Shown: positions 1 to 22,881 of the stretch, piece by piece | Layout of the letters: every line of letters starts with the position of its first letter | How positions within the stretch are numbered: position 1 is the first letter of the stretch | IMG/VR virus record: IMGVR_UViG_2734482777_000003 | DNA: 22,881 nucleotides | DNA from: a virus | Lineage: Duplodnaviria > Heunggongvirae > Uroviricota > Caudoviricetes | Reading direction: 5' to 3' (one strand) | Notes under the pieces: generated by a model | Seen by the model: only the letters and a program-made list of their open reading frames with translations | The model's database searches: none | Told to the model about the DNA's origin: nothing | Translations under genes and position numbers: made by a program

Positions 1-1325
1 CCCCGGCTGGTACAGCCAAAGGCATCCATCTTCGTGACATTACGACCGTAACGGGCAATGGCCTGCGTGTCCTCCACAAGCTCTGTCGCCGTCTCCCAGC
101 CGTTATCCGGGTCAATCCAGTTCACCTCAACGGCATTATGGCGGTCCTTCAGGGCGCTGAAGCTGTAGCGGAACGGTGCGCCATCATCCGGCATCACCAC
201 ATTACTGCGGTTATAGGTCCACGCCTTATCCGACGGTCGGTCCTGCACGAACGTCAGCGTCTGCCCGTTCCATACCGGCATACAGCGCATCGCCGAGCAG
301 AAATCACTGAGCACATCCCACGCCTTGCGCTGTGTGGTCAGGTAAGCATTACAGGTGATGCGCGGCTCCGTGCCGCCAAAGCCGTCCGGTACTGACTGGT
401 CGCAATACTGGCCGATGACATACAGCGCCCATTTATCCACATCTGCCGCACCAAGACGTTTCCCCATGCCGTAGCGCGGGTGGGTCAGCATATCCCACAG
501 ACACCAGGCCATGTTGTTGCTGTATGCTGGCTTAAACGTTCCGTCCCAGATACCGCTGTATTGCCGCGTCTGCGGGTTATAGTTCGACGGCACCTGCAGA
601 ATACGCCCGCGAAGATGATAATTACGACTCACCTGCTGGCTGCCGAACTGCTCCGAATCCACCTGCACGCCAACCAGTGCCGTGTTCGGGTAGCACTGTT
701 TCACATCGATAATTTCGGTGTATGACGACCAGAGCGTTTTGTTCTGCAGCTGGTCTGTGGTGCTGTCCGGCGTCATCCTGCGCATCCGGATATTAAACGG
801 GCGCGGCGGCAGGTTATCCACCACCACCGAGGCCAGATACTGCGAGGTGGTTTTGCCCTTAATGGTGATGTCTTTTTCCGTCACCCAGCCACCGTTACGT
901 TGTATCTGAACCAGCAGACGGACTTCCGACGGATTCCTGTCACCCTTTGAGGTGGTTTCCACCAGTGCCTGTACACCGAAGGTAAAGCGCAGACGGTCGA
1001 TGTTTGCAGACGTAATGGTGCGGGTGATCGGCGTGTCATATTTCACTTCCGTACCCAGCACCGTCTCGGAACCGGAGGATTCAAAGCCCTCCGGCGGTGT
1101 CTGCTCCTGCTCACCTGCCCGGAACACCACCGTGACGCCGGAGATATTGGTATTCCCCTCACTGTCCAGCACCGGCGTACTGTTCAGCAGCACGCTTTTT
1201 AACCCATCCACCGGACCTTCAACCGGCCCTTCGCTGATGGCATCGATCACACTCAGCAACTGCGTGGACTTCAGGTTGTCCTTCGCTTCGCGCGGGGTAT
1301 GCCCCTTACTGCTGCCTTTACCCAT
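1..1325 (-). CDS. J: Tail tip / host-specificity protein J, N-terminal ~441 codons; the gene continues beyond the window start
   Basis: Minus-strand translation from ATG at 1325-1323 reads MGKGSSKGHTPREAKDNLKSTQLLSVIDAISEGP..., recognised as the lambda gpJ N-terminus. GGAG lies upstream of the ATG. Absent from the ORF track because its stop codon is outside the window. Confidence 0.85.
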   Translation of the reverse strand, partial: MGKGSSKGHTPREAKDNLKSTQLLSVIDAISEGPVEGPVDGLKSVLLNSTPVLDSEGNTNISGVTVVFRAGEQEQTPPEGFESSGSETVLGTEVKYDTPITRTITSANIDRLRFTFGVQALVETTSKGDRNPSEVRLLVQIQRNGGWVTEKDITIKGKTTSQYLASVVVDNLPPRPFNIRMRRMTPDSTTDQLQNKTLWSSYTEIIDVKQCYPNTALVGVQVDSEQFGSQQVSRNYHLRGRILQVPSNYNPQTRQYSGIWDGTFKPAYSNNMAWCLWDMLTHPRYGMGKRLGAADVDKWALYVIGQYCDQSVPDGFGGTEPRITCNAYLTTQRKAWDVLSDFCSAMRCMPVWNGQTLTFVQDRPSDKAWTYNRSNVVMPDDGAPFRYSFSALKDRHNAVEVNWIDPDNGWETATELVEDTQAIARYGRNVTKMDAFGCTSR

Positions 1326-1346
1326 TCGTCATGCTCCATAAACGAC

Positions 1347-1368
1347 AAAACCGCCCGCAGGCGGTTTC
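1347..1368 (-). terminator. Hairpin plus U-rich tract between I and J
   Basis: Minus strand ACCGCC-UGCG-GGCGGU followed by UUUUGUCGUUUAU, upstream of the J ribosome-binding site. Confidence 0.35.
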
Positions 1369-1385
1369 ACATAAAACATTCTGCA

Positions 1386-2033
1386 TCAGCGACCAATCAC
1401 CACAACCTGACCACCGTCACCTTCGTCTGCCGTGCTGATCTCCTGAGAAACCACCCGCGACCCCACACGCATTTCACCGTACAGAACGGGCAGAACATTG
1501 CCCTGGGCAACCATGTTATCCAGTGACGAGAAATACGTGTTCTGTTTGCCGTTATCTGTACTGGCTGCCGTGGGCGTCCTGGCTTTCGGTGCCAGCATCT
1601 GCGCCACACCACCCAGGATCATACTGGCCCCTGCTGCATACATACCCGATACAGCCGCGGCCCCCAGCCAGCCCACAGGGTTCCACCATGCCACCGCAAT
1701 CAGCGCCGCACCCAGCACCGCCTGAAACACACCGCCACTTTTGGCACCCGCCAGACGCGGAACGATGTGGATCACGGCACCATTTGCCAGCGGCTCATTA
1801 AGACGGGCAGACAATTCGGTTTCACCTGCATCACGCCCGGCAATCCGTACCTGATACCAGCCGTCACTCAGTTTCTGACGAAACGCCGGGATCTGCATGG
1901 CCAGCGCCCGGATGGCTTCGGACCCCGTTTTCACACGAAGGTCGATGCGGCGGCCAAATCGTTGTAAATTCCCGTAAAGGCAGATGCGTGCCATGCCCGG
2001 TGACGCCAGAGGGAGTGTGTGCGTCGCTGCCAT
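1386..2033 (-). CDS. I: Tail tip assembly protein I
   Basis: 215 aa ORF immediately upstream of J; C-terminus NGKQNTYFSSLDNMVAQGNVLPVLYGEMRVGSRVVSQEISTADEGDGGQVVVIGR is recognised as lambda gpI-like. Lambda tail gene order M-L-K-I-J is preserved. Confidence 0.85.
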   Translation of the reverse strand: MAATHTLPLASPGMARICLYGNLQRFGRRIDLRVKTGSEAIRALAMQIPAFRQKLSDGWYQVRIAGRDAGETELSARLNEPLANGAVIHIVPRLAGAKSGGVFQAVLGAALIAVAWWNPVGWLGAAAVSGMYAAGASMILGGVAQMLAPKARTPTAASTDNGKQNTYFSSLDNMVAQGNVLPVLYGEMRVGSRVVSQEISTADEGDGGQVVVIGR

Positions 2034-2674
2034 TTGTCGGTATACCTCTCTCGTTTGCTCAGTTGTTCAGGAATATGGTGCAGCAGCTCGCCGTCGCCGC
2101 AGTAAATAGCGGCATGATTCGGCACCGATGAACCAAAGCAGCACAGCAGCACGTCGCCAGGCTGCGCCTCTGTCAGTGCGACACGGTAAAAACCAGTCGC
2201 CTCCATATTGTCAAGATAGAGATTCTGACCGTTACGCCACCAGTCATCCCCGCGATGAAAATCCGGCATCTCAATCCCCGTCAGATGATAAGCATCCCGG
2301 AACAGCGTGTAACAGTCCGTCACCCCGTGCTCAAAGCGCCGCCCGGTGAGATGCGGCACACAGCGGAACTTGTGAATCGCCCCCCGGCAGACCAGCCACC
2401 ACGGCAAATCACTCTGCACCTGCAGCCGCCGGTCAGCCTCACTCAGCCAGGGCAGACCACCGGGGTGGCTGTGGACCAGTGCCACAATCTCACCCTGCAT
2501 CTCTGCCTGCAGCCAGTCCTCCGGAGCCATCCGGAAATAATCCTCCGGCTCACCGGAAATATTCACGCAGGGAAAATATCTTTCCCCCTCCGGCGCTCTC
2601 ACCACGAAGCCGCACGACTCTGCTGGCGCACATCGCCGGGCGTGCGCCAGAATCGCTGATGCTGTCTCTGTCAT
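1931..2674 (-). CDS. K: Tail tip assembly protein K with MPN/JAMM-like motif and NlpC/P60-like Cys/His motif
   Basis: 247 aa ORF between L and I. Contains EMQGEIVALVHSHPGG (JAMM-like HxH) and GVTDCYTLFRDAY...NHAAIYCGDGELLHH (papain-like Cys/His). Its 3' end overlaps the I start by about 100 nt; the exact start is not verified. Confidence 0.8.
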   Translation of the reverse strand: MTETASAILAHARRCAPAESCGFVVRAPEGERYFPCVNISGEPEDYFRMAPEDWLQAEMQGEIVALVHSHPGGLPWLSEADRRLQVQSDLPWWLVCRGAIHKFRCVPHLTGRRFEHGVTDCYTLFRDAYHLTGIEMPDFHRGDDWWRNGQNLYLDNMEATGFYRVALTEAQPGDVLLCCFGSSVPNHAAIYCGDGELLHHIPEQLSKRERYTDKWQRRTHSLWRHRAWHASAFTGIYNDLAAASTFV

Positions 2675-2677
2675 GGA

Positions 2678-3376
2678 TTACTGCGAAAGTTTGTTAATGG
2701 AAAGGAAGCCGCCAAAGTTGCCGACGTTATTGCGAAACTTACAGCCGCTCAGGCATTTACTGCATTTATCCTTCGTGATATCGGACGTCGGCTGGTCATA
2801 TTCATCCGCGACTGCCGGACCGTGATAACCGCACTCATCACCGCGATAGGTCCAGGTGCAGGTGTTGGCCAGCATGATGCGCCCCGGAAAAACAGCGCCA
2901 TCCGTTTCCGTCGGTGTGGACAGCACAAAAGAGGCACTGACCGCGCTCAGTTCGCTGCACTGTTCGATGCGCCAGCGGCTGATCACCTCCTGCTCCGGAT
3001 CGGCGTCACTGTTTCCGTTGACGAAGTTCACCGCATCCAGAAAACGGGCGTAAACCTTACGCCGGACCACCGTTCCGCCGACCAGACTCTGCAGATCTTC
3101 CGCCATCCCGGTGACCATGCCGTACAGATTAGAGACTTTCAGCGTTGGCCTTGCACTGGCTCCTTTGCCGTTCATCTCAAATCCGCTTCCCTGAATGGGA
3201 TAGGCCTGATACTGCCGCCCCTGCCAGGTGACTGGTTCACCTTTTTCGTTCTGCTCATTACAGAAGAAATAACGATCTCCGCCGACCTCTGTCAGATCAA
3301 TTTCCCAGAGCACGACCAGCGCGGATTGCTCCGTTTTAGTGCACTCATTGAGTGTTTCCTGCTGTATATCCTGCAT
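2678..3376 (-). CDS. L: Tail tip assembly protein L
   Basis: 232 aa ORF, the same length as lambda gpL, with a C-terminal cysteine cluster (DKCSKCLSGCKF). Its ATG overlaps the M stop by one base (TGATG). Confidence 0.85.
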   Translation of the reverse strand: MQDIQQETLNECTKTEQSALVVLWEIDLTEVGGDRYFFCNEQNEKGEPVTWQGRQYQAYPIQGSGFEMNGKGASARPTLKVSNLYGMVTGMAEDLQSLVGGTVVRRKVYARFLDAVNFVNGNSDADPEQEVISRWRIEQCSELSAVSASFVLSTPTETDGAVFPGRIMLANTCTWTYRGDECGYHGPAVADEYDQPTSDITKDKCSKCLSGCKFRNNVGNFGGFLSINKLSQ

Positions 3377-3717
3377 CAGTGAGTGACCTCTTCAAAGGTA
3401 CAGTTAAAATCGGTATACATGGCATTATCCGAAATGCTCCACTCCCTGCAGACAACCCGGACAGTCCTGTTGTGTTTTGGCGGACGCCACAAAAAAGCAC
3501 GAATCCCGGCATGACGGGATAAAAAACTGTCCAGCGCGGCACGGGAATATTCATCTGTGACACGAAATACCGGTTTAAACGTTTTCAGATCCGCATTCAG
3601 ACCACCAGCCCGTCGCTGTTCATATCCGTCACCAAACTTTACCGTAATAACTGATGGCTTTCGTGTCGTCTCCATCCCCTCACGGGGGATCCAGTTAAAA
3701 ACTTCAGGCTCAGGCAC
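3376..3717 (-). CDS. M: Tail tip protein M
   Basis: Translation ...EVFNWIPREGMETTRKPSVITVKFGDGYEQRRAGGLNADLKTF... aligns with the lambda gpM N-terminus. I place the start at an in-frame GTG preceded by GGAGGA at about 7 nt spacing, overlapping the H stop. The track's longer 3762 start is an unsupported upstream extension; an ATG at 3732 or 3675 is an alternative. Confidence 0.7.
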   Translation of the reverse strand: MPEPEVFNWIPREGMETTRKPSVITVKFGDGYEQRRAGGLNADLKTFKPVFRVTDEYSRAALDSFLSRHAGIRAFLWRPPKHNRTVRVVCREWSISDNAMYTDFNCTFEEVTH

Positions 3718-6700
3718 TGTACAATCCTCCATCCCGACGCGATGACTGCATAATTGACACAACCCTGCTGTCGATCAGATCCACCAGTCCCCTGGCTGAG
3801 CGCGCATCTATCTCGCCATTGCTCCCTTGATTCTGAATGCTGATGTGATACACGGGAGAATAAACAAATCCACCGCCACCATTCACATTTCCAATGGCCC
3901 TGACCCCAAGAGAGCCGTCCGCTGCCCGTGTCAGTGGCATGATTGCTTCAGGCCCGGCCTCGCCCATCAACCCGGCACCTTTCGCAAAAGCAAAATACGT
4001 CGGTGTATCCACAATAGTGTTACTGTAAGCACTCAGATTTGCCGATGTGTAAACACCACCTTTTGCGTTTGCCACTGCCCCCGAAATCCATCCGCCGACC
4101 GTACCAAGCCACCCTCCGGCACCGGAGAGTGATTTCAGTCCGTTAACAATGGCTGCATTCATCAGAATTTTTGAAACTTCCCGGAGAACTGAACTCCCCC
4201 AGTTCCTCCAGTCCACAACATTCCCGGCCAGTGCATCGGAAATATTTGATACCAGCCCGTCCATCGTGGAAACGACAGCATCTGCCGCCTGTGAAGCATA
4301 ATCGGTGGCACTGTCTGCCCAGTTGGTCAGTCCCTCCTGGAGTCCGGCATTCCAGTTATTACGTAAAGCATCGGCCTTTGCATAATAATCCTGCTGATCG
4401 CTGAGACGCTCTTCCAGATATTTTTTATTCAGTTCTTTCTCCTGTTTCCACAGGGCTTCTTCAATTTCTCCGGCCTGATACTGTCTCAGCAGCTCGTTAT
4501 TTTTCTGCTCAAACGCCTGCCGGATACTCCACATTTCCTGGAGTCGTTCACGCATCCGTGAGCCTTCACCATATCCCAGCAACTGCGCTTCGTCAGATGC
4601 CCGGGCACTGGCATTACTGTCCGCCAGACTGCTCTCATACGCAGCAAGCTGCTCACGAATCTTTTTCTGGTCGATGAGTGCTGCATTCTGCAAAAGCGTT
4701 TTTTTCTGCGCTTCTGACAGGGTTGATAATTCGCCCTGACTGACCTGATATTTCATCTTAGCCAGTTCAGTATTCTGCCCTGCCAGTGCTATTTGTTCTT
4801 TTTGCTGTTTAATCAGCCGTTTATAAATATCTTCTGTTTTTTCAGCTTCGGTCTTTTTATGCGCTTTTGGTTTATTTGCCTGGTTATTTCGCCAGGCATC
4901 CAGTGAGTTATTGATATAATTCTGTCTGGCTGTCTGATACGCCTCTCCCACAAAGCCGAGATCATCCGCAGCATAACCCAGGCGGGCACGCTCACGGGCT
5001 TCCCCCTTCAGGCGGGACAGAGCCAGTTCGCGCTCGCTGTTATTCAGTGCTGTCTGCTGTTTATCATCCAGGGTTGCCTGTGGTAGCCGTAACGGTACAT
5101 TCACCATCCCCTGTCGCTGCTGAAGTAATTCATTACCGAGCCCGAGAAGGCGATTAAACTCGGTATGCTGCCCATTCATGATCAACAGGGACTGATACGC
5201 TTTGTTTTGTTCCGCTGCCTGTTGACGGATCAACGCCACCCGTCGCTCCTCCAGCCCGGCAAGCACATCCTGAATGGATTCCGCTTTGCCCTGCATTTGT
5301 GTGAGACGGGACTGTTCAACTGCCAGTTGATTTGTTGCTTCTGCAAGCCCTTCTGTGACAGTTTTTACCGACGTCATGTGGTTAATCATAAAACCGTTAT
5401 CGGTTGTCCAGCCCGGGTTTGCCAGCACATACTGATAGCCAGCAATTTTTTCCTGTAAGGATTTAATCTTACTTTTCTGCTCGTCAATTAACCTGTTTTG
5501 CTCATCAAGTGCCTGCCGCGTCTTTTCCTCATTATCTGACGCTTCAGGAAGCGACATTGCCGACGTTTTCTGGCGAATTTCGTCGATTGTTGCGGCATAC
5601 TGGCGTGCAGATTCTCTGGCCTGCTCCTGATTCTGATACATCGTGTACCAGGCCGTCGCCCCCAGCATGACGAGTCCCGGCACACCACCAACCAACCCCA
5701 GCGCACCACTTAACAGACGACTCCCCACTGACGTGACAGTATTTAGCGTTGTCTGTGCCGCTGTTCTGGCCGCAATATTACGGGTAAGTGACGCCTGGGC
5801 AGCAGCCAGTTTCGCTTCTGCGGCTGCCTGCCTTTCGGTACCGCGAGCAGCAACAACCGCCTGTTGCGCACGATAAACCGCCGCACGCGCCCTGGCTGTT
5901 GCTATCTGTGTCCCCCGGAGCTGCGCTTCCGCAAGAGCCACTTCGTTTCTGGCTGCAGTAATTAATCCGGCAGTTGCAGATCCAGCAGAAGACGCCATAT
6001 TGCCAAAATATCGGGCTACCCCGACGGCAACCAGAGCACCGGCAGCGGTTGCCACAGTGTCAATATTGCCTGCAATACCATTCAGCACACCGGAGAGCGT
6101 CTTCGTCACTCCGCTTGCCTCGTTCGCACCACCAACCCAGGCCATAAAGGCGTTTTCAACTTTGGTTGCAGAGGATGAAACCGTATCAGGCATTGCCGCA
6201 TATTCATCACGTAATGCCCCAAGCTGACTAATCAGTGCAGGAACAACCTTATCGGCGGTCAGTTTTCCGTTATCCGCCATGGCCTTCAGATCCTTACGGG
6301 CAACCCCCATTCCCGCAGCCAGCGCACGAATAACACGATCGCCGTTCTCATTCACCGAGTTAAACTCTTCACCGCGCAGCACTCCCTGCGCCAGTGCCTG
6401 ACTGAACTGCGTGATCACCGAACTGGCTTCTGCTGTACTGGCACCGGATAATTTCAGGCCCGTGGAGATCGCCTCGGTGACTTTCAGTACCTCCTCAGAA
6501 CTGTAACCATACTCCCGCATGGAAGCTGCAGAACGGGCAAAAAGGCTGGCGTTATCAGAAAACGCCGTCCCCGTTCTCTGGCTGATCGCCATTAATTCAC
6601 GTTGTGATACCTGAAAATCATCACTGGACTGTGAGGCCTGCTTCAGACGGGCATTTACTGAATTCCACTCATCGGCGAGAGAAATAAGATGACCGGTAGC

Positions 6701-6943
6701 AAAAGCCCCGGCAAATGCCCCCGCCATATTCAGTGCCGAAGATTTAGCTGTATTTATCTGATCCGTCACTTCTGCCAGTGCACGCCGCATTTCACGGGAT
6801 GCAGCAGCGGACTGCCGGCCTCCGTTCTGCATGGTACGGTAGTAATCCTGCCCCATACGCGAAGCCCGGGAGATCTCTGACTGGAATGACCGGGAATTTG
6901 CCGAGATTTTAATAATCAGTTCACGTAATGTCGCCACACTCAT
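3710..6943 (-). CDS. H: Tail tape measure protein (1077 aa)
   Basis: Very long ORF in the lambda H position between GT and M, with long Ala/Gln-rich predicted coiled-coil stretches and a Gly-rich C-terminal region. A GTG two codons in is an alternative start. Confidence 0.9.
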   Translation of the reverse strand: MSVATLRELIIKISANSRSFQSEISRASRMGQDYYRTMQNGGRQSAAASREMRRALAEVTDQINTAKSSALNMAGAFAGAFATGHLISLADEWNSVNARLKQASQSSDDFQVSQRELMAISQRTGTAFSDNASLFARSAASMREYGYSSEEVLKVTEAISTGLKLSGASTAEASSVITQFSQALAQGVLRGEEFNSVNENGDRVIRALAAGMGVARKDLKAMADNGKLTADKVVPALISQLGALRDEYAAMPDTVSSSATKVENAFMAWVGGANEASGVTKTLSGVLNGIAGNIDTVATAAGALVAVGVARYFGNMASSAGSATAGLITAARNEVALAEAQLRGTQIATARARAAVYRAQQAVVAARGTERQAAAEAKLAAAQASLTRNIAARTAAQTTLNTVTSVGSRLLSGALGLVGGVPGLVMLGATAWYTMYQNQEQARESARQYAATIDEIRQKTSAMSLPEASDNEEKTRQALDEQNRLIDEQKSKIKSLQEKIAGYQYVLANPGWTTDNGFMINHMTSVKTVTEGLAEATNQLAVEQSRLTQMQGKAESIQDVLAGLEERRVALIRQQAAEQNKAYQSLLIMNGQHTEFNRLLGLGNELLQQRQGMVNVPLRLPQATLDDKQQTALNNSERELALSRLKGEARERARLGYAADDLGFVGEAYQTARQNYINNSLDAWRNNQANKPKAHKKTEAEKTEDIYKRLIKQQKEQIALAGQNTELAKMKYQVSQGELSTLSEAQKKTLLQNAALIDQKKIREQLAAYESSLADSNASARASDEAQLLGYGEGSRMRERLQEMWSIRQAFEQKNNELLRQYQAGEIEEALWKQEKELNKKYLEERLSDQQDYYAKADALRNNWNAGLQEGLTNWADSATDYASQAADAVVSTMDGLVSNISDALAGNVVDWRNWGSSVLREVSKILMNAAIVNGLKSLSGAGGWLGTVGGWISGAVANAKGGVYTSANLSAYSNTIVDTPTYFAFAKGAGLMGEAGPEAIMPLTRAADGSLGVRAIGNVNGGGGFVYSPVYHISIQNQGSNGEIDARSARGLVDLIDSRVVSIMQSSRRDGGLYSA

Positions 6944-6952
6944 TCTCCGGAC

Positions 6953-6975
6953 GAAAAAAAACCGCCGAAGCGGTT
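6953..6975 (-). terminator. Terminator-like hairpin with UUCG tetraloop and U8 run between the T stop and H start
   Basis: Minus strand AACCGC-UUCG-GCGGUU followed by UUUUUUUU, about 10 nt before the H start codon. Confidence 0.5.
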
Positions 6976-6983
6976 ATGTTGAC

Positions 6984-7672
6984 TCACTGAGACACTATTA
7001 AAAGCGCGTTTTCCAGTCCGGCAAATGGATCTGATACGCCTTCTGTCTGCTCCTTCTCCCACTGAAGAAGCGCATCATTCAGTGGCACTTTGACCCCCTG
7101 CGCACCGTAAACAGCTGAAACAATCTGGGCAGCCCGGATATCAGCCCGTTCGTCCCCCAGCGGGCTGAACCTGTCAAATTCTGCCCACATCATGATTTCT
7201 GATGCGGACATTTCCCGGCGTAACTCTGACAATGTGCGCCCCATCCTGAGCGCCAGCATCATCAGAAAACGCATCCCCGGAAGCTCTACTTTTTTTTAAC
7301 CTCGCCGGCATCACTGATCAGTTCCAGAGACTGCCGAAGAAGCCGCGCATGCACCGGGCCATACACGGCAATCACCTGTTCACGATCATCCTCTGAAAAT
7401 ACAGGTTGCAGTCCGGTATCACACAGAACATCAATGAACAGTTCAACATCTGCCTCCAGATTTCGGCGGGCGCGCTCCGCAACGGATAACGGTGTCTCAT
7501 CATCTTTTGCTTTAACGATCTCCTGCCAGCGCAACCAGGCTTCTGCAGAAGGTTCCCGTAATACAACCGTTGCCCCTTCCCATTCAGGCACATCAACAGT
7601 TTTATGGCGAAACCCCGACATCGTTGCCAGTGCTAGATTGCGGATATTTTTAGTCATCACATCTATCCTCAT
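6984..7672 (-). CDS. GT: Tail assembly chaperone G-T fusion made by -1 programmed frameshift (two-frame product)
   Basis: The G frame ends at the slippery site; the -1 frame continues ...KK|VELPGMRFLMMLALRMG... to the stop at 6984. This is the conserved arrangement in lambda-like siphophage tail chaperones. Confidence 0.7.
7286..7672 (-). CDS. G: Tail assembly chaperone G
   Basis: 128 aa ORF directly downstream of V (ATG overlaps the V stop). It ends ...GEVKKK-stop on an A-rich slippery run, with the T frame open in the -1 frame. Confidence 0.8.
   Translation of the reverse strand: MRIDVMTKNIRNLALATMSGFRHKTVDVPEWEGATVVLREPSAEAWLRWQEIVKAKDDETPLSVAERARRNLEADVELFIDVLCDTGLQPVFSEDDREQVIAVYGPVHARLLRQSLELISDAGEVKKK
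7289..7295 (-). other. -1 programmed ribosomal frameshift slippery heptamer A_AAA_AAG at the end of G
   Basis: Minus strand reads GCC GGC GAG GTT AAA AAA AAG TAG. The heptamer A AAA AAG sits in the last two G codons, and the -1 frame is open from here into the T segment. Confidence 0.7.
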
Positions 7673-8376
7673 TAACTGACGGTAACAGTGCAGGAAGTGG
7701 AGGTCACCTTGTTAACAGGGCTTGCTGAATCAGAAATCTCGCAGGTATACGCACCGGCATCACCTGATGCTGCTGATGCCTTACTGAATGTTGCCGCCGT
7801 CTGTCCGGAAACAGGAGAACTACCTTTCTTCCAGACATAAGAATAAGGCGGCACACCACCGGCAGCCTCAACCACCATTTCGAGTTTCGCTCCGGCAGAA
7901 ACCTGCAGCGTGCTGTTTAAATCGACCTTCACTTTCAGCGGCTCTGTCGTCAGCACAGGTTTACCTTTCAGGCGCAGGGAAAACGTTGCAGCCACAACAC
8001 CATTAGTTCCTGCAGACCAGGTATGCTGACGCACCTCTGCCATAAAGGTAAATCCGTTGCCTGACGGAAAAATAACTTTAAAGCCATACGTGGTGTCATT
8101 GTCATAGGCACTGCGCAACGCGTTCTGGGCAGCATTGAGGTAAAAGTTGCCTGACATGGAAATCTCTGACGCGGCACCAAGGCCGTTAATATTTTCCTGC
8201 TCAACAGAACACAGCGTGGTGACATCAATATCCTGCTTTTGTCCTGCGGTAAACTGCACCTCTTTGATTGTACAGCTCAGGCCAAGATAGCTGGCAGAAT
8301 CCAGGGTTTCTGCTGTTACCGGTGCAGACGAAATCATAATTTTCGTCAGTTGCGAACGCTCAAAATTAGAGGACAT
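7672..8376 (-). CDS. V: Major tail tube protein V with C-terminal Ig-like domain
   Basis: Start refined to the ATG of MSSNFERSQ..., preceded by AGGAGA at 5 nt; the track's 8427 start is an extension through the upstream hairpin. The C-terminal segment (VSAGAKLEMVVEAAGGVPPYSYVWKK...) looks Ig-like. Sits in the lambda V position. Confidence 0.85.
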   Translation of the reverse strand: MSSNFERSQLTKIMISSAPVTAETLDSASYLGLSCTIKEVQFTAGQKQDIDVTTLCSVEQENINGLGAASEISMSGNFYLNAAQNALRSAYDNDTTYGFKVIFPSGNGFTFMAEVRQHTWSAGTNGVVAATFSLRLKGKPVLTTEPLKVKVDLNSTLQVSAGAKLEMVVEAAGGVPPYSYVWKKGSSPVSGQTAATFSKASAASGDAGAYTCEISDSASPVNKVTSTSCTVTVS

Positions 8377-8392
8377 ACTCGTCTCCTGAAAA

Positions 8393-8414
8393 TAAAAAAC
8401 CCGCCAGCGGCGGG
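8393..8414 (-). terminator. Terminator-like hairpin plus U-run between the tail-completion gene and V
   Basis: Minus strand CCCGCC-GCU-GGCGGG followed by UUUUUUAUUUUC, directly upstream of the V ribosome-binding site. Confidence 0.45.
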
Positions 8415-8435
8415 TGGGTAAAATCATTAACGACC

Positions 8436-8780
8436 TCAGGCTATTACCTGAAATTCAAGCGTGGCTCTGCTCAGACGGGAATCAGGATCATAACCCTGAG
8501 TTTTAGAAATAACGGAGGGTGCAAGTTGCCTTACCGCATCAAGCGCCTGCTCACGGATATCATCTGCGTCATCAGGTACTGTTGCCCAGACATCGATCTG
8601 CACGGTAATTCTGGATTCAGCCTGACCATCAAGCACATCAGATGCAGTGTCTGACACCACAGAAAATACCAGCCATGGCGGAGATACCGCAGGCTTTCCC
8701 TCCGTCAGCGGGACCACATAAGGATAAACCTGTCCTCCGGCCAGTTGAGACAGCAGGGAATACAGTGTGGTCTCCCTCAT
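8436..8780 (-). CDS. Tail completion / tail terminator protein (lambda U position)
   Basis: 114 aa ORF immediately upstream of the major tail gene, ATGA-coupled to the upstream gene. Assignment is by position and size only. Confidence 0.6.
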   Translation of the reverse strand: MRETTLYSLLSQLAGGQVYPYVVPLTEGKPAVSPPWLVFSVVSDTASDVLDGQAESRITVQIDVWATVPDDADDIREQALDAVRQLAPSVISKTQGYDPDSRLSRATLEFQVIA

Positions 8781-9223
8781 TTACTTAAGACCTCATCAAT
8801 AGCCTGATTCATTCGCTGTATGGCAATCTGTGCTGCCAGTTCCTCTGTCGTATCGAAAGCCGGGCGAATGAACGGATGCGCGGGCATGTTTATCGTTCCC
8901 AGCTCCACAAAGCGCCAGTAAAACGCATTTCGGGGATCACTGGCTTTCATGCTGTTATCACTGTTTCCAGTTCGCAGGTTCCGTCCACGAATGTGGACAC
9001 CCGAGATAATTTCCCCCCGACGCTTTGAACGCTGAGTGAGAACAACCACATTTTTCTTCAGTTTCCCGGTTCGTTCCGGCGCACGTTCAACAACTGCATC
9101 CCGCATAACTTCAGCACCGGCACGGGTGGCATCGCGCAGTACCTTATTGTTTTCTGCCCTGCTGAGCGTCTCCAGATCCCGTGCAATATCCGCCAGACCT
9201 GAAAAATCAAGACTGAAATCCAT
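8777..9223 (-). CDS. HK97 gp10-family head-tail joining protein (lambda Z position)
   Basis: About 148 aa ORF whose ATG overlaps the upstream stop. Assignment is by position and size in the neck module. Confidence 0.6.
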   Translation of the reverse strand: MDFSLDFSGLADIARDLETLSRAENNKVLRDATRAGAEVMRDAVVERAPERTGKLKKNVVVLTQRSKRRGEIISGVHIRGRNLRTGNSDNSMKASDPRNAFYWRFVELGTINMPAHPFIRPAFDTTEELAAQIAIQRMNQAIDEVLSK

Positions 9224-9561
9224 CACACATTCCCCTTCTGAGAACAGAGTATCTCAATCCGTGTGGCACGAGCATCCGGTATCGGCGGACCGTCTATACT
9301 CAGAATCGCGCCTTTGAATGCACCAGTCAGCACTTTCAGACATGAAGTTGCTGTTACATCTCGCCGGAATCTCATCCAGACCCTCACTGTAGCCTGAGCA
9401 GTTTCTGCGCCTCCGGATATTCTCTCCCTGCCACTGATCCCCTTAACTTCTGCCCATATGGTTGCCCCCTCCGTCATTGTTTCCACAGGGTGCCCTGACG
9501 GAGACCGAACGGTGGTGGCATTCAGAATAACCACACGATCACGTAATCTTCCTGCCTGCAT
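9223..9561 (-). CDS. Head closure / head-tail adaptor protein (lambda FII position)
   Basis: 112 aa ORF with GGAGGA 3-4 nt upstream of the ATG; position in the neck module. Confidence 0.6.
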   Translation of the reverse strand: MQAGRLRDRVVILNATTVRSPSGHPVETMTEGATIWAEVKGISGRERISGGAETAQATVRVWMRFRRDVTATSCLKVLTGAFKGAILSIDGPPIPDARATRIEILCSQKGNV

Positions 9562-9569
9562 GAATCCTC

Positions 9570-9875
9570 CTATGTTCCGGGATGAAATCGATACATCCGC
9601 AGTCCGGTATAGAAAAAATCAGGCACTGCATCCTGCATTTCCCTGTTCTCGTACCAGTAGCCAACCAGTTGCATAAGACGCAGTTTTATCAGAGGTGTTA
9701 TTACAAGCCCGGTCGTATCCTGCTCAGAAACAGTTTCATCGTAAAGCGCCCGGTTTAAAAACTTTTCAGCCTCTTCCCTGGCAGCAGCCAGATACATCAT
9801 AAGAAGAGAATTCTCCTGTTCATTGTCATCATCAATCCGGCACTGAACACGAAGCTCTTCCAGAGTGGGCATCAT
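9570..9875 (-). CDS. Head-tail connector protein (gp6-like)
   Basis: 101 aa acidic ORF with GAGGT about 8 nt upstream of the ATG, first of the neck genes after the capsid gene. Confidence 0.6.
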   Translation of the reverse strand: MMPTLEELRVQCRIDDDNEQENSLLMMYLAAAREEAEKFLNRALYDETVSEQDTTGLVITPLIKLRLMQLVGYWYENREMQDAVPDFFYTGLRMYRFHPGT

Positions 9876-9886
9876 TTGGGCAACCT

Positions 9887-10075
9887 CTATGAATGCTGTT
9901 TTTTAGACTTATCAGCCCCCCGCGCAACAGGTGTTCTCTTATCAGAGACAATCCCAGCTGCAGTGGCAATTTCGCGTACCCGTTCGGGTAATTCTTTATC
10001 TTCATACTCACCGGCCCGAATAATCTCAACACGCATACCGTCCGGTGACCATTTCAGATCTTGTTTCAGGATCAT
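9887..10075 (-). CDS. Hypothetical small hydrophilic protein (62 aa) between capsid and connector genes
   Basis: ATG preceded by AGGTGA at about 8 nt; sits between the post-capsid hairpin and the connector gene. No family recognised. Confidence 0.35.
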   Translation of the reverse strand: MILKQDLKWSPDGMRVEIIRAGEYEDKELPERVREIATAAGIVSDKRTPVARGADKSKKQHS

Positions 10076-10097
10076 GATTCTTTCACCTGTCAGAACA

Positions 10098-10119
10098 GGG
10101 GGCGCACTTCTGCGCCCCC
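10098..10119 (-). terminator. Strong GC stem-loop just 3' of the major capsid gene (possible partial terminator or mRNA stabiliser)
   Basis: GGGGGCGCA-CTTC-TGCGCCCCC: 9 bp stem with a 4 nt loop, followed on the minus strand by UGUUCUG. Confidence 0.4.
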
Positions 10120-10126
10120 TGAATGA

Positions 10127-11332
10127 TTACGCCGCTGCAATCTTCAGCAGTTTGATGGCCTGCGAATCGACCAGCATGCCGCCGGTGCGCTTGGTGGTAT
10201 AAAAACCGACAAACGGTTTATTGGTGTACGGGTCACGCAGAATGCGGGTACCGATACGGTCAACGATGGTGTAACCCCGTTTGAAGTTACCAAATGCAAT
10301 GGCTTTCGCATCAGCGGCAATATCCGGCATCTGTTCGTTTTCAGCGATACCGTAACCCGCCAGAGAGGACGGCTGCCCCAGTTCCAGCCCCGGACGCCAC
10401 AGATAGTTACCCTCGGTGTCTTTCAGCAGACGGATGGCAAACAGGCTGTTGTTGTTCATCATGAACTTCGCGCCAGTGCGGTGTGCCTTTCGCAGCGTGT
10501 AAATCAGTTTGATAATGGCATCTGCGGTCACCGCCGTCGCTTCGCCGGATACAATATGCTGAAGTTTGCCGAACGCCCGGACCTTGTCGGTTTCATCCGT
10601 GGACTCATACGCCAGGAACCCTTTCGGCTTCTTGGTACCATCGCCGGTGGTAAAGGCAATTTCTTCCTGTTCGGCAAATTCGGTTGCCAGCTCGCTGTTG
10701 ATCCATGCTTCCACGTTGAAAAAGGCATCATCCAGCATTTTCTGGGTGGCCTGCGGGTTACCGTAGATTTCCCCCATGAAAGGTTCAATCAGGCCCAGTC
10801 TGGAGGTGGCAGTCTGGGAGCGCGCGTCAGTCTCGCCAACCCATCCGGAAGCCGTGCCGCCCAGATTCACCAGTTTTTTGTAGTCGGAACCACCAACGGT
10901 GATCACCGTGGCTTCCTGGCGCATCACCACTTCATCTTTCAGCAGGGTGAGAATGTTGCGATCCAGTGCTTCCGGCACGGCATAGCCGCCGTCTTCATCG
11001 GTGCCCACCTGTAATGCCTTGCGCTCCAGATCGCGCAGACCATCTTCACGGCCTTTACGCAGGAAGCCCACAAACGCTTCTTTATGCTCGGTGGCCAGTT
11101 TATTTTGCGCACCACCTGCCGGACGTTTCAGCTCAAGCAGCTCTTTTTCAAGATCGCTTTTGAGGTTTTCCAGCTCGCTGAGTTTCCCGTTCAGGGTTTC
11201 CACCTGCCCGGCAAGTTTGCCTTTTTCCTGCTCAATCGCATCCACGCGCTTGTCGTTCTTTGCTTTGAAGTCGTCAAACTTCTGCTGCAGCTCCTGCGCG
11301 ACCTGTTCGACATCTTTAATATCAACCGCCAT
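10127..11332 (-). CDS. Major capsid protein, HK97-fold, with N-terminal coiled-coil delta/scaffold domain
   Basis: 401 aa. The N-terminal ~100 residues are a coiled coil (KLAGQVETLNGKLSELENLKSDLEKELLELK). AGGAGA lies 6 nt upstream of the ATG, directly after the protease gene. Confidence 0.9.
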   Translation of the reverse strand: MAVDIKDVEQVAQELQQKFDDFKAKNDKRVDAIEQEKGKLAGQVETLNGKLSELENLKSDLEKELLELKRPAGGAQNKLATEHKEAFVGFLRKGREDGLRDLERKALQVGTDEDGGYAVPEALDRNILTLLKDEVVMRQEATVITVGGSDYKKLVNLGGTASGWVGETDARSQTATSRLGLIEPFMGEIYGNPQATQKMLDDAFFNVEAWINSELATEFAEQEEIAFTTGDGTKKPKGFLAYESTDETDKVRAFGKLQHIVSGEATAVTADAIIKLIYTLRKAHRTGAKFMMNNNSLFAIRLLKDTEGNYLWRPGLELGQPSSLAGYGIAENEQMPDIAADAKAIAFGNFKRGYTIVDRIGTRILRDPYTNKPFVGFYTTKRTGGMLVDSQAIKLLKIAAA

Positions 11333-11346
11333 CGTATTTCTCCTGA

Positions 11347-11997
11347 TTAGAAGTTCAGATTTTTCAGTGCATTCAGTGCAGAGCCCACATCCTCAGCGTC
11401 GCGCAGGGACAGTGCGCCATAGCCCCCGGCCATGAATGCTTTGGCCTGGGTACGGGAGAGTCCGACATCACGCAGGACTCTTTCGATTTTTTTCTGTTCG
11501 GGGATTTCCCCGCGGGCCAGTGCGTTCTTGACGTCGCTGATCCGCGCCTCGTCGTTAGACGGGAACGTCACCAGGCTGACTTCCCAGAGGTCGATTTCTT
11601 TCAGCAGAAAGGCTTCTTTGCTCCGGTCGTATTCCCAGTCTTTCAGGACGTACCCAATAGAAAGGCCGGTTAACGAACCGGCCTTCATGTGTGCATGTGC
11701 GCGTTTTGCAAGGGGATCATCATCAATAAGCAACCGTCCCCTGACGTAAAGCCCGACATCGTCTTCCTTCATTTCGGTGTAAACACCGATGGGTTCATCC
11801 ATGCGGTGCTGCCAGAGCAGCGCAGGTAACGCTTTTCTGTCACTCCACGCCCGCAGGGAAGCAGCAAATGCCCCGGACATCACCACATCATCGTGGCTGT
11901 CCTTTACACCAAAGACGGAGCCATACCCTTCAAACTCACCGGAGTCACTGACAGATTTCAGACTCAGCGGTACATCAAGACGTTGTTTCGTCTGCAT
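11347..11997 (-). CDS. Prohead maturation protease (HK97 family)
   Basis: Lies between portal and capsid genes. Start placed at the second ATG (MQTKQRL...), which has AAGGA upstream; the track's first ATG at 12033 has no SD. Confidence 0.8.
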   Translation of the reverse strand: MQTKQRLDVPLSLKSVSDSGEFEGYGSVFGVKDSHDDVVMSGAFAASLRAWSDRKALPALLWQHRMDEPIGVYTEMKEDDVGLYVRGRLLIDDDPLAKRAHAHMKAGSLTGLSIGYVLKDWEYDRSKEAFLLKEIDLWEVSLVTFPSNDEARISDVKNALARGEIPEQKKIERVLRDVGLSRTQAKAFMAGGYGALSLRDAEDVGSALNALKNLNF

Positions 11998-13216
11998 TGG
12001 CGTTATCCTTCTGCTTACCGGCTTTACTGCCATCGGAGGGTTTCGTGGTCATGTTCATCGGTGTGAGATAGACATCCCCACCGGGACGCGGATTCATATC
12101 TTCCAGGTCGCGGCAGTCATTGGGAGAGTAAATTCCCCAGTTGATCCCGGTGGCGTAGGCTTCAAAACGGGACTTCATATCCCCGCGCAGTAACGCCCCG
12201 GCGTTAAATTTGGCGTAATAAACGCCCTGCTTACTTTTTCGTACCAGTCCGGTGTTGATCCGCTGTTCGATGCGGGTCAGATACGGCACCAGTGAATAGT
12301 TGATAAATCCCAGCCCCAGCTCTTCGATATTGTTGAAGGTGGCGCGATCGGTGTTCTGCACCATGTGCAACGGCACCCGGAACAGACGACAGATTTCTTC
12401 AAGCTGAAACTTGCGGGTTTCCAGGAACTGGCTGTCCTCGGCGTTCAGCGCCATCGACTTCCAGTCCAGCCCCATCTCAAGGATCATCGGGCGGTGAGCA
12501 TTGCCAAGCCCGGTGTGACGCTCCTCAAAATCTTTCTTCAGGCGCTCATAAGCCTGATCCGACAGCGTCTGTTCTGTACGCAACACACCGGACGTCACCG
12601 CACCATTGCTGAACAGTCTGGCCCCGTGCTCTTCGGTCGCTGCTGCCAGCGATATTGCCTCGCGGGCATAGGCGATGGGATTCAGTCCCACCAGACCGTC
12701 CAGCGTCAACGTGCGCACATGCCAGATATCTTCCTGGCTCAGTACATCCGTGGAACCGTCCGGGAATGTGACCTGATAGACCGGCTCCCAGCGACTGTTA
12801 AGCTTCGGTACCACACAACCGGGATCGACGGGCAGCAGTTCAGCCACTTCGCCAAATGCTTTCACTTTGTAGGCGTAAAAGTTTCCCCTCAGGCACAGAC
12901 AGGTGACCACCAGCTCCCAGAACTCCTGCGGCGTCATATAGCCATTGGGATGCGTGGAGATCAGCTTATGCAGACGTTCGCCGGTGGCCCTCTGTTTCAG
13001 GCTGCCGTTCAGGTGATACAGATTGCAGGGCAACATCCCGACCGACTCTGCCAGCACTCTGACGCAGGAAAAAACCGCCGTCAGTCGCATGGCCCGCTGA
13101 CTGCTGATCTGCTTTCCGGTATAGGTGTCGTAAGACAACCCGATGGCATCCGCCAGCTCTGCTGGTGTGGTCACCGGCGCGTCACTTTTTCGTTGAAATA
13201 ATCCCGAAAAGAACAC
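11975..13216 (-). CDS. Portal protein
   Basis: 413 aa ORF downstream of TerL; GTG start preceded by GGAGGT at 5 nt. Confidence 0.85.
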   Translation of the reverse strand: MFFSGLFQRKSDAPVTTPAELADAIGLSYDTYTGKQISSQRAMRLTAVFSCVRVLAESVGMLPCNLYHLNGSLKQRATGERLHKLISTHPNGYMTPQEFWELVVTCLCLRGNFYAYKVKAFGEVAELLPVDPGCVVPKLNSRWEPVYQVTFPDGSTDVLSQEDIWHVRTLTLDGLVGLNPIAYAREAISLAAATEEHGARLFSNGAVTSGVLRTEQTLSDQAYERLKKDFEERHTGLGNAHRPMILEMGLDWKSMALNAEDSQFLETRKFQLEEICRLFRVPLHMVQNTDRATFNNIEELGLGFINYSLVPYLTRIEQRINTGLVRKSKQGVYYAKFNAGALLRGDMKSRFEAYATGINWGIYSPNDCRDLEDMNPRPGGDVYLTPMNMTTKPSDGSKAGKQKDNANADETTS

Positions 13217-13398
13217 TATTTACCTCCGCCGACAGACGGCTGTGTACGGTCGAGATATCGCGCCACCAGCCACGACCAGAACAGGCACAGCACCCCGGCA
13301 ACAACAAAACCCGCCGGGGGATAAATCAGCCAGGCACCATACGCCAGCAAAAGCGCACCCAGCACGCCCACCAGTGGCGCGAGAATTATCAGAAACAT
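13216..13398 (-). CDS. Hypothetical small membrane protein (60 aa, two predicted TM helices) between TerL and portal
   Basis: ATG preceded by GAGGT at 4-5 nt, 11 nt after the TerL stop; its stop overlaps the portal GTG. Sequence [49 protein letters not shown] is strongly hydrophobic. Confidence 0.4.
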
Positions 13399-13409
13399 AA
13401 TGACCTCGG

Positions 13410-15167
13410 TTAAAGCGAGCGGATGCCCACGCTGACCAGATGTTCAGACAGATCCAGCTCCGGTTCACCACCATTGACCAGCATCCGGCTCATTGCTGTA
13501 AACATCGCAACAGGGCCGTCGATTTTGGCTTCCAGCGTGGATTTATTCGGGAAGATATTGTCGTTTTTGTCCGGTTTTACCGTAACGTTAGACATCATCC
13601 AGTTCATGACCGGATGATTGCTGTGATGGAAACGCCCGGCATAGACCAGTGATTCCGTTTCCTTCATGGCCTCTGACAGATTGCGAACCGTCTGCGGAAC
13701 CTCCACCAGCGGTATCCCTTCTTCAGCCAGTGCCAGGCTGAACTGCATCGCGCTCCACGGGTCAAATCCCAGTTCCCTGAGGTTTTCACCACCAATCCAT
13801 TCCAGTAAGTCACTTTTTATCTGAGCATGATCGATAACATCACCATCCGTCAGAATCAGCTTATCCATCTCCGACCACTTCCGGTAAAGTTCTGCCTGCT
13901 GCCGCGAGCATCGTTCCAGCCGTCCTTCCGGAAGCCAGAATTTAAAATCGGCATGAACATGCCCGTTATCCGTTCGCCAGAGTTTTGCCGCCGCACAGAT
14001 ATCAATCTTATGAGCAAGGTCAACGCCGACCCACATGGGATACGTTTTCAGCTCATGTCGTGGGGCAATGTATTCGCACTTCTCCCACTTAATCATGTCC
14101 ATCCAGGCAGACTCTGCTGTTACCCACACATTCATGTGTTTGGTAAAAAAATTCACCCGCGCAGAGACCTGTTCTTTCGCTTTTTTCGCCAGACGACGCA
14201 GATCATCCCAGCGTTTACAGATGCCCAGGCCGGGATTTGCTTTCTGCCAGACCGTTTCATCAAACGGATCATCTCCCTCATCGAGGGTGTAAATAATCGC
14301 AAAGTAGGAGTCGTCTTTTACAGCGCCCTCCACGTCGCTGTTATAGCCACGCAATACCTTGATGGCGTAATCACGCTGCTCGTAACAAATCCCTTCCTTG
14401 TTAAACCCTGCCGTGGTGATACCAAATAAAAGGGACTGCAGACGGGCACCGGTTGCCGTTTCCAGAACGTCCCACACGTCACGGGTTTTATGTGCATGCA
14501 GCTCATCAATAATGGCGCAGTGGATGTTCAGACCATCCAGGTTGTTTGCATCCGAAGAAAGCGGTTCAAATTTTGATGCGCTCTGCTCCTGGTAAATCGC
14601 CAGCTTGTTGAAATCAAACAACCGCCCGAGTGTCGACCGGGCTTTTCTGACCATATTTTTGGCGTCTTCAAACACGATTCTGGCCTGGTCACGCGTGGTT
14701 GCGGCTGAATACACCTCAGCTCCGCCTTCACCATCTGCCCCCGTCATATACAGGCCGATACCCGATGACAGAGTTGATTTTGCGTTTTTACGGGCGACTT
14801 CGTTGTACGCCGTCCGGAACCGGCGCACCATCACCGGACGTCCGCTGCCATCGCTGCGCATGACAACTTCTCCGGTCTCTTCATTGACCAGCGGAATGAC
14901 AAAACCAAAAATATTAATGAGGATAAATACATGCCAGTCCATCAACTCAATGGGCTGGCCTGCCAGCGCCCCTTTTACATGAGGCACAAATTTGTAGAAA
15001 TTCAGGATGTGCTGCGCACGGGGTTCACTGAAATAAATCCCCCGCTCTTCGCCGTACTTCAGATCATCAAGAAAACGCTGGCAGGCCAGGCGGACAAATT
15101 CGCCAGCAACAATTTCTCCTGCAACAACACGTTCGGCGTAGCGGATCCCGTCAGCCACTTTTGCCAT
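13410..15167 (-). CDS. Terminase large subunit
   Basis: 585 aa ORF; its ATG overlaps the TerS stop (ATGA); size and position between TerS and portal. Confidence 0.9.
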
Positions 15168-15649
15168 CAGTCTCTCGCTTTTAAAAGCTCCGCCAGCGGA
15201 TCAACATCATCCGGTCCGGCGATATTTACTTTAGCCCGGCTTGCCGGTGACATACCAAACTCTGCAAGCATTGCCCGGATCCGCTTCCAGGCATCCGCTT
15301 TCATTGCCGCCGCGGGGTGCGCCTTAATCAGTACATCACCGCTCTGCGTTTTCGTGCGGTAGGTATACCCCTCAACATCTAGTGTTTCGCAGTGATGCCG
15401 ATATTCGGTGTAGGCTTCCACCAGCAACTCGAGTGCACGCGCATCAAGCTGAGAAATGATCCCTTCCGCATTCAGCTCTTCCGCCATTCGCCTGAACCAG
15501 TACTTCCCCTGTGCCCCTAAATGCTGCGGAATTTTAGGAAGACCTTTTTCATCCTTTTTAGCGGTTTTTTTGGGGTCTTTAACGGGGCGCTTTGAGGGGT
15601 TGCCTCGTATCAAATGCAGGCGTGGCGGGGTTTTCGGAGGTCCTGACAT
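15167..15649 (-). CDS. Terminase small subunit
   Basis: 160 aa with a basic Lys/Pro-rich N-terminus, immediately upstream of and coupled to TerL. Confidence 0.8.
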   Translation of the reverse strand: MSGPPKTPPRLHLIRGNPSKRPVKDPKKTAKKDEKGLPKIPQHLGAQGKYWFRRMAEELNAEGIISQLDARALELLVEAYTEYRHHCETLDVEGYTYRTKTQSGDVLIKAHPAAAMKADAWKRIRAMLAEFGMSPASRAKVNIAGPDDVDPLAELLKARD

Positions 15650-15699
15650 AATCGGTCTTACCTATCAATCGTTTGTTCACATTTCCAAAAAAAGTTTTC

Positions 15700-15790
15700 G
15701 AACCTGCGGCGATGTGAGGAAGGGTCAGGCGGCGGTACTGAGCAGCCAGGGTTGCAGAGATTTGACCCGCCCCTCCCCTACAGATGGGAA
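15700..15790 (-). other. Candidate cos / packaging-site region between the HNH and TerS genes
   Basis: Non-coding 147 bp gap with a GC-rich element (plus strand GGTCAGGCGGCGGTACTGAGC, partly symmetric TCAG...CTGA) and a G-rich run (rc GGGGAGGGGCGGG). Position is where cos lies in HK97-like phages. Exact nick sites are not determinable here. Confidence 0.25.
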
Positions 15791-15796
15791 CTGTTA

Positions 15797-16147
15797 TCAA
15801 TTGATGCGTTCGCGCGCTGTTTTTGCTTTATGACAGGGCCAGCACAGACTCTGCAGGTTACTGTCTGCATCCGTGCCACCATGAGCTTTCGGAATGATGT
15901 GGTCCACAGTTCTGGCTTCAACGGCTCTCCCATTGCGCAGGCAGTTCTGACACAGATGATTATCACGCTTCAGTATGCGCGCACGTGTGGCATCCCATTT
16001 CGAGCCATAGCCACGCTGGTGGCGGCTCAGTCCGCGTTGATGCTGTACCCATCCTTCGCCACGATGTTTATCGCAGTAACCAGAACTGTCTGTGGTTGTA
16101 CCTGCACATCCACGCTTACGGCAGGCGCGTGGGATTCGTGATGGCAT
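15797..16147 (-). CDS. HNH endonuclease (terminase-associated, HK97 gp74-like position)
   Basis: 116 aa with Cys pairs and an HNH core (CQNCLRNGRAVEARTVDHIIPKAHGG...NLQSLCWPCHKAK). GAGGT lies 4 nt upstream of the ATG. Confidence 0.85.
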   Translation of the reverse strand: MPSRIPRACRKRGCAGTTTDSSGYCDKHRGEGWVQHQRGLSRHQRGYGSKWDATRARILKRDNHLCQNCLRNGRAVEARTVDHIIPKAHGGTDADSNLQSLCWPCHKAKTARERIN

Positions 16148-16189
16148 AAATACCTCATACCCTGCGAAATGTTTACCACGATAAAAAGG

Positions 16190-16657
16190 CTACTTAATGC
16201 ACTGAGTGCGGATATATTCCTGCGCCCCTTCCAGTTGCATCTGCATCGTCATCAATCGGTCTCTGAGGGTGAAATAATCCCGTTCAGCGGTGTCTGCCAG
16301 TCGGGGGATGGTTGCATTATCCACGCTGGTGGGTCCGGTGGCTTCACGCACGGCTGCGGAGCAACTGGCATTGACCCGCAGGCGCTTACGGCCAGCGGCA
16401 ACATCAGCGCGCAGAGTTTCATTTTCAGCTTTCGCATTGGCTAATTCTCTCGAGTACTTTGCATCGAGCGCAGCAACATCACGCTGACGCTGCTGCATGT
16501 CAGCGATGGTGGCGATCGCCTGCTTCAGCTCACTGACTTTTTTATCACGTTGTTCTTTGTAGGCGATGGCGTTATCACGGTAATGATTGACCGCCCACGA
16601 CAGGCAGACGATAGTGCAGATAACCAGAGCATAAATAATCGCGGCGACTCTGCTCAC
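16190..16657 (-). CDS. Rz: Rz inner-membrane spanin (i-spanin)
   Basis: Start placed at a GTG overlapping the endolysin stop (the track uses a TTG at 16672). N-terminal TM segment, then coiled coil; recognised as lambda Rz-like. Confidence 0.85.
16252..16437 (-). CDS. Rz1: Rz1 outer-membrane lipoprotein spanin (o-spanin), embedded in Rz in the +1 frame
   Basis: 61 aa [61 protein letters not shown]: lipobox plus Pro-rich mature part, entirely inside Rz as in lambda. Confidence 0.8.
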
Positions 16658-17187
16658 TGATCTATTCCCCAACAGGCTAATGCGCTTTCCTGGTCACGAC
16701 GAATAACCTGACCGTAACAGTTATTTGAACGAATGCGGCAATCACGGCCACCGTCCTTAATCCACCAGCGAATCGCCTCGCATGCACCTTTACGATCACC
16801 AGCATTCAGCCGCTTATAAAACGTCGACGGAAAACACTTACCGGGGCCAATGTTATAGGGACAAAATGACGCGATACCCGCTTTTTGTGGCTCGGTCAGT
16901 GGTACTTTAATATTGCGCTCCACCCATGCCAGCGCCTTATCACGCTCAATGGCGTTGACCTGGTCGCATTTTTCCTTCGACAGTTTCATACCGGGAAAAA
17001 CGGGTTTTCCATCCACCATCGTGGCACCCCGACAGATGGTCCAGATGCCGGACCCATCGCGGTATGCCGTTGTGTGGTTACCTTCTTTTTCATCCAGAAA
17101 CTGGTCGAGAATATCAGGCGCGGGCGCACCGACGGCAATCAGTGCCAGAACGGCAGCCGACAGGCCGTATCTGATTTTTGCGTTCAT
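16654..17187 (-). CDS. rrrD: SAR endolysin (T4-lysozyme-like, glycoside hydrolase family 24)
   Basis: 177 aa. N-terminal weakly hydrophobic Gly/Ala-rich segment ([17 protein letters not shown]) followed by the E-x8-D-x5-T catalytic triad ([16 protein letters not shown]). Recognised as the E. coli cryptic-prophage RrrD/RrrQ lysozyme family. Confidence 0.85.
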
Positions 17188-17250
17188 GGATATTTATCAG
17201 GATTTATCGGTTTCTGCCCACGGACAGGTTTATCTGTTCCGGTCAGTGAC

Positions 17251-17601
17251 TTAAGGTTGTGATTCCGGAGGAGTCTTCAGAGAACCAGTAATTCTTCCTA
17301 GTAGCTTTCCTTTGTAGGTTATCCACACATTCTGCGCATCTAAAATTACGGGGCGCTTTTCCGGCGACTGCTCATCCCCTTCACATAACCCGGCAGCAAC
17401 ATCCAGGAAGACCTGTCTGATGCTCCTTCTGGCTGCTGCCTCATAAAACTCCAGCGCGGCACCTTCAACACGGTCCAGCGAGATGTCCAGGGCAAAAATT
17501 TCACCGTCAAAGCGTTTTTTGTCCCGTAACGCTAAAGTTACCGTAACTTTATTCTCAAAATTGCGGATCCCTTTCACAATCAGTTCATAGTTTTGAGTCA
17601 T
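17251..17601 (-). CDS. Hypothetical protein inside the lysis cassette between holin and endolysin (YdfR-like by synteny)
   Basis: 116 aa soluble protein with ATG and GGAG upstream, 5 nt after the holin stop. The same position is occupied by ydfR in the E. coli Qin prophage. Confidence 0.5.
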   Translation of the reverse strand: MTQNYELIVKGIRNFENKVTVTLALRDKKRFDGEIFALDISLDRVEGAALEFYEAAARRSIRQVFLDVAAGLCEGDEQSPEKRPVILDAQNVWITYKGKLLGRITGSLKTPPESQP

Positions 17602-17605
17602 TGAA

Positions 17606-17821
17606 TTACTCTCCCCGTGCAGCCTTACGCTTGTCTTCTCTGATTTTGAAGTACAGATTTGTCAGATAAGTCAGGAAGCCCAGAACCAGACTCCCCAGTA
17701 CACCAATCGCAGCCCACTGTGAAGGACTGACCTGATCAAGCCACTGTAAAAACCAGTAGCCAGCACTGCCTGCGGAGGTGCCGTAGGCAATGCCCGTTGA
17801 AATTTTGTCCATGGATTTCAT
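17606..17821 (-). CDS. S: Class II pinholin, phage-21 S21-like, with dual-start motif
   Basis: 71 aa [71 protein letters not shown], recognised as S21. Two TM segments; Met1 and Met4 starts; strong GGAGGTGAGG SD. Confidence 0.85.
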
Positions 17822-17880
17822 AGCCTCACCTCCGCAAATAACGGATGGCGTAGTTTTACACTGAGAAATGAAAGGGATTT

Positions 17881-17905
17881 GAAAAGAAAAACCCGCAAAA
17901 GCGGG
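17881..17905 (-). terminator. Intrinsic terminator between the tRNA array and the holin gene
   Basis: Minus strand GCCCGC-UUUU-GCGGG followed by UUUUUCUUUUC. Confidence 0.5.
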
Positions 17906-17981
17906 CGAAACGATATATACAGAAAGGAAAGCACTCTATCCAACAAACCAACCACAGTTAATCGGAATAAAAGCAGAGTGC

Positions 17982-18054
17982 TTATGAATGATCGCCTGCC
18001 CGAAGGTTAGTATTTCTGCACAGCAATTTTGCAAAAAAAGGCGATCATTCATAA
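17982..18054. repeat. Perfect 15 bp inverted repeat (TTATGAATGATCGCC / GGCGATCATTCATAA) with a 43 nt spacer
   Basis: The two arms are exact reverse complements; located in the non-coding tRNA-to-holin spacer. Confidence 0.7.
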
Positions 18055-18061
18055 CTTAAAC

Positions 18062-18107
18062 GTCTTTCAGTCACTCCGGGATTTCCCATCATCGCAGACT
18101 GAAAGAC
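18062..18107. repeat. Perfect 11 bp inverted repeat (GTCTTTCAGTC / GACTGAAAGAC) with a 24 nt spacer, just 3' of the tRNA-Gly gene
   Basis: Exact reverse-complement arms, starting about 6 nt after the last tRNA 3' end on the transcribed strand. Confidence 0.7.
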
Positions 18108-18113
18108 TCTAAC

Positions 18114-18188
<75 letters not shown>

Positions 18189-18191
18189 ATA

Positions 18192-18267
<76 letters not shown>

Positions 18268-18269
18268 AC

Positions 18270-18346
18270 TGGACCGCCACCGGGGACTCGAACCTCGCAC
18301 ACTCAACTTAAAGGGTTGACGCTCTTTCCTGATGAGCTAGTGGCGG
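18270..18346 (-). tRNA. tRNA-like gene with non-canonical features (anticodon loop CCUUUAA, formally UUU/Lys)
   Basis: Reverse complement reads CCGCCACTAGCTCATCAGGAAAGAGCGTCAACCCTTTAAGTTGAGTGTGCGAGGTTCGAGTCCCCGGTGGCGGTCCA. Cloverleaf is foldable but has C at position 33, a C1-G72 pair and an A-C mismatch in the T stem. May be an unusual phage tRNA or a pseudo-tRNA. Confidence 0.4.
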
Positions 18347-18347
18347 T

Positions 18348-18423
18348 TGGTGGCCCTTGCTGGATTTGAACCAGCGACCTGGCGATTATGAGTCGCTCGC
18401 TCTCACCACTGAGCTAAAGGGCC
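18348..18423 (-). tRNA. tRNA with CAU anticodon, most like tRNA-Ile2 (ileX/ileZ-like; Met cannot be excluded)
   Basis: Reverse complement reads GGCCCTTTAGCTCAGTGGTGAGAGCGAGCGACTCATAATCGCCAGGTCGCTGGTTCAAATCCAGCAAGGGCCACCA. Anticodon loop CUCAUAA; strong resemblance to E. coli ileX. Confidence 0.75.
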
Positions 18424-18540
18424 GGGCGCAGGATAATAACGTTACGAAATCAATGTTGCAAGCATTCAAAAATCACCTGGTTAAAAATCACCCTTACCTC
18501 CTCCACCAGCGCATTCACCATGTCTATCCGAGATAAGTGG

Positions 18541-18574
18541 CACAAAAAACCCGCTTGTGGGCGGGTTTTGTTTG
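18541..18574 (-). terminator. Intrinsic terminator, tR'-like (short late transcript)
   Basis: Plus strand AAAAAACCCGCTTGTGGGCGGGTTTTGTTTG: 6 bp GC stem (ACCCGC/GCGGGT), 6 nt loop, flanked by an A-run and a T-run. Sits about 50-70 nt downstream of the candidate promoter. Confidence 0.5.
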
Positions 18575-18599
18575 CTTTTGCCATCACGTACAAAATCGG

Positions 18600-18650
18600 C
18601 AAAATATCAGATTTGCATGAAATATATGCCTTTCAATCTACTTTTGCAAC
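18600..18650 (-). promoter_or_regulatory. Candidate late promoter (pR'-like) with a -10-like element in the initial transcribed region
   Basis: Minus strand has -35 TTGCAA (about 18644-18649), a 17 nt spacer and -10 TATATT (about 18621-18626), overlapping the end of the Q ORF. A GATATT element lies about 10-15 nt further downstream, as expected for a sigma70-dependent pause used by Q. Confidence 0.35.
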
Positions 18651-19328
18651 ACTTTGCTTTGAAAATGCCGCCTTTTGTTTTGAACGTGTTCTCATTACAA
18701 ACAATAAAGCCTCACTATCAAGTCGGTGAAAAATGTGTTTCATTGCAACCCAGTGACGAGTAAATGTTTTGGACCAGTTTTTAGTTGTCACTCCCGCCAG
18801 TAATGCCAGCTCCTGGTATTCATAACCTTCCCCACCAAAAAGTTCTGCTTTTACTGCCTGCGCCGCCAGCCAGATTAATTTTTTCAGGCGTTCCTGCGTT
18901 TTCCCTGCAATTTTTCTGGTACCGGATTGAGTATTAAATTCATTCCACGCCCACTGTGTTATCGCGATCTGATATTCCCAACAAATACTCCCGCTGTAAC
19001 ACCACAACAACCAGGCTTTATGATGTTCTTCAAGAGACAGAACTGCCCGTCGCCATGATGATGTCGAAAACTCAACCTGACTTACCAGAGCAATTGATGA
19101 GCCTTTCGCCAGTGATTGTTTTCCCGGTATCGGTGGACTATCCCGCGTTATCATTCTTCCAGTCACTTCATCGCGGTACCGGATTTTTTTACGCCTGTAA
19201 CGCCCTGTATCAAACATGGCATTCTCCTGCCAGGCTTCAAGCTGACCTTTTGTTGCCCCACTCAAATCAGCGGTAGCGATAATGAGCTGCTCACGCACAA
19301 ACTGTAAATACTGGTTATTCATGCGCAC
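18633..19328 (-). CDS. Putative late-gene antiterminator Q (QuuQ-like)
   Basis: 231 aa ORF directly downstream of rusA and directly upstream of a promoter/short-terminator pair, the tRNA array and the lysis cassette. Assignment is by synteny; I did not recognise a family by sequence. Confidence 0.5.
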   Translation of the reverse strand: MRMNNQYLQFVREQLIIATADLSGATKGQLEAWQENAMFDTGRYRRKKIRYRDEVTGRMITRDSPPIPGKQSLAKGSSIALVSQVEFSTSSWRRAVLSLEEHHKAWLLWCYSGSICWEYQIAITQWAWNEFNTQSGTRKIAGKTQERLKKLIWLAAQAVKAELFGGEGYEYQELALLAGVTTKNWSKTFTRHWVAMKHIFHRLDSEALLFVMRTRSKQKAAFSKQSVAKVD

Positions 19329-19684
19329 TCCAGTTCTGTGATTTTTATCCCCAGCCGACCACCAGGAACAGGCAGTCCGCGCACAATATTGATTTCATCA
19401 AACTGCTCGTCGTCTATGAGAAGTCCGGCATGCGTCAGCGCATCCAGCGGTGCTTTCAGAATATTGTCCAGATCACGACGGCGCTTATCCGGCGGCTCTG
19501 CGATAACCTTTATCGCCAGCCTTCCGGACAGATTTAATTTCAGCCGCTGCTGGCGAACAATTAGCGCCACATCACGGCGATAACGCTTTCCGGCTTCCGA
19601 GATGAAATACGTATTGCCATGACGTCGCCAGTAGGTATTCACCGTCGGCGGGTAAGGAAAAACAAATTCTATGCGTTCAGTCAT
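19319..19684 (-). CDS. rusA: Crossover junction endodeoxyribonuclease RusA (Holliday junction resolvase)
   Basis: 121 aa MTERIEFVFPYPPTVNTYWRRHGNTYF...DKRRRDLDNILKAPLDALTHAGLLIDDEQ...; the DLDN motif and overall sequence are recognised as RusA. Its ATG overlaps the upstream gene stop. Confidence 0.85.
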   Translation of the reverse strand: MTERIEFVFPYPPTVNTYWRRHGNTYFISEAGKRYRRDVALIVRQQRLKLNLSGRLAIKVIAEPPDKRRRDLDNILKAPLDALTHAGLLIDDEQFDEINIVRGLPVPGGRLGIKITELECA

Positions 19685-20740
19685 TCATGCTTTCCACTTC
19701 AGGACACCCGAATTTCTCGCGTGCATTAAAAAACGAATCAGCAACAACAGCTGGCTGCCGTGTTTTTCTTCAAAATCTTTTACCCCGGCGTGCAGTTCGT
19801 GATGACATTTACGGCACAGCGGAATAACAAACAAATCATCAGCCTTTGTTCCCATCCCTCCCAGTCCATGACCAATGATGTGATGCGGATCATCTGCCTG
19901 ATTACCGCACGTCATGCATTTCTGCGTTTTTACCCAGCGTGTGTATACAGGCATCTCTTCCCGTTGTGGTTTCTGGCGCTGGAGATACTGAGCCGGTGAC
20001 TCCGGATCAACAGCAATGCTGACCACCGTCTTTTCCTGTGGCGGGTTTTGCTGGTGGGCGTGAGGCAGCGGCGCAAGATTTTTTGTGCGCTGCTTCAGTA
20101 TGCTGGTGGCGGTCTGCTCTCCCGGTACGATGTCGCTTTCACGGTACATTGAGCGGATTTTTTCCGCACGCAACCCCAGCGAACGACGTAATACCGCTTC
20201 CGGTAGCGCGTCCGCCACCTGATTGCGGACCGCCCACCAGGATAATTCAGCCAGAGATAATTCACGCTCCTGCGTACCGCTTATTGCGTGACCGATGACG
20301 TCAATCATCCATGCTGACAGGTTTTGATGAGCAAGTTGCTCGAGTGATTCGGATGTCTGGTCACGCAGCTGGTTGTCGCAGTGCCAGCACAACACCATTG
20401 CGCCGGTACCATAACGGTGAATGACGGTTTCGCTGTGATGATAATCGCCGTGTGGCCACTGGCAGGATTTAATATGGCGCAACAGCCAGTCAGACAATGC
20501 ACCAGCACCACCAGCAGCACGAATCACCCGTGCGTTACTGAAAAACGGCAGCAATGTTTTGTCTTCCACCAGCGGCTGGCGAACGGCAGGAACGACCCCG
20601 GACGGCAGATTACGCATGCTTTTCGGTTCCGGCTCCACCAATACCCGGGTATTGTGGAATACCGGCATGGATTCACGGCCCGGCTTAACGATCACCAGCC
20701 CGAGTTCCGGTACCAGAACAGGTCGAAGTAATACCCGCAC
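19685..20740 (-). CDS. DUF968-family phage protein (YdfU-like) with C-terminal HNH/zinc-finger-like motif
   Basis: 351 aa. C-terminus CMTCGNQADDPHHIIGHGLGGMGTKADDLFVIPLCRKCHHELH has a Cys4/His arrangement. Sits upstream of rusA and Q as ydfU does in Qin. Start codon is GTG. Confidence 0.55.
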   Translation of the reverse strand: MRVLLRPVLVPELGLVIVKPGRESMPVFHNTRVLVEPEPKSMRNLPSGVVPAVRQPLVEDKTLLPFFSNARVIRAAGGAGALSDWLLRHIKSCQWPHGDYHHSETVIHRYGTGAMVLCWHCDNQLRDQTSESLEQLAHQNLSAWMIDVIGHAISGTQERELSLAELSWWAVRNQVADALPEAVLRRSLGLRAEKIRSMYRESDIVPGEQTATSILKQRTKNLAPLPHAHQQNPPQEKTVVSIAVDPESPAQYLQRQKPQREEMPVYTRWVKTQKCMTCGNQADDPHHIIGHGLGGMGTKADDLFVIPLCRKCHHELHAGVKDFEEKHGSQLLLLIRFLMHARNSGVLKWKA

Positions 20741-20741
20741 G

Positions 20742-21020
20742 TTACCTCCAGATGCGTTGCTGGAATGTGCGGGACGGACGCGGTGGGCGTTCAGAGTAAG
20801 GAAGCCTGACGGAGATTATCCAGTGACGATAATCGAGGCTGAGGGCTTTCTCAATCTCGTATCCGTGTCTGCGGTAGCACTGAATTAGCCACTCGGCCTG
20901 TTCTTCAGTGCATGGGTCATGCTGGAACCAGTCAGATTTGAAAGTGCGGGAACGCCGCCCGTGCCTGCTGGCAAAGACGGCAAAATCATCAGAATTGTGT
21001 AATTTGGTATCGTGCGCCAT
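20742..21020 (-). CDS. Hypothetical protein (about 92 aa from internal ATG; the track ORF extends to 21101 via TTG)
   Basis: ORF downstream of an intrinsic terminator. The track's TTG start lies inside the terminator T-tract, so I place the start at the internal ATG (MAHDTKLHNSDDF...). No family recognised. Confidence 0.4.
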   Translation of the reverse strand: MAHDTKLHNSDDFAVFASRHGRRSRTFKSDWFQHDPCTEEQAEWLIQCYRRHGYEIEKALSLDYRHWIISVRLPYSERPPRPSRTFQQRIWR

Positions 21021-21102
21021 CGGTTGTCTCTGCTGGCGCAGCAGGTGCCAGTTGTTCAGGCTGGCGTGCGAATTGTAAACCAGAATGCCAGGAAAAAACA
21101 AA

Positions 21103-21126
21103 ACCCGCCGAAGCGGGTATGCTAAA
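21103..21126 (-). terminator. Intrinsic terminator (UUCG tetraloop hairpin plus U-run)
   Basis: Minus strand ACCCGC-UUCG-GCGGGU followed by UUUGUUUUUUCC. Confidence 0.5.
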
Positions 21127-21316
21127 ACAAACTGAAGGTAATATACTGGACTTGTAAAGGAACGAGAGAATAATTATTGGATTAAACCCTGACTCAAGCC
21201 AGATTTCATAGGCAACAACTACGGACTAATCATCACAGTCATGTTTGATAGGCTTAGTCCACATTGGGTGAGGGTTTACGGCGTTTTCACTAATAATTTA
21301 TCGTCCACACTATACA

Positions 21317-21709
21317 CTACTGCCCTGTTTTAACGAAGTTTTTAAAGGAAACAACTGCCTGATAGGGGTTTGGTTGACAGCCAAACATATTATCGCAAAA
21401 AGGCTTGATGAAAATTCTTGAGGATCCATCTTCATTTGGCATTTTACTCACTTGATAAGCGAGGAATGGACTATTTGGAGAGGGATTATAAGTGGAAATT
21501 AGCGTGTCTGTCGCCGTTTGAATTTTCCATGAGGAATTATTAGCCAACCAGAATTGCGCTCGTTTCCAATAAAAGTCACATTGCTTTTCATCATTACATG
21601 TTAGTGGCTTCATTGCTTCTGCTTTCAACGCTGGATCGACCTTTGCTGCACACCCTCCCAACATTACTGTTGCAATCATTACACCTGCGACTAAAACAAG
21701 TTTCTTCAT
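21317..21709 (-). CDS. Putative secreted lipoprotein (130 aa) in an AT-rich moron
   Basis: N-terminus MKKLVLVAGVMIATVMLGGC is a signal peptide with lipobox LGGC; Ala at +2; four further Cys. The gene and flanks are visibly more AT-rich than the surrounding phage genes. No family recognised. Confidence 0.6.
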   Translation of the reverse strand: MKKLVLVAGVMIATVMLGGCAAKVDPALKAEAMKPLTCNDEKQCDFYWKRAQFWLANNSSWKIQTATDTLISTYNPSPNSPFLAYQVSKMPNEDGSSRIFIKPFCDNMFGCQPNPYQAVVSFKNFVKTGQ

Positions 21710-21759
21710 CTCCCTGCCCCATCAATAAAAGTTCGGTTCTCTAATAACTAGAGTTAATC

Positions 21760-21783
21760 AACGGAAAAAACGCCGAAGCGGGT
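21760..21783 (-). terminator. Weak hairpin plus U6 downstream of hok
   Basis: Minus strand CCGC-UUCG-GCG followed by UUUUUU, about 70 nt after the hok stop; the stem is short. Confidence 0.3.
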
Positions 21784-21852
21784 TAAGTGCGGGTGCGTTG
21801 AGGATGCCTGACACATCAGAGGTGGCGAGGGATTTCTCCCCCGCCAGGTCTC

Positions 21853-22008
21853 TTACTCCTCAGGTTCGTAAGCTGTGAAGACAGCGACCTCCGTCTGGCC
21901 GGTTCGGATTCGTACCTCGCAGAGGTCTTTCCTCGTTACCAGTGCCGTCACAATGACGGTAATACAGATGACGATCAGGGCGACTAACATCGCCTTTTGC
22001 TGCTTCAT
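21853..22008 (-). CDS. hok: Hok/Gef-family type I toxin (51 aa membrane peptide)
   Basis: MKQQKAMLVALIVICITVIVTALVTRKDLCEVRIRTGQTEVAVFTAYEPEE is recognised as near-identical to E. coli HokD/RelF. The track ORF 21853..22065 is the same frame extended 19 codons upstream. Confidence 0.85.
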   Translation of the reverse strand: MKQQKAMLVALIVICITVIVTALVTRKDLCEVRIRTGQTEVAVFTAYEPEE

Positions 22009-22299
22009 AGCCTGCTTCTCCTTGCCTTTCGGCACGTAAGAGGCTAACCTAGATTTGCCGTTCATAGATTGAGCCTCAGATTAATGTTAAGCGTCTTGCC
22101 GGACGCGTAATGTTAACTGGGGCTTTTCTCTATCTGCCTTTTGGTGTTCATGCCTGAGACAGATAGCCTCAAGCACCCGCTGCAATTCTACTTAACTCTC
22201 CTTTTCCCGCAAACCGTTTTTATCCCCAGCGGCAAATCGAATACACCACCAGCGCCACCGCCATCGCAATTCCTACCGTTGTGAATGCTTCAGGCCAGG

Positions 22300-22854
22300 T
22301 CATCGATTCACCTCCTGCGGCGGTTCTGGTAGAGGCATCCAGTGAGTTGCCTGCTCAATACCATTACCCGGCTTAATCGTTGTTTCTCCTCGCCGAAAGG
22401 TGCTTCCGGTATAGCGTGCTGAGCATATTAGCGGCTCAACCAGATCACTATCGAAATTCACCGAAATAAGCACGTTCTGATTCTTTTCCGGCATTCGCTC
22501 ACTACAGCTTATCCAACCATCCGGAGTTACCGGAGAGCTGGTTGACGTTTCCGAGATTTCCCGAAAATTGTTGGTTGACGAATTCGTATTTCCCCGAAAT
22601 TTTCCGCCATGAAGCACGGCGGCGTTATATCCATCCGCGAAAATCTCTGCTTCTTCGTTATTCAGTTCGGCACCAAGTTTAAGCGCAATAGCTTTTGCCA
22701 TTGAGGCGGTAATTTGATGGCATGGCTGACGTCCGTGAAGCATGGCGTCGCTCCGCTCTATGCCATCCAGCGCAATTCGAAGCGCATGAATTGTAGTGAT
22801 GCAATCGTTTGGGGTTATTCCGTATCGTTCGAATACAGCGATATGGTTGCGCAT
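22300..22854 (-). CDS. Phage protein with DUF551-like C-terminal region; N-terminus may extend beyond the window
   Basis: 184 aa from the first ATG. C-terminal DGWISCSERMPEKNQNVLI...ATHWMPLPEPP is recognised as DUF551-like. The frame stays open through the 9 codons above the ATG to the window edge. Confidence 0.5.
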   Translation of the reverse strand: MRNHIAVFERYGITPNDCITTIHALRIALDGIERSDAMLHGRQPCHQITASMAKAIALKLGAELNNEEAEIFADGYNAAVLHGGKFRGNTNSSTNNFREISETSTSSPVTPDGWISCSERMPEKNQNVLISVNFDSDLVEPLICSARYTGSTFRRGETTIKPGNGIEQATHWMPLPEPPQEVNR

Positions 22855-22881
22855 AATCGCGGGTGTAAGCTCTTTGTAAGC

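What the first reader, a model, noticed from the sequence alone, without database searches (positions are those of the whole stretch)
6984..7672. Tail chaperone G/GT programmed -1 frameshift is readable directly from the sequence
G ends ...GTT AAA AAA AAG TAG, so the heptamer A_AAA_AAG sits in its last two codons, and the -1 frame is open from that point for about 100 codons into the T segment (...KK|VELPGMRFLMM...). This is the conserved two-frame chaperone arrangement; the heptamer here is the dnaX-type A AAA AAG rather than lambda's G GGA AAG.
Basis: partly seen in the sequence, partly recalled or inferred. Interest (0 to 1): 0.45.

Follow-up and report, generated by a model that had tools for sequence, protein, structure and literature searches.

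The report
Phage tail chaperone G/GT frameshift site

Summary
On the minus strand, gene G (7657..7286) ends GTT AAA AAA AAG TAG. The heptamer A_AAA_AAG (7295..7289) is in slip register. The -1 frame opens exactly there, closed just upstream by TAA at 7298-7296, and runs 101 further codons to TGA at 6986-6984. G is a Phage_TAC_1 chaperone (E=3e-58) and the -1 segment is Phage_tail_T (E=4e-19). The pair lies between the major tail and tape-measure genes. The fused 224-aa product aligns ungapped, 1-224, with HK97 gp14 ("translated due to a -1 frameshift"; 64% identity, E=1e-109). In 111 of 113 distinct related junctions T lies in the -1 frame, and A_AAA_AAG is the commonest motif (54). The peptide between the slip site and the first Met is conserved, and ATG 7274 is not. 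"dnaX-type" applies to the heptamer only: there is no Shine-Dalgarno-like element 10-14 nt upstream and no conserved downstream structure. Untested rival contributions are transcriptional slippage on the A8 run, which would give the same protein, and independent T initiation, which is unlikely. This is a textbook feature that RefSeq does not annotate as a join here. Interest is low.

The parts
7286..7657 (-). Gene G, tail assembly chaperone, 123 aa plus stop TAG (7288-7286). An alternative upstream ATG at 7672 would give 128 aa.
   Evidence: Pfam PF06222 Phage_TAC_1 E=2.8e-58, with profile position 1 at residue 6 of the 128-aa ORF. PDB 2ob9 (HK97 gp13) E=2.6e-49. RefSeq calls the 123-aa form.
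7289..7295 (-). Slippery heptamer A_AAA_AAG in zero-frame register; it takes in the last two codons of G.
   Evidence: Direct reading. Register check. The same motif sits at the homologous position in 54 of 111 distinct family junctions, and A-AAG is invariant in the alignment of 24 diverse members.
7290..7297 (-). A8 homopolymer run containing the heptamer; polymorphic in length among relatives.
   Evidence: Census in this lineage: A8 in 67 loci, A7 in 2, A9 (G->A) in 2. A9+G in 10/10 contigs that encode the fused ORF.
7296..7298 (-). TAA stop in the -1 frame immediately upstream of the heptamer; it sets the 5' limit of the window in which the shift can occur.
   Evidence: Translation of the -1 frame...CRRG*KKVELPG....
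6984..7289 (-). T segment, read in the -1 frame from G7289 (re-read): 101 codons (VELPGMRFLMM...LLIVSQ) plus stop TGA (6986-6984).
   Evidence: Pfam PF06223 Phage_tail_T E=4.4e-19. phrog_337 and phrog_14766. Post-slip peptide V-x-x-P-x-x-x-F-L-M-x-LALRxGRTL conserved across the family.
6984..7657 (-). Predicted GT fusion CDS, join(7657..7289, 7289..6984) on the minus strand, 224 aa.
   Evidence: Ungapped alignment 1-224 to HK97 gp14, 63.8% identity, E=1e-109. phrog_14766 single stretch 1-220/224, E=3.1e-92.
7672..8427 (-). Major tail (tube) protein gene with a C-terminal Ig-like domain, directly upstream of G.
   Evidence: Pfam Ig_2/Ig_3, Phage_TTP_11 and Phage_tail_2 (weak). Relatives annotate it as the major tail subunit.
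3710..6943 (-). Tape measure protein gene (1077 aa), directly downstream of T.
   Evidence: Pfam Phage_HK97_TLTM E=4.9e-94, TMP_3, Tape_meas_lam_C.
6952..6975 (-). Terminator-like hairpin AACCGCTTCGGCGGTT followed by a T run, between the T stop and the tape-measure start.
   Evidence: HK97 and HK446 have annotated terminators at the corresponding place.

Best explanation
Most ribosomes translating G (start 7657) read ...GTT AAA AAA AAG and terminate at TAG, releasing the 123-aa tail assembly chaperone G. A minority slip back one nucleotide while tRNA-Lys occupies the AAA/AAG codons of A_AAA_AAG (7295..7289). They re-pair on AAA AAA, resume at GTA (7289-7287) and translate 101 more codons in the -1 frame. 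The result is a 224-aa GT protein (...GEVKKK|VELPGMRFLMMLALRMGRTL...).

By analogy with lambda gpG/gpGT and HK97 gp13/gp14, many G subunits and a few GT subunits coat the tape measure protein (3710..6943). The T domain recruits the major tail protein (7672..8427) to start tube polymerisation, and neither form ends up in the virion.

Shown here: the sequence anatomy, the homology of both halves, the continuity of the fused product with an annotated frameshift protein, and family-wide conservation of the frame relation and of A-AAG at the junction. Inferred: that the fusion is actually made, that the event is ribosomal, that its efficiency is low (a few per cent, with no stimulators found), and the assembly role.
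For: - Anatomy: the heptamer is in register and the two frames can be joined only within 7295-7286.
- Identity: PF06222 E=2.8e-58 for G and PF06223 E=4.4e-19 for T. G matches PDB 2ob9, the HK97 gp13 TAC, at E=2.6e-49. Flanking genes are the major tail and tape-measure genes.
- Fusion continuity: 224 aa, ungapped 1-224 against HK97 gp14 (record note 'translated due to a -1 frameshift'), 63.8% identity, E=1e-109. phrog_14766 matches 1-220/224 in one stretch, E=3e-92.
- Conservation: T is in the -1 frame in 249/251 loci and 111/113 distinct junctions, although the G tail after the slip site varies from 0 to 33 nt. Motifs: A_AAA_AAG 54, G_GAA_AAG 32, G_GGA_AAG 10, G_GCA_AAG 7. A-AAG is invariant.
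- Annotated -1 joins in relatives: HK97, HK446 and Bcep176, the last with A_AAA_AAG.
- The region between the slip site and the first Met is conserved at protein level (V-x-x-P-x-x-x-F-L-M). ATG 7274 is replaced by GTG, ATA or ATT in close relatives, and L092 lacks the FLM Met.
- Deposited phage genomes of this lineage (Evi, PhiR49_2, vB_EcoM-606R7) carry the same A8-G-TAG junction, which argues against a decayed gene; the records as seen here do not say how those phages were obtained.
- Literature: A_AAA_AAG is the most shift-prone heptamer for E. coli ribosomes, lambda G:GT is about 30:1, and the G-T frameshift is widely conserved (PMC5009743).
Against: - There is no experimental evidence for this element; everything rests on sequence and homology.
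- No stimulatory element was found. The GAGG upstream is only 4 nt from the heptamer and is not conserved. No stable structure starts 3-9 nt downstream (z about +1), the strongest hairpin starts 21 nt downstream, and RNAalifold finds 0 conserved pairs in 24 relatives.
- RefSeq and GenBank relatives annotate T as a separate gene starting at an internal ATG. A Met at the FLM position is conserved in most relatives, so independent initiation is not strictly excluded.
- The A8 run could also allow RNA polymerase slippage, which yields the identical protein (PMC1088944).
Confidence: 0.88

Rival explanations
1. Transcriptional slippage: RNA polymerase inserts one extra A when copying the A8/T8 run (7297-7290). 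A subset of mRNAs then carry G and T in one frame and are translated normally into the same 224-aa GT protein. This could be the main route or a contributor alongside ribosomal frameshifting.
For: The run is 8 A long. Slippage is efficient at runs of 9 A or T in bacteria and appears productive at 8 A in some IS elements; an A8 run in human apoB gives about 10% +1A transcripts (PMC1088944; PMC5009743). The run is unstable at the DNA level too: A7, A9 and A9+G variants exist. A +1A transcript gives exactly the same protein, V-K-K-K-V.
Against: Across the family it is the in-register heptamer, not a long run, that is conserved. A-run lengths among the 55 distinct A_AAA_AAG junctions are 6 (6), 7 (33) and 8 (16). 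Many relatives use G_GGA_AAG, G_GAA_AAG or G_GCA_AAG, with only 3-4 A, where polymerase slippage is implausible. A-AAG with the G is what is invariant, the signature of tRNA-Lys slippage in E. coli.
Confidence: 0.06
2. T is an independent gene, as RefSeq annotates it. Ribosomes terminate at the G stop and initiate or re-initiate at ATG 7274 or ATG 7262, giving a free 96- or 92-aa T protein and no fusion.
For: RefSeq and GenBank annotate a separate 92-96-aa 'phage tail assembly protein T / DUF4035' CDS. ATGs lie 12 and 24 nt after the G stop. A Met at the FLM position is conserved in most relatives. In a Klebsiella relative an ATG follows the G stop by 2 nt.
Against: ATG 7274 is GTG, ATA or ATT in close relatives. 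No Shine-Dalgarno motif is conserved before ATG 7262. L092 has Leu at the FLM Met. Residues upstream of that Met (V..P...FL) are conserved at protein level while the DNA diverges. The -1 frame relation holds in 111/113 distinct junctions, where independent genes would show no frame preference. The -1 frame opens exactly at the heptamer. HK97 gp14 aligns across the junction without a gap.
Confidence: 0.03
3. Decayed gene: an ancestral single GT gene was split by a 1-nt deletion in a mutable homopolymer in a defective prophage, and the arrangement has no function.
For: The homopolymer length does vary at the DNA level. A9+G alleles with a single fused 224-aa ORF exist in at least 19 contigs, and A7 alleles exist (L047, L067).
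Against: The split A8 form is by far the majority: 67 of 71 loci, and the separate G protein is on at least 1000 contigs against 12-19 for the fused one. It is also the form in the deposited phage genomes of this lineage. The two-frame layout is conserved in relatives down to 29% identity, including HK97. In lambda both G and GT are required, in a set ratio (PMC5009743).
Confidence: 0.02

Closest known systems
Bacteriophage HK97 gp13 / gp14 (tail assembly chaperone and its -1 frameshift extension; PDB 2OB9 for gp13)
   Same: Same Pfam families (Phage_TAC_1 + Phage_tail_T). Same position between the major tail and tape-measure genes. The same 224-aa fused length, with an ungapped end-to-end alignment at 63.8% identity. 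The slip occurs at the same alignment column, on a Lys AAG codon.
   Different: HK97 and HK446 use the non-canonical G_GAA_AAG, with G continuing 5 codons past the slip site. Here it is the canonical A_AAA_AAG abutting the stop. HK97 has a moron (gp15) between T and the tape-measure gene; this prophage has only a terminator-like hairpin there.
Bacteriophage lambda gpG / gpGT
   Same: Same logic and gene position, a -1 shift near the end of G, a T domain in Pfam PF06223, and an A-site AAG Lys codon. Role as described in PMC5009743.
   Different: The lambda heptamer is G_GGA_AAG. Lambda GT as reconstructed here is 279 aa, against 224 aa. There is no BLASTP-detectable similarity between the window GT and lambda GT (best E=1.6). 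From my own knowledge, not tested here, lambda G belongs to a different Pfam chaperone family than PF06222.
E. coli dnaX -1 frameshift cassette
   Same: Identical heptamer A_AAA_AAG, decoded by the single E. coli tRNA-Lys(UUU).
   Different: dnaX reaches about 50% efficiency. From my own knowledge, it does so through an upstream Shine-Dalgarno-like element about 10 nt 5' of the heptamer and a stem-loop about 6 nt 3' of it. Neither is present or conserved here. In dnaX the shifted product is the shorter one; here it is the longer.
Burkholderia phage Bcep176 gp69 / gp69'
   Same: Same chaperone family (29% identity), the same A_AAA_AAG heptamer, and an annotated two-piece join described as 'lambda G / T equivalent'.
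   Different: G continues 33 nt past the heptamer, and the A run is 6 rather than 8.

Membership tests
Tail assembly chaperone G/GT programmed -1 frameshift (Levin 1993 / Xu, Hendrix & Duda 2004 class) | Two overlapping ORFs located between the major tail protein gene and the tape measure gene | tested here: met
   Major tail 7672..8427, G 7657..7286, T 7289..6984, tape measure 6943..3710, all on the minus strand.
Tail assembly chaperone G/GT programmed -1 frameshift (Levin 1993 / Xu, Hendrix & Duda 2004 class) | The second ORF is in the -1 frame relative to the first, and this relation is conserved among relatives | tested here: met
   111/113 distinct junctions (249/251 loci) have T in the -1 frame. 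The two exceptions are 1-nt deletions in the A run of this same lineage.
Tail assembly chaperone G/GT programmed -1 frameshift (Levin 1993 / Xu, Hendrix & Duda 2004 class) | A slippery X_XXY_YYZ heptamer in zero-frame register inside the overlap of the two frames | tested here: met
   A_AAA_AAG at 7295..7289, first base at codon position 3, inside the 10-nt joinable window.
Tail assembly chaperone G/GT programmed -1 frameshift (Levin 1993 / Xu, Hendrix & Duda 2004 class) | Both G and a G-T fusion protein are made, with the fusion a minor fraction, and both are needed for tail assembly | not testable with these tools
   Needs a reporter assay, western blot or MS, and phage genetics. Only indirect support here: deposited phage genomes of the lineage carry the same junction.
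HK97 gp13/gp14 family (Pfam PF06222 Phage_TAC_1 + PF06223 Phage_tail_T) | G matches Phage_TAC_1 above the curated cut-off | tested here: met
   195.7 bits against a cut-off of 25, E=2.8e-58, full profile 1-124. PDB 2ob9 E=2.6e-49.
HK97 gp13/gp14 family (Pfam PF06222 Phage_TAC_1 + PF06223 Phage_tail_T) | The -1 segment matches Phage_tail_T above the curated cut-off | tested here: met
   69.1 bits against a cut-off of 25.9, E=4.4e-19.
HK97 gp13/gp14 family (Pfam PF06222 Phage_TAC_1 + PF06223 Phage_tail_T) | The conceptual fusion is collinear with an annotated frameshift product across the junction | tested here: met
   Ungapped 1-224 / 1-224 with HK97 gp14, E=1e-109. phrog_14766 single stretch 1-220/224.
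Lambda gpG/gpGT (sequence family of lambda itself) | Detectable pairwise sequence similarity to lambda G and GT | tested here: not met
   BLASTP of the window GT against lambda GT gave a best E of 1.6. Only the T part is linked, through the shared Pfam profile PF06223. It works like lambda G/GT but is not a close sequence relative.
dnaX-type frameshift cassette | Heptamer A_AAA_AAG | tested here: met
dnaX-type frameshift cassette | Shine-Dalgarno-like stimulator about 10-14 nt 5' of the heptamer | tested here: not met
   The only GAGG (7303-7300) ends 4 nt before the heptamer and is absent in L068-type relatives.
dnaX-type frameshift cassette | Stable stem-loop starting about 5-9 nt 3' of the heptamer | tested here: not met
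   45-nt windows at spacers of 3-9 nt gave dG of -9 to -14 kcal/mol, z from +1.1 to -0.8, rank 111/210 within G-T. There are 0 consensus pairs in 24 relatives.
Programmed transcriptional slippage site | Run of 9 or more A/T (the efficient range in bacteria), with run length conserved among homologues | tested here: not met
   The run is A8 here. Among A_AAA_AAG relatives it is 6, 7 or 8, and other relatives have only 3-4 A. The threshold is taken from PMC1088944 and PMC5009743. A minor contribution at A8 is not excluded.

The most novel reading that the evidence does not exclude
The A8 tract may be slippery at three levels at once, not just for the ribosome: ribosomal -1 shift, RNA polymerase +1A insertion, and replication slippage. 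Natural A7, A8 and A9+G alleles would then form a heritable on/off or ratio switch for tail assembly in this widespread E. coli prophage. The G:GT ratio might be tuned further by the prophage's own tRNA-Lys(UUU) gene (18270-18346), which decodes exactly the slippery codons.
Probability: 0.05. Interest if true: 0.45.

Novelty: already known. Interest (0 to 1): 0.12.

Why it matters
Biologically it adds nothing new. The G/GT frameshift is a textbook conserved feature of long-tailed phages, this gene pair is an orthologue (64% identity) of HK97 gp13/gp14, and A_AAA_AAG turns out to be the commonest slip motif in that chaperone family.

The practical value is for annotation. RefSeq (PGAP) and the GenBank phage records of this lineage, present in about 900 of 5,426 complete E. 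coli genomes, list G and a truncated 'T/DUF4035' protein as separate genes, or even three fragments, instead of G plus a joined 224-aa GT. A simple rule would fix many records: a Phage_TAC_1 ORF, a Phage_tail_T ORF in the -1 frame, and an in-register N_NNA_AAG motif (N = any base).

The homopolymer-length variants are also a reminder that 'fused' chaperone proteins in databases can come from +1A alleles or sequencing errors rather than from curated joins.

Tried and rejected
- Heptamer enrichment as evidence: rejected. AAAAAAG occurs 6 times in the window against 4.35 expected, and the two other coding-strand copies are out of register.
- 'Open -1 frame after the stop' as evidence on its own: rejected. 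It is common in this operon because downstream genes often lie in that frame.
- Downstream stimulatory RNA structure: the 131-nt fold gave z=-1.3. Spacer scans of 3-9 nt gave z of about +1. The strongest hairpin (7267-7223, -21.8 kcal/mol) starts 21 nt after the heptamer, inside the most conserved coding stretch. RNAalifold on 24 diverse relatives gave 0 pairs. No stimulator is supported.
- Upstream Shine-Dalgarno-like stimulator: GAGG is only 4 nt upstream and is not conserved.
- NCBIfam: no family hit for G or T.
- Lambda GT by BLASTP: no significant similarity.
- Looking for curated joins in close (~98%) GenBank phages and in RefSeq: none. The fused 224-aa proteins on record come from A9+G DNA, not from curation.
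- Link between the prophage tRNA-Lys and the slip site: the G749 prophage, with a 99.9% identical G/T region, has no annotated tRNA-Lys in its tRNA cluster (Ile, Thr, Gly only), and relatives differ in whether one is annotated. No tight linkage.
- I did not obtain the text of Xu et al. 2004. It is cited only through PMC5009743 and PMC10885494.

Full report
**1. What is in the sequence**

The genes of this window run on the minus strand. Read on that strand, 7300-7286 is GTT AAA AAA AAG TAG. The ORF ending there translates to ...LISDAGEVKKK*.

In the -1 frame there is a TAA at 7298-7296. The frame is then open from 7295 for 103 codons (KKVELPGMRFLMMLALRMGRTL...LLIVSQ) to TGA at 6986-6984. The two frames can therefore be joined by a -1 shift only inside 7295-7286, which consists of the A run, the G and the stop. 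Any -1 slip within the run gives the same product...E-V-K-K-K-V-E-L-P-G-M-R...

One small correction: G most likely starts at ATG 7657 (123 aa) rather than ATG 7672. The Pfam profile begins at residue 6 of the longer ORF, and RefSeq and all homologues start there.

**2. Is it more than chance?**

AAAAAAG occurs 6 times in the window against 4.35 expected from shuffles. A long open -1 frame after a stop codon is common in this tightly packed operon, because the next gene often lies in that frame. The signal is in the combination with homology and conservation, described next.

**3. Identity of the parts**

- G matches Pfam Phage_TAC_1 (PF06222) over the whole profile, E=2.8e-58.
- The -1 segment matches Phage_tail_T (PF06223), E=4.4e-19.
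- The upstream gene is a major tail (tube) protein with an Ig-like C-terminus.
- The downstream gene is a 1077-aa tape measure protein (Phage_HK97_TLTM, E=4.9e-94).
- G also matches PDB 2ob9 at E=2.6e-49, which is the HK97 gp13 tail assembly chaperone (PMC9603447).
- The conceptual fusion, join(7657..7289, 7289..6987), is 224 aa. It gives one continuous match to phrog_14766 (positions 1-220 of 224, E=3.1e-92).
- The fusion aligns without a single gap, 1-224 to 1-224, with HK97 gp14 (63.8% identity, E=1e-109). The HK97 record describes that protein as 'translated due to a -1 frameshift'.

The window is an HK97-like E. coli prophage: terminase, portal, HK97 protease, capsid, connectors, tail. 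The G/T region is found at 80% coverage or more in 898 of 5,426 complete E. coli genomes and in 11 GenBank phage records at 97.5-98.9% identity.

**4. Comparative test**

I collected 251 loci encoding relatives of G: annotated phages and three IMG/VR scans led by different family members. T lies in the -1 frame relative to G in 249 loci, which is 111 of 113 distinct junction sequences. The two exceptions (L047, L067) belong to this same lineage and have a 1-nt deletion in the A run. These junctions are not phylogenetically independent. However, the G tail after the slip site ranges from 0 to 33 nt, so the frame relation has survived many indel events.

Motifs at the homologous position:

| Motif | Distinct junctions |
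|---|---|
| A_AAA_AAG | 54 |
| G_GAA_AAG (HK97 type, non-canonical) | 32 |
| G_GGA_AAG (lambda type) | 10 |
| G_GCA_AAG | 7 |
| A_AAA_AAA | 2 |
| G_GGA_AAC | 2 |

The remaining four of the 111 junctions were one each of A_GCA_AAG, G_GGA_AAA and C_CCG_GGG, and one locus (L071) where my script found no site because the G hit was truncated. In an alignment of 24 diverse junctions the only invariant nucleotide block is A-AAG. That is the signature expected if slippage of E. coli-type tRNA-Lys from AAG to AAA is the selected event (PMC5009743). So the 'dnaX-type' heptamer is the norm in this chaperone family, not a departure.

**5. Against an independent T gene**

RefSeq annotates T as a separate 92-aa CDS from ATG 7262, and other records use ATG 7274 or even three fragments. 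Several results argue against this reading:
- ATG 7274 is GTG, ATA or ATT in close relatives.
- No Shine-Dalgarno motif is conserved before ATG 7262.
- One relative (L092) has Leu at that Met.
- The peptide between the slip site and that Met is conserved across the family (V-x-x-P-x-x-x-F-L-M-x-LALRxGRTL) while the DNA diverges.

Together with the frame conservation, this makes independent initiation unlikely. I give it about 0.03.

**6. Mechanism and its limits**

The best-supported mechanism is a low-efficiency -1 ribosomal frameshift on A_AAA_AAG. It would yield mostly G and a little GT, which act on the tape measure and major tail proteins as in lambda (G:GT about 30:1; PMC5009743).

No stimulators were found:
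- The upstream GAGG ends only 4 nt before the heptamer and is not conserved.
- Windows starting 3-9 nt downstream fold no better than shuffles (z from +1.1 to -0.8) and rank 111 of 210 within G-T.
- The strongest hairpin starts 21 nt downstream, inside the most conserved coding stretch.
- RNAalifold finds no conserved pair in 24 relatives.

The zero-frame stop directly abuts the heptamer here and in 36 of 55 distinct A_AAA_AAG junctions. Whether that stop raises efficiency is not known from these data. Efficiency, and the very existence of GT, remain inferred.

**7. Transcriptional slippage**

The heptamer here sits in an A8 run. Bacterial RNA polymerase slips efficiently on runs of 9 A or T and possibly on 8 (PMC1088944; PMC5009743), and a +1A transcript encodes exactly the same GT protein. 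Relatives keep the heptamer with runs of only 6 or 7 A (39 of 55 distinct junctions) or use motifs with 3-4 A. The conserved, selected feature is therefore the ribosomal one. A minor transcriptional contribution in this A8 lineage cannot be excluded.

**8. Side finding on the homopolymer**

The exact fused 224-aa protein is already in NCBI (for example CDK90654.1, 'Phage tail assembly chaperone'). This is not through curation. In all 10 contigs examined, out of 19 on record from several projects, the DNA has A9+G, so G and T are one ORF. With the A7 alleles, this shows that the run length is polymorphic, or error-prone in sequencing. The A8 form dominates: 67 of 71 loci, and the separate G protein is on at least 1000 contigs. 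It is also the form in the three deposited phage genomes of this lineage that I examined.

**9. Comparison with known systems and verdict**

This is a member of the HK97 gp13/gp14 family and of the general G/GT frameshift class. Every sequence-testable defining feature is met, and only expression is untested. It works like lambda G/GT but is not a close sequence relative of it (BLASTP E=1.6; only the T profile is shared). It shares only the heptamer with the dnaX cassette.

- Novelty: already known.
- Practical consequence: public annotations of this very common prophage module lack the join.
- Interest: 0.12.

Noticed in passing
window 18114-18423 (minus strand): A cluster of four tRNA genes between the Q antiterminator region and the lysis genes: Gly(tcc), Thr(tgt), Lys(ttt) at 18270-18346, and a CAT-anticodon tRNA that ARAGORN calls Met (RefSeq annotates a tRNA-Ile at the corresponding place in relatives). 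The prophage thus carries its own tRNA-Lys(UUU), the tRNA that decodes the slippery AAA/AAG codons. RefSeq annotates it in some relatives, but the G749 prophage, whose G/T region is 99.9% identical, has no annotated tRNA-Lys in its cluster.
   Followed up: partly
L253-L262 (A9+G), L047 and L067 (A7), L074 and L075 (A9, G->A); homologous to window 7289-7297: The A run at the slip site varies in length at the DNA level. A9+G alleles fuse G and T into one 224-aa ORF; this is the source of NCBI proteins such as CDK90654.1. A7 alleles put T out of reach of a -1 shift. A G->A variant gives A_AAA_AAA + TAG. Whether these are real alleles or homopolymer sequencing errors was not resolved.
   Followed up: partly
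window 6952-6975 (minus strand): A terminator-like hairpin, AACCGCTTCGGCGGTT followed by a T run, lies in the 40-nt gap between the T stop (6984) and the tape-measure start (6943). HK97 and HK446 have annotated rho-independent terminators at the corresponding place, flanking the moron gp15, which is absent here.
   Followed up: partly
window 6984-7672; L001, L002, L089, L090: Annotation gap. RefSeq/PGAP and the GenBank phage records of this lineage list G and a truncated T (92 or 96 aa from an internal ATG; 'DUF4035' / 'phage tail assembly protein T'), or three fragments in ON470580, and never the joined GT. HK97, HK446 and Bcep176 do carry the join.
   Followed up: yes
L003 (HK446) 961-969, L252 (HK97) 834-841, L005 (Klebsiella phage) about 993-1005: In HK97-type relatives the annotated shift site is CGG GAA AAG, which is G_GAA_AAG and not a canonical X_XXY_YYZ heptamer. 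Klebsiella relatives have GCA AAG TAA followed 2 nt later by an ATG in the T frame. Only A-AAG is invariant across the family. This suggests single-tRNA(Lys) slippage is sufficient, or that some members use a different route.
   Followed up: partly
window 7223-7267 (minus strand): The most stable local RNA hairpin of the G-T region (-21.8 kcal/mol for 45 nt) starts 21 nt after the heptamer, within the codons for FLMMLALRMGRTLSEL. It is too far downstream for a classical -1 stimulator and is not supported by covariation in relatives.
   Followed up: yes
window 7655-7674 (minus strand): There are two candidate starts for G. ATG 7672 overlaps the major-tail stop (TAATG). ATG 7657 lies 8 nt after GAGGA. 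Homologues, the Pfam profile and RefSeq favour 7657.
   Followed up: yes

Follow-up and report, generated by a model that had tools for sequence, protein, structure and literature searches.

What does the short non-coding gap between a small nuclease gene and the terminase genes do in this prophage: does it hold the cos site at which packaged DNA is cut, and if so, at which bases and by which protein? We addressed these questions by comparative analysis of the whole stretch of DNA (22,881 nt; hereafter, the window) and its relatives.

The packaging genes and the gap between them

Every gene of the window is on the minus strand, and the arrangement is that of a lambdoid late operon. Its 5' part consists of antiterminator Q, four tRNAs, a P21-type holin, a DUF1327 protein, lysozyme and Rz/Rz1, and leads to the HNH gene. 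This gene is followed by a 147-bp gap, TerS, TerL, portal, S78 protease, HK97-fold capsid, connector proteins, tail tube and tape measure. Pfam matches were obtained for the portal (PF04860), protease (PF04586) and capsid (PF05065), and the HK97-type content also includes a gp6-like connector and a gp10-like protein. All packaging, head and tail ORFs are intact. The tRNA genes between Q and holin (18114-18423, minus strand) are Met-CAT, Lys-TTT, Thr-TGT and Gly-TCC. Stx phages carry stx between Q and holin; no toxin gene was found at this position in the window. A second HNH-type nuclease, a 351-aa DUF968 protein with an HNHc_6 match, is encoded at 19685-20740 (minus strand) in the Nin region, adjoining RusA and Q on their upstream side.

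Chromosomes of bovine E. coli isolates carry the 1151-bp stretch from the HNH gene through the gap to TerS with 100% identity; the stretch shares 99.1% identity with phage vB_EcoM-606R7 and 95.8% with Stx2f phage phi467. A total of 1771 of 5426 complete E. coli genomes contained the module, 927 of these with at least 80% coverage. The packaging module is ordinary: it is of a textbook type and is carried as a prophage by about a third of complete E. coli genomes. The RefSeq names already given to its products are "HNH endonuclease", "phage terminase small subunit P27 family" and "terminase large subunit". The feature is known in kind and its genes are publicly annotated, the cos site itself excepted.

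The original prediction described a 116-aa HNH nuclease directly upstream of TerS, and its coordinates and sizes proved exact. The gene occupies 15797-16147 on the minus strand, and its product matched Pfam HNH (PF01844, E = 1.9e-16) and the "HNH endonuclease" family PHROG 144 (E = 4e-41). An N-terminal zinc ribbon (C9-x4-C14, C25-x2-H28) is combined with a C-terminal HNH domain carrying [CxxC]2 (C66-x2-C69, C102-x2-C105), which is the arrangement of Group 1 zinc-ribbon HNH proteins. The beta-beta-alpha-metal HNH motif is intact, metal-binding His included. Catalytic residues H83, N97 and H106 align with H93, N109 and H118 of the GVE2 enzyme (5h0m) and are invariant in an alignment of the window protein with those of phiP27, SfV, mEp235 and HK97. 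Identity was 90% to phiP27 L34 and 74% to SfV orf53; to the core of HK97 gp74, it was 37% by BLASTP and 41% in the multiple alignment. Full-length matches were found to phage gamma HNH (37% identical, E = 3e-15) and to the GVE2 HNH structure 5h0m (E = 3.3e-16).

TerS (160 aa; 15167-15649, minus strand; PHROG 83) belongs to the P27 family. It matched Terminase_4 (PF05119, of the PF05119/TIGR01558 family; E = 2.6e-25) with 89.1 bits against a cut-off of 24.7, over profile positions 2-97 of 98. Its identity was 75% to mEp235 gp1, 27% to phage gamma TerS and approximately 20% to phiP27 and SfV TerS. With HK97 gp1, BLASTP produced no alignment and hhalign gave a probability of 0.1%, and the TerS profile had no match in PDB. 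By sequence, TerS is therefore not of the HK97 gp1 type, although the two may share a fold. No solved structure of a P27-family small terminase was detectable by sequence. An AF2 model of TerS built from 33 sequences (pLDDT 67.7) yielded only generic helical structure matches; only residues 40-130, comprising two long helices and a beta-hairpin, reached a pLDDT of 75-86, and the N-terminal 40 residues were disordered. TerL (13410-15167, minus strand) is of the HK97 type, with TerL_ATPase (PF03354) and TerL_nuclease (PF20441) domains, and is 29% identical to HK97 gp2 (E = 9e-41) and 38% to phiP27 L36 (E = 2e-119). A lambda-type cos served by a Nu1 TerS and a gpA TerL was also rejected, given the Pfam matches to Terminase_4 and HK97-type TerL domains. 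The HK97-like setting that had been proposed therefore holds for HNH, TerL, portal, protease and capsid, but not for TerS, which is of the P27 family.

The gap spans 15650-15796 between the HNH and TerS genes and is non-coding, as had been predicted: its T-run (15687-15693) varies between T7 and T9 in close relatives, and this variation is incompatible with a reading frame through it. A search of the gap against Rfam gave no match, and promoter and terminator scans of it gave no signal. The GC-rich, partly symmetric element reported there survived in one respect only. Its G+C content is 66.7% at positions -54 to -1 relative to the predicted cut (15778-15725), compared to 52% in the window and 43% in the remaining gap. 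Symmetry was rejected, with the best dyad equalled in 148 of 500 shuffles, as was secondary structure, with a single-strand DNA fold at z = -0.04. No dyad was conserved at any fixed column across 44 family members.

Position and register of the predicted cut

HNH homology was used to pick 80 loci in GTDB genomes, and these seeded a DNA profile. To avoid circularity, this was then rebuilt solely from 43 matches in those genomes, all from other genera. The rebuilt profile had a single match in the window, the cos core at 15706-15777 on the minus strand (nhmmer, E = 5e-16), and it is this homology, confined to the one place, that makes the gap element more than chance. Across 162 sequences (160 HNH-homology loci, the window and phiP27), there were 124 profile matches, one per sequence, each on the strand of HNH and always downstream of the HNH gene.

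The register of the cut was read from relatives with mapped or annotated ends. In HK97, whose 10-nt 3' overhangs are established (PMC9410871, PMC11331095), the profile matched the junction with E = 2.5e-10, and column 53 fell on the final base of the record. As this GenBank record begins at the published +1, which we checked against the TerS site (T16, G21, A-tract 24-29), the HK97 overhang is its last 10 nt, CGCCGCCAAA. Profile columns 44-53 also coincide with the 10-bp "cos-site" CGCCCGCCCC annotated in the phiP27 record between the HNH and TerS genes, and with TGCCCGCCCC of SfV and SfI. For SfI, virion DNA ends were sequenced directly, giving a 10-nt gap of the same sequence (PMC3636060). 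Reading from HNH to TerS, the window, HK97, phiP27 and SfV have a common layout: a G-rich block (G-box), exactly 24 nt ending in (G/T)AC, and the 10-nt end.

In the window, columns 44-53 predict a 10-nt 3' cohesive end CGCCGCCTGA at 15734-15725 (minus strand). On the phage top strand, which is the minus strand, the nick is predicted between 15725 and 15724, and on the bottom strand between 15734 and 15735 (plus strand 5'-GGCG^GTAC-3', where ^ marks the nick). The place and register of the predicted cut are shown by homology to mapped or annotated ends, and the candidate cos site suggested for the gap is borne out to that extent: its core is homologous to those of HK97, phiP27 and SfV/SfI, phages for which 10-nt 3' ends have been mapped or annotated.

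Pairwise, the resemblance to HK97 is modest (35 of 54 ungapped positions in the core). BLAST of the window against the HK97 junction found only the 9-mer ACCGCCGCC, and the relation is visible only with the family profile. We also looked for deposited sequences that end at the site. An exact 23-mer scan of IMG/VR returned 117 stretches, most of them prophage predictions and none ending at the site. For metagenome contigs, a 16-mer proved too short: the matches came mostly from unrelated soil contigs, and none of them stopped at the site. The mEp235 record is linearised at the TerS start codon rather than at cos and is uninformative on ends. A 1682-bp WGS contig of Edwardsiella anguillarum CCUG 64215 (contig_0000051) stops exactly at column 53; its end reads …CCGTAC TGCCCGCCTC, that is, just after the predicted 10-nt overhang. 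This anecdotal case, suggestive only, fits an assembly break by linear virion DNA from spontaneous induction. A further ORF sometimes separates the HNH gene from the core. In Escherichia phage PhiR49_2 (locus 700-1500), an insert of about 800 bp, holding a moron-like reverse-strand ORF of 171 aa, separates the HNH gene from an intact cos core.

Conserved blocks around the predicted cut and the strand question

The most conserved non-coding block is the G-box GGGGAGGGGCGGGTCAAATC, located at -54 to -35 (15759-15778, minus strand). Its information content is near-maximal across 43 diverse loci, and it lies at an equal distance from the nick in HK97, phiP27, SfV and Bacillus phage gamma. Despite divergence of the flanking genes, the consensus GGGAGGGGCGGGTCAAATC is kept across a range that starts with E. 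coli and reaches Alteromonas, Bacillus phage gamma and a Clostridia MAG (HK97, L090/L091; phiP27, L001; phage gamma, L413; further loci, L092-L135). The phi105 equivalent is C-rich, CCCCCCACCCTTAAATC. The G-box may represent a docking site or a cosQ-like cos subsite.

Between the G-box and the predicted cohesive end lies a spacer (15735-15758, minus strand) of variable sequence and fixed length, 24 nt in the window, HK97, phiP27, SfV and the family alignment, which ends in the invariant (G/T)AC. Outside the G-box, information content is highest at G.AC^.GCC around the bottom-strand nick; the top-strand nick falls in variable sequence. The overhang of the window, CGCCGCCTGA, was also the most frequent one in a set of 80 close relatives (HNH 89-100% identical), and the others included CGCCCGCCAA, CGCCCGCCTA, CGCCCGCCCC and CGCCCGCCTC.

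Comparison of 61 unique relatives showed that the near-invariant part of the gap is longest to the right of the predicted cut, in the block CATCGCCGCAGGTTCGAAAACTTTTTTT at +11 to +38 (15687-15714, minus strand), a G+C-rich motif followed by the T-run. Its position and make-up mirror the mapped HK97 TerS site, a G/C motif plus A-tract at +15 to +29 (PMC11331095), and by this analogy it is a probable TerS site. The class of this right-hand block followed TerS type in all 118 loci where both were readable, although TerS and a neighbouring block would be co-inherited through adjacency alone. Window/mEp235-like TerS goes with ..CGCCGCAGGTT.GAAAAC and a T-run, phiP27/SfV-like TerS with a T-run and ACCCGCGAAA, and a third TerS type with TTTTTAC... 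Further on, between the predicted cut and the TerS start codon, the IHF-consensus match TATCAATCGTTTG (+50 to +62; 15663-15675, plus strand) is the only match to WATCAANNNNTTR in the window and is invariant in the 61 unique relatives. It abuts the ribosome-binding site of TerS (AGGTAAG, 15657-15663, minus strand), and signals for translation could explain its conservation equally well.

The two sides of the cut recombine independently. Among the 80 close relatives, the left half (G-box, spacer and overhang nt 1-8) and the right half (from about +1) occurred in differing combinations, such as a phiP27-type left half joined to a window-type right half. Breakpoints fell within the final 2 nt of the overhang or at +1 (L070, L076, L077, L084 and others), which places them at the predicted top-strand nick (15724/15725). 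The predicted cos cut looks like a point of module exchange, with HNH and the cos core on one side and the TerS site and TerS on the other.

We consider it likely (probability of about 0.85) that the gap is the cos of an HK97/phiP27-type lambdoid E. coli prophage, with TerS acting on the +11 to +38 block and two nicks leaving a 10-nt 3' overhang. During packaging, the P27-family TerS would most likely bind +11 to +38 on concatemeric DNA, perhaps helped by IHF at +50 to +62, and would bring TerL and the HNH protein to the cos core, where a pair of staggered nicks would then leave the overhang on the minus strand at 15734-15725. The HNH protein may nick the bottom strand at the invariant AC^CG (plus strand GGCG^GTAC, 15734/15735), and the TerL nuclease may nick the top strand between 15725 and 15724. 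The G-box, 24 bp upstream, would be a further conserved subsite of cos.

The proposed assignment of strands follows from the homologous zinc-ribbon HNH proteins of phage gamma and GVE2. These enzymes, N.phiGamma and N.phiE2 (GVE2, PDB 5h0m), are strand-specific nickases that cut CG^GT, equivalent to AC^CG (Xu & Gupta 2013; PMC3592412 Table 1). A candidate CGGT site is present at the predicted bottom-strand nick in the window (plus strand, 15733-15736), and every mapped member has ...GGCG^GTC... on the bottom strand at the nick. Phage gamma has the same G-box and spacing. Its record ends GTAC^CGCCGCCCC, a 9-nt end repeated at both termini, and in this phage the genome end falls at a site of the known enzyme specificity. 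The 9-nt end was read from the terminal repeat of the record; full-text searching with the phage gamma cos string turned up nothing relevant. A single strand cut by each nuclease is also one of the options raised for HK97 (PMC11331095). Against a division of strands, SfV-type relatives have CA^GT rather than CG^GT, and the annotated 7-nt end of phi105 is 1 nt off the published N.phi105 site. Moreover, ACCG is 4 bp long and occurs twice in the gap, so that it confers no specificity by itself. In a limited search, we found no literature linking a published HNH nicking specificity to a mapped cos nick. Taken together, we give about even odds to the HNH protein cutting one strand and TerL the other.

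The alternative is that TerL makes both nicks while HNH merely stimulates or licenses it, the AC^CG match being a 4-bp coincidence. In vivo, cos cleavage depends on HK97 gp74, which also stimulates the reaction in vitro (PMC13595911, PMC9410871). The gp74 protein is described as stimulating terminase-mediated cleavage and can be bypassed in vitro by high terminase concentrations (PMC13595911), and both gp74 and the lactococcal HrdP are reported to be non-specific nucleases when alone. Chechik et al. likewise raised the option that TerL cuts both strands and translocates between the cuts (PMC11331095). These points favor the alternative; it is opposed by the requirement for the metal-binding His of gp74 (PMC13595911), by the coincidence of enzyme specificity and genome end in phage gamma, and by the distribution of conserved bases, which lie on the bottom-strand nick and leave the top-strand nick in variable sequence. 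On balance, we regard two cuts by TerL as rather unlikely, and the strand-divided cut remains our preferred reading. Its generalization is tentative, and we judge it slightly more likely to be wrong than right. It would posit, for this very large phage family, one fixed and deeply conserved cos architecture (G-box, about 24 bp, then (G/T)AC^CG) that extends from Enterobacterales as far as Bacillus and Clostridia, with AC^CG as the HNH site, TerL cutting the top strand, a cosQ-like G-box, and the nick as an exchange hotspot.

Alternative readings and relation to known systems

Other readings of the locus deny the gap or its neighbor a present role in packaging. HNH genes are often mobile, and several phage records label this one "homing endonuclease"; it could be a free-standing selfish insert without a packaging role. 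However, 124 of the 160 loci, which range from Enterobacterales to Bacillus, have the gene in a fixed position and orientation upstream of the cos core, and its product matches characterised terminase-associated HNH proteins over the full length. An HNH-less allele with an intact cos core, which would mark a homing endonuclease, was not found, and the sole record with a truncated HNH, that of Escherichia phage Evi, is also without the cos core. A selfish insert is therefore very improbable. Similarly slight is the chance that packaging is headful or cos lies elsewhere, the gap element being a transcriptional or translational signal of the late operon. The gap does lie within the late transcript, and the TerS-adjacent block overlaps the 5' UTR of TerS. 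Against this reading stand the HK97-type TerL, the unique 3' cohesive ends of relatives that share the core, the absence of promoter, terminator and Rfam signals from the gap, and conservation of the core across phyla while flanking genes diverge.

A defective prophage with a relic cos site, no longer in use, is improbable, if less so than either of these. It would suit the many cryptic prophages of E. coli, the visible DNA of only 22.9 kb and the rearranged junction in the related Evi record. It does not suit the intact packaging, head and tail ORFs, the unchanged core and catalytic residues, or the deposition as phages of relatives that are about 96-99% identical, including Stx2f phage phi467. 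In Evi itself (LR597642.1, locus 660-830), HNH is truncated after ...PKAHGG; in place of its 3' end and the entire cos core, the record carries the 5' part of TerS as an inverted copy. This junction is either a defective element or an assembly artefact at genome ends.

We compared the module to characterised systems. It has the features of the HNH-dependent HK97-like cos module as Kala et al. 2014 are represented in PMC13595911: an HNH gene next to the terminase genes, the HNH motif, and TerL, portal and capsid of the HK97 type. Judged by sequence, it belongs to these packaging systems. It shares with HK97 the prophage order gp74 (HNH) - cos - gp1 (TerS) - gp2 (TerL), the portal, protease and capsid types, and a cos core with G-box, 24-bp spacer, GAC^CGCCGCC and 10-nt 3' overhang. 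Downstream of the cut, both have a TerS site (a candidate in the window) with a G/C motif and an A/T tract. In contrast to the window protein, gp74 is without the N-terminal zinc ribbon and the second CxxC; the distance from HNH gene to cos in HK97 is about 320 bp, and TerS starts at +50 in HK97 but at +76 in the window.

As its P27-family TerS is not detectably related to HK97 gp1, the module is best modelled on phiP27, SfV and Bacillus phage gamma, not on HK97. With phiP27 and SfV/SfI, the window shares the P27-family TerS and a cos core identical up to the overhang; they differ in the last bases of the overhang and in the right side and TerS, which are of another subtype. The right half of the window is mosaic and resembles mEp235 and Klebsiella phages rather than phiP27/SfV. 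Phage gamma shares the Group 1 HNH, a P27-family (TIGR01558) TerS, a PF03354 TerL and the same cos architecture, and the gamma/GVE2 nicking site CG^GT is the same as the sequence at the family's bottom-strand nick; the differences are the Gram-positive hosts and, in gamma, the 9-nt overhang. On these comparisons, the left half is closest among characterised systems to phiP27 and SfV/SfI and the right half to mEp235; for HNH enzymology, phage gamma and GVE2 come nearest. The parallel with lambda (cosQ-cosN-cosB, IHF site I1) extends to an upstream element, a nick site, a downstream TerS-binding region and a possible IHF site, and the lambda cut site is also a boundary between exchangeable modules. 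Lambda differs in its 12-nt 5' overhangs, absence of an HNH protein, and unrelated TerS (Nu1) and TerL families, and a cosQ-like role of the G-box is only an analogy.

Our analysis contributes a prediction of the ends at base level, together with a comparative account of the cos core. As a by-product, the comparison offers a cheap, testable answer to the open HK97 question of who cuts which strand; the cos-core profile, the way in which TerS type and right-hand block vary together, and the match of AC^CG to the HNH nicking site provide the material for it. For a prophage family that includes Stx2f phages, cos is predicted to the base (15734-15725), and the predicted ends may help in orienting genomes and in forecasting cos-dependent transduction or satellite mobilisation.

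Follow-up and report, generated by a model that had tools for sequence, protein, structure and literature searches.

Here, we describe a structured non-coding RNA of about 230 nt that, on our best reading of the sequence, is encoded on the minus strand of the spacer between the last tRNA gene and the holin gene of a lambdoid prophage, where it would form the 3' trailer of a phage tRNA operon. The window (the whole 22,881-nucleotide stretch of viral DNA that was analyzed) is a lambdoid late region read on the minus strand. The Q antiterminator gene (18634-19323; minus-strand late order, RefSeq annotation) is followed just downstream by a pR'-like sequence (TTGCAA-17-TATATT, 18621-18649, minus strand; consensus scan) that presumably acts as the late promoter and whose hexamers and spacing are the same, likewise after Q, in the related locus L022. 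Next comes a tR'-like intrinsic terminator from the hairpin list (ACCCGC-CCACAA-GCGGGT, then TTTTT, the T-tract being read on the minus strand; 18540-18572). Beyond the spacer, and outside the RNA, the lysis cassette opens with a Class II (P21 S-type) holin gene (17606-17821, minus strand; RefSeq; Pfam PF04971, E = 1.4e-35), followed by a YdfR-like gene, lysozyme and spanin genes, and then the terminase, head and tail genes. The spacer from tRNA-Gly to holin is 292 bp long, and a 100% identical copy in E. coli Ecol_224 carries no annotation there.

A preliminary description of this spacer had drawn attention to two perfect inverted repeats followed by an intrinsic terminator. The smaller repeat is exactly as described, with 11-bp arms 24 nt apart (18062-18072/18097-18107), and the larger is likewise perfect, its arms being 16 nt long and 41 nt apart (17982-17997/18039-18054) rather than 15 and 43; a third perfect repeat with 9-nt arms (17929-17937/17975-17983) had been overlooked. 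By our own arithmetic, a perfect 16-nt inverted repeat is expected about 2e-5 times per 450 nt, in line with the earlier remark that such arms are improbable by chance, and the terminator is present on the minus strand, with its stem at 17906-17891 followed by TTTTTCTTTT. Repeats, folding and alignment together delimit three predicted hairpin domains, all on the minus strand: H1 (18057-18112, with the 11-bp perfect stem 18097-18107/18062-18072), H2 (17982-18054) and H3 (17929-17983). When the minus-strand RNA from 18113 to 17880 is folded, as had been proposed, it forms three hairpins and the terminator at -83.8 kcal/mol, compared to -56.0 ± 4.7 kcal/mol for 200 shuffled sequences (z = -5.9), none of which is as stable. 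The view that the spacer holds no credible ORF is borne out, as only ORFs of 31-45 aa overlap it and their frame is not kept among relatives; a 38-aa ORF starting in H2 keeps only about 10 codons in the HK639-type version, and its frame is shifted among relatives by a T-run of variable length (7-9 T). Coding potential was rejected because the frame is not conserved, and no stx-like ORF is found in the window, again as first described.

Alignment across related prophages, the other check suggested at the outset, shows the repeats to be conserved as paired helices in 48 distinct relatives, and all three predicted helical domains are shown by this comparison to be kept by compensatory substitutions. 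Paired double substitutions are found in all three stems already in the alignment of the window with phage HK639. For the 48 distinct sequences, RNAalifold gives 56 consensus pairs in six helices, and 98.5% of pair cells are paired, versus 39-47% when the partners are slid by 1-3 columns. Both-side (compensatory) changes are seen at 11 pairs in 128 cells; most of these double changes separate the two main clades, so there are fewer independent events than the cell counts suggest, although four divergent members (L056, L063, L100 and L107) add further independent changes. None of 500 shuffles matched the cell count or the covariation score. The strand is fixed by 373 G-U cells versus 13 A-C cells, by the opposite strand, on which just 85% of the pair cells would pair, and by a consensus energy of -60.9 kcal/mol in the sense direction versus -21.8 kcal/mol in the antisense direction. 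These pair counts and the G-U asymmetry therefore exclude explanations that rest on a DNA palindrome, and place the transcript in the same direction as the tRNAs and the late genes. Among the options raised in the preliminary description, that of RNA structures belonging to the tRNA transcript is thus the one that compensatory changes and G-U asymmetry on the tRNA and late strand support.

H1 starts 1-6 nt past the CCA end of tRNA-Gly, and consists of a 13-bp helix that is broken by an internal loop (5'-GAUGA/3'-GA) and closed by a 4-bp hairpin cap. Its outer stem covaries, with compensatory changes at pairs 19/62 and 20/61 and with A-U to G-U changes that fit the minus strand only, and its apical loop of 3-4 nt varies freely. 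Column counts place a kink-turn consensus at 18073-18095 (minus strand), which reads GC, a GAU bulge, G.A and A.G, then U.G and GGG-loop-CCC on one side, and GA and GU on the other; the core columns (30-36 and 49-52 of alignment A2; GC/GAU/GA and GA/GU) are identical in 47-48 of 48 sequences, and the motif is unique in the window. H1 thus has the 3-nt bulge, the tandem G.A and A.G pairs and the Watson-Crick C helix of the published consensus (PMC5061560). The 3b.3n position is U.G in most members, U.U in L079 and L102 and A.G in L100, and is never a Watson-Crick pair. [quoted passage not shown] Kt-7 and the kink-turns of box C/D RNAs and riboswitches have the same C helix, 3-nt bulge, G.A and A.G pairs and non-Watson-Crick 3b.3n; in H1, however, the non-canonical arm is merely a 4-bp hairpin with a freely varying loop of 3-4 nt, and because of this no tertiary docking is evident. 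No kink-turn-binding protein of the L7Ae type or family is known in E. coli.

The core of H1 (GCGAUGAUGGG...CCCGG) resembles the variable-loop and T-arm segment of the adjacent tRNA-Gly (GCUGAUGAUGCGGG...CCCGC; shared pattern GAUGAUG..GGG..CCCG), and part of H1 may therefore descend from a tRNA fragment. Elsewhere, kink-turn hairpins with the same core and another outer stem follow phage tRNAs on their own: Yersinia phage YeP1 has one between a pseudo-tRNA-Gln and tRNA-Met, locus L180 has one after tRNA-Arg, and locus L179 has one in the order tRNA-Gly-H1-terminator. These tRNA-linked cases were retained from a generic kink-turn pattern scan of viral contigs, in which most matches were unrelated to tRNA arrays.

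H2 is formed by a 16-bp outer stem around an inner hairpin and a 3' segment, the latter with a small variable hairpin in it. Compensatory pairs are found at columns 73/146, 80/139, 81/138 and 95/111, and two more (86/134 and 87/133) were read from the alignment. The 19-nt apical region (UUUUUGCAAAAUUGCUGUG, 18019-18037, minus strand) is essentially invariant and the same in the window and HK639; loop columns 99-107 are identical in 47-48 of 48 sequences, and the apical motif occurs once in the window. H3 abuts H2 with no spacer, and has an outer stem of 8-9 bp, a 7-nt bulge on the 5' side and a wobble-rich inner helix with the near-invariant GGUGGUUUGUUGGAU (approximately 17938-17954); its compensatory pairs are 153/197, 154/196, 155/195 and 165/192. 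A promoter inside the invariant TTGCAA stretch was also considered and was discarded, the -10 candidates being poor and unconserved on both strands.

The tRNA array upstream (Met/Ile2(CAU), Lys(UUU), Thr(UGU) and Gly(UCC); 18114-18423, minus strand; ARAGORN, Rfam and RefSeq) has a predicted sigma-70 promoter of its own (TTGCAA-17 nt-TATTAT, 18433-18461, minus strand; consensus scan), which ends 9 nt before the tRNA +1. The same architecture (TTGCNN-17-TAT(T/C)AT-9 nt-tRNA) is found in 37 of 56 distinct upstream regions, and its recurrence despite unrelated spacer sequences is comparative evidence for a real promoter. Array composition varies among relatives, the last tRNA being nearly always Gly(UCC), and a tRNA 3' end lies directly upstream of the element at 129 of 141 loci. 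The alignment shows a conserved CCA-G-U-U/C/A junction from tRNA end to element, and at nine loci it is H2, not H1, that begins a few bases past the tRNA CCA. An intrinsic terminator (GCCCGC-UUUU-GCGGGU, then UUUUUCUUUU; 17881-17909, minus strand) closes the tRNA and RNA unit. Relatives carry terminators of at least three unrelated sequences after H3, often two in tandem, so that the order is promoter, tRNAs, H1-H3 and one or two terminators; five loci (L004, L037, L058, L107 and L128) have no detectable terminator after H3, and the RNA there would thus be without a discrete 3' end. A riboswitch or attenuator acting on the terminator was rejected, as no alternative pairing is conserved because the segment from H3 to the terminator and the terminators themselves are non-homologous among relatives. 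With its own promoter and its own terminator at the level of consensus, both conserved across divergent spacers, the promoter-tRNA-RNA-terminator unit is by its predicted signals an autonomous moron inside the Q-dependent late operon. The holins downstream belong to four unrelated Pfam families (PF04971, PF16080, PF16931 and PF05106), and at three loci (L037, L058 and L159) the tRNA-plus-RNA unit lies away from any holin, from which we conclude that the RNA belongs with the tRNAs and not with the lysis genes.

Of 5,426 complete E. coli genomes, 522-536 (about one in ten) carry the element at 95-100% identity, and no feature is annotated under it among the matches listed. It is found in four coliphages, and HK639 has a 75% identical version in the same place. 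Exact-pattern scans of viral contigs yielded more than 130 loci with 74 distinct cores. Among species-representative genomes, it was located in Escherichia, Shigella, Enterobacter, Citrobacter, Yokenella and Phytobacter; in four other genera, relatives were picked up solely by a pattern that matches the conserved loops exactly. As far as sampled, the element is confined to temperate phages of Enterobacteriaceae. The preliminary description had framed the spacer as the locus where Stx phages carry their toxin cargo; this framing is one of position only, and none of the seven records returned by two element queries of a phage collection is an Stx phage. The related array of PPompW and Stx2a phages is Met-Lys-Arg and has no tRNA-Gly, and in the one PPompW phage examined the element is absent and an IS follows the last tRNA.

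The element is modular: phage tRNAs are also found with H1 alone or with H2-H3 alone behind them. Some loci without H1 have tRNA-Gly followed directly by H2-H3, others have H2-H3 behind an inserted gene and not a tRNA, and H3 is replaced in some relatives. Some relatives have YcgJ and DUF333 genes, an IS element or other RNA modules inserted within the element or next to it, and in L072 and Salmonella phage Fels-1 the 5' arm of H2 is duplicated, with one copy on each side of the insert. Fels-1 has a decayed element with H1, an H2 that a YcgJ gene splits, and no H3, flanked by three copies of STnc100; HK639 has an STnc100 copy after the terminator of the element. Broken copies of tRNA-Gly lie upstream in both HK639 and Fels-1, and L123 looks like the product of a deletion between the similar stretches of the H1 core and tRNA-Gly.

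We propose that in the lysogen the predicted promoter would drive constitutive transcription of the tRNAs and the trailer, ending at the terminator, and that the holin would stay silent because transcription stops there. After induction, Q-modified polymerase from pR' would read through the whole unit. Processing of the tRNA 3' end, probably by RNase E at the conserved CCA-G-UU junction, which appears to resemble the consensus for this enzyme, would free the RNA of about 230 nt, which would begin with a hairpin and finish with the terminator hairpin and U-tail, two features that should make it more stable. A protein or RNA partner, acting in trans on host or phage physiology, may then contact the invariant kink-turn core and the invariant loops of H2 and H3. 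For the whole chain of lysogen transcription, Q read-through, tRNA 3' release and partner binding, we put the chance at slightly below even. A bolder version, in which the element represents a new class of phage structured RNA coupled to tRNA arrays whose kink-turn and loops recruit, or else sequester, one particular protein of the host or the phage, seems to us distinctly unlikely; candidate partners would include a tRNA-processing or tRNA-cleaving enzyme, or an RNA chaperone. If the partner were such a tRNA enzyme, the element would be an RNA decoy alongside the replacement tRNAs of the phage.

The main rival to this trans-acting model is a purely cis-acting leader or insulator, in which the hairpins serve the neighbouring genes: as a site for clean 3' processing of the last tRNA, as a 5' cap that protects the late or lysis mRNA against RNase E after tRNA excision, by keeping Rho off a long untranslated leader, and by keeping the terminator hairpin free so that the constitutive tRNA promoter never reaches the holin. 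The start of H1 so close to the tRNA CCA and the usual position of the element 50-160 nt upstream of the holin would fit such a role, and the tandem terminators show that transcription running on into the lysis genes is strongly selected against; the recurrence of the kink-turn hairpin behind other phage tRNAs also suggests some handling of tRNA precursors. Generic protective hairpins would, however, need stems only, and these appear to be more than generic stability hairpins because their loops and kink-turn core stay the same from genus to genus as the stems covary and drift. At the three holin-free loci above, the unit stands apart from lysis genes, and H2-H3 is missing from the comparable tRNA arrays of YeP1 and the PPompW phages. 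We consider an exclusively cis-acting role somewhat unlikely. It is improbable that the hairpins are functionless relics of recombination junctions and of tRNA genes in decay: the likeness of the H1 core to tRNA-Gly, the apparent deletion in L123, the broken tRNA-Gly copies of HK639 and Fels-1 and the decay of the Fels-1 element all speak for it, but decay does not account for pairing in 98.5% of cells, for compensatory changes, for loops that do not vary or for a 3b.3n position that takes three forms, none of them Watson-Crick, nor for copies conserved at 95-100% over about 530 E. coli genomes.

Two further explanations concern the abutting stem-loops and the palindromes themselves. H2 and H3 lie just upstream of terminators, as the two adjacent stem-loops of the put RNAs of HK022 and HK639 do, and HK639, which carries the element, is reportedly a phage with RNA-mediated antitermination; the RNA might on this account modify RNA polymerase to pass terminators into the lysis genes. 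[quoted passage not shown] Moreover, constitutive read-through from the tRNA promoter into the holin would kill the lysogen, and tandem terminators argue for stopping and not for passing, which makes a put-like antiterminator very improbable. Scarcely credible is a feature at the level of DNA, be it a palindromic operator bound by a phage or host protein, a cruciform, a recombination linker or a scar of cargo exchange. Perfect palindromes do stand here at a known mosaic junction, with foreign genes and an IS in or beside the element and the H2 5' arm duplicated around the insert in L072 and Fels-1; yet the arms change while their complementarity is kept, conservation peaks in the loops and not in the arms, and a G-U asymmetry is meaningless for duplex DNA. 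The earlier suggestion of a protein operator on DNA is not supported either, the arms changing with their pairing kept and the other strand losing 13% of the pair cells, and that of cargo exchange finds no support as an origin of the repeats, even though relatives carry inserts in or beside the element.

The element is real, widespread and structurally rich, and it resolves no long-standing question. It adds a long, tRNA-fused member with a kink-turn consensus to the non-coding RNAs known from the Q-to-lysis interval of lambdoid prophages, a site that also houses Shiga toxin genes, as well as several sRNAs that bind Hfq and rewire host regulation. The junction is a mosaic of RNA modules, namely tRNAs, the kink-turn hairpin, H2-H3, STnc100 and stacked terminators. 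As HK639 can be cultured, a tractable E. coli system is at hand in which to study why structured RNAs are attached to the tRNA genes of phages, and annotation pipelines and Rfam could take the family straight from the present alignment.

At the gathering threshold, Rfam 15 matched only sok and four tRNAs in the whole window, and the best hits of a permissive run over 17780-18130 scored 12-18 bits where the thresholds are 38-100 (E = 1.6-9). Full-text search found the invariant loop sequences in none of the searchable papers. The RNA family appears to be undescribed, as does the recurring tRNA-trailing kink-turn hairpin; its niche among the non-coding RNAs of the moron site and its probable type of biogenesis as a tRNA-operon trailer are already known. 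Short Hfq-bound sRNAs have been described at the moron site (PMC4104026; bioRxiv 10.64898/2026.05.13.724894), which extends from Q/pR' to the lysis genes and within which the element falls. AgvB and AsxR (EcOnc01-03), PasA/PasC, PasD and STnc100 share this niche, which comes after Q/pR' and before the holin, and are likewise ended by terminators. The anti-sRNAs PasA/PasC and AsxR/AgvB measure 51-84 nt, whereas the element is about 230 nt long and fused to tRNAs. AsxR and PasA are moreover antisense or convergent, AsxR being antisense to stx2 (PMC4104026) and PasA lying on the strand opposite to the holin, while the element runs with late transcription.

The known prophage RNAs compared with the element are unrelated to it in sequence. 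Comparison with the pasA, pasB, pasC and pasD1 loci of E2348/69 (blastn, word size 7) gave a best match of 16 nt (E = 0.12), and for IpeX the quuD-nmpC-essD region between Q and holin of DLP12 (NC_000913, 573500-577500; blastn, word size 7) gave a best E of 0.27. The STnc100/PasD model (RF02076) has no match in the window, and in HK639, L062, L130 and Fels-1 it finds STnc100 beside and not over the element. An Hfq-bound RNA downstream of a pseudo-tRNA-Gly in the EPEC prophage PP10 has an analogous layout and no sequence similarity to the element. Mimicry of GcvB was considered, as the HK639-type element shares GGTCTGCGAT with gcvB and there is a TTTGCAA-like stretch; this is just a 10-mer with no match to the GcvB model, and was treated as chance. 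Predicted duplexes with targets in the window had energies no better than shuffled controls.

A close likeness in the proposed biogenesis is with 3'ETS-leuZ, a sponge RNA of roughly 50 nt from the 3' external transcribed spacer of the glyW-cysT-leuZ tRNA operon. 3'ETS-leuZ is among the expressed RNAs in published EPEC tables (PMC8550237). Similarly, the element lies between the last tRNA of an operon with a predicted promoter and an intrinsic terminator, would be freed when the tRNA 3' end is processed, and closes with a terminator hairpin and U-tail; it differs in its length of about 230 nt, its three covarying domains, its kink-turn consensus and its carriage by phages, and no complementarity to a known sRNA was found in it. 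The T4 'species 1 and 2' RNAs, ROOL and GOLLD are structured RNAs of unassigned function that lie beside phage tRNA genes or are co-transcribed with them. The element has no Rfam match to ROOL or GOLLD and is far smaller than either, and like all of these RNAs it is co-located with phage tRNAs. Should the kink-turn and loops indeed bind a specific protein, the element would be a small enterobacterial counterpart of T4 species 1 and 2, ROOL and GOLLD.

The interval between the late antiterminator gene Q and the holin gene is a stack of RNA modules in phages Fels-1 and HK639. In Fels-1 (NC_010391, 12432-14187), this interval holds three copies of the sRNA STnc100, a chimeric tRNA, a gene of the YcgJ family, and, in decayed form, the element (the minus-strand RNA hairpins H1-H3 that trail the tRNA array). 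HK639 (locus L002, 2206-2411) carries STnc100 after the element and has four annotated terminators. In Fels-1 and in locus L072, the YcgJ-family gene lies within H2, the hairpin 3' of H1, and the 5' arm of H2 is duplicated and present on both flanks of the gene (TTTGAATGAGTGCTG ... TTTTGAATGGGTGCCG), which suggests a recombination-type insertion at the arm sequence. Further neighbours of the element include a homologue of the sRNA isrJ (locus L159, 5638-5712; 93 bits) just upstream of the element-bearing tRNA array of Citrobacter sedlakii, and a cspA-type thermoregulator approximately 2.5 kb downstream in locus L037. A "hypothetical protein" is annotated across the element in the GenBank records of phages vB_EcoM-606R7 (ON470580.1) and vB_EcoS-689R5 (ON470583.1); as the reading frames of the element are not conserved, the annotated gene is probably spurious.

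Within the window, the variable-loop and T-arm stretch of tRNA-Gly (GCUGAUGAUGCGGG..CCCGC, 18123-18150, minus strand) resembles the core of the adjoining H1 (UGCGAUGAUGGG..CCCGG, 18073-18097, minus strand). Locus L123 looks like the product of a deletion that fused the 5' half of a tRNA with H1 at a common GAUGAUG. The second slot of the array is hypervariable among related loci, being occupied by Lys(UUU), Arg(UCU), Phe(AAA), Leu(UAA), "Stop"(UUA), or tRNAs with undeterminable anticodons, and the tRNA-Lys found there in the window (18270-18346, minus strand) has the lowest score of the window's tRNAs (44 bits). Either anticodon-nuclease pressure or decay might lie behind this variability. The CAU-anticodon tRNA (18348-18423, minus strand) is called Met by ARAGORN and Ile by RefSeq/PGAP, and is probably a lysidine-modified tRNA-Ile2 that reads AUA. 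With this tRNA, Thr(UGU), Gly(UCC), and the Arg(UCU) of relatives, the array would decode A-ending, partly rare codons.

A repeat search of the window also found a perfect 10-nt inverted repeat (17771-17780 and 17827-17836, minus strand) with one arm in the holin Shine-Dalgarno region (UGCGGAGGUG) and the other at about holin codons 14-17 (CACCUCCGCA). The holin N-terminus has the P21-type dual-start motif MKSM, and the repeat is likely a translation-control hairpin, by analogy with lambda sdi. The early-right region of the prophage carries a hok/sok type I toxin-antitoxin locus (21854-22178, minus strand), which comprises the hokD coding sequence (21854-22009, minus strand) and sok (22003-22178; 112 bits, Rfam).

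The HK639-type element shares a 10-nt identity, GGTCTGCGAT, with gcvB (about 2655-2664 of locus L002; 240-249 of gcvB, L160), which in gcvB falls in the hairpin after the GU-rich R1 region. Also present in the HK639-type element are a TTTGCAA(AA)TTG stretch and an H3 strand rich in G and U; the likeness to GcvB is probably due to chance. In prophage PP10 of enteropathogenic E. coli E2348/69 (L161; NC_011601, 2837057-2837365), a 113-nt "pseudogenic tRNA-Gly" is followed by a region of approximately 190 nt that ends in a terminator, the 3' part of which is an Hfq-bound RNA in RIL-seq, with lpp and bfpP as partners. This tRNA-Gly-linked RNA is unrelated in sequence to the element of the window, but shares its layout.

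Follow-up and report, generated by a model that had tools for sequence, protein, structure and literature searches.

The stretch of DNA analysed here, referred to below as the window, is the whole 22,881-nucleotide IMG/VR virus record IMGVR_UViG_2734482777_000003. ARAGORN reported four tRNA genes in the window, all on the minus strand. The array sits between the Q gene and the holin, DUF1327 and lysozyme genes of a lambdoid E. coli prophage, the slot that is taken by ileZ-argN-argO and stx in Stx phages. The features of the array and its surroundings are as follows.

18633..19328, minus strand: antiterminator Q gene, upstream of the array (Pfam Phage_antiter_Q, E = 8e-90)
18546..18569, no strand assigned: probable tR' late terminator, a GC-rich hairpin with T runs that lies between Q and the array (read from the sequence; role suggested by lambdoid gene order)
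18433..18461, minus strand: putative sigma-70-type promoter, TTGCAA-17 nt-TATTAT and then the GC-rich discriminator CCTGCGCCC (consensus scan)
18348..18423, minus strand: first tRNA, ileZ-like Ile2/Met(CAU) (ARAGORN; Rfam, 72.5 bits; tRNA-Ile in PGAP)
18270..18346, minus strand: second tRNA, the candidate Lys(UUU), assigned to the argN family, with a UUU anticodon, C33, C1-G72, U73, A51·C63 and an encoded CCA (ARAGORN; Rfam, 44.4 bits; argN alignment; family covariation)
18303..18319, minus strand: anticodon arm of the candidate, UCAAC-CCUUUAA-GUUGA (argN alignment; covariation; published motifs)
18313..18313, minus strand: C33, the non-canonical residue, G on the plus strand (direct reading; invariant in every sampled C33-class copy)
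18310..18312, minus strand: anticodon U34-U35-U36 (ARAGORN; Rfam; direct reading)
18192..18267, minus strand: third tRNA, Thr(UGU), 100% identical to chromosomal thrU (ARAGORN; Rfam, 73.8 bits)
18114..18188, minus strand: fourth tRNA, Gly(UCC), 100% identical to chromosomal glyT (ARAGORN; Rfam, 64.9 bits)
17606..17821, minus strand: holin gene, first of the late genes that follow the array (Pfam Phage_holin_2_1)

The tRNA genes are separated by spacers of 1-3 nt and each encodes its CCA. Every tRNA in the array carries one natural mismatch (A27·C43 in Ile2, A51·C63 in the candidate, A52·C62 in Thr and U13·U22 in Gly). The promoter and discriminator end 9 nt ahead of the first tRNA; both hexamers, their 17-nt distance and the discriminator persist across prophages with divergent upstream flanks, which argues for a dedicated tRNA-type promoter beside Q-dependent read-through, from which the array would probably be transcribed and processed. 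The whole array was found, 100% identical, in E. coli AMSHJX01 and phage vB_EcoM-606R7 and is near-identical in phages vB_EcoS-689R5 and PhiR47_1. More widely, the cassette is conserved amid at least four unrelated upstream and two unrelated downstream flank types.

A preliminary description of the locus had singled out the second tRNA as a cloverleaf with the anticodon loop CCUUUAA, in which the near-universal U33 is C, and had allowed that this base might have been misread. Direct reading, ARAGORN and Rfam all agree with that description. The gene runs from 18346 to 18270 on the minus strand and gives a 77-nt cloverleaf with an encoded CCA: CCGCCAC UA GCUC AUCAGGAAA GAGC G UCAAC CCUUUAA GUUGA GUGUG CGAGG UUCGAGU CCCCG GUGGCGG U CCA. 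All five pairs of the anticodon stem are standard (U27-A43, C28-G42, A29-U41, A30-U40 and C31-G39), and this five-pair stem with its 7-nt loop fixes the positions of C32 (18314), C33 (18313), U34-U36 (18312-18310), A37 and A38. Re-reading base 33 therefore returns C33 with the stem fully paired. Standard pairs make up 20 of the 21 in the cloverleaf, and the T stem contains A51·C63 at 18295/18283. The near-invariant residues U8, A14, G18G19, A21, R37, U54-U55-C56 and A58 and the pair G53-C61 are all kept; U33 is the only one lost.

The preliminary description had proposed covariance-model scoring and alignment to homologous prophage arrays as checks. Rfam RF00005 aligned to 18346-18273 with 44.4 bits, where the gathering score is 29, and C33 is invariant in all sampled C33-class copies. 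The candidate thus passes as a tRNA by score and by its four-helix cloverleaf and departs from the near-invariant set at U33 only; ARAGORN calls it tRNA-Lys(ttt) on the minus strand at 18270-18346. The copy in the window does not have the sub-threshold score, truncation or broken arms of a tRNA pseudogene. By comparison, U33 is present in 200 of the 201 other distinct tRNAs of the loci that were fetched, and among all 211 distinct tRNAs of those loci the only ones without it are members of the candidate's family and one unrelated metagenomic tRNA-Pro. Plain minimum free energy (MFE) folding of the candidate gives a non-cloverleaf structure (z = -1.46), with the cloverleaf 2.7 kcal/mol above it. 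The genuine Ile2, Thr and Gly neighbours also give a non-cloverleaf MFE structure, their cloverleaves lying 0.9-4.5 kcal/mol higher, a range that includes the candidate's value, so the plain MFE structure is uninformative.

Two further oddities in the preliminary description, the C1-G72 pair and the A-C mismatch in the T stem (A51·C63), are present as reported but are not peculiar to this tRNA. Together, Ile2 and the candidate match ileZ-argN of Stx phages at ~92% identity. The candidate fits the argN family in sequence homology, in its place directly after an ileZ-like tRNA and in its location between Q and the lysis or stx genes. With argN of Stx phages (anticodon UCG, loop CUUCGAA) it has in common C1-G72, U73, A20, U15/G48, the T arm and the encoded CCA. 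The argN of Stx2 phage F349 has the same A51·C63 mismatch and scores 43.0 bits, close to the candidate's 44.4; argN of phi296 scores 53.6 bits. As C1-G72 and A51·C63 are common to argN, we read them, together with U73, as family traits and not as signs of decay. What sets the candidate's lineage apart is the anticodon arm, and among the three reported oddities only C33 is specific to it. The candidate differs from argN in its anticodon (UUU versus UCG), at position 33 (C versus U), at pairs 30-40 (A-U versus G-C), 27-43 (U-A versus U·G or C-G) and 7-66 (C-G versus U-A), in its D loop (AUCAGGAAA versus AUCGGGAUA) and in its downstream partners (Thr and Gly versus argO). C35 is the major identity determinant for E. 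coli ArgRS, together with A20. The candidate keeps A20 and has U35 and U36, and so does not qualify as a tRNA-Arg.

Pairing across the family was examined in 46 distinct full-length members, giving 966 pair cells. Standard pairs fill 97.1% of these cells, a value reached by 0 of 500 shuffles; slid registers gave 29-54%. Between the argN and UUU clades there are double, pair-preserving changes at 7-66 (U-A to C-G), 27-43 (C-G or U·G to U-A) and 30-40 (G-C to A-U), and the sub-clade of the U33 sister described below has an additional change at 4-69 (C-G to U-A). Because pairing was kept through double changes, we conclude that the switch of anticodon took place in a tRNA that was under structural selection. 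We hold with high confidence that the candidate, at position 2 of the cassette found in lambdoid phages between Q/pR'-tR' and the lysis genes, is an argN homologue remoulded to UUU by the changes C35 to U and G36 to U and by compensatory changes at 7-66, 27-43 and 30-40, and, with equally high confidence, that the change of U33 to C was fixed afterwards, in the sub-lineage of the window.

Since the argN outgroup has U33 and A38, the ancestor of both UUU sub-clades should have carried the same loop as host tRNA-Lys, CUUUUAA. From this reconstruction, one daughter sub-clade would have changed position 33 and the other position 38, so that both left the host loop sequence. Scans of viral and metagenome contigs did not recover this ancestral loop in the family. 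When U33 was sought on the candidate's own stem (GAGCGTCAACCDNNNAAGTTGAG) in viral and metagenome contigs, only unrelated tRNAs were recovered; in targeted scans, the type found at locus L138 was the sole family member to combine U33 with this stem, and C33 on an argN stem had no match.

To describe the distribution of the family, IMG/VR was scanned with a family pattern and, independently, with a search that took the 3' end of the preceding ileZ-like tRNA as its anchor and left the second tRNA unconstrained. The candidate's 17-nt anticodon arm occurs without variation in ~110 independent IMG/VR contigs, across the flank types named above and two array architectures, and the same arm marks the C33 family in 798 of 5,426 complete E. 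coli genomes (~15%); C33 is thus no read error of one record. The C33/UUU class dominates the IMG/VR sample at position 2 of the array, where many argN-type (UCG) variants and one UCU variant were also found. Insertion-disrupted copies occupy position 2 in about 30 loci of the argN clade, and three position-2 copies have lost the anticodon arm by deletion. Among the C33 genomes, the exact sequence of the window accounts for ~279 (about a third; annotated as tRNA-Lys by PGAP in 279 genomes) and also occurs in isolated phages. A form with a 1-nt deletion in the D stem, found in PPompW prophages of EHEC, scores below 29 bits and so falls under the Rfam threshold; it accounts for ~222 genomes and is unannotated, as is a C4U/U8C/C11U triple variant in ~171. 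Derived forms without a PGAP annotation thus make up roughly half of the 798, although these tallies count genomes rather than independent events and are inflated by heavily sequenced clones, and non-annotation by PGAP was judged a biased measure of decay because of the family's low starting score. Beside the deletions and the U8C of the triple variant, the C33 clade has the lesion G24A, and one derived haplotype has G73. The candidate gene has been damaged more than once across genomes.

A canonical-looking relative at locus L138 has the loop CUUUUAU, with U33 and U38, and a perfect T stem. This U33 sister, a tRNA-Lys(UUU), is carried by IMGVR_UViG_2861053794_000003, E. coli 95-3322, 2012C-4221 and others and groups with the candidate in the UUU clade: it shares C7-G66, A30-U40, U27-A43 and the D loop, and likewise follows an ileZ-like tRNA. 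What distinguishes it from the candidate is U33 together with U38, a G51-C63 pair that is intact, and U4-A69. Here the MFE structure is itself the cloverleaf, and the Rfam score is 53.2 bits. About 20-39 complete genomes contain the sister, labelled tRNA-Lys by PGAP, and neither the Thr nor the Gly tRNA accompanies it. Copies with C33 outnumber it about 20-40-fold. In strain PG20180057, a variant of the sister has an 8-nt loop, CUUUUUAU, for which ARAGORN calls a 4-base anticodon.

Natural variation within the C33 class was compared in 86 gapless arrays representing 28 haplotypes. The stem substitutions of the candidate comprise three that keep a pair (C2U, C4U and C11U, each opposite G), one that repairs a pair (C63U, giving A51-U63) and none that breaks one; in the same arrays there are four pair-breaking changes in the Thr tRNA and three in the Gly tRNA. 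In the subset with homologous flanks, nucleotide diversity was 0.012 for the candidate, 0.012 for the downstream non-coding spacer, 0.0095 for Thr, 0.0066 for Gly and 0.0006 for Ile2, with overall diversity so low that the comparison has little power either way.

Of the identity elements of E. coli LysRS substrates the candidate has U34-U35-U36, and at the discriminator it has U73 in place of A73. U73 and A51·C63 should weaken its interactions with LysRS and EF-Tu. The tRNA-Lys(UUU) species depends strongly on its loop modifications. The sequence 36-UAA-38, a determinant of t6A37 (PMC13276492), is present in the candidate; U33 is absent. E. coli TsaBCDE fails to modify a U33C mutant of tRNA-Met(i) with t6A in vitro (PMC8887486). 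As C33 blocks TsaBCDE in vitro, the candidate is predicted to lack t6A37, and if the result for tRNA-Met(i) transfers to an elongator-type tRNA, its decoding of AAA and AAG should weaken. The U33 sister has UAU at 36-38, and because U38 breaks the UAA determinant, both UUU daughters are predicted to be without t6A; this could reflect convergent escape or impairment of both. Among functional tRNAs that naturally have C33, the best-known class is the initiator tRNA-Met of multicellular eukaryotes, in which C33 interacts with t6A37 biogenesis (PMC8887486). The eukaryotic initiator binds the P site directly and its C33 is tolerated by KEOPS, whereas the candidate is of elongator type and resides in E. 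coli, whose TsaBCDE rejects U33C in vitro.

Codon supply was also considered as a reason for the array. In the late genes of the window, AAA and AAG occur at 33.5 and 16.9 per 1000 codons, which is not unusual, and only ACA, GGA, AGA and AGG are modestly raised, in a comparison with host reference values. Codon supply explains the Thr and Gly tRNAs but not the candidate; as Lys codons are not enriched, its value is likely to lie elsewhere.

Several phage defences act on tRNA-Lys. The AriB site on tRNA-Lys is U36AAUC|A41, at the junction of loop and stem, and a U39A change abolishes cleavage (PMC12409363). The resistant tRNA-Lys of T5 has UAAACC at this site (PMC12409363; PMC11464382). [quoted passage not shown] Phage tRNA-Lys genes rescue phages from PARIS (PMC11464382), and those of several genera rescue from PrrC170, which extra host tRNA-Lys does only poorly (PMC11555353). 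At the AriB site the candidate reads U36-A-A-G-U-U41, so that the motif U36AAUCA41 is absent; where PrrC cuts, the residue just 5' of the broken bond is C, not U; and its stem strands, UCAAC and GUUGA, contain no CNG, while argN has CAG/CUG. The candidate therefore appears to be without every published recognition feature of tRNA-Lys-directed nucleases that was checked, and resistance is predicted on that basis. Evasion is not a property of the cassette as a whole, because its Thr tRNA is identical to host thrU and keeps both nuclease motifs.

Among the closest known parallels are the tRNA-Lys(UUU) genes of T5 and other phages that act against PARIS and PrrC. They are likewise phage-encoded and differ from the host tRNA where AriB reads and cuts (UAAGUU in the candidate, UAAACC in T5, UAAUCA in the host). 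The T5-type tRNAs have a canonical U33 and belong to the large tRNA clusters of virulent phages, and their resistance to cleavage and their rescue of phages were shown experimentally, whereas the candidate has C33 on an Arg-type scaffold, belongs to a temperate lambdoid phage and is known here from its sequence.

The reading that we tentatively prefer, at something short of even confidence, is that the candidate is a transcribed, foldable, chargeable and weakly decoding spare tRNA-Lys that would look unlike host tRNA-Lys to defence nucleases. It would be transcribed with its neighbours from the conserved tRNA-type promoter and by Q-dependent read-through, and RNase P and 3' trimming would release it from an array with spacers of 1-3 nt and an encoded CCA. 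The released RNA is expected to fold as a cloverleaf. LysRS, which reads mainly U34-U35-U36, would probably charge it, and the discriminator U73 in place of A73 is likely to make charging inefficient. Decoding of AAA and AAG would be weak, as C33 perturbs the U-turn and blocks t6A37 formation by TsaBCDE in vitro. Its likely value would then be that of a spare Lys decoder whose anticodon stem-loop is unlike that of host tRNA-Lys to tRNA-cutting nucleases, and not that of codon supply.

We regard it as nearly as likely that the candidate is a relic in slow decay. This possible though doubtful history would begin with a functional UUU tRNA that was crippled by U33C (with G51A) and persists between the useful tRNAs of a successful mobile cassette, where it may still be transcribed and processed while contributing nothing to translation. 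The preliminary description had suggested a decaying pseudo-tRNA, which clearly holds for some derived copies (the PPompW class below 29 bits and those with lost anticodon arms) and may also hold for the copy in the window, which passes at 44.4 bits. The candidate's diversity, equal to that of the adjacent spacer, is consistent with decay, as are the several independent lesions in the clade (D-stem deletion, anticodon-arm deletion, G24A and U8C), the frequent breakage of position 2 in the argN clade too, with its ~30 insertion-disrupted loci, the lack of a codon-usage need for an extra tRNA-Lys and the action of C33 as a t6A anti-determinant in E. coli (PMC8887486). A decaying gene would fit less well with the lack of pair-breaking substitutions among gapless C33 variants when the neighbours have several, with the invariant anticodon arm, with the 20-40-fold excess of the C33 form over its canonical U33 sister, or with the departure of both daughters of the putative CUUUUAA ancestor from the host loop.

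A stronger form of the counter-defence reading would make the loss of U33 itself adaptive: C33 would be an escape from t6A37 modification and from PrrC, RloC, PARIS and OLD by a tRNA that still translates AAA and AAG, with the sister breaking A38 instead. We consider this unlikely. If true, the loss of U33 would be a counter-defence trait in ~15% of complete E. coli genomes, with a possible side effect on the phage's own A AAA AAG tail-chaperone frameshift site.

A role that does not involve decoding is more improbable still. The candidate could be a processing spacer, whose acceptor and T arms aid maturation of Ile2 and Thr by RNase P and 3' exonucleases, or a decoy for nucleases or modification enzymes. 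Either would suit the very tight spacers of 1-3 nt and the preservation of the stems around a non-canonical functional loop, and competition or non-productive complexes have been raised as a possible mode of action of viral tRNAs (PMC12409363). The host operon thrU-tyrU-glyT has cleanly lost tyrU in the cassette version, however, so a spacer tRNA is not obligatory, and a decoy for AriB would be expected to carry its recognition motif, which is absent. The tRNA-like regulatory element raised in the preliminary description likewise found no support.

Altered decoding is the least probable of the readings. A C33, t6A-less tRNA(UUU) would shift frame behaviour at Lys codons, for example at the -1 frameshift between G and GT of the tail-chaperone genes. 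Gene G (7286-7672, Pfam Phage_TAC_1) ends GTT AAA AAA AAG TAG, with the T ORF next, and the all-lysine heptamer A AAA AAG is the most likely place for the G/GT frameshift. Shifting on dnaX-type A AAA AAG sites depends on tRNA-Lys(UUU), and the 8-nt loop and 4-base anticodon call of the PG20180057 relative point the same way. Against this, Lys-codon slippery sites are common in siphophage G/GT with or without phage tRNAs, and the same cassette is found in prophages with different morphogenesis modules. The lambda-type slippery sequence G GGA AAG, which the Gly and Lys anticodons of the cassette would read, was rejected as the site: GGGAAAG occurs in the window only at 2580 and 8694, outside the chaperone gene and as expected by chance. 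The suggestion of a suppressor-like tRNA can be set aside, since UUU in a 7-nt loop is complementary to no stop codon, which leaves no classical suppressor, and an 8-nt loop occurs only in the PG20180057 relative.

Phage-encoded tRNAs and tRNA-based counter-defence are established. Phage tRNAs have recently come to be seen as counter-measures to tRNA-cutting immunity, and the evidence comes nearly all from virulent phages with large clusters; with the candidate, the same view would come to cover temperate lambdoid prophages, some of them related to Stx phages, that reside in a large share of E. coli strains. The candidate would further show, as a rare experiment of nature, how far an elongator tRNA can stray from the universal U33 and still function. 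The literature searched contained no account of an elongator-type tRNA with a conserved C33 from phages of E. coli. If the candidate is instead a relic, the message is one for annotation, because PGAP labels it tRNA-Lys in hundreds of genomes with no flag for its non-canonical loop and leaves close variants unannotated.

Remoulding of tRNA genes is mostly described for organellar and eukaryotic genomes, and for a few bacteria. The change seen here is of the same kind, in that anticodon point mutations shift the amino-acid family while the scaffold is kept, and differs in taking place in a phage cassette and in being coupled to the loss of U33. The locus shows remoulding in action, with Arg to Lys and Thr to Lys scaffolds in one cassette, as a second, independent switch to UUU has occurred on the thrU scaffold through G35U (UGU to UUU), giving the loop CUUUUAA. 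This thrU-derived tRNA was found in five IMG/VR contigs and six complete genomes, and its PGAP annotation is tRNA-Lys; its neighbour in the IMG/VR contigs is a C33 tRNA that has G73 and whose T stem is repaired. The second switch hints that UUU tRNAs on scaffolds other than the host's have been selected repeatedly.

The Thr(UGU) and Gly(UCC) tRNAs that close the cassette match chromosomal thrU and glyT at 100% identity, and this holds for essentially all E. coli.

Window 18114-18267, minus strand: Thr(UGU) and Gly(UCC) tRNA pair.

In the host operon, thrU-tyrU-glyT-thrT, tyrU lies between thrU and glyT, whereas in the prophage cassette tyrU is absent and only a 3-nt spacer separates the Thr and Gly tRNAs. 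Judged from this arrangement, the pair looks like a capture from the host in which tyrU was cleanly lost. Among tRNA-cutting defence nucleases, PARIS AriB has thrU among its prime targets, and P2 OLD prefers thrU to other targets.

The thrU-derived tRNA has itself acquired a Lys anticodon in one cassette haplotype, found in IMG/VR contigs (L036, L054 and L070 among them) and six complete genomes.

NZ_CP025842.1 1040162-1040237: thrU-derived UUU tRNA, example from a complete genome.

Here G35U, accompanied by A26G, gives the anticodon UUU in the loop CUUUUAA. The scaffold is that of a Thr tRNA and has A73, but PGAP labels the product tRNA-Lys. This is a second, independent change to a Lys anticodon within the same cassette. 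The IMG/VR contigs that carry it also carry a variant of the C33-tRNA (the argN-family tRNA at array position 2) that has G73 and in which an A51-U63 pair repairs the T stem.

Within the U33 sister clade, the other UUU branch of the argN family, one tRNA has an anticodon loop of 8 nt, CUUUUUAU.

L241:401-478, NZ_CP043181.1 4626665-4626742 (E. coli O2:H6 PG20180057): tRNA with 8-nt anticodon loop.

ARAGORN assigns it a 4-base anticodon (tttt), and its Rfam score is 45.1 bits; it may be a frameshift-suppressor tRNA in form or else the result of a homopolymer slip. Position 2 is also often broken: in about 30 IMG/VR loci (e.g., L137, L143 and L148) the anticodon region at the argN position is replaced or interrupted by an insertion (…GAGCAGACGACACGATAACAGGGTTGTTGG…), and in three loci (L144, L191 and L198) the anticodon arm of the C33-type tRNA is deleted. 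Where position 2 is broken, the ileZ-like tRNA is intact.

Codons read by tRNA-Lys(UUU) make up the putative frameshift site of the tail assembly chaperone gene.

Window 7286-7672, minus strand: tail assembly chaperone gene G.
Window 6984-7274, minus strand: T ORF.

Because G ends in GTT AAA AAA AAG TAG and the T ORF comes next, programmed -1 frameshifting most likely takes place at A AAA AAG, a heptamer of the dnaX type, and not at G GGA AAG, the chaperone slippery site in lambda.

Putative signals flank the array on both sides.

Window 18433-18461, minus strand: promoter, TTGCAx-17 nt-TATTAT with GC-rich discriminator, 9 nt 5' of the first tRNA.
Window 17891-17909, minus strand: intrinsic-terminator-like hairpin, GCCCGCTTTTGCGGGT, then a T run, between the array and the holin gene.

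The promoter is kept at homologous positions in about 200 loci despite divergent upstream flanks, which suggests that the cassette is also expressed independently of Q read-through, possibly in lysogens.

Other RNA elements were found in the window and in related loci.

Window 22003-22178, minus strand: sok antitoxin RNA (Rfam RF01794, 112.4 bits).
Window 21853-22065, minus strand: 70-aa ORF overlapped by the sok RNA.
L004:1871-2076 and L239:3202-3413: sRNA STnc100 (Rfam RF02076, 134-158 bits).

Together the sok RNA and the ORF make up a type I toxin-antitoxin module of the hok/sok type, located in the early-right region of the prophage; CP030939 has hokD annotated at the equivalent position. 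In other lambdoid prophages (L004 and L239) STnc100 lies a short way downstream of the tRNA array, followed in L239 by a group II intron (D1-D4 domains, ltrA).

What the first reader, a model, noticed from the sequence alone, without database searches (positions are those of the whole stretch)
18541..18650. Candidate Q-utilisation region: late promoter, pause-type -10-like element, and short-transcript terminator
Immediately 3' of the Q-like ORF the minus strand carries TTGCAA-17nt-TATATT, then a GATATT -10-like repeat in the initial transcribed region, then a clean GC hairpin with U-run about 50-70 nt downstream. This matches the lambdoid pR'-qut-tR' layout in which Q loads onto RNA polymerase at a sigma-dependent pause and reads through terminators to express tRNAs, lysis, head and tail genes.
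Basis: partly seen in the sequence, partly recalled or inferred. Interest (0 to 1): 0.5.

Follow-up and report, generated by a model that had tools for sequence, protein, structure and literature searches.

The report
Phage-82-type late promoter, pause site, terminator

Summary

**Upstream gene.** The ORF upstream is a Q82-family antiterminator (Pfam PF06323, E = 8e-90). It is 78% identical to phage 82 Q.

**The cassette, on the minus strand:**
- Promoter TTGCAA (18649-18644), 17 nt, TATATT (18626-18621). It overlaps the last Q codons.
- Predicted start at A18614.
- Positions +1 to +17 (AAATCTGATATTTTGCC) are identical to those downstream of a Q gene 100% identical to phage 82 Q.
- These bases match what is published for 82 pR': an AAA start, an extended -10-like pause element, GCC at +15-17 and a pause at +25/26.
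The homologous element is TG-n-TATTTT (18609-18601).
- A GC hairpin and U-run (18569-18544) would give a 71-nt RNA.

**Comparative support.** The promoter-to-pause core is nearly invariant next to Q82-family genes that are only 43-78% identical in protein. The terminator is replaced by several unrelated hairpins at the same distance.

**Related known RNA.** The short RNA is a divergent relative of Salmonella IsrJ: 24.5 bits against an Rfam threshold of 37.

**Downstream genes.** They are tRNAs with their own promoter-like site, a second terminator, lysis genes, and head and tail genes.

**Verdict.** This is a new member of a known kind and of low interest. No transcription or Q-dependent read-through was measured.

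The parts
18633..19322 (-). Q antiterminator gene, Q82 family (229 aa from ATG 19322; stop TGA 18635-18633)
   Evidence: Pfam PF06323, E = 8e-90, covering 217 of 220 profile positions. It is 78% identical to phage 82 Q (X92588) and 66% to Gifsy-1 AntQ. The start was chosen by alignment with Q82. ATG 19322 overlaps the RusA stop codon as ATGA.
18644..18649 (-). pR' -35 hexamer TTGCAA, inside the last Q codons
   Evidence: Read and listed by the scan. Each position is at least 90% conserved over 85 unique relatives.
18621..18626 (-). pR' -10 hexamer TATATT, 17 nt after the -35
   Evidence: It is identical in the locus whose Q is 100% identical to Q82 (L251).
18614..18614 (-). Predicted transcription start (+1, first A of AAA)
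   Evidence: It is the 7th base after the -10. PMC5001585 states that wild-type 82 pR' starts with AAA and places GCC at +15-17. Only this A gives that numbering. This is an inference; the start was not mapped here.
18598..18609 (-). Sigma-dependent pause element: TG (+6,+7), n, TATTTT (+9 to +14), GCC (+15 to +17)
   Evidence: Identical to L251 and to L004 (phage PhiR47_2), both of phage 82 type. It matches the published description of the 82 pause element.
18589..18590 (-). Predicted pause positions +25 (T) and +26 (A)
   Evidence: Assigned by homology with 82 pR', which pauses at +25/+26 and favours U at the paused RNA end (PMC5001585). Inferred.
18607..18644 (-). Interval -31 to +8 that should hold the Q-binding element (not delimited)
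   Evidence: In phage 82 the segment -31 to +30 carries the Q-binding element and the pause element (PMC4914094). Against L251 the window matches 25 of 31 bases at -31 to -1 and 17 of 17 at +1 to +17 (counted). The block -13 to +11 is nearly invariant, while the spacer -29 to -14 varies.
18576..18604 (-). Possible first hairpin of the short RNA (UUUUGCC / GGCAAAA, +11 to +39)
   Evidence: Present in the minimum-energy fold, with z = -1.6 on its own. Most relatives have an equivalent stem with other arm sequences, but the 434 type lacks it. A complementarity test gave p from 0.006 to 0.97. Inconclusive.
18544..18569 (-). tR'-type intrinsic terminator: stem 18569-18546 (GC core 18566-18561 / 18554-18549), U-run 18549-18544
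   Evidence: Among 232 related loci, 211 have a hairpin plus T-run ending 51-79 nt from +1, in at least four unrelated sequence types.
18544..18614 (-). Predicted 71-nt short transcript from pR' to tR', a divergent IsrJ relative
   Evidence: Full-length Rfam matches to isrJ (24.5 bits, threshold 37) and isrK (22.7 bits, threshold 50). The isrJ consensus begins uguAaauCUGAUAuC. Intermediate relatives score 30-73 bits.
18433..18461 (-). Second promoter-like site, TTGCAA-17-TATTAT, just upstream of the tRNA block
   Evidence: It is identical, together with the tRNA, to the ileZ upstream region of Stx2a phage F349.
18114..18423 (-). Four tRNA genes (CAT/ileZ-type, Lys-TTT, Thr-TGT, Gly-TCC)
   Evidence: ARAGORN and the Rfam tRNA family.
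17885..17909 (-). Second intrinsic-terminator-like site between the tRNAs and the holin gene
   Evidence: Terminator scan and the sequence read.
16190..17821 (-). Lysis cassette: phage 21-type holin, DUF1327, lysozyme, Rz
   Evidence: Pfam PF04971, PF07041, PF00959 and PF03245.

Best explanation
This is the late-gene regulatory cassette of an E. coli lambdoid prophage, of the phage 82 type.

Proposed mechanism:
1. Host sigma-70 RNA polymerase initiates at A18614 from TTGCAA-17-TATATT.
2. After about 21 nt, sigma region 2 re-binds the non-template TG-n-TATTTT at +6 to +14.
3. The complex scrunches and pauses at +25/+26 (18590/18589).
4. Without Q it resumes and terminates at the hairpin and U-run at 18569-18544. 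This releases a 71-nt RNA, which should be made constitutively in lysogens.
5. After induction, the Q82-family protein encoded immediately upstream binds its DNA site within about -31 to +8. It joins the paused polymerase with NusA.
6. The modified polymerase reads through this terminator and the next one at 17909-17885. It then reaches the lysis, head and tail genes.

Shown here: the sequence elements, their orthology to phage 82-type loci, their tight association with Q82-family genes, and the downstream gene content.

Inferred from phage 82 biochemistry: the start site, the pause, Q loading and read-through.
For: **The protein.** Q is PF06323, E = 8e-90, and 78% identical to phage 82 Q. PF06323 is the Q82 family (PMC9388147).

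**Orthology to phage 82.**
- L251 encodes a Q 100% identical to Q82. It carries TTGCAA-17-TATATT-TCATAT-AAATCTGATATTTTGCC.
- The window is identical at the -35, the -10, the spacing and +1 to +17.
- The published 82 pR' description fits base for base (PMC5001585): AAA start, extended -10-like element, GCC at +15-17, AT-rich +18 to +25, pause at +25/26.

**Selective conservation.** Against an Enterobacter phage, the Q coding sequence is 67% identical in nucleotides. The segment -36 to -1 is 86% identical, and +18 to +45 is only 36%.

**Association with Q82 genes.** A DNA-pattern scan for the -10 plus +1 to +11 returned 80 sampled loci.
- 71 have a Q82-family ORF upstream on the same strand.
- 67 of these are adjacent.
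- Their Q proteins are 43-100% identical to the window's.

**Terminator.** Its position is conserved but its sequence is not.

**Chance.** The composite pattern occurs in 0 of 100 shuffles.

**Experimental precedent.** Gifsy-1 IsrJ carries the same promoter and 5' end. It was detected as a 74-nt RNA (PMC2330248).

**Late genes.** They follow on the same strand.

**Prevalence.** The region occurs in 1326 of 5426 complete E. coli genomes.
Against: - There are no transcript data for this locus. The start, the pause and the termination are all inferred.
- The Q-binding element of phage 82 was not available as sequence in the papers held, so it could not be compared directly.
- The window differs from the phage 82-type locus at 6 of 31 positions in -31 to -1, and at +18, +21, +29 and +30.
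- The window's Q is only 78% identical to Q82, so specificity could differ.
- The generic terminator scan did not list the hairpin on the minus strand.
- The Rfam isrJ match is below threshold.
- The prophage could be defective outside the window.
Confidence: 0.92

Rival explanations
1. The unit is primarily a stand-alone small-RNA gene, like IsrJ or StxS. On this view its promoter and terminator exist to make a trans-acting regulatory RNA, and Q loading is incidental or lost.
For: - Salmonella IsrJ has the same promoter and 5' end. It was described as an sRNA that affects invasion (PMC2330248).
- StxS shows that short RNAs ended at tR' can be Hfq-binding regulators (PMC7547250).
- In Gifsy-1 the unit lies 0.9 kb away from Q.
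Against: - The conserved part is the DNA core from -35 to +17, which is the part needed for pausing and Q loading. The body of the RNA, which would carry a seed, diverges quickly and is replaced between lineages.
- The unit sits directly downstream of a Q82-family gene in 67 of 71 cases and upstream of late genes.
- A regulatory role could be additional rather than alternative.
Confidence: 0.05
2. The hairpin is simply the terminator of the early operon that ends with Q. The promoter-like hexamers and the -10-like repeat are chance matches in AT-rich intergenic DNA.
For: Promoter-like matches are common: 6 in 2 kb against 2.6 expected. The hairpin also scores as a terminator on the plus strand.
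Against: - The composite pattern occurs in 0 of 100 shuffles.
- Positions +1 to +17 are identical to the phage 82-type site.
- The non-coding core is far more conserved than the Q coding sequence.
- The pattern is associated with Q82 genes in 71 of 80 sampled loci.
Confidence: 0.01
3. The cassette is an intact-looking relic. The sequence is orthologous to 82 pR', but Q or its binding site has drifted so that antitermination no longer works in this prophage.
For: The window's Q differs from Q82 at 22% of residues. There are 6 substitutions in -31 to -1. Many E. coli prophages are defective.
Against: - The Q ORF is full length and matches the whole Pfam profile.
- The same window-type site recurs, nearly unchanged, in dozens of viral contigs and hundreds of genomes.
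- Most spacer substitutions are codon changes at the Q C-terminus (AKVD against AKLD).
- The late operon has intact terminase, portal, capsid and tape-measure genes.
Confidence: 0.03

Closest known systems
Phage 82 late promoter pR', its qut site (Q-binding element plus sigma-dependent pause at +25/26) and tR'
   Same: - Q family PF06323, with 78% protein identity.
- -35 TTGCAA, a 17-nt spacer and -10 TATATT.
- The promoter overlaps the end of Q.
- +1 to +17 are identical (AAATCTGATATTTTGCC), and +25 is T.
- An intrinsic terminator follows within 80 nt (PMC5001585, PMC4914094).
   Different: - 6 substitutions in -31 to -1, four of them within the last Q codons and the stop codon, plus changes at +18, +21, +29 and +30.
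- An unrelated, shorter terminator hairpin.
- An RNA of 71 nt against about 78 nt.
- A tRNA block and a phage 21-type holin downstream.
Salmonella Gifsy-1 IsrJ (Rfam RF01393)
   Same: The promoter is TTGCAA-17-TATATT and the 5' end is AAATCTGATAT. The layout is a 5' tail, a stem and a terminator, and the size is about 74 nt. Its relatives lie directly downstream of Q82-family genes.
   Different: - The window scores 24.5 bits against a threshold of 37.
- The bases after +11 and both stems differ.
- In Gifsy-1 an inserted module of about 0.9 kb (isrK-orf45-anrP) separates the unit from antQ.
Lambda pR'-qut-tR' and 6S RNA
   Same: The logic is the same: a constitutive promoter next to Q, a sigma-dependent promoter-proximal pause, Q loading, a terminator and a short RNA in lysogens.
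   Different: The Q family is unrelated (PF03589). The pause element is at +1 to +6, the pause is at +16/17, and the RNA is 194 nt (PMC5001585, PMC9388147).
StxS, the short RNA from pR' to tR' of Shiga-toxin phages
   Same: It is a short RNA made by constitutive termination downstream of the late promoter. The same ileZ-type tRNA module lies downstream (PMC7547250).
   Different: The Q type and the sequence differ. The 258-nt primary transcript is processed to 74 nt. Hfq binding and targets are shown for StxS and untested here.

Membership tests
Lambdoid Q-dependent late cassette, phage 82 type | A Q82-family antiterminator gene (PF06323) immediately upstream | tested here: met
   E = 8e-90; 78% identical to phage 82 Q.
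Lambdoid Q-dependent late cassette, phage 82 type | A sigma-70 promoter at the 3' end of Q, oriented toward the late genes | tested here: met
   TTGCAA-17-TATATT, identical to the hexamers and spacing of the phage 82-type locus L251. Promoter activity itself was not measured.
Lambdoid Q-dependent late cassette, phage 82 type | A -10-like pause element in the initial transcribed region, with extended TG and GCC at +15-17 | tested here: met
   TGATATTTTGCC at +6 to +17 is identical to L251 and L004. It matches the description in PMC5001585.
Lambdoid Q-dependent late cassette, phage 82 type | A sigma-dependent pause at +25/+26 | not testable with these tools
   This needs in vitro transcription. 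Position +25 is T, as in phage 82.
Lambdoid Q-dependent late cassette, phage 82 type | A Q-binding element upstream of the pause element | tested here: inconclusive
The window matches L251 at 51 of 61 positions of that interval (counted).
Lambdoid Q-dependent late cassette, phage 82 type | An intrinsic terminator shortly downstream of the promoter | tested here: met
   A hairpin and U-run at +46 to +71. The position is conserved in 211 of 232 relatives. Termination itself was not measured.
Lambdoid Q-dependent late cassette, phage 82 type | Lysis and morphogenesis genes downstream on the same strand | tested here: met
   Holin, lysozyme, Rz, terminase, portal, protease, capsid and tape-measure genes.
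Lambdoid Q-dependent late cassette, phage 82 type | Q-dependent read-through of the terminator | not testable with these tools
   This needs a reporter fusion or in vitro transcription, with and without the protein.
Rfam isrJ (RF01393) | A score at or above the gathering threshold of 37 bits | tested here: not met
   24.5 bits over the full model length. Relatives score 30 to 100 bits along a continuum.
Rfam isrJ (RF01393) | The 5' consensus AaauCUGAUAu, and a location downstream of a Q82-type gene | tested here: met
   Alignment; genomic context.
Rfam isrK (RF01394) | A score at or above the gathering threshold of 50 bits | tested here: not met
   22.7 bits. The match rests mainly on the terminator and on length.

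The most novel reading that the evidence does not exclude
The 71-nt transcript from pR' to tR' may be more than a by-product. On this reading it is a divergent member of the IsrJ family, carried by roughly a quarter of complete E. coli genomes, and acts in trans as a regulatory RNA in lysogens, as StxS and IsrJ are reported to do. The weakly supported first hairpin would be part of its structure. A related point follows: the nearly invariant block -13 to +11 would mark the still unmapped binding site of the structurally unsolved Q82 family.
Probability: 0.2. Interest if true: 0.45.

Novelty: new member of a known kind. Interest (0 to 1): 0.17.

Why it matters
For this window the result is a sound annotation. 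It fixes where late transcription starts, where polymerase should pause and where it stops in the lysogen. It also shows that two terminators separate the promoter from the lysis genes.

More broadly, the comparison shows three things:
- The phage 82-type promoter and pause core is almost invariant across Q proteins down to about 43% identity.
- The terminator is freely exchanged between lineages.
- The Salmonella sRNA IsrJ is the short late-promoter transcript of such a cassette.

That gives a ready-made natural alignment for anyone mapping the Q82 binding site or solving a Q82 loading complex. None of this changes current understanding.

Tried and rejected
- **Published 82 pR' sequence.** I searched the paper library for it as text, and looked in the supplements of two papers. 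Nothing was held. The comparison therefore rests on a contig whose Q is 100% identical to Q82, plus the verbal description in PMC5001585.
- **Solved structures.** No homologue of the Q protein was found.
- **Genome-contig scan.** It returned only 4 close loci.
- **RNAalifold on 70 unique short RNAs.** It gave almost no consensus structure. The terminators are non-homologous, and the arms of the first hairpin are out of register between clades.
- **First hairpin.** It was tested by z-scores and by arm-complementarity shuffles, with mixed results, so I do not claim it.
- **44-aa ORF 18584-18450.** It is annotated as a hypothetical protein in ON470580. I rejected it because relatives have a stop after 3 codons or a frameshift from T-run length changes.
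- **isrK homology.** Rejected: 22.7 bits against a threshold of 50, and the 5' part is unrelated.
- **CII-activated antisense promoter (paQ-like) at 18644-18657.** I considered it, but found no acceptable -10 at the expected distance.

Full report
**What is in the sequence**

On the minus strand the region reads:
- -35 hexamer TTGCAA at 18649-18644.
- Spacer AAGTAGATTGAAAGGCA, 17 nt.
- -10 hexamer TATATT at 18626-18621, then TCATGC.
- AAATCTGATATTTTGCCGATTTTGTACGTGATGGCAAAAGCAAAC.
- AAAACCCGC-CCACAA-GCGGGTTTTTT, ending at 18544.

The stop codon of the upstream ORF (TGA, 18635-18633) lies inside the spacer, so the promoter overlaps the end of the gene. The generic scan lists the promoter-like site at 9 of 12 matches. 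It also finds 6 such sites in 2 kb against 2.6 +/- 1.4 in shuffles, so that match alone proves nothing. The same scan reported the hairpin only on the plus strand, because its stem extension swallows the T-run on the minus strand. RNAfold of the 71-nt RNA gives a 9-bp terminal stem followed by U residues, with z = -2.8. The composite pattern from -35 to +17 occurs once in the window and in none of 100 shuffles.

**The neighbouring gene**

ORF 18633-19328 matches Pfam PF06323 over the whole profile, E = 8e-90. PMC9388147 names PF06323 as the Q82 family. It is one of three unrelated Q families and has no solved structure (no PDB relative). The protein is 78% identical to phage 82 Q and 66% identical to Gifsy-1 AntQ. 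Alignment with Q82 puts the start at ATG 19322, overlapping the RusA stop codon.

Upstream are RusA and a DUF968/YdfU protein. Downstream on the same strand are:
- four tRNAs;
- a phage 21-type holin, DUF1327, lysozyme and Rz;
- small and large terminase, portal, protease, capsid, tail tube and tape measure.

The window is therefore the late half of a lambdoid prophage with HK97-like morphogenesis genes.

**Orthology with phage 82 pR'**

The deposited phage 82 record ends at the Q stop codon. I therefore used contig L251, whose Q is 100% identical to Q82. Downstream it reads TTGCAA-AACTGGATTAAAAAGCA-TATATT-TCATAT-AAATCTGATATTTTGCCAATGTTGTAC.... The window has the same hexamers, the same spacing and identical bases from +1 to +17.

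PMC5001585 gives these features for 82 pR':
- Wild-type 82 pR' starts with AAA.
- Its -10-like element is closer to consensus than lambda's and has an extended -10.
- The discriminator is GCC at +15-17.
- +18 to +25 is AT-rich.
- Sigma engages at a transcript length of 21, and the pause is at +25/+26.
- U is the favoured 3' end.

All of this fits only if +1 is A18614. The pause hexamer is then TATTTT (+9 to +14, 18606-18601), preceded by TG at +6/+7. GCC is at 18600-18598 and +25 is T18590.

**Comparative evidence**

Protein-anchored scans gave about 320 loci with Q82-family genes.

Among 85 unique sequences spanning -45 to +55, nearly every position from -35 to +11 is at least 90% conserved, and conservation collapses after about +17. 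The anchoring regex constrains +1 to +10 somewhat.

Identity of the window to an Enterobacter phage, by segment:

| Segment | Identity |
|---|---|
| Q coding sequence | 67% |
| -36 to -1 | 86% |
| +1 to +11 | 11 of 11 |
| +18 to +45 | 36% |

The reverse test scanned viral contigs for TATATT-N6-AAATCTGATAT. Of 80 sampled loci:
- 71 have a Q82-family ORF upstream on the same strand.
- 67 of these are adjacent, and 4 have an insert of about 1 kb.
- The other 9 are AT-rich chance hits.

The associated Q proteins range from 43 to 100% identity to the window's. In these more distant relatives the spacer -29 to -14 varies. That spacer also encodes the Q C-terminus (AKLD*, AKPN*, AEMN*, AKVD*). The block -13 to +11 stays almost fixed.

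PMC4914094 places the phage 82 Q-binding element within -31 to +30. I could not delimit it further.

**The terminator and the short RNA**

Of 232 anchored relatives, 211 have a hairpin plus T-run ending 51-79 nt from +1. At least four unrelated hairpin sequences occur. Position is conserved and sequence is not, as expected for a required terminator.

Rfam gives full-length but sub-threshold matches at 18545-18617 to isrJ (24.5 bits, threshold 37) and at 18544-18616 to isrK (22.7 bits, threshold 50). The isrJ consensus starts uguAaauCUGAUAuC.

Rfam isrJ scores of relatives:

| Sequence | isrJ score (bits) |
|---|---|
| Gifsy-1 isrJ | 100 |
| Enterobacter/Klebsiella-type sequences | 44-73 |
| Phage 82-type sequence | 30 |

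In Gifsy-1 the 82-type promoter sits directly upstream of isrJ, about 0.9 kb from antQ, and the isrK-orf45-anrP module lies between them. IsrJ was detected experimentally as a 74-nt RNA (PMC2330248). This is indirect evidence that promoters of this type fire and that the transcripts end at the terminator.

PMC7547250 states that PR' is constitutive and that short terminated RNAs are known for lambda, 21, phi80, 82 and P22.

A first hairpin (+11 to +39) appears in most lineages with different arm sequences. Its statistics are mixed and the 434 type lacks it, so I leave it open.

**Downstream of tR'**

A second promoter-like site, TTGCAA-17-TATTAT at 18461-18433, ends 3-4 nt before the first tRNA. 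That tRNA and its upstream element are identical to ileZ of an Stx2a phage that has a different Q type. The tRNA block therefore looks like an exchangeable unit that may be expressed without Q.

A second terminator-like site at 17909-17885 precedes the holin gene. Late transcripts must pass both terminators.

**Verdict**

The element is an orthologue of a biochemically characterised site and occurs in 1326 of 5426 complete E. coli genomes. It is a new member of a known kind. Start site, pause, Q binding and read-through remain inferred.

Noticed in passing
window 18433-18461 (-), and tRNA 18348-18423: A second promoter-like site, TTGCAA-17-TATTAT, with a GC-rich stretch ends 3-4 nt before the first tRNA. 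The tRNA (called Met-CAT by ARAGORN) and this upstream element are 100% identical to ileZ and its upstream region in Stx2a phage F349, which has a different Q type. The tRNA block looks like a mobile, possibly Q-independent unit.
   Followed up: partly
window 17885-17909 (-): An intrinsic-terminator-like hairpin (GCCCGC/GCGGGT) with a T-run lies between the tRNA block and the holin gene. It would be a second barrier for late transcripts.
   Followed up: no
window 17982-17997/18039-18054 and 18062-18072/18097-18107: Two perfect inverted repeats (16-nt arms with a 41-nt loop; 11-nt arms with a 24-nt loop) lie between tRNA-Gly and the second terminator. No Rfam family matches there.
   Followed up: no
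window 18644-18657 (+): TTGC-N6-TTGC, the CII-box consensus, lies on the strand opposite to Q and overlaps the pR' -35. The phage 434 record annotates the homologous site as a CII site and the paQ -35. I saw no acceptable -10 at the expected distance in the window.
   Followed up: partly
L003 (Gifsy-1) 2198-2396 and 3010-3121: In Gifsy-1 the 82-type late promoter sits at isrJ, about 0.9 kb downstream of antQ. The intervening isrK-orf45-anrP region also hits Rfam c4-a1b1 (48 bits) and C4 antisense RNA (69 bits), so it looks like a P1-type c4/antirepressor module inserted between Q and its promoter. No paper in the searchable library calls IsrJ a late-promoter short transcript.
   Followed up: partly
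window 18450-18584 (-): A 44-aa ORF running through the terminator is annotated as a hypothetical protein in phage record ON470580. Relatives have a stop after 3 codons or a frameshift from T-run length variation, so it is probably not a gene.
   Followed up: yes
window 18576-18604 (-): A possible first hairpin of the short RNA has a 5' arm that overlaps the pause element and the GCC. Relatives keep a stem there with different arm sequences (UUUUGCC/GGCAAAA, GUCGCC/GGUCGAC, UGUCA/UGACA). Shuffle tests are mixed and 434-type loci lack it.
   Followed up: partly
L141, L148, L158 (Enterobacter-type loci), just after the Q stop: In a few relatives an ORF starts immediately after a truncated Q C-terminus, where the promoter would be. 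This suggests insertions at the same junction as in Gifsy-1.
   Followed up: no

Follow-up and report, generated by a model that had tools for sequence, protein, structure and literature searches.

The described systems closest to the locus studied here are phage lipoproteins that exclude other phages and accessory phage genes known as morons. Llp is a periplasmic outer-membrane lipoprotein that brings about exclusion via FhuA, acting from the periplasmic face (PMC9586334), and Rtp45, also a periplasmic outer-membrane lipoprotein, does so via LptDE (PMC12685063). The mEpimmI Lpp proteins are encoded in the structural gene cluster and exclude phages by receptor type (PMC11893012). The gp15 moron of HK97 lies within the tail gene cluster, and under the Juhala/Hendrix definition morons are recognized as additional DNA separating genes that lie side by side in related phages, with a base composition unlike that of their neighbors, a terminator of their own, and a promoter of their own that is active in the lysogen (PMC3594210). 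A prophage moron with an envelope lipoprotein, probably protective, is thus a well-known kind of element. The protein family reported here has not been described before, and the same holds for its variant of the fold, the fusions to PDZ, and the two slots that it prefers in genomes.

The window, that is, the whole stretch of 22,881 nucleotides that was analyzed (IMG/VR record IMGVR_UViG_2734482777_000003), is a lambdoid prophage read on the minus strand, and the induced prophage vB_EcoS-689R5 (GenBank) is nearly collinear with it. On that strand, the genes run in the order DUF551, hok/sok, the lipoprotein ORF, a phrog_1212 nin-region gene, DUF968, RusA, Q, and four tRNAs, and beyond the tRNAs follow the lysis genes, terminase, an HK97-type head, and the tail genes H-M-L-K-I. 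The lipoprotein gene and its neighbors were located as follows.

21317..21709, minus strand: CDS of a 130-aa prolipoprotein with an ATG start (ORF listing; RefSeq CDS; phrog_16082 match; purifying selection)
21650..21709, minus strand: signal peptide (residues 1-19) and lipobox L-G-G-C, the lipobox at 21650-21661 (read from the sequence)
21853..22178, minus strand: hok/sok type I toxin-antitoxin locus, the upstream neighbor (Pfam HOK_GEF, 1.5e-23; RefSeq hokD annotation)
21853-22008, minus strand: hokD CDS (Pfam HOK_GEF; RefSeq)
22003-22178, minus strand: sok RNA match (Rfam sok, 112 bits)
20742..21020, minus strand: small conserved nin-region gene (phrog_1212, 92 aa as annotated), the downstream neighbor, then DUF968, RusA, and Q

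The same CDS is entered in RefSeq as WP_000737636.1, "hypothetical protein," and no mention of this accession was found in the literature. The N-terminus of the protein reads MKKLVLVAGVMIATVMLGGC/AAKV..., which fits the pattern of an N-terminal hydrophobic signal with a [LVI][ASTVI][GAS]C lipobox, here L17-G18-G19-C20 with Ala at +2. The other cysteines are C38, C44, C105, and C111, and the mature lipoprotein was computed to have 111 aa, a mass of ~12.6 kDa, and a pI of ~8.6. An earlier reading of the DNA made without database searches (the sequence-only reading) had proposed the LGGC signal with Ala at +2 and four extra cysteines, all of which are seen in the translated ORF. C20 is predicted to be the lipidated residue. 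According to the Lol rule, Ala at +2 leads to sorting of a lipoprotein to the outer membrane, and outer-membrane sorting is therefore predicted for this protein.

The surroundings of the gene, which many related prophages lack, were compared base by base with an empty site in the E. coli prophage L002. This comparison delimited the following features.

21119..21783, no strand: inserted AT-rich cassette of ~665 bp, the exact junction being ambiguous within a 13-bp repeat (base-by-base comparison with L002)
21106..21118, no strand: left copy of the 13-bp direct repeat CGCCGAAGCGGGT, in the intact terminator hairpin (L002 comparison)
21771..21783, no strand: right copy of the 13-bp direct repeat CGCCGAAGCGGGT, on the hok side, with the other arm of the hairpin truncated (L002 comparison)
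21119..21316, minus strand: 3' untranslated stretch of the cassette, 198 nt (ORF and Rfam searches)

The 13-bp repeat corresponds to the loop and one arm of the hairpin that forms the hok terminator. The empty site reads ...AAAACCCGCCGAAGCGGGT/TAAGTGCGGG..., and the occupied site in the window reads ...AAAACCCGCCGAAGCGGGT/ATGCTAAAAC...(665 bp)...GGAAAAAACGCCGAAGCGGGT/TAAGTGCGGG.... Where the cassette is missing, as in L002 and numerous other E. coli prophages, the hok terminator abuts the next gene, and the ~665 bp are extra DNA between genes that are adjacent in these related phages. Their base composition is unlike that of the neighbors. The GC content was 0.402 for the gene, 0.399 for the cassette, and 0.523 for the whole window; it was 0.39-0.43 across 21050-21800 and 0.55-0.57 in the genes just downstream, which bears out the earlier statement that the gene is distinctly AT-rich relative to the flanking phage genes. 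The position first given for the moron, 21131-21760, does take in the ORF, the 198 nt that follow it, and some of the upstream spacer, but the full insert is larger and extends over 21119-21783. Different cargo was found at the same junction in other prophages, namely rem (L003), an unannotated segment of ~460 bp (L004), and an IS. Thus, the hok-terminator junction is a hot spot for cargo. The proposal of a separately acquired moron is upheld by these empty and alternative sites, by the AT-rich insert, and by the repeat that bounds it.

The full segment was present in 252 of 5426 complete E. coli genomes (4.6%), and the carriers include STEC and livestock isolates. Over 55 IMG/VR E. coli prophage contigs, the cassette was 98.6-99.1% identical, while the identity of the flanking genes was 83-99.7%; judged from these sequences, the cassette travels as a unit among mosaic prophages. 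Most of the E. coli copies are intact and nearly identical, frameshifted or split copies of the gene exist (P0012; L067/L155), and a shorter 3' variant of the cassette is known (515 of 667 nt in common). No conserved ORF, small RNA, or Rfam match was found in the 198-nt 3' stretch. Nor is this stretch homologous to the flanks of the Pantoea homologues, for which blastn aligned the ORF positions only, and no remnants of partner lipoproteins (phrog_914/890) were found in the window.

Two further features concern the transcription of the gene.

21093..21118, minus strand: intrinsic terminator (ACCCGCTTCGGCGGGT plus a T-run), now ending the lipoprotein transcript (terminator scan, folding, empty-site comparison)
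21710..21785, minus strand: upstream spacer of 76 nt with a G-rich ribosome-binding region, GGGGCAGGGAG (promoter scan)

The equivalent of 21093..21118 in cassette-free prophages is the hok terminator. The moron therefore has a terminator of its own, which is either a copy of the hok terminator or the original. It folds at -13.1 kcal/mol (z -3.3), and the hok terminator of the empty site at -14.8 kcal/mol. The hok-side copy of the hairpin reached -6 kcal/mol (z -0.1) in another structure, the terminator fold having been lost with part of the stem. A sigma-70 promoter, which would be a classical moron feature, was found in the 76-nt spacer of the E. coli copy neither by a consensus scan nor by eye. 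Read-through from hok is plausible, given that the hairpin next to hok has lost its terminator fold. The simplest inference would be that the lipoprotein gene is reached by transcripts starting at hok and is constitutively expressed in the lysogen; after induction, N-antiterminated early transcripts would add to this hok-started expression.

Homologues with 66-85% identity were found in Enterobacter, Pantoea, Phytobacter, and Yersinia. In comparisons with five homologues, nonsynonymous differences amounted to 0.11-0.22 per site, and synonymous differences were saturated (pS 0.78-0.95). The gene is real and under strong purifying selection across genera. A profile search of 1.84 billion representative proteins yielded a family of 1141 clusters (50% identity) at E<=0.001, of which 532 were retained at E<=1e-10. 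Among the PHROGs, phrog_16082 (function unassigned) matched over the full length of the protein (residues 1-130 of 130, 2.6e-84), and distant members in the cI-adjacent and K-I slots described below also match it; a weak link to phrog_4186 (function unassigned) was found as well. The family occurs in prophage contigs with a GC content of 0.47-0.67, in metagenomes, and in soil Burkholderiales. Using tblastn with five diverse family members, we detected it in 2 of 50,697 deposited phage genomes, both of them induced E. coli prophages in which the gene is called "hypothetical," and no characterized phage with a family member was found in that collection. A search of species-representative genomes with the close-family alignment gave no confirmed relative, and a hand-made degenerate pattern returned four Burkholderiales/proteobacterial copies, three of them intact, along with one chance match (L079). 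Some members in Burkholderiales have apparently nonphage chromosomal contexts (e.g., L080, and L081 in Variovorax), so the family domain need not be phage-specific.

The features that define the lipoprotein are conserved in its relatives. All five cysteines, including that of the lipobox, were retained in at least 93 of 94 diverse aligned members, which implies an oxidizing periplasmic location. The lipobox was present in 145 of 169 family sequences, and the +2 residue was Ala in 115 of these 145 and Asp in none. Across the 94-member alignment, the near-invariant residues are the cysteines, W48, T73, and I99, and no conserved catalytic pattern of the His/Asp/Ser type was found. Because catalytic-looking conserved residues are lacking, a binding role is likelier than an enzymatic one, and judged from this alignment the lipoprotein most likely acts by binding something rather than as an enzyme. 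Members of 226-238 aa in the tail slot carry a C-terminal PDZ domain, and one protein (P0117) has the family domain in tandem duplicate.

These data bear on the view that the E. coli gene is a functionless passenger that is spread by recombination at the terminator repeat. Such a passenger might well lack a detectable promoter, include the frameshifted and split copies noted above, and be confined to 4.6% of genomes, but the purifying selection across genera is strong, most E. coli copies are intact and near-identical, and all cysteines and the lipobox are conserved. We therefore regard this explanation as very improbable.

The profile HMM and structure-prediction searches suggested by the sequence-only reading matched no characterized family and returned folds that were only distantly similar. 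No Pfam or NCBIfam match was obtained for the lipoprotein; a Pfam line for collagen C4 (E 0.07) was dismissed as noise. PADLOC-DB models of antiphage defense yielded 0 families at E<=1. Cor (phrog_1119) appeared at E 0.0071, with a match limited to residues 1-44, that is, the signal peptide. For Bor/Iss (Pfam Lambda_Bor), there was no match at E<=0.1 in Pfam or PHROGs, and the Pfam/PHROG searches revealed no homology to TraT. Llp of T5 and Rtp45 of Rtp were absent from the PDB structure matches, and when the 94-member family profile was run against all PDB sequences, only signal-peptide matches were returned. The mEpimmI Lpp proteins had no detectable homology in a tblastn search of the phage collection and are functional analogues only. 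The initial impression that the protein is not recognizable as Cor, Llp, or Bor was thus correct. The absence of sequence likeness or close structural likeness to known exclusion proteins is a point against exclusion as a function, and so are the failure to find a promoter for the E. coli copy, the lack of family members among characterized phages in the collection searched, and the apparently nonphage contexts of some members.

AlphaFold2 with the 94-sequence alignment gave a confident model with pLDDT 94.6 and pTM 0.83 (pLDDT 84 in an earlier 12-sequence model), consisting of a short helix and a strand, a long helix (residues 41-58), an antiparallel sheet of four strands, and a helix at the C-terminus (residues 115-128). 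The nearest solved folds were distant ones, those of Flpp3 from Francisella (DUF3568) and the BamC N-domain (TM-scores 0.35-0.46, identity 13-17%). Eukaryotic KA1 domains and START/Bet v 1-like proteins scored about the same, so what is shared is a general fold rather than demonstrated homology to Flpp3 or BamC. Pfam DUF3568 gave no match at E<=0.1, the cysteine pattern is specific to the window family in comparison with Flpp3 and BamC, and Foldseek against the viral structures of BFVD returned nothing at E<=0.001. On the model, this is a generic helix-on-sheet fold, common to two outer-membrane lipoproteins, that gives no function.

Flpp3, the closest solved fold, has been described as a Francisella virulence determinant, which would suit lysogenic conversion for the benefit of the bacterium, by Bor/Iss-like serum resistance, adhesion, or envelope-stress tolerance. 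A moron lipoprotein in prophages of E. coli, including STEC and livestock isolates, is the kind of gene that would be expected to serve in this way, and Bor and Lom of lambda set a precedent (PMC3594210). Nevertheless, homology to Bor/Iss or TraT is missing, the family extends to metagenomes and soil Burkholderiales, where serum is irrelevant, and the recurring cI-adjacent and K-I-J positions of its members point to a phage-related role. Lysogenic conversion is, in our estimation, rather unlikely, and the context evidence, interpreted by analogy, favors superinfection exclusion over Bor-like serum resistance.

The positions of the relatives were determined by context look-ups, a motif scan of IMG/VR, and HMM-based identification of the neighbors, and the slots were counted in the motif-selected sample of IMG/VR contigs. 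Among the 21 clusters (60% identity) with enough flanking sequence, six contained members in the K/I/J slot, seven contained repressor-adjacent members, and eight were elsewhere; the two recurrent slots together account for 13 of the 21 lineages. In five independent lineages (L014, L103/L178, L086, L142, and L182), the family gene shares the strand of a CI-type repressor (HTH + S24) and follows it directly, at a distance of 35-96 nt. L097 is on the same strand as the repressor with a gap of 589 nt and one ORF between, and one more lineage is convergent with the repressor at 104 nt. The family gene of L014 has a good ribosome-binding site, and no terminator lies between it and the repressor. 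The slot after cI is that of lambda rexAB-type genes, which the lysogen expresses, and on the model of lambda cI-rexAB a family gene that follows the repressor would likewise be made in the lysogen.

The order of genes in the tail-tip slot is M, L, K (JAB + NlpC/P60), the family member, I, and J. This arrangement was confirmed with Pfam in L156, L101, and L150 and was also found in L146, L119, L137, L134, L116, L151, L161, L110, L188, and L088. The Pantoea prophages L008 and L074-L077 have the gene in the K/I/J slot, their protein is 74-85% identical to that of the window, and the cluster holding the window protein also holds these Pantoea members. A gene beside K, I, and J is, by analogy, linked to host entry. 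The remaining phage positions are likewise typical of accessory genes: a Yersinia prophage has the family gene between ParDE and SieB, another relative adjoins an integrase and the tail-fiber end, and that of L009 is in a tail gene cluster upstream of DUF2460/Phage_BR0599, between two ORFs without a Pfam match, which makes it at best a possible counterpart of the gp15 moron slot of HK97 (PMC3594210).

The family gene in the K-[X]-I slot, called X below, is on the same strand as the late tail genes and tightly packed with them. Genes of the tail operon are transcribed late, which suits a role in the lytic cycle as well as one in the lysogen. Downstream of the non-PDZ forms, at ~20 nt, lies a second lipoprotein gene whose signal peptide is conserved and whose mature domain is swapped. 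Packing with the late genes and proximity to this variable partner would be expected if X served the lytic cycle of the phage itself, helped or held the second lipoprotein, or took part in late envelope remodeling. However, X has no such partner in E. coli or, in several lineages, beside cI, a lipoprotein, being exported, cannot form part of the virion, and the gene lies outside the lysis cassette, all of which makes such a role distinctly improbable.

Comparisons between closely related prophages indicated which parts of the tail-tip slot vary. K, X, I, and the N-terminus of J were 82-87% identical between L150 and L161 (X, 86% at the nucleotide level), while the last ~800 nt of J and the mature second lipoprotein were nonhomologous. 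Between L074 and L075, the second lipoprotein was swapped, and J was mostly homologous. The E. coli cassette lies ~20 kb from J, and the J C-termini of four cassette-bearing E. coli prophages fell into at least two types (86-91% identity within types and 65-74% between them). The sample for linkage of cassette and J type was these four genomes, and the L150/L161 comparison is likewise small. Since X is conserved while the J C-terminus and the second lipoprotein are swapped, and since the cassette carriers have at least two J types, these small samples argue that the family member is not tuned to a particular receptor.

These results are relevant to receptor masking of the Cor/Llp/Rtp45 type, in which one outer-membrane protein would be bound at its periplasmic face and its surface loops changed, so that phages (perhaps also colicins) would be blocked and progeny would not be wasted on cell debris. 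Relatives lie immediately beside the host-specificity gene J, known blockers are encoded beside receptor-binding genes or in structural clusters (PMC11893012, PMC12685063, PMC9586334), and the PDZ domain of the fused variants might let them hold on to a membrane protein by one of its periplasmic peptides. Against this, X is conserved where the J C-terminus is nonhomologous, the variable element in the slot is the second lipoprotein and not X, and the E. coli cassette is far from J and occurs with at least two J types. Moreover, X is twice the size of the known blockers and unrelated to them in fold. Receptor masking is in our judgment unlikely, though less so than lysogenic conversion.

Known phage lipoproteins in such positions are periplasm-side exclusion factors, and for this reason we favor exclusion over the other explanations for the family and extend this reading to the E. 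coli copy. We tentatively suggest, with clearly less than even confidence, that the protein is an outer-membrane lipoprotein on the periplasmic side that provides receptor-independent superinfection exclusion at the envelope level by blocking entry. We infer where the protein resides in the cell, how its gene is transcribed, and how it would exclude phages as follows. The ~665-bp AT-rich cassette would have entered a lambdoid prophage, separating the hok gene from the hok terminator. Its transcription in the lysogen would probably come from hok read-through, with antiterminated early transcription after induction. The product, processed by Sec and Lsp, would be anchored in the outer membrane, with lipidated Cys20 inserted in its inner leaflet, which would place a compact, disulfide-stabilized alpha/beta domain of ~110 aa in the periplasm. 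There it might interfere with penetration or DNA delivery by lambda-like siphophages (J-type tail tip), and the exclusion would be largely independent of the surface receptor of the phage.

A possible target of such interference can be named. T4 Spackle (Sp) is a periplasmic inhibitor of the tail lysozyme gp5. By analogy, the family might consist of Spackle-like inhibitors of gpK, the C40/NlpC-P60 peptidase of the incoming tail tip, a conjecture that we consider improbable as it stands. It would explain the frequent position directly after K, the conservation of X despite exchanges of the second lipoprotein and of the end of J that binds the receptor, and the occurrence of the gene as a stand-alone element beside cI or, in E. 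coli, behind hok. The PDZ-fused forms might then be a built-in variant that grips the target peptide.

Prophage morons for envelope proteins decide which phages infect a strain, and they matter in this way for phage therapy host range and phage-phage competition; they are also relevant to how Stx prophages and others spread in E. coli. The family described here is large (>1100 clusters at 50% identity) and has no name, Pfam model, or studied member, yet its members occupy two highly informative places in temperate phage genomes, immediately behind the repressor and within the tail-tip module for host recognition. If its members are exclusion factors, they would constitute a structurally new family among these, with proteins roughly double the size of Cor, Llp, and Rtp45, and a class with natural PDZ fusions and a variable partner lipoprotein. 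Moreover, the location of the cassette between hok and its terminator points to a simple way for a moron to borrow the constitutive transcript of hok, a host-killing gene.

The known systems compare with the lipoprotein family as follows. Cor (phi80/N15/HK022/T1) and Llp of T5 are likewise phage lipoproteins with an outer-membrane-type signal and a disulfide-containing periplasmic domain, and both are encoded by accessory genes, as is the window lipoprotein, whose relatives adjoin tail and host-range genes. In contrast to the latter, with ~111 aa in its mature form, Cor and Llp are proteins of ~6-8 kDa directed at FhuA, and they have no homology to it. Rtp45 is also an outer-membrane lipoprotein at the periplasmic side and serves as a model for an entry block from inside, but it is a protein of ~6 kDa directed at LptDE and unrelated to the window lipoprotein in sequence and fold. 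Like T4 Spackle, the window protein is small, phage-encoded, and exported, and on the above conjecture it would halt incoming tails at the cell wall; Spackle, however, is not a lipoprotein and shows no homology to it. Lambda Bor/Iss is likewise a prophage moron lipoprotein of ~100 aa; Bor, however, lies by the lysis genes, unlike the window gene, and the window family reaches environmental bacteria. HK97 gp15, a member of the YebO family, is small and resides in the inner membrane, and Rex is located in the cytoplasm and inner membrane, whereas the window protein is a lipoprotein whose fold is unrelated to either and for whose gene no promoter of its own was found. Nevertheless, gp15 and lambda RexAB share with it the logic of the moron, being present or absent between conserved neighbors and having a distinct composition and a terminator, and relatives of the family are found within tail gene clusters, like gp15, or just after the repressor, like rexAB.

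We found that the junction between the hok terminator and the phrog_1212 gene, occupied in the window by the lipoprotein cassette, is, judged by sequence comparison, a recombination hot spot. In other E. coli prophages the following were found at it:

L003, 646-897: rem
L004, about 580-1040: an unannotated segment of ~460 bp
H25 (E. coli genome NZ_CP027103.1): an IS481-family transposase

The cassette has hok on one side and the hok terminator on the other. Compared with the hairpin copy at 21093-21118, the hok-proximal copy (window 21765-21785) is degenerate, and thus transcripts from hok probably extend ~670 nt further. The cassette insertion might also change 3'-end-dependent regulation of the hok mRNA. 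Two further features of the window are:

20742-21020: phrog_1212 gene, 92 aa, directly after the cassette
18117-18423, minus strand: four tRNA genes, with Q on one side and the lysis genes on the other

The phrog_1212 gene is annotated as 'toxin to Rem' in ON470583.1 and as 'hypothetical' in RefSeq. In the ORF listing its start is a TTG farther out, at 21101; this is probably not the true start, and the extended form would overlap the terminator. As for the tRNAs, only three (Met, Thr, and Gly) were annotated in the same interval of the collinear phage record, against four in the window.

The cassette also exists in E. coli as a variant (L063-L065, L068-L073, L035, and L055) that has the first 515 of 667 nt in common, while its 3' end is different and about 84 nt shorter; the flanks of these loci were likewise more divergent. 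In the cassette-bearing prophages of E. coli OkiPb01676 and S51 (L194 and L195), the integration site adjoins potB/potA and the last genes of each prophage are J, Lom, and those for the tail fibres. Another cassette-bearing prophage, the third (2012C-4227), adjoins ydfJ, with the T3SS effector gene nleC after the tail fibres.

Behind the non-PDZ family members in the tail-tip slot, a second lipoprotein begins ~20 nt downstream at seven loci:

L150, 4195-4539
L101, 3618-3962
L110, 5416-5760
L075, 6332-6679
L074, 6374-6784
L151, 11094-11516
L161, 2176-2526

Its signal peptide was kept across loci (MRILIAAVAVAMLAGC...) and its mature domain differs from locus to locus (phrog_914-type, phrog_890-type, or other), homology stopping exactly where the two meet. 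The PDZ-fused members in this slot have no such partner.

Other architectures in the family include a tandem domain duplication (P0117), a Cys-rich C-terminal extension without a Pfam match (P0024 and P0079), and an N-terminal DUF4124 (P0065). Broken copies also occur: P0012 is frameshifted in its C-terminal part, and at L067/L155 the gene is split into ORFs of 51 and 76 aa. In many database entries, among them P0006 and P0013, the annotated protein is truncated at its N-terminus, to 87 or 106 aa. The chromosomal copy in Variovorax davisae (L081, 3220-3755) has an apparent frameshift giving two ORFs; around it, one gene that may be Fic-type and others that may be H-NS/MvaT-like, recognized by eye only, suggest a silenced genomic island.

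The toxin-antitoxin locus beside the cassette lies in the prophage early region:

21853-22178: hok/sok, complete, with an Rfam sok match of 112 bits

Its ORF of 70 aa is the mok-hok reading frame. In contrast to this complete locus, hokD of the K-12 Qin prophage is truncated and matches only part of it (E. coli genome matches H54-H58).

Follow-up and report, generated by a model that had tools for sequence, protein, structure and literature searches.

The hok/sok locus is the paradigm of type I toxin-antitoxin systems, and its prophage copies have already been annotated, surveyed and, in part, tested. The mechanism has been described for the hok/mok/sok (parB) locus of plasmid R1, in which 19 of the 70 codons of the mok frame precede the hok start, Sok is directed in antisense against the region where mok translation is initiated, and the mRNA uses the pairings tac/fbi, ucb/mok-SD, tac/ucb and SD/dcb (PMC9841398). 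Sok transcription and instability, hok repression and 3' processing of the hok mRNA were documented for R1 (PMC9841398) and partly for hokW-sokW, which was experimentally shown to act as a type I toxin-antitoxin (PMC8621323). The hokW-mokW-sokW locus of the Stx2 phage 933W and the Sakai prophage Sp5 is prophage-borne, with a mok of 70 aa and a hok of 51 aa in the same frame and ending at a common stop. In E. coli K-12 MG1655, mokC (16751..16960) and hokC (16751..16903) also have a common stop, mokC starting 57 nt upstream in frame, and the start of mokC is overlapped by sokC, which runs on the other strand. K-12 also carries hokD (relF) in the cryptic prophage Qin, directly downstream of relBE, annotated as a 51-aa toxic protein devoid of N-terminal extension.

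The window analyzed here is a 22,881-nt stretch of prophage DNA. From its sequence, it very probably carries a complete hok/mok/sok cassette of the hokD/hokW clade, which in this reading forms an insert complete in itself, equipped with a promoter and a terminator of its own. This is an ordinary, already known kind of locus with nothing unusual about it, and the hok/sok region finds a match in about 92% of the complete E. coli genomes. The cassette lies in the nin region, between the replication genes and Q, among the early genes of a lambda-like (lambdoid) E. coli prophage. An Rfam scan of all 22.9 kb returned one sok-family match only, and hence no second hok/sok copy. The window shares 91.7% DNA identity with 933W from an upstream 27-codon ORF through fbi; the promoter, tac, ucb, Sok hairpin, dcb and fbi are identical in the two, and the sequences following fbi are unrelated. 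The 933W locus is found near the right genome end, whereas the copy described here sits in the nin region beside a DUF551 gene.

The coding features of the locus are the following.

21853..22008, minus strand: hok CDS, 51 aa (MKQQKAMLVALIVICITVIVTALVTRKDLCEVRIRTGQTEVAVFTAYEPEE), stop TAA at 21855..21853, from the ORF list
22018..22023, minus strand: hok Shine-Dalgarno AAGGAG, preceding the hok ATG by 9 nt, from the sequence
21853..22065, minus strand: mok frame of 70 codons, which shares the reading frame and the stop of hok, from the ORF list
22074..22077, minus strand: mok Shine-Dalgarno GAGG, preceding the mok ATG by 8 nt, from the sequence

The 51-aa Hok is a member of the Hok/Gef family, as it matched the Pfam profile HOK_GEF (PF01848) over positions 1-42 of 42 with an E value of 1.5e-23 and 82.6 bits, above the curated cut-off of 22, and PHROG 251 ('MokW-like host killing') with an E value of 7e-33. 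The initial annotation of a Hok-family type I toxin inside a prophage was thus borne out by the Pfam match and the lambdoid context. Hok is identical to K-12 HokD at 49 of 51 residues (96%), to HokW at 88%, with a C-terminus reading FTAYEPEE instead of FVDYESEK, and to HokC (gef) at 86%, while the Hok sequences of R1 are distant. Given the identity to HokD and to the tested HokW, the peptide is presumably toxic to the membrane.

The frame of hok is open upstream to an in-frame ATG at 22065..22063, 57 nt before the hok ATG at 22008. The initial annotation had noticed this open frame, which the ORF list confirms, but had considered it unusual, and in this it was mistaken, since 38 of the 59 other loci that were examined have an in-frame ATG exactly at -57. 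Because mokC/hokC and mokW/hokW are annotated identically, and given these 38 loci, the ATG at 22065 is read as the start of the known mok leader frame and not of an extended Hok variant, one of the two options first proposed; its annotation value is that it should be labelled mok rather than an odd Hok extension. We regard it as extremely unlikely that translation from this ATG gives, as the actual product, a 70-aa Hok with an N-terminal extension and that no separate mok/hok coupling exists. Such a product would be in line with a frame that is unbroken from 22065 to the hok stop, since a ribosome initiating at the mok ATG necessarily yields a 70-aa protein containing all of Hok. However, the internal hok SD (AAGGAG) and AUG are kept in 42 of 42 homologues, and the CAAGGAG motif is nearly invariant (alignment A2). 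Ten of the 59 other loci have their upstream ATG out of frame, at -58, with the same leader architecture, which is likewise unchanged in 3 related loci with the ATG at -56; the amino acid sequence of the extension has hence not been kept as a part of Hok. The 51-aa K-12 HokD lacks the extension altogether, and in R1 it is the act of translating mok, not the protein made from it, that matters (PMC9841398). In R1 the mok AUG (116-118) and the hok AUG (174-176, numbering of that paper) are 58 nt apart and out of frame, as compared to 57 nt and in frame here; the comparison with R1 was made element by element from the description in PMC9841398.

Codons 2 to 5 of mok, which also speak against an extended toxin, are the most variable stretch of the locus and differ between the window (AACGGCAAATCT) and 933W (CTGAACACATGT), as do consequently the first bases of the Sok 5' tail. 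Among 13 close relatives, positions 22062..22052 are about 61% identical, versus about 90% for the rest of the locus. This stretch, which would determine how Sok recognises its target and include the Sok start site, could tentatively be viewed as being under diversifying pressure; if true, diversification would prevent cross-regulation between the several hok/sok copies present together in a single E. coli genome. Less likely still, the 70-aa Mok-Hok protein read in frame could be a functional toxin isoform in its own right. The reading of the upstream ATG as the mok start is retained below.

The predicted transcript and the features that flank it are listed here.

21765..22178, minus strand: predicted hok (mok-hok) mRNA in its full-length form, about 414 nt, starting at G22178 and ending in the U-run that follows the weak terminator
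22185..22213, minus strand: putative hok promoter, -35 TTTGCG (22213..22208), 17-nt spacer, -10 TAGAAT (22190..22185), +1 at G22178
21765..21784, minus strand: weak intrinsic terminator AACCCGC-UUCG-GCG-UUUUUU, with a 3-bp CGC/GCG stem, a UUCG loop and U6, from the sequence
22220..22303, minus strand: unannotated 27-codon hydrophobic ORF (MTWPEAFTTVGIAMAVALVVYSICRWG), with an AGGAGG SD and an ATGA overlap with the DUF551 stop
22300..22854, minus strand: DUF551 gene, upstream of hok (E value 2.3e-22)

Transcript ends, both promoters of the locus and the 3' processing site are predictions throughout. The 5' end of the hok mRNA was placed according to position 1 of the Rfam model and to the -10 box located 7 nt upstream. 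The hok promoter is identical in 933W, and its -10 box aligns with the TATAAT of K-12 hokC. A consensus scan of 21700..22400, with a simple sigma-70 pattern for the promoters, called no promoter or terminator; the two promoters, read from the sequence, and the terminator deviate from strict patterns, so that their identification relies on homology and position. The weak terminator noticed after hok in the initial annotation is indeed there, with its 3-bp stem. Most relatives possess a stronger CCCGC-UUCG-GCGGG-UUUU terminator (-12 to -16 kcal/mol), in which GG has changed to UU in the lineage of the window, and the real 3' end of the transcript may be heterogeneous. As for the leader, which had been described as about 290 bp of non-coding DNA, the spacing is correct (291 nt from the hok ATG to the DUF551 stop at 22300), but it does not correspond to a single non-coding leader: it is made up of a 170-nt mRNA 5' leader (22178..22009), the last 57 nt of which are mok coding, the hok promoter and the 27-codon ORF.

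A covariance-model search for Sok RNA gave a match to Rfam RF01794 at 22178..22003 on the minus strand, spanning model positions 1-157 of 157 with 112.4 bits (gathering score 59), but on the hok-sense leader strand. This model is in the sense of the hok mRNA and also matches the hok-sense strand at 933W hokW and at K-12 hokC (118 bits). The Rfam 'sok' match thus designates the hok leader, and the real Sok gene lies on the opposite strand, where the following features were placed.

22057..22127 (about), plus strand: predicted Sok RNA, about 71 nt, ends transferred from sokW (933W) and sokC (K-12) (alignment A1)
22022..22050, plus strand: putative Sok promoter, -35 TTGCCT (22022..22027), 17-nt spacer, -10 TAACCT (22045..22050), +1 at G22057

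The antisense Sok that had been expected is thus present at the sequence level, on the basis of the sokW/sokC coordinates, of its fold and of covariation in its hairpin, and a putative cis-antisense gene with promoter, 5' tail, hairpin and U-tail can be delineated. The predicted RNA begins with 14 unpaired nucleotides (the 5' tail), which are complementary to the mok AUG region; a long hairpin follows, which would serve as terminator and has its 5' arm over the mok SD, and the RNA closes with a U4 tail. It folds with -29.9 kcal/mol (z -4.9), and its hairpin, which is 18 nt shorter in the K-12 hokC copy, covaries across the 42 homologues. The complement of the Sok -35 box, GGCAA, is invariant in the 42 homologues, as is the mok SD GAGG, and the position of the promoter relative to mok fits the annotated 5' ends of sokC and sokW.

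The leader and the 3' region contain the regulatory elements known from R1.

22167..22178, minus strand: tac, GGGUGCUUGAGG, at the hok mRNA 5' end, pairing with fbi in the full-length form or with ucb in the shortened form
22119..22125, minus strand: ucb (anti-SD), AAGCCCC, pairing with the mok SD region in the full-length form or with tac in the shortened form
22040..22045, minus strand: dcb, AGCCUC, which in the shortened fold pairs with GAGGCU at the mok SD
21824..21845, minus strand: 3'-UTR stem-loop GGCGGGGGA-GAAA-UCCCUCGCC, present in both predicted folds
21791..21803, minus strand: fbi, CCUCAACGCACCC, forming 12 pairs with tac in the MFE fold

Apart from mok, tac, fbi and ucb, for which a search of the leader had been proposed, dcb was recovered as well, and all are supported by the sequence, the folds and 42 homologues. 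The four pairings that characterize a hok/mok/sok locus (tac/fbi, ucb/mok-SD, tac/ucb and mok-SD/dcb) were found in the predicted MFE folds. The full-length mRNA folds with an MFE of -162.2 kcal/mol (z -6.1), tac and fbi closing the 5' and 3' ends and ucb lying over the mok SD. The fold of the 3'-shortened mRNA (z -5.4), for which the 3' end at 21818 was our choice rather than a mapped site, contains tac/ucb and mok-SD/dcb. By analogy with R1 (PMC9841398), the 3'-UTR stem-loop would be expected to protect the active mRNA at the 3' end left by processing.

These pairings were examined across 42 homologues, all chosen because an fbi could be recognised in them; they come from Escherichia, Shigella, Kluyvera, Citrobacter, Pantoea and Photorhabdus. 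Overall, 87.1% of cells were paired, as compared to 39-46% with slid partners, and 35 pairs were altered on both sides versus 10-22 with slid partners. The tac/fbi helix was paired at 92%, a value that is partly circular since the sequences were chosen for an fbi-like match; this does not apply to its compensatory changes, three pairs being changed on both sides and covariation being seen across genera (U-A to C-G in 10 sequences, G-C to A-U in 5). Compensatory changes were also found in the helix of the 3'-UTR stem-loop (88.9% paired). The tac/ucb helix was 99.7% paired in the 42 sequences with no variation. In mok-SD/dcb, a helix also present in the Rfam consensus, five of the six pairs were 100% paired in the 42 sequences and U22072-A22045 was a standard pair in only 4 of 34. 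As tac/ucb and most of SD/dcb never vary, they are indicative of conservation and not of covariation.

A mechanism can be proposed in which the sequence elements are those of this locus and the steps are drawn by homology with R1 hok/sok. A weak constitutive promoter would produce the mRNA of about 414 nt from G22178. In the full-length RNA, 5' tac would pair with 3' fbi and ucb would mask the mok SD, so that neither ribosomes nor Sok could act. Slow 3' trimming to the 21845..21824 hairpin would remove fbi, after which tac would pair with ucb and the mok SD would enter the dcb stem, giving a translatable and Sok-accessible form. Translation of mok, from its in-frame start 57 nt upstream, would then open the hok start region, and the Hok produced would insert into the inner membrane and kill the cell. 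In normal cells, short-lived Sok, made from a stronger promoter, would use the 14 nt of its 5' tail to bind over the mok AUG and SD, block mok translation and trigger cleavage of the duplex. Hok would be made only once Sok transcription stops, be it that the DNA is lost, that an infecting phage shuts off transcription or that the prophage is induced.

Most K-12 chromosomal hok copies are remnants, and the Qin copy illustrates this. It is 97% identical in DNA to 22022..21765 (hok SD, CDS, 3' hairpin, fbi and terminator), the homology starting at the hok SD and stopping exactly at 21765, and the sequence downstream is of the same type (DUF968/YdfU then Q). In contrast to the window, Qin hokD lacks the hok promoter, tac, ucb, the mok start, dcb and the Sok RNA region, and its terminator is the strong GCGGG version. 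Qin hokD is thus a derived state that keeps only the equivalent of 22022..21765. In K-12 hokC, tac and ucb are identical to those described here, but no fbi is recognisable and an IS186 flanks the locus. With these two examples at hand, and with a weakened terminator of its own, the present locus might be seen as another decayed, non-functional copy. We consider this highly unlikely: promoter, tac, ucb, mok SD and ATG, dcb, hok SD and ATG and the open ORF are all undisrupted, as are the 3' hairpin, fbi and the Sok promoter and hairpin, the Rfam match spans the full model, and neither IS element nor frameshift is present in the locus. As an intact copy compared to the truncated Qin hokD, the cassette is a fair candidate for studying the benefit of hok/sok to a lambdoid prophage.

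Two roles were envisaged for this intact cassette. One, which is conceivable though short of probable, is addiction or stabilisation by post-segregational killing, or abortive infection upon phage-driven transcription shut-off. Post-segregational killing is the established role of plasmid-borne R1 hok/sok (PMC9841398), T4 plating was lowered by R1 hok/sok according to a citation in PMC8621323, and hok was reported as about four-fold enriched in prophages by a survey which, on the other hand, found no enrichment near defence systems (bioRxiv 10.1101/2025.08.07.668861); moreover, a single-copy chromosomal prophage is seldom lost by mis-segregation. The other role, which we put forward with some reserve, is that of a lysis helper as in Sp5, the loss of Sok during the SOS response leading to membrane damage by Hok and to a greater release of phages. 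For hokW-sokW, experiments showed Sok loss after mitomycin C, RecA-dependent HokW production, help in lysis and a two-fold increase in phage release upon induction (PMC8621323). The high identity to the 933W region is consistent with such a function, as are the apparently complete late genes of the prophage (structural, terminase, lysis), judged by annotation of a 98.3%-identical relative. However, the location in the nin region differs from the right-end position in 933W, and the Sp5 effect is modest and comes from another lineage.

Regarding the neighbourhood, the initial annotation had rightly pointed to DUF551 in place of the relBE of Qin; the contrast is real, but it is Qin that represents the derived state. 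The 27-codon ORF between DUF551 and the hok promoter was found by tblastn in 93 records of the phage collection (about 56-100% aa identity), at full length in 91, and the ORF, with its SD and junction, is also retained where the upstream genes differ. Searches of Pfam and PHROG matched the 27-aa product to no family. Its being a part of the hok module was considered, as its start is where several homology blocks stop and as it also precedes hokW in 933W, but was rejected, since ArgO145 and YYZ-2008 have this ORF without hok.

The hok locus of the window is a genuine hok/mok/sok cassette, undamaged, wholly conventional and already known. The 51-aa Hok ORF proposed in the initial annotation was recovered in the ORF list and gave a full-length match to Pfam HOK_GEF (E 1.5e-23) as well as a match to PHROG 251 ('MokW-like host killing'). 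The protein differs from K-12 HokD/RelF by two conservative changes, I9V and L16I, both in the membrane segment. The elements of the locus are as follows.

21853..22008, minus strand: hok coding sequence, 51 aa (protein MKQQKAMLVALIVICITVIVTALVTRKDLCEVRIRTGQTEVAVFTAYEPEE)
22178..22009, minus strand: 5' leader of the hok mRNA, ending in 57 nt that code for mok
About 22213..22185, minus strand: predicted hok promoter
22220..22303, minus strand: 27-codon hydrophobic ORF (MTWPEAFTTVGIAMAVALVVYSICRWG) with a perfect AGGAGG Shine-Dalgarno (SD), its ATG overlapping the DUF551 stop (ATGA)
22300..22854: DUF551 protein gene, upstream of hok
G22057 to near 22127, plus strand: predicted Sok RNA, 71 nt, transferred from sokW/sokC
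22022..22027 (TTGCCT) and 22045..22050 (TAACCT), plus strand: Sok promoter boxes read from the sequence, with a 17-nt spacer

The toxin frame is indeed open up to an ATG at 22065, giving an ORF of 70 aa, but this layout, previously considered unusual, is not. In curated K-12 MG1655, mokC (16751..16960) and hokC (16751..16903) have a common stop and differ by a 57-nt in-frame extension, with sokC on the opposite strand across the mokC start; in the annotation of phage 933W, mokW (213 nt) and hokW (156 nt) likewise end together and sokW is antisense across the mokW start. Another 59 hok loci, 54 taken from a collection of species-representative genomes and 5 serving as references, were sorted by where their upstream ATG lies: it was found exactly 57 nt before hok and in frame in 38, 58 nt before and out of frame in 10, and 56 nt before in 3; eight loci, including truncated Qin-type hokD copies, had none at -56, -57 or -58. 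The out-of-frame class corresponds to R1, in which mok starts with the AUG at 116-118 and hok with that at 174-176 (PMC9841398). In this clade, then, an in-frame ATG is the most frequent arrangement, and on sequence grounds ATG 22065 is mok. In an alignment of 42 homologues, the mok frame tracks single-base indels in the mok-hok spacer (e.g. GG-CAAGG versus GGTCAAGG), consistent with the published conclusion that what counts is translation of mok and not the Mok protein (PMC9841398). The most variable stretch of the locus, 22052..22062, covers mok codons 2-5 and, on the other strand, the Sok start site and the beginning of the tail by which Sok recognises its target, with about 61% identity among 13 close relatives that are ~90% identical overall. 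Such variability may prevent cross-reaction between hok/sok copies that share a genome.

The '290 bp non-coding leader' initially described does contain the hok mRNA leader, with its 57 nt of mok coding sequence, but it also includes the predicted hok promoter and the 27-codon ORF. The Rfam covariance model RF01794 ('sok') aligned in full with minus-strand positions 22178..22003, scoring 112.4 bits against a gathering score of 59 (E 3e-25). The model consensus runs from GGGUGCUUGAG to the hok AUG, and its matches lie opposite the annotated sokC in K-12 and sokW in 933W. What the window match identifies is thus the sense strand of the hok mRNA leader, and Sok is encoded within it on the opposite strand. 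Although named 'sok antitoxin', the family is built in hok-mRNA sense, from tac to the hok AUG, and its match strand taken literally would mis-orient the Sok gene. The predicted hok promoter consists of TAGAAT, 7 nt before G22178, and TTTGCG, another 17 nt upstream. Both boxes are identical in 933W; in an alignment with the 933W hokW and K-12 hokC loci, TATAAT of hokC aligns with TAGAAT.

The 27-codon ORF was found in 93 phage records with about 56-100% amino-acid identity, at full length in 91 of them, and gave no family match in Pfam or PHROG searches. Its length, SD and ATGA junction are kept behind differing upstream genes and it occurs with or without hok downstream, so that it is a separate, generally unannotated small gene, probably a real membrane-peptide gene skipped by annotation pipelines. 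It does not belong to the toxin system.

Fold computation on the predicted 414-nt hok RNA (22178 to 21765) gave z = -6.1. The fold-back elements sought in the leader were present: tac, the 5' twelve bases (GGGUGCUUGAGG), pairs with fbi (CCUCAACGCACCC, 21803..21791), and ucb (AAGCCCC, 22125..22119) pairs over the mok SD GAGG (22077..22074). When the RNA was cut at 21818, a position of our choice rather than a mapped site, the minimum-energy fold switched to the published active form, with tac paired to ucb, the mok-SD GAGGCU paired to dcb AGCCUC (22045..22040) and a hairpin (21845..21824) near the new 3' end. This switch agrees with the R1 description (PMC9841398) and with the Rfam consensus structure. 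Among 42 distinct homologues from six genera, the full-length structure was 87.1% paired, versus 39-46% with partners slid by 1-3 columns, and 35 pairs changed on both sides, versus 10-22 when slid. These homologues were chosen for a recognisable fbi, which inflates the tac/fbi paired percentage and leaves unaffected its compensatory changes (U4-A to C-G in 10 sequences, G12-C to A-U in 5). In the tac/ucb helix and in five of the six SD/dcb pairs, pairing is complete and there is almost no variation. This is expected, since each of these elements has to pair with two partners, but it provides no covariation evidence. The terminator (21765..21784, minus strand) is weak, as first noted: a GG to UU change in the window and its nearest relatives leaves a 3-bp stem, whereas most relatives carry CCCGC-UUCG-GCGGG-U4+. 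The change is common to relatives with the same post-fbi sequence (E. coli 042, OkiPb01676, O177:H21) and might let transcription run on into the gene that follows.

The expected antisense Sok is predicted across the mok start by carrying over the annotated sokW and sokC 5' ends through the 933W/K-12 alignment, together with its promoter boxes and fold (-29.9 kcal/mol, z -4.9 for 71 nt). It would begin with a 14-nt free 5' tail (GCCGUUCAUAGAUU) that can pair with the mok AUG and first codons, continue as a long hairpin with its 5' arm over the mok SD and end in a U-tail; three hairpin positions show compensatory change from A-U to G-C in the 42-homologue alignment. From this element-by-element match, we are highly confident that the window copy would follow the R1 mechanism. 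The sequence does not choose between roles as lysis helper, addiction module or abortive-infection defence in the prophage.

The window comes from a lambdoid E. coli prophage, of which it covers the late and early-right part, and every gene lies on the minus strand. In strain OkiPb01676, a prophage of 98.3% identity adjoins potB, in the order tail, head, terminase and lysis genes, four tRNAs, Q, RusA, DUF968, a small hypothetical gene, a 130-aa hypothetical gene and hokD, upstream of which are DUF551, further genes of the nin region and, beyond them, P, O, cro and cI. This order places hok in the nin region, in the orientation of the early-right operon, and the DUF551 neighbour was confirmed. 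The 130-aa ORF directly downstream of hok (21317..21709, minus strand) has a lipoprotein-type signal with an MLGGC lipobox, matches PHROG 16082 (unknown function) and no Pfam family, and its N-terminus faintly resembles Cor superinfection-exclusion lipoproteins, nothing more. Between Q and the holin gene (18114..18423, minus strand) are four tandem tRNAs, Gly-UCC, Thr-UGU, Lys-UUU and one with a CAU anticodon, called Met by ARAGORN and Ile in the RefSeq annotation of a near-identical prophage.

K-12 Qin hokD matches only 22022..21765 (97% identity), that is, the hok SD, coding sequence, 3' hairpin, fbi and terminator, and the relE end lies 71 nt upstream of it. The Qin copy is thus derived by truncation; the intact form is that of the window. 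The closely related hokW-sokW of Sp5/933W (91.7% DNA identity) is a working type I toxin-antitoxin system; after mitomycin C, Sok is lost, HokW is made and phage release is doubled (PMC8621323). A 701-bp query around the locus matched 4993 of 5426 complete E. coli genomes, with a median of 2 matching places in each and a maximum of 12, and the locus region is matched by 182 phage records and about 1600 plasmids. A recent survey reported Hok in about 80% of Enterobacteriaceae genomes, with a four-fold prophage enrichment (bioRxiv 10.1101/2025.08.07.668861). An E. coli-type hok/sok region (96.7% identity) is also present in PP818812.1 (13104..13646, 'Actinobacillus phage vB_Apl-pPE4'), an unexpected location, since the phage is named for a Pasteurellaceae host, and one that may be due to contamination or to a wrongly assigned host.
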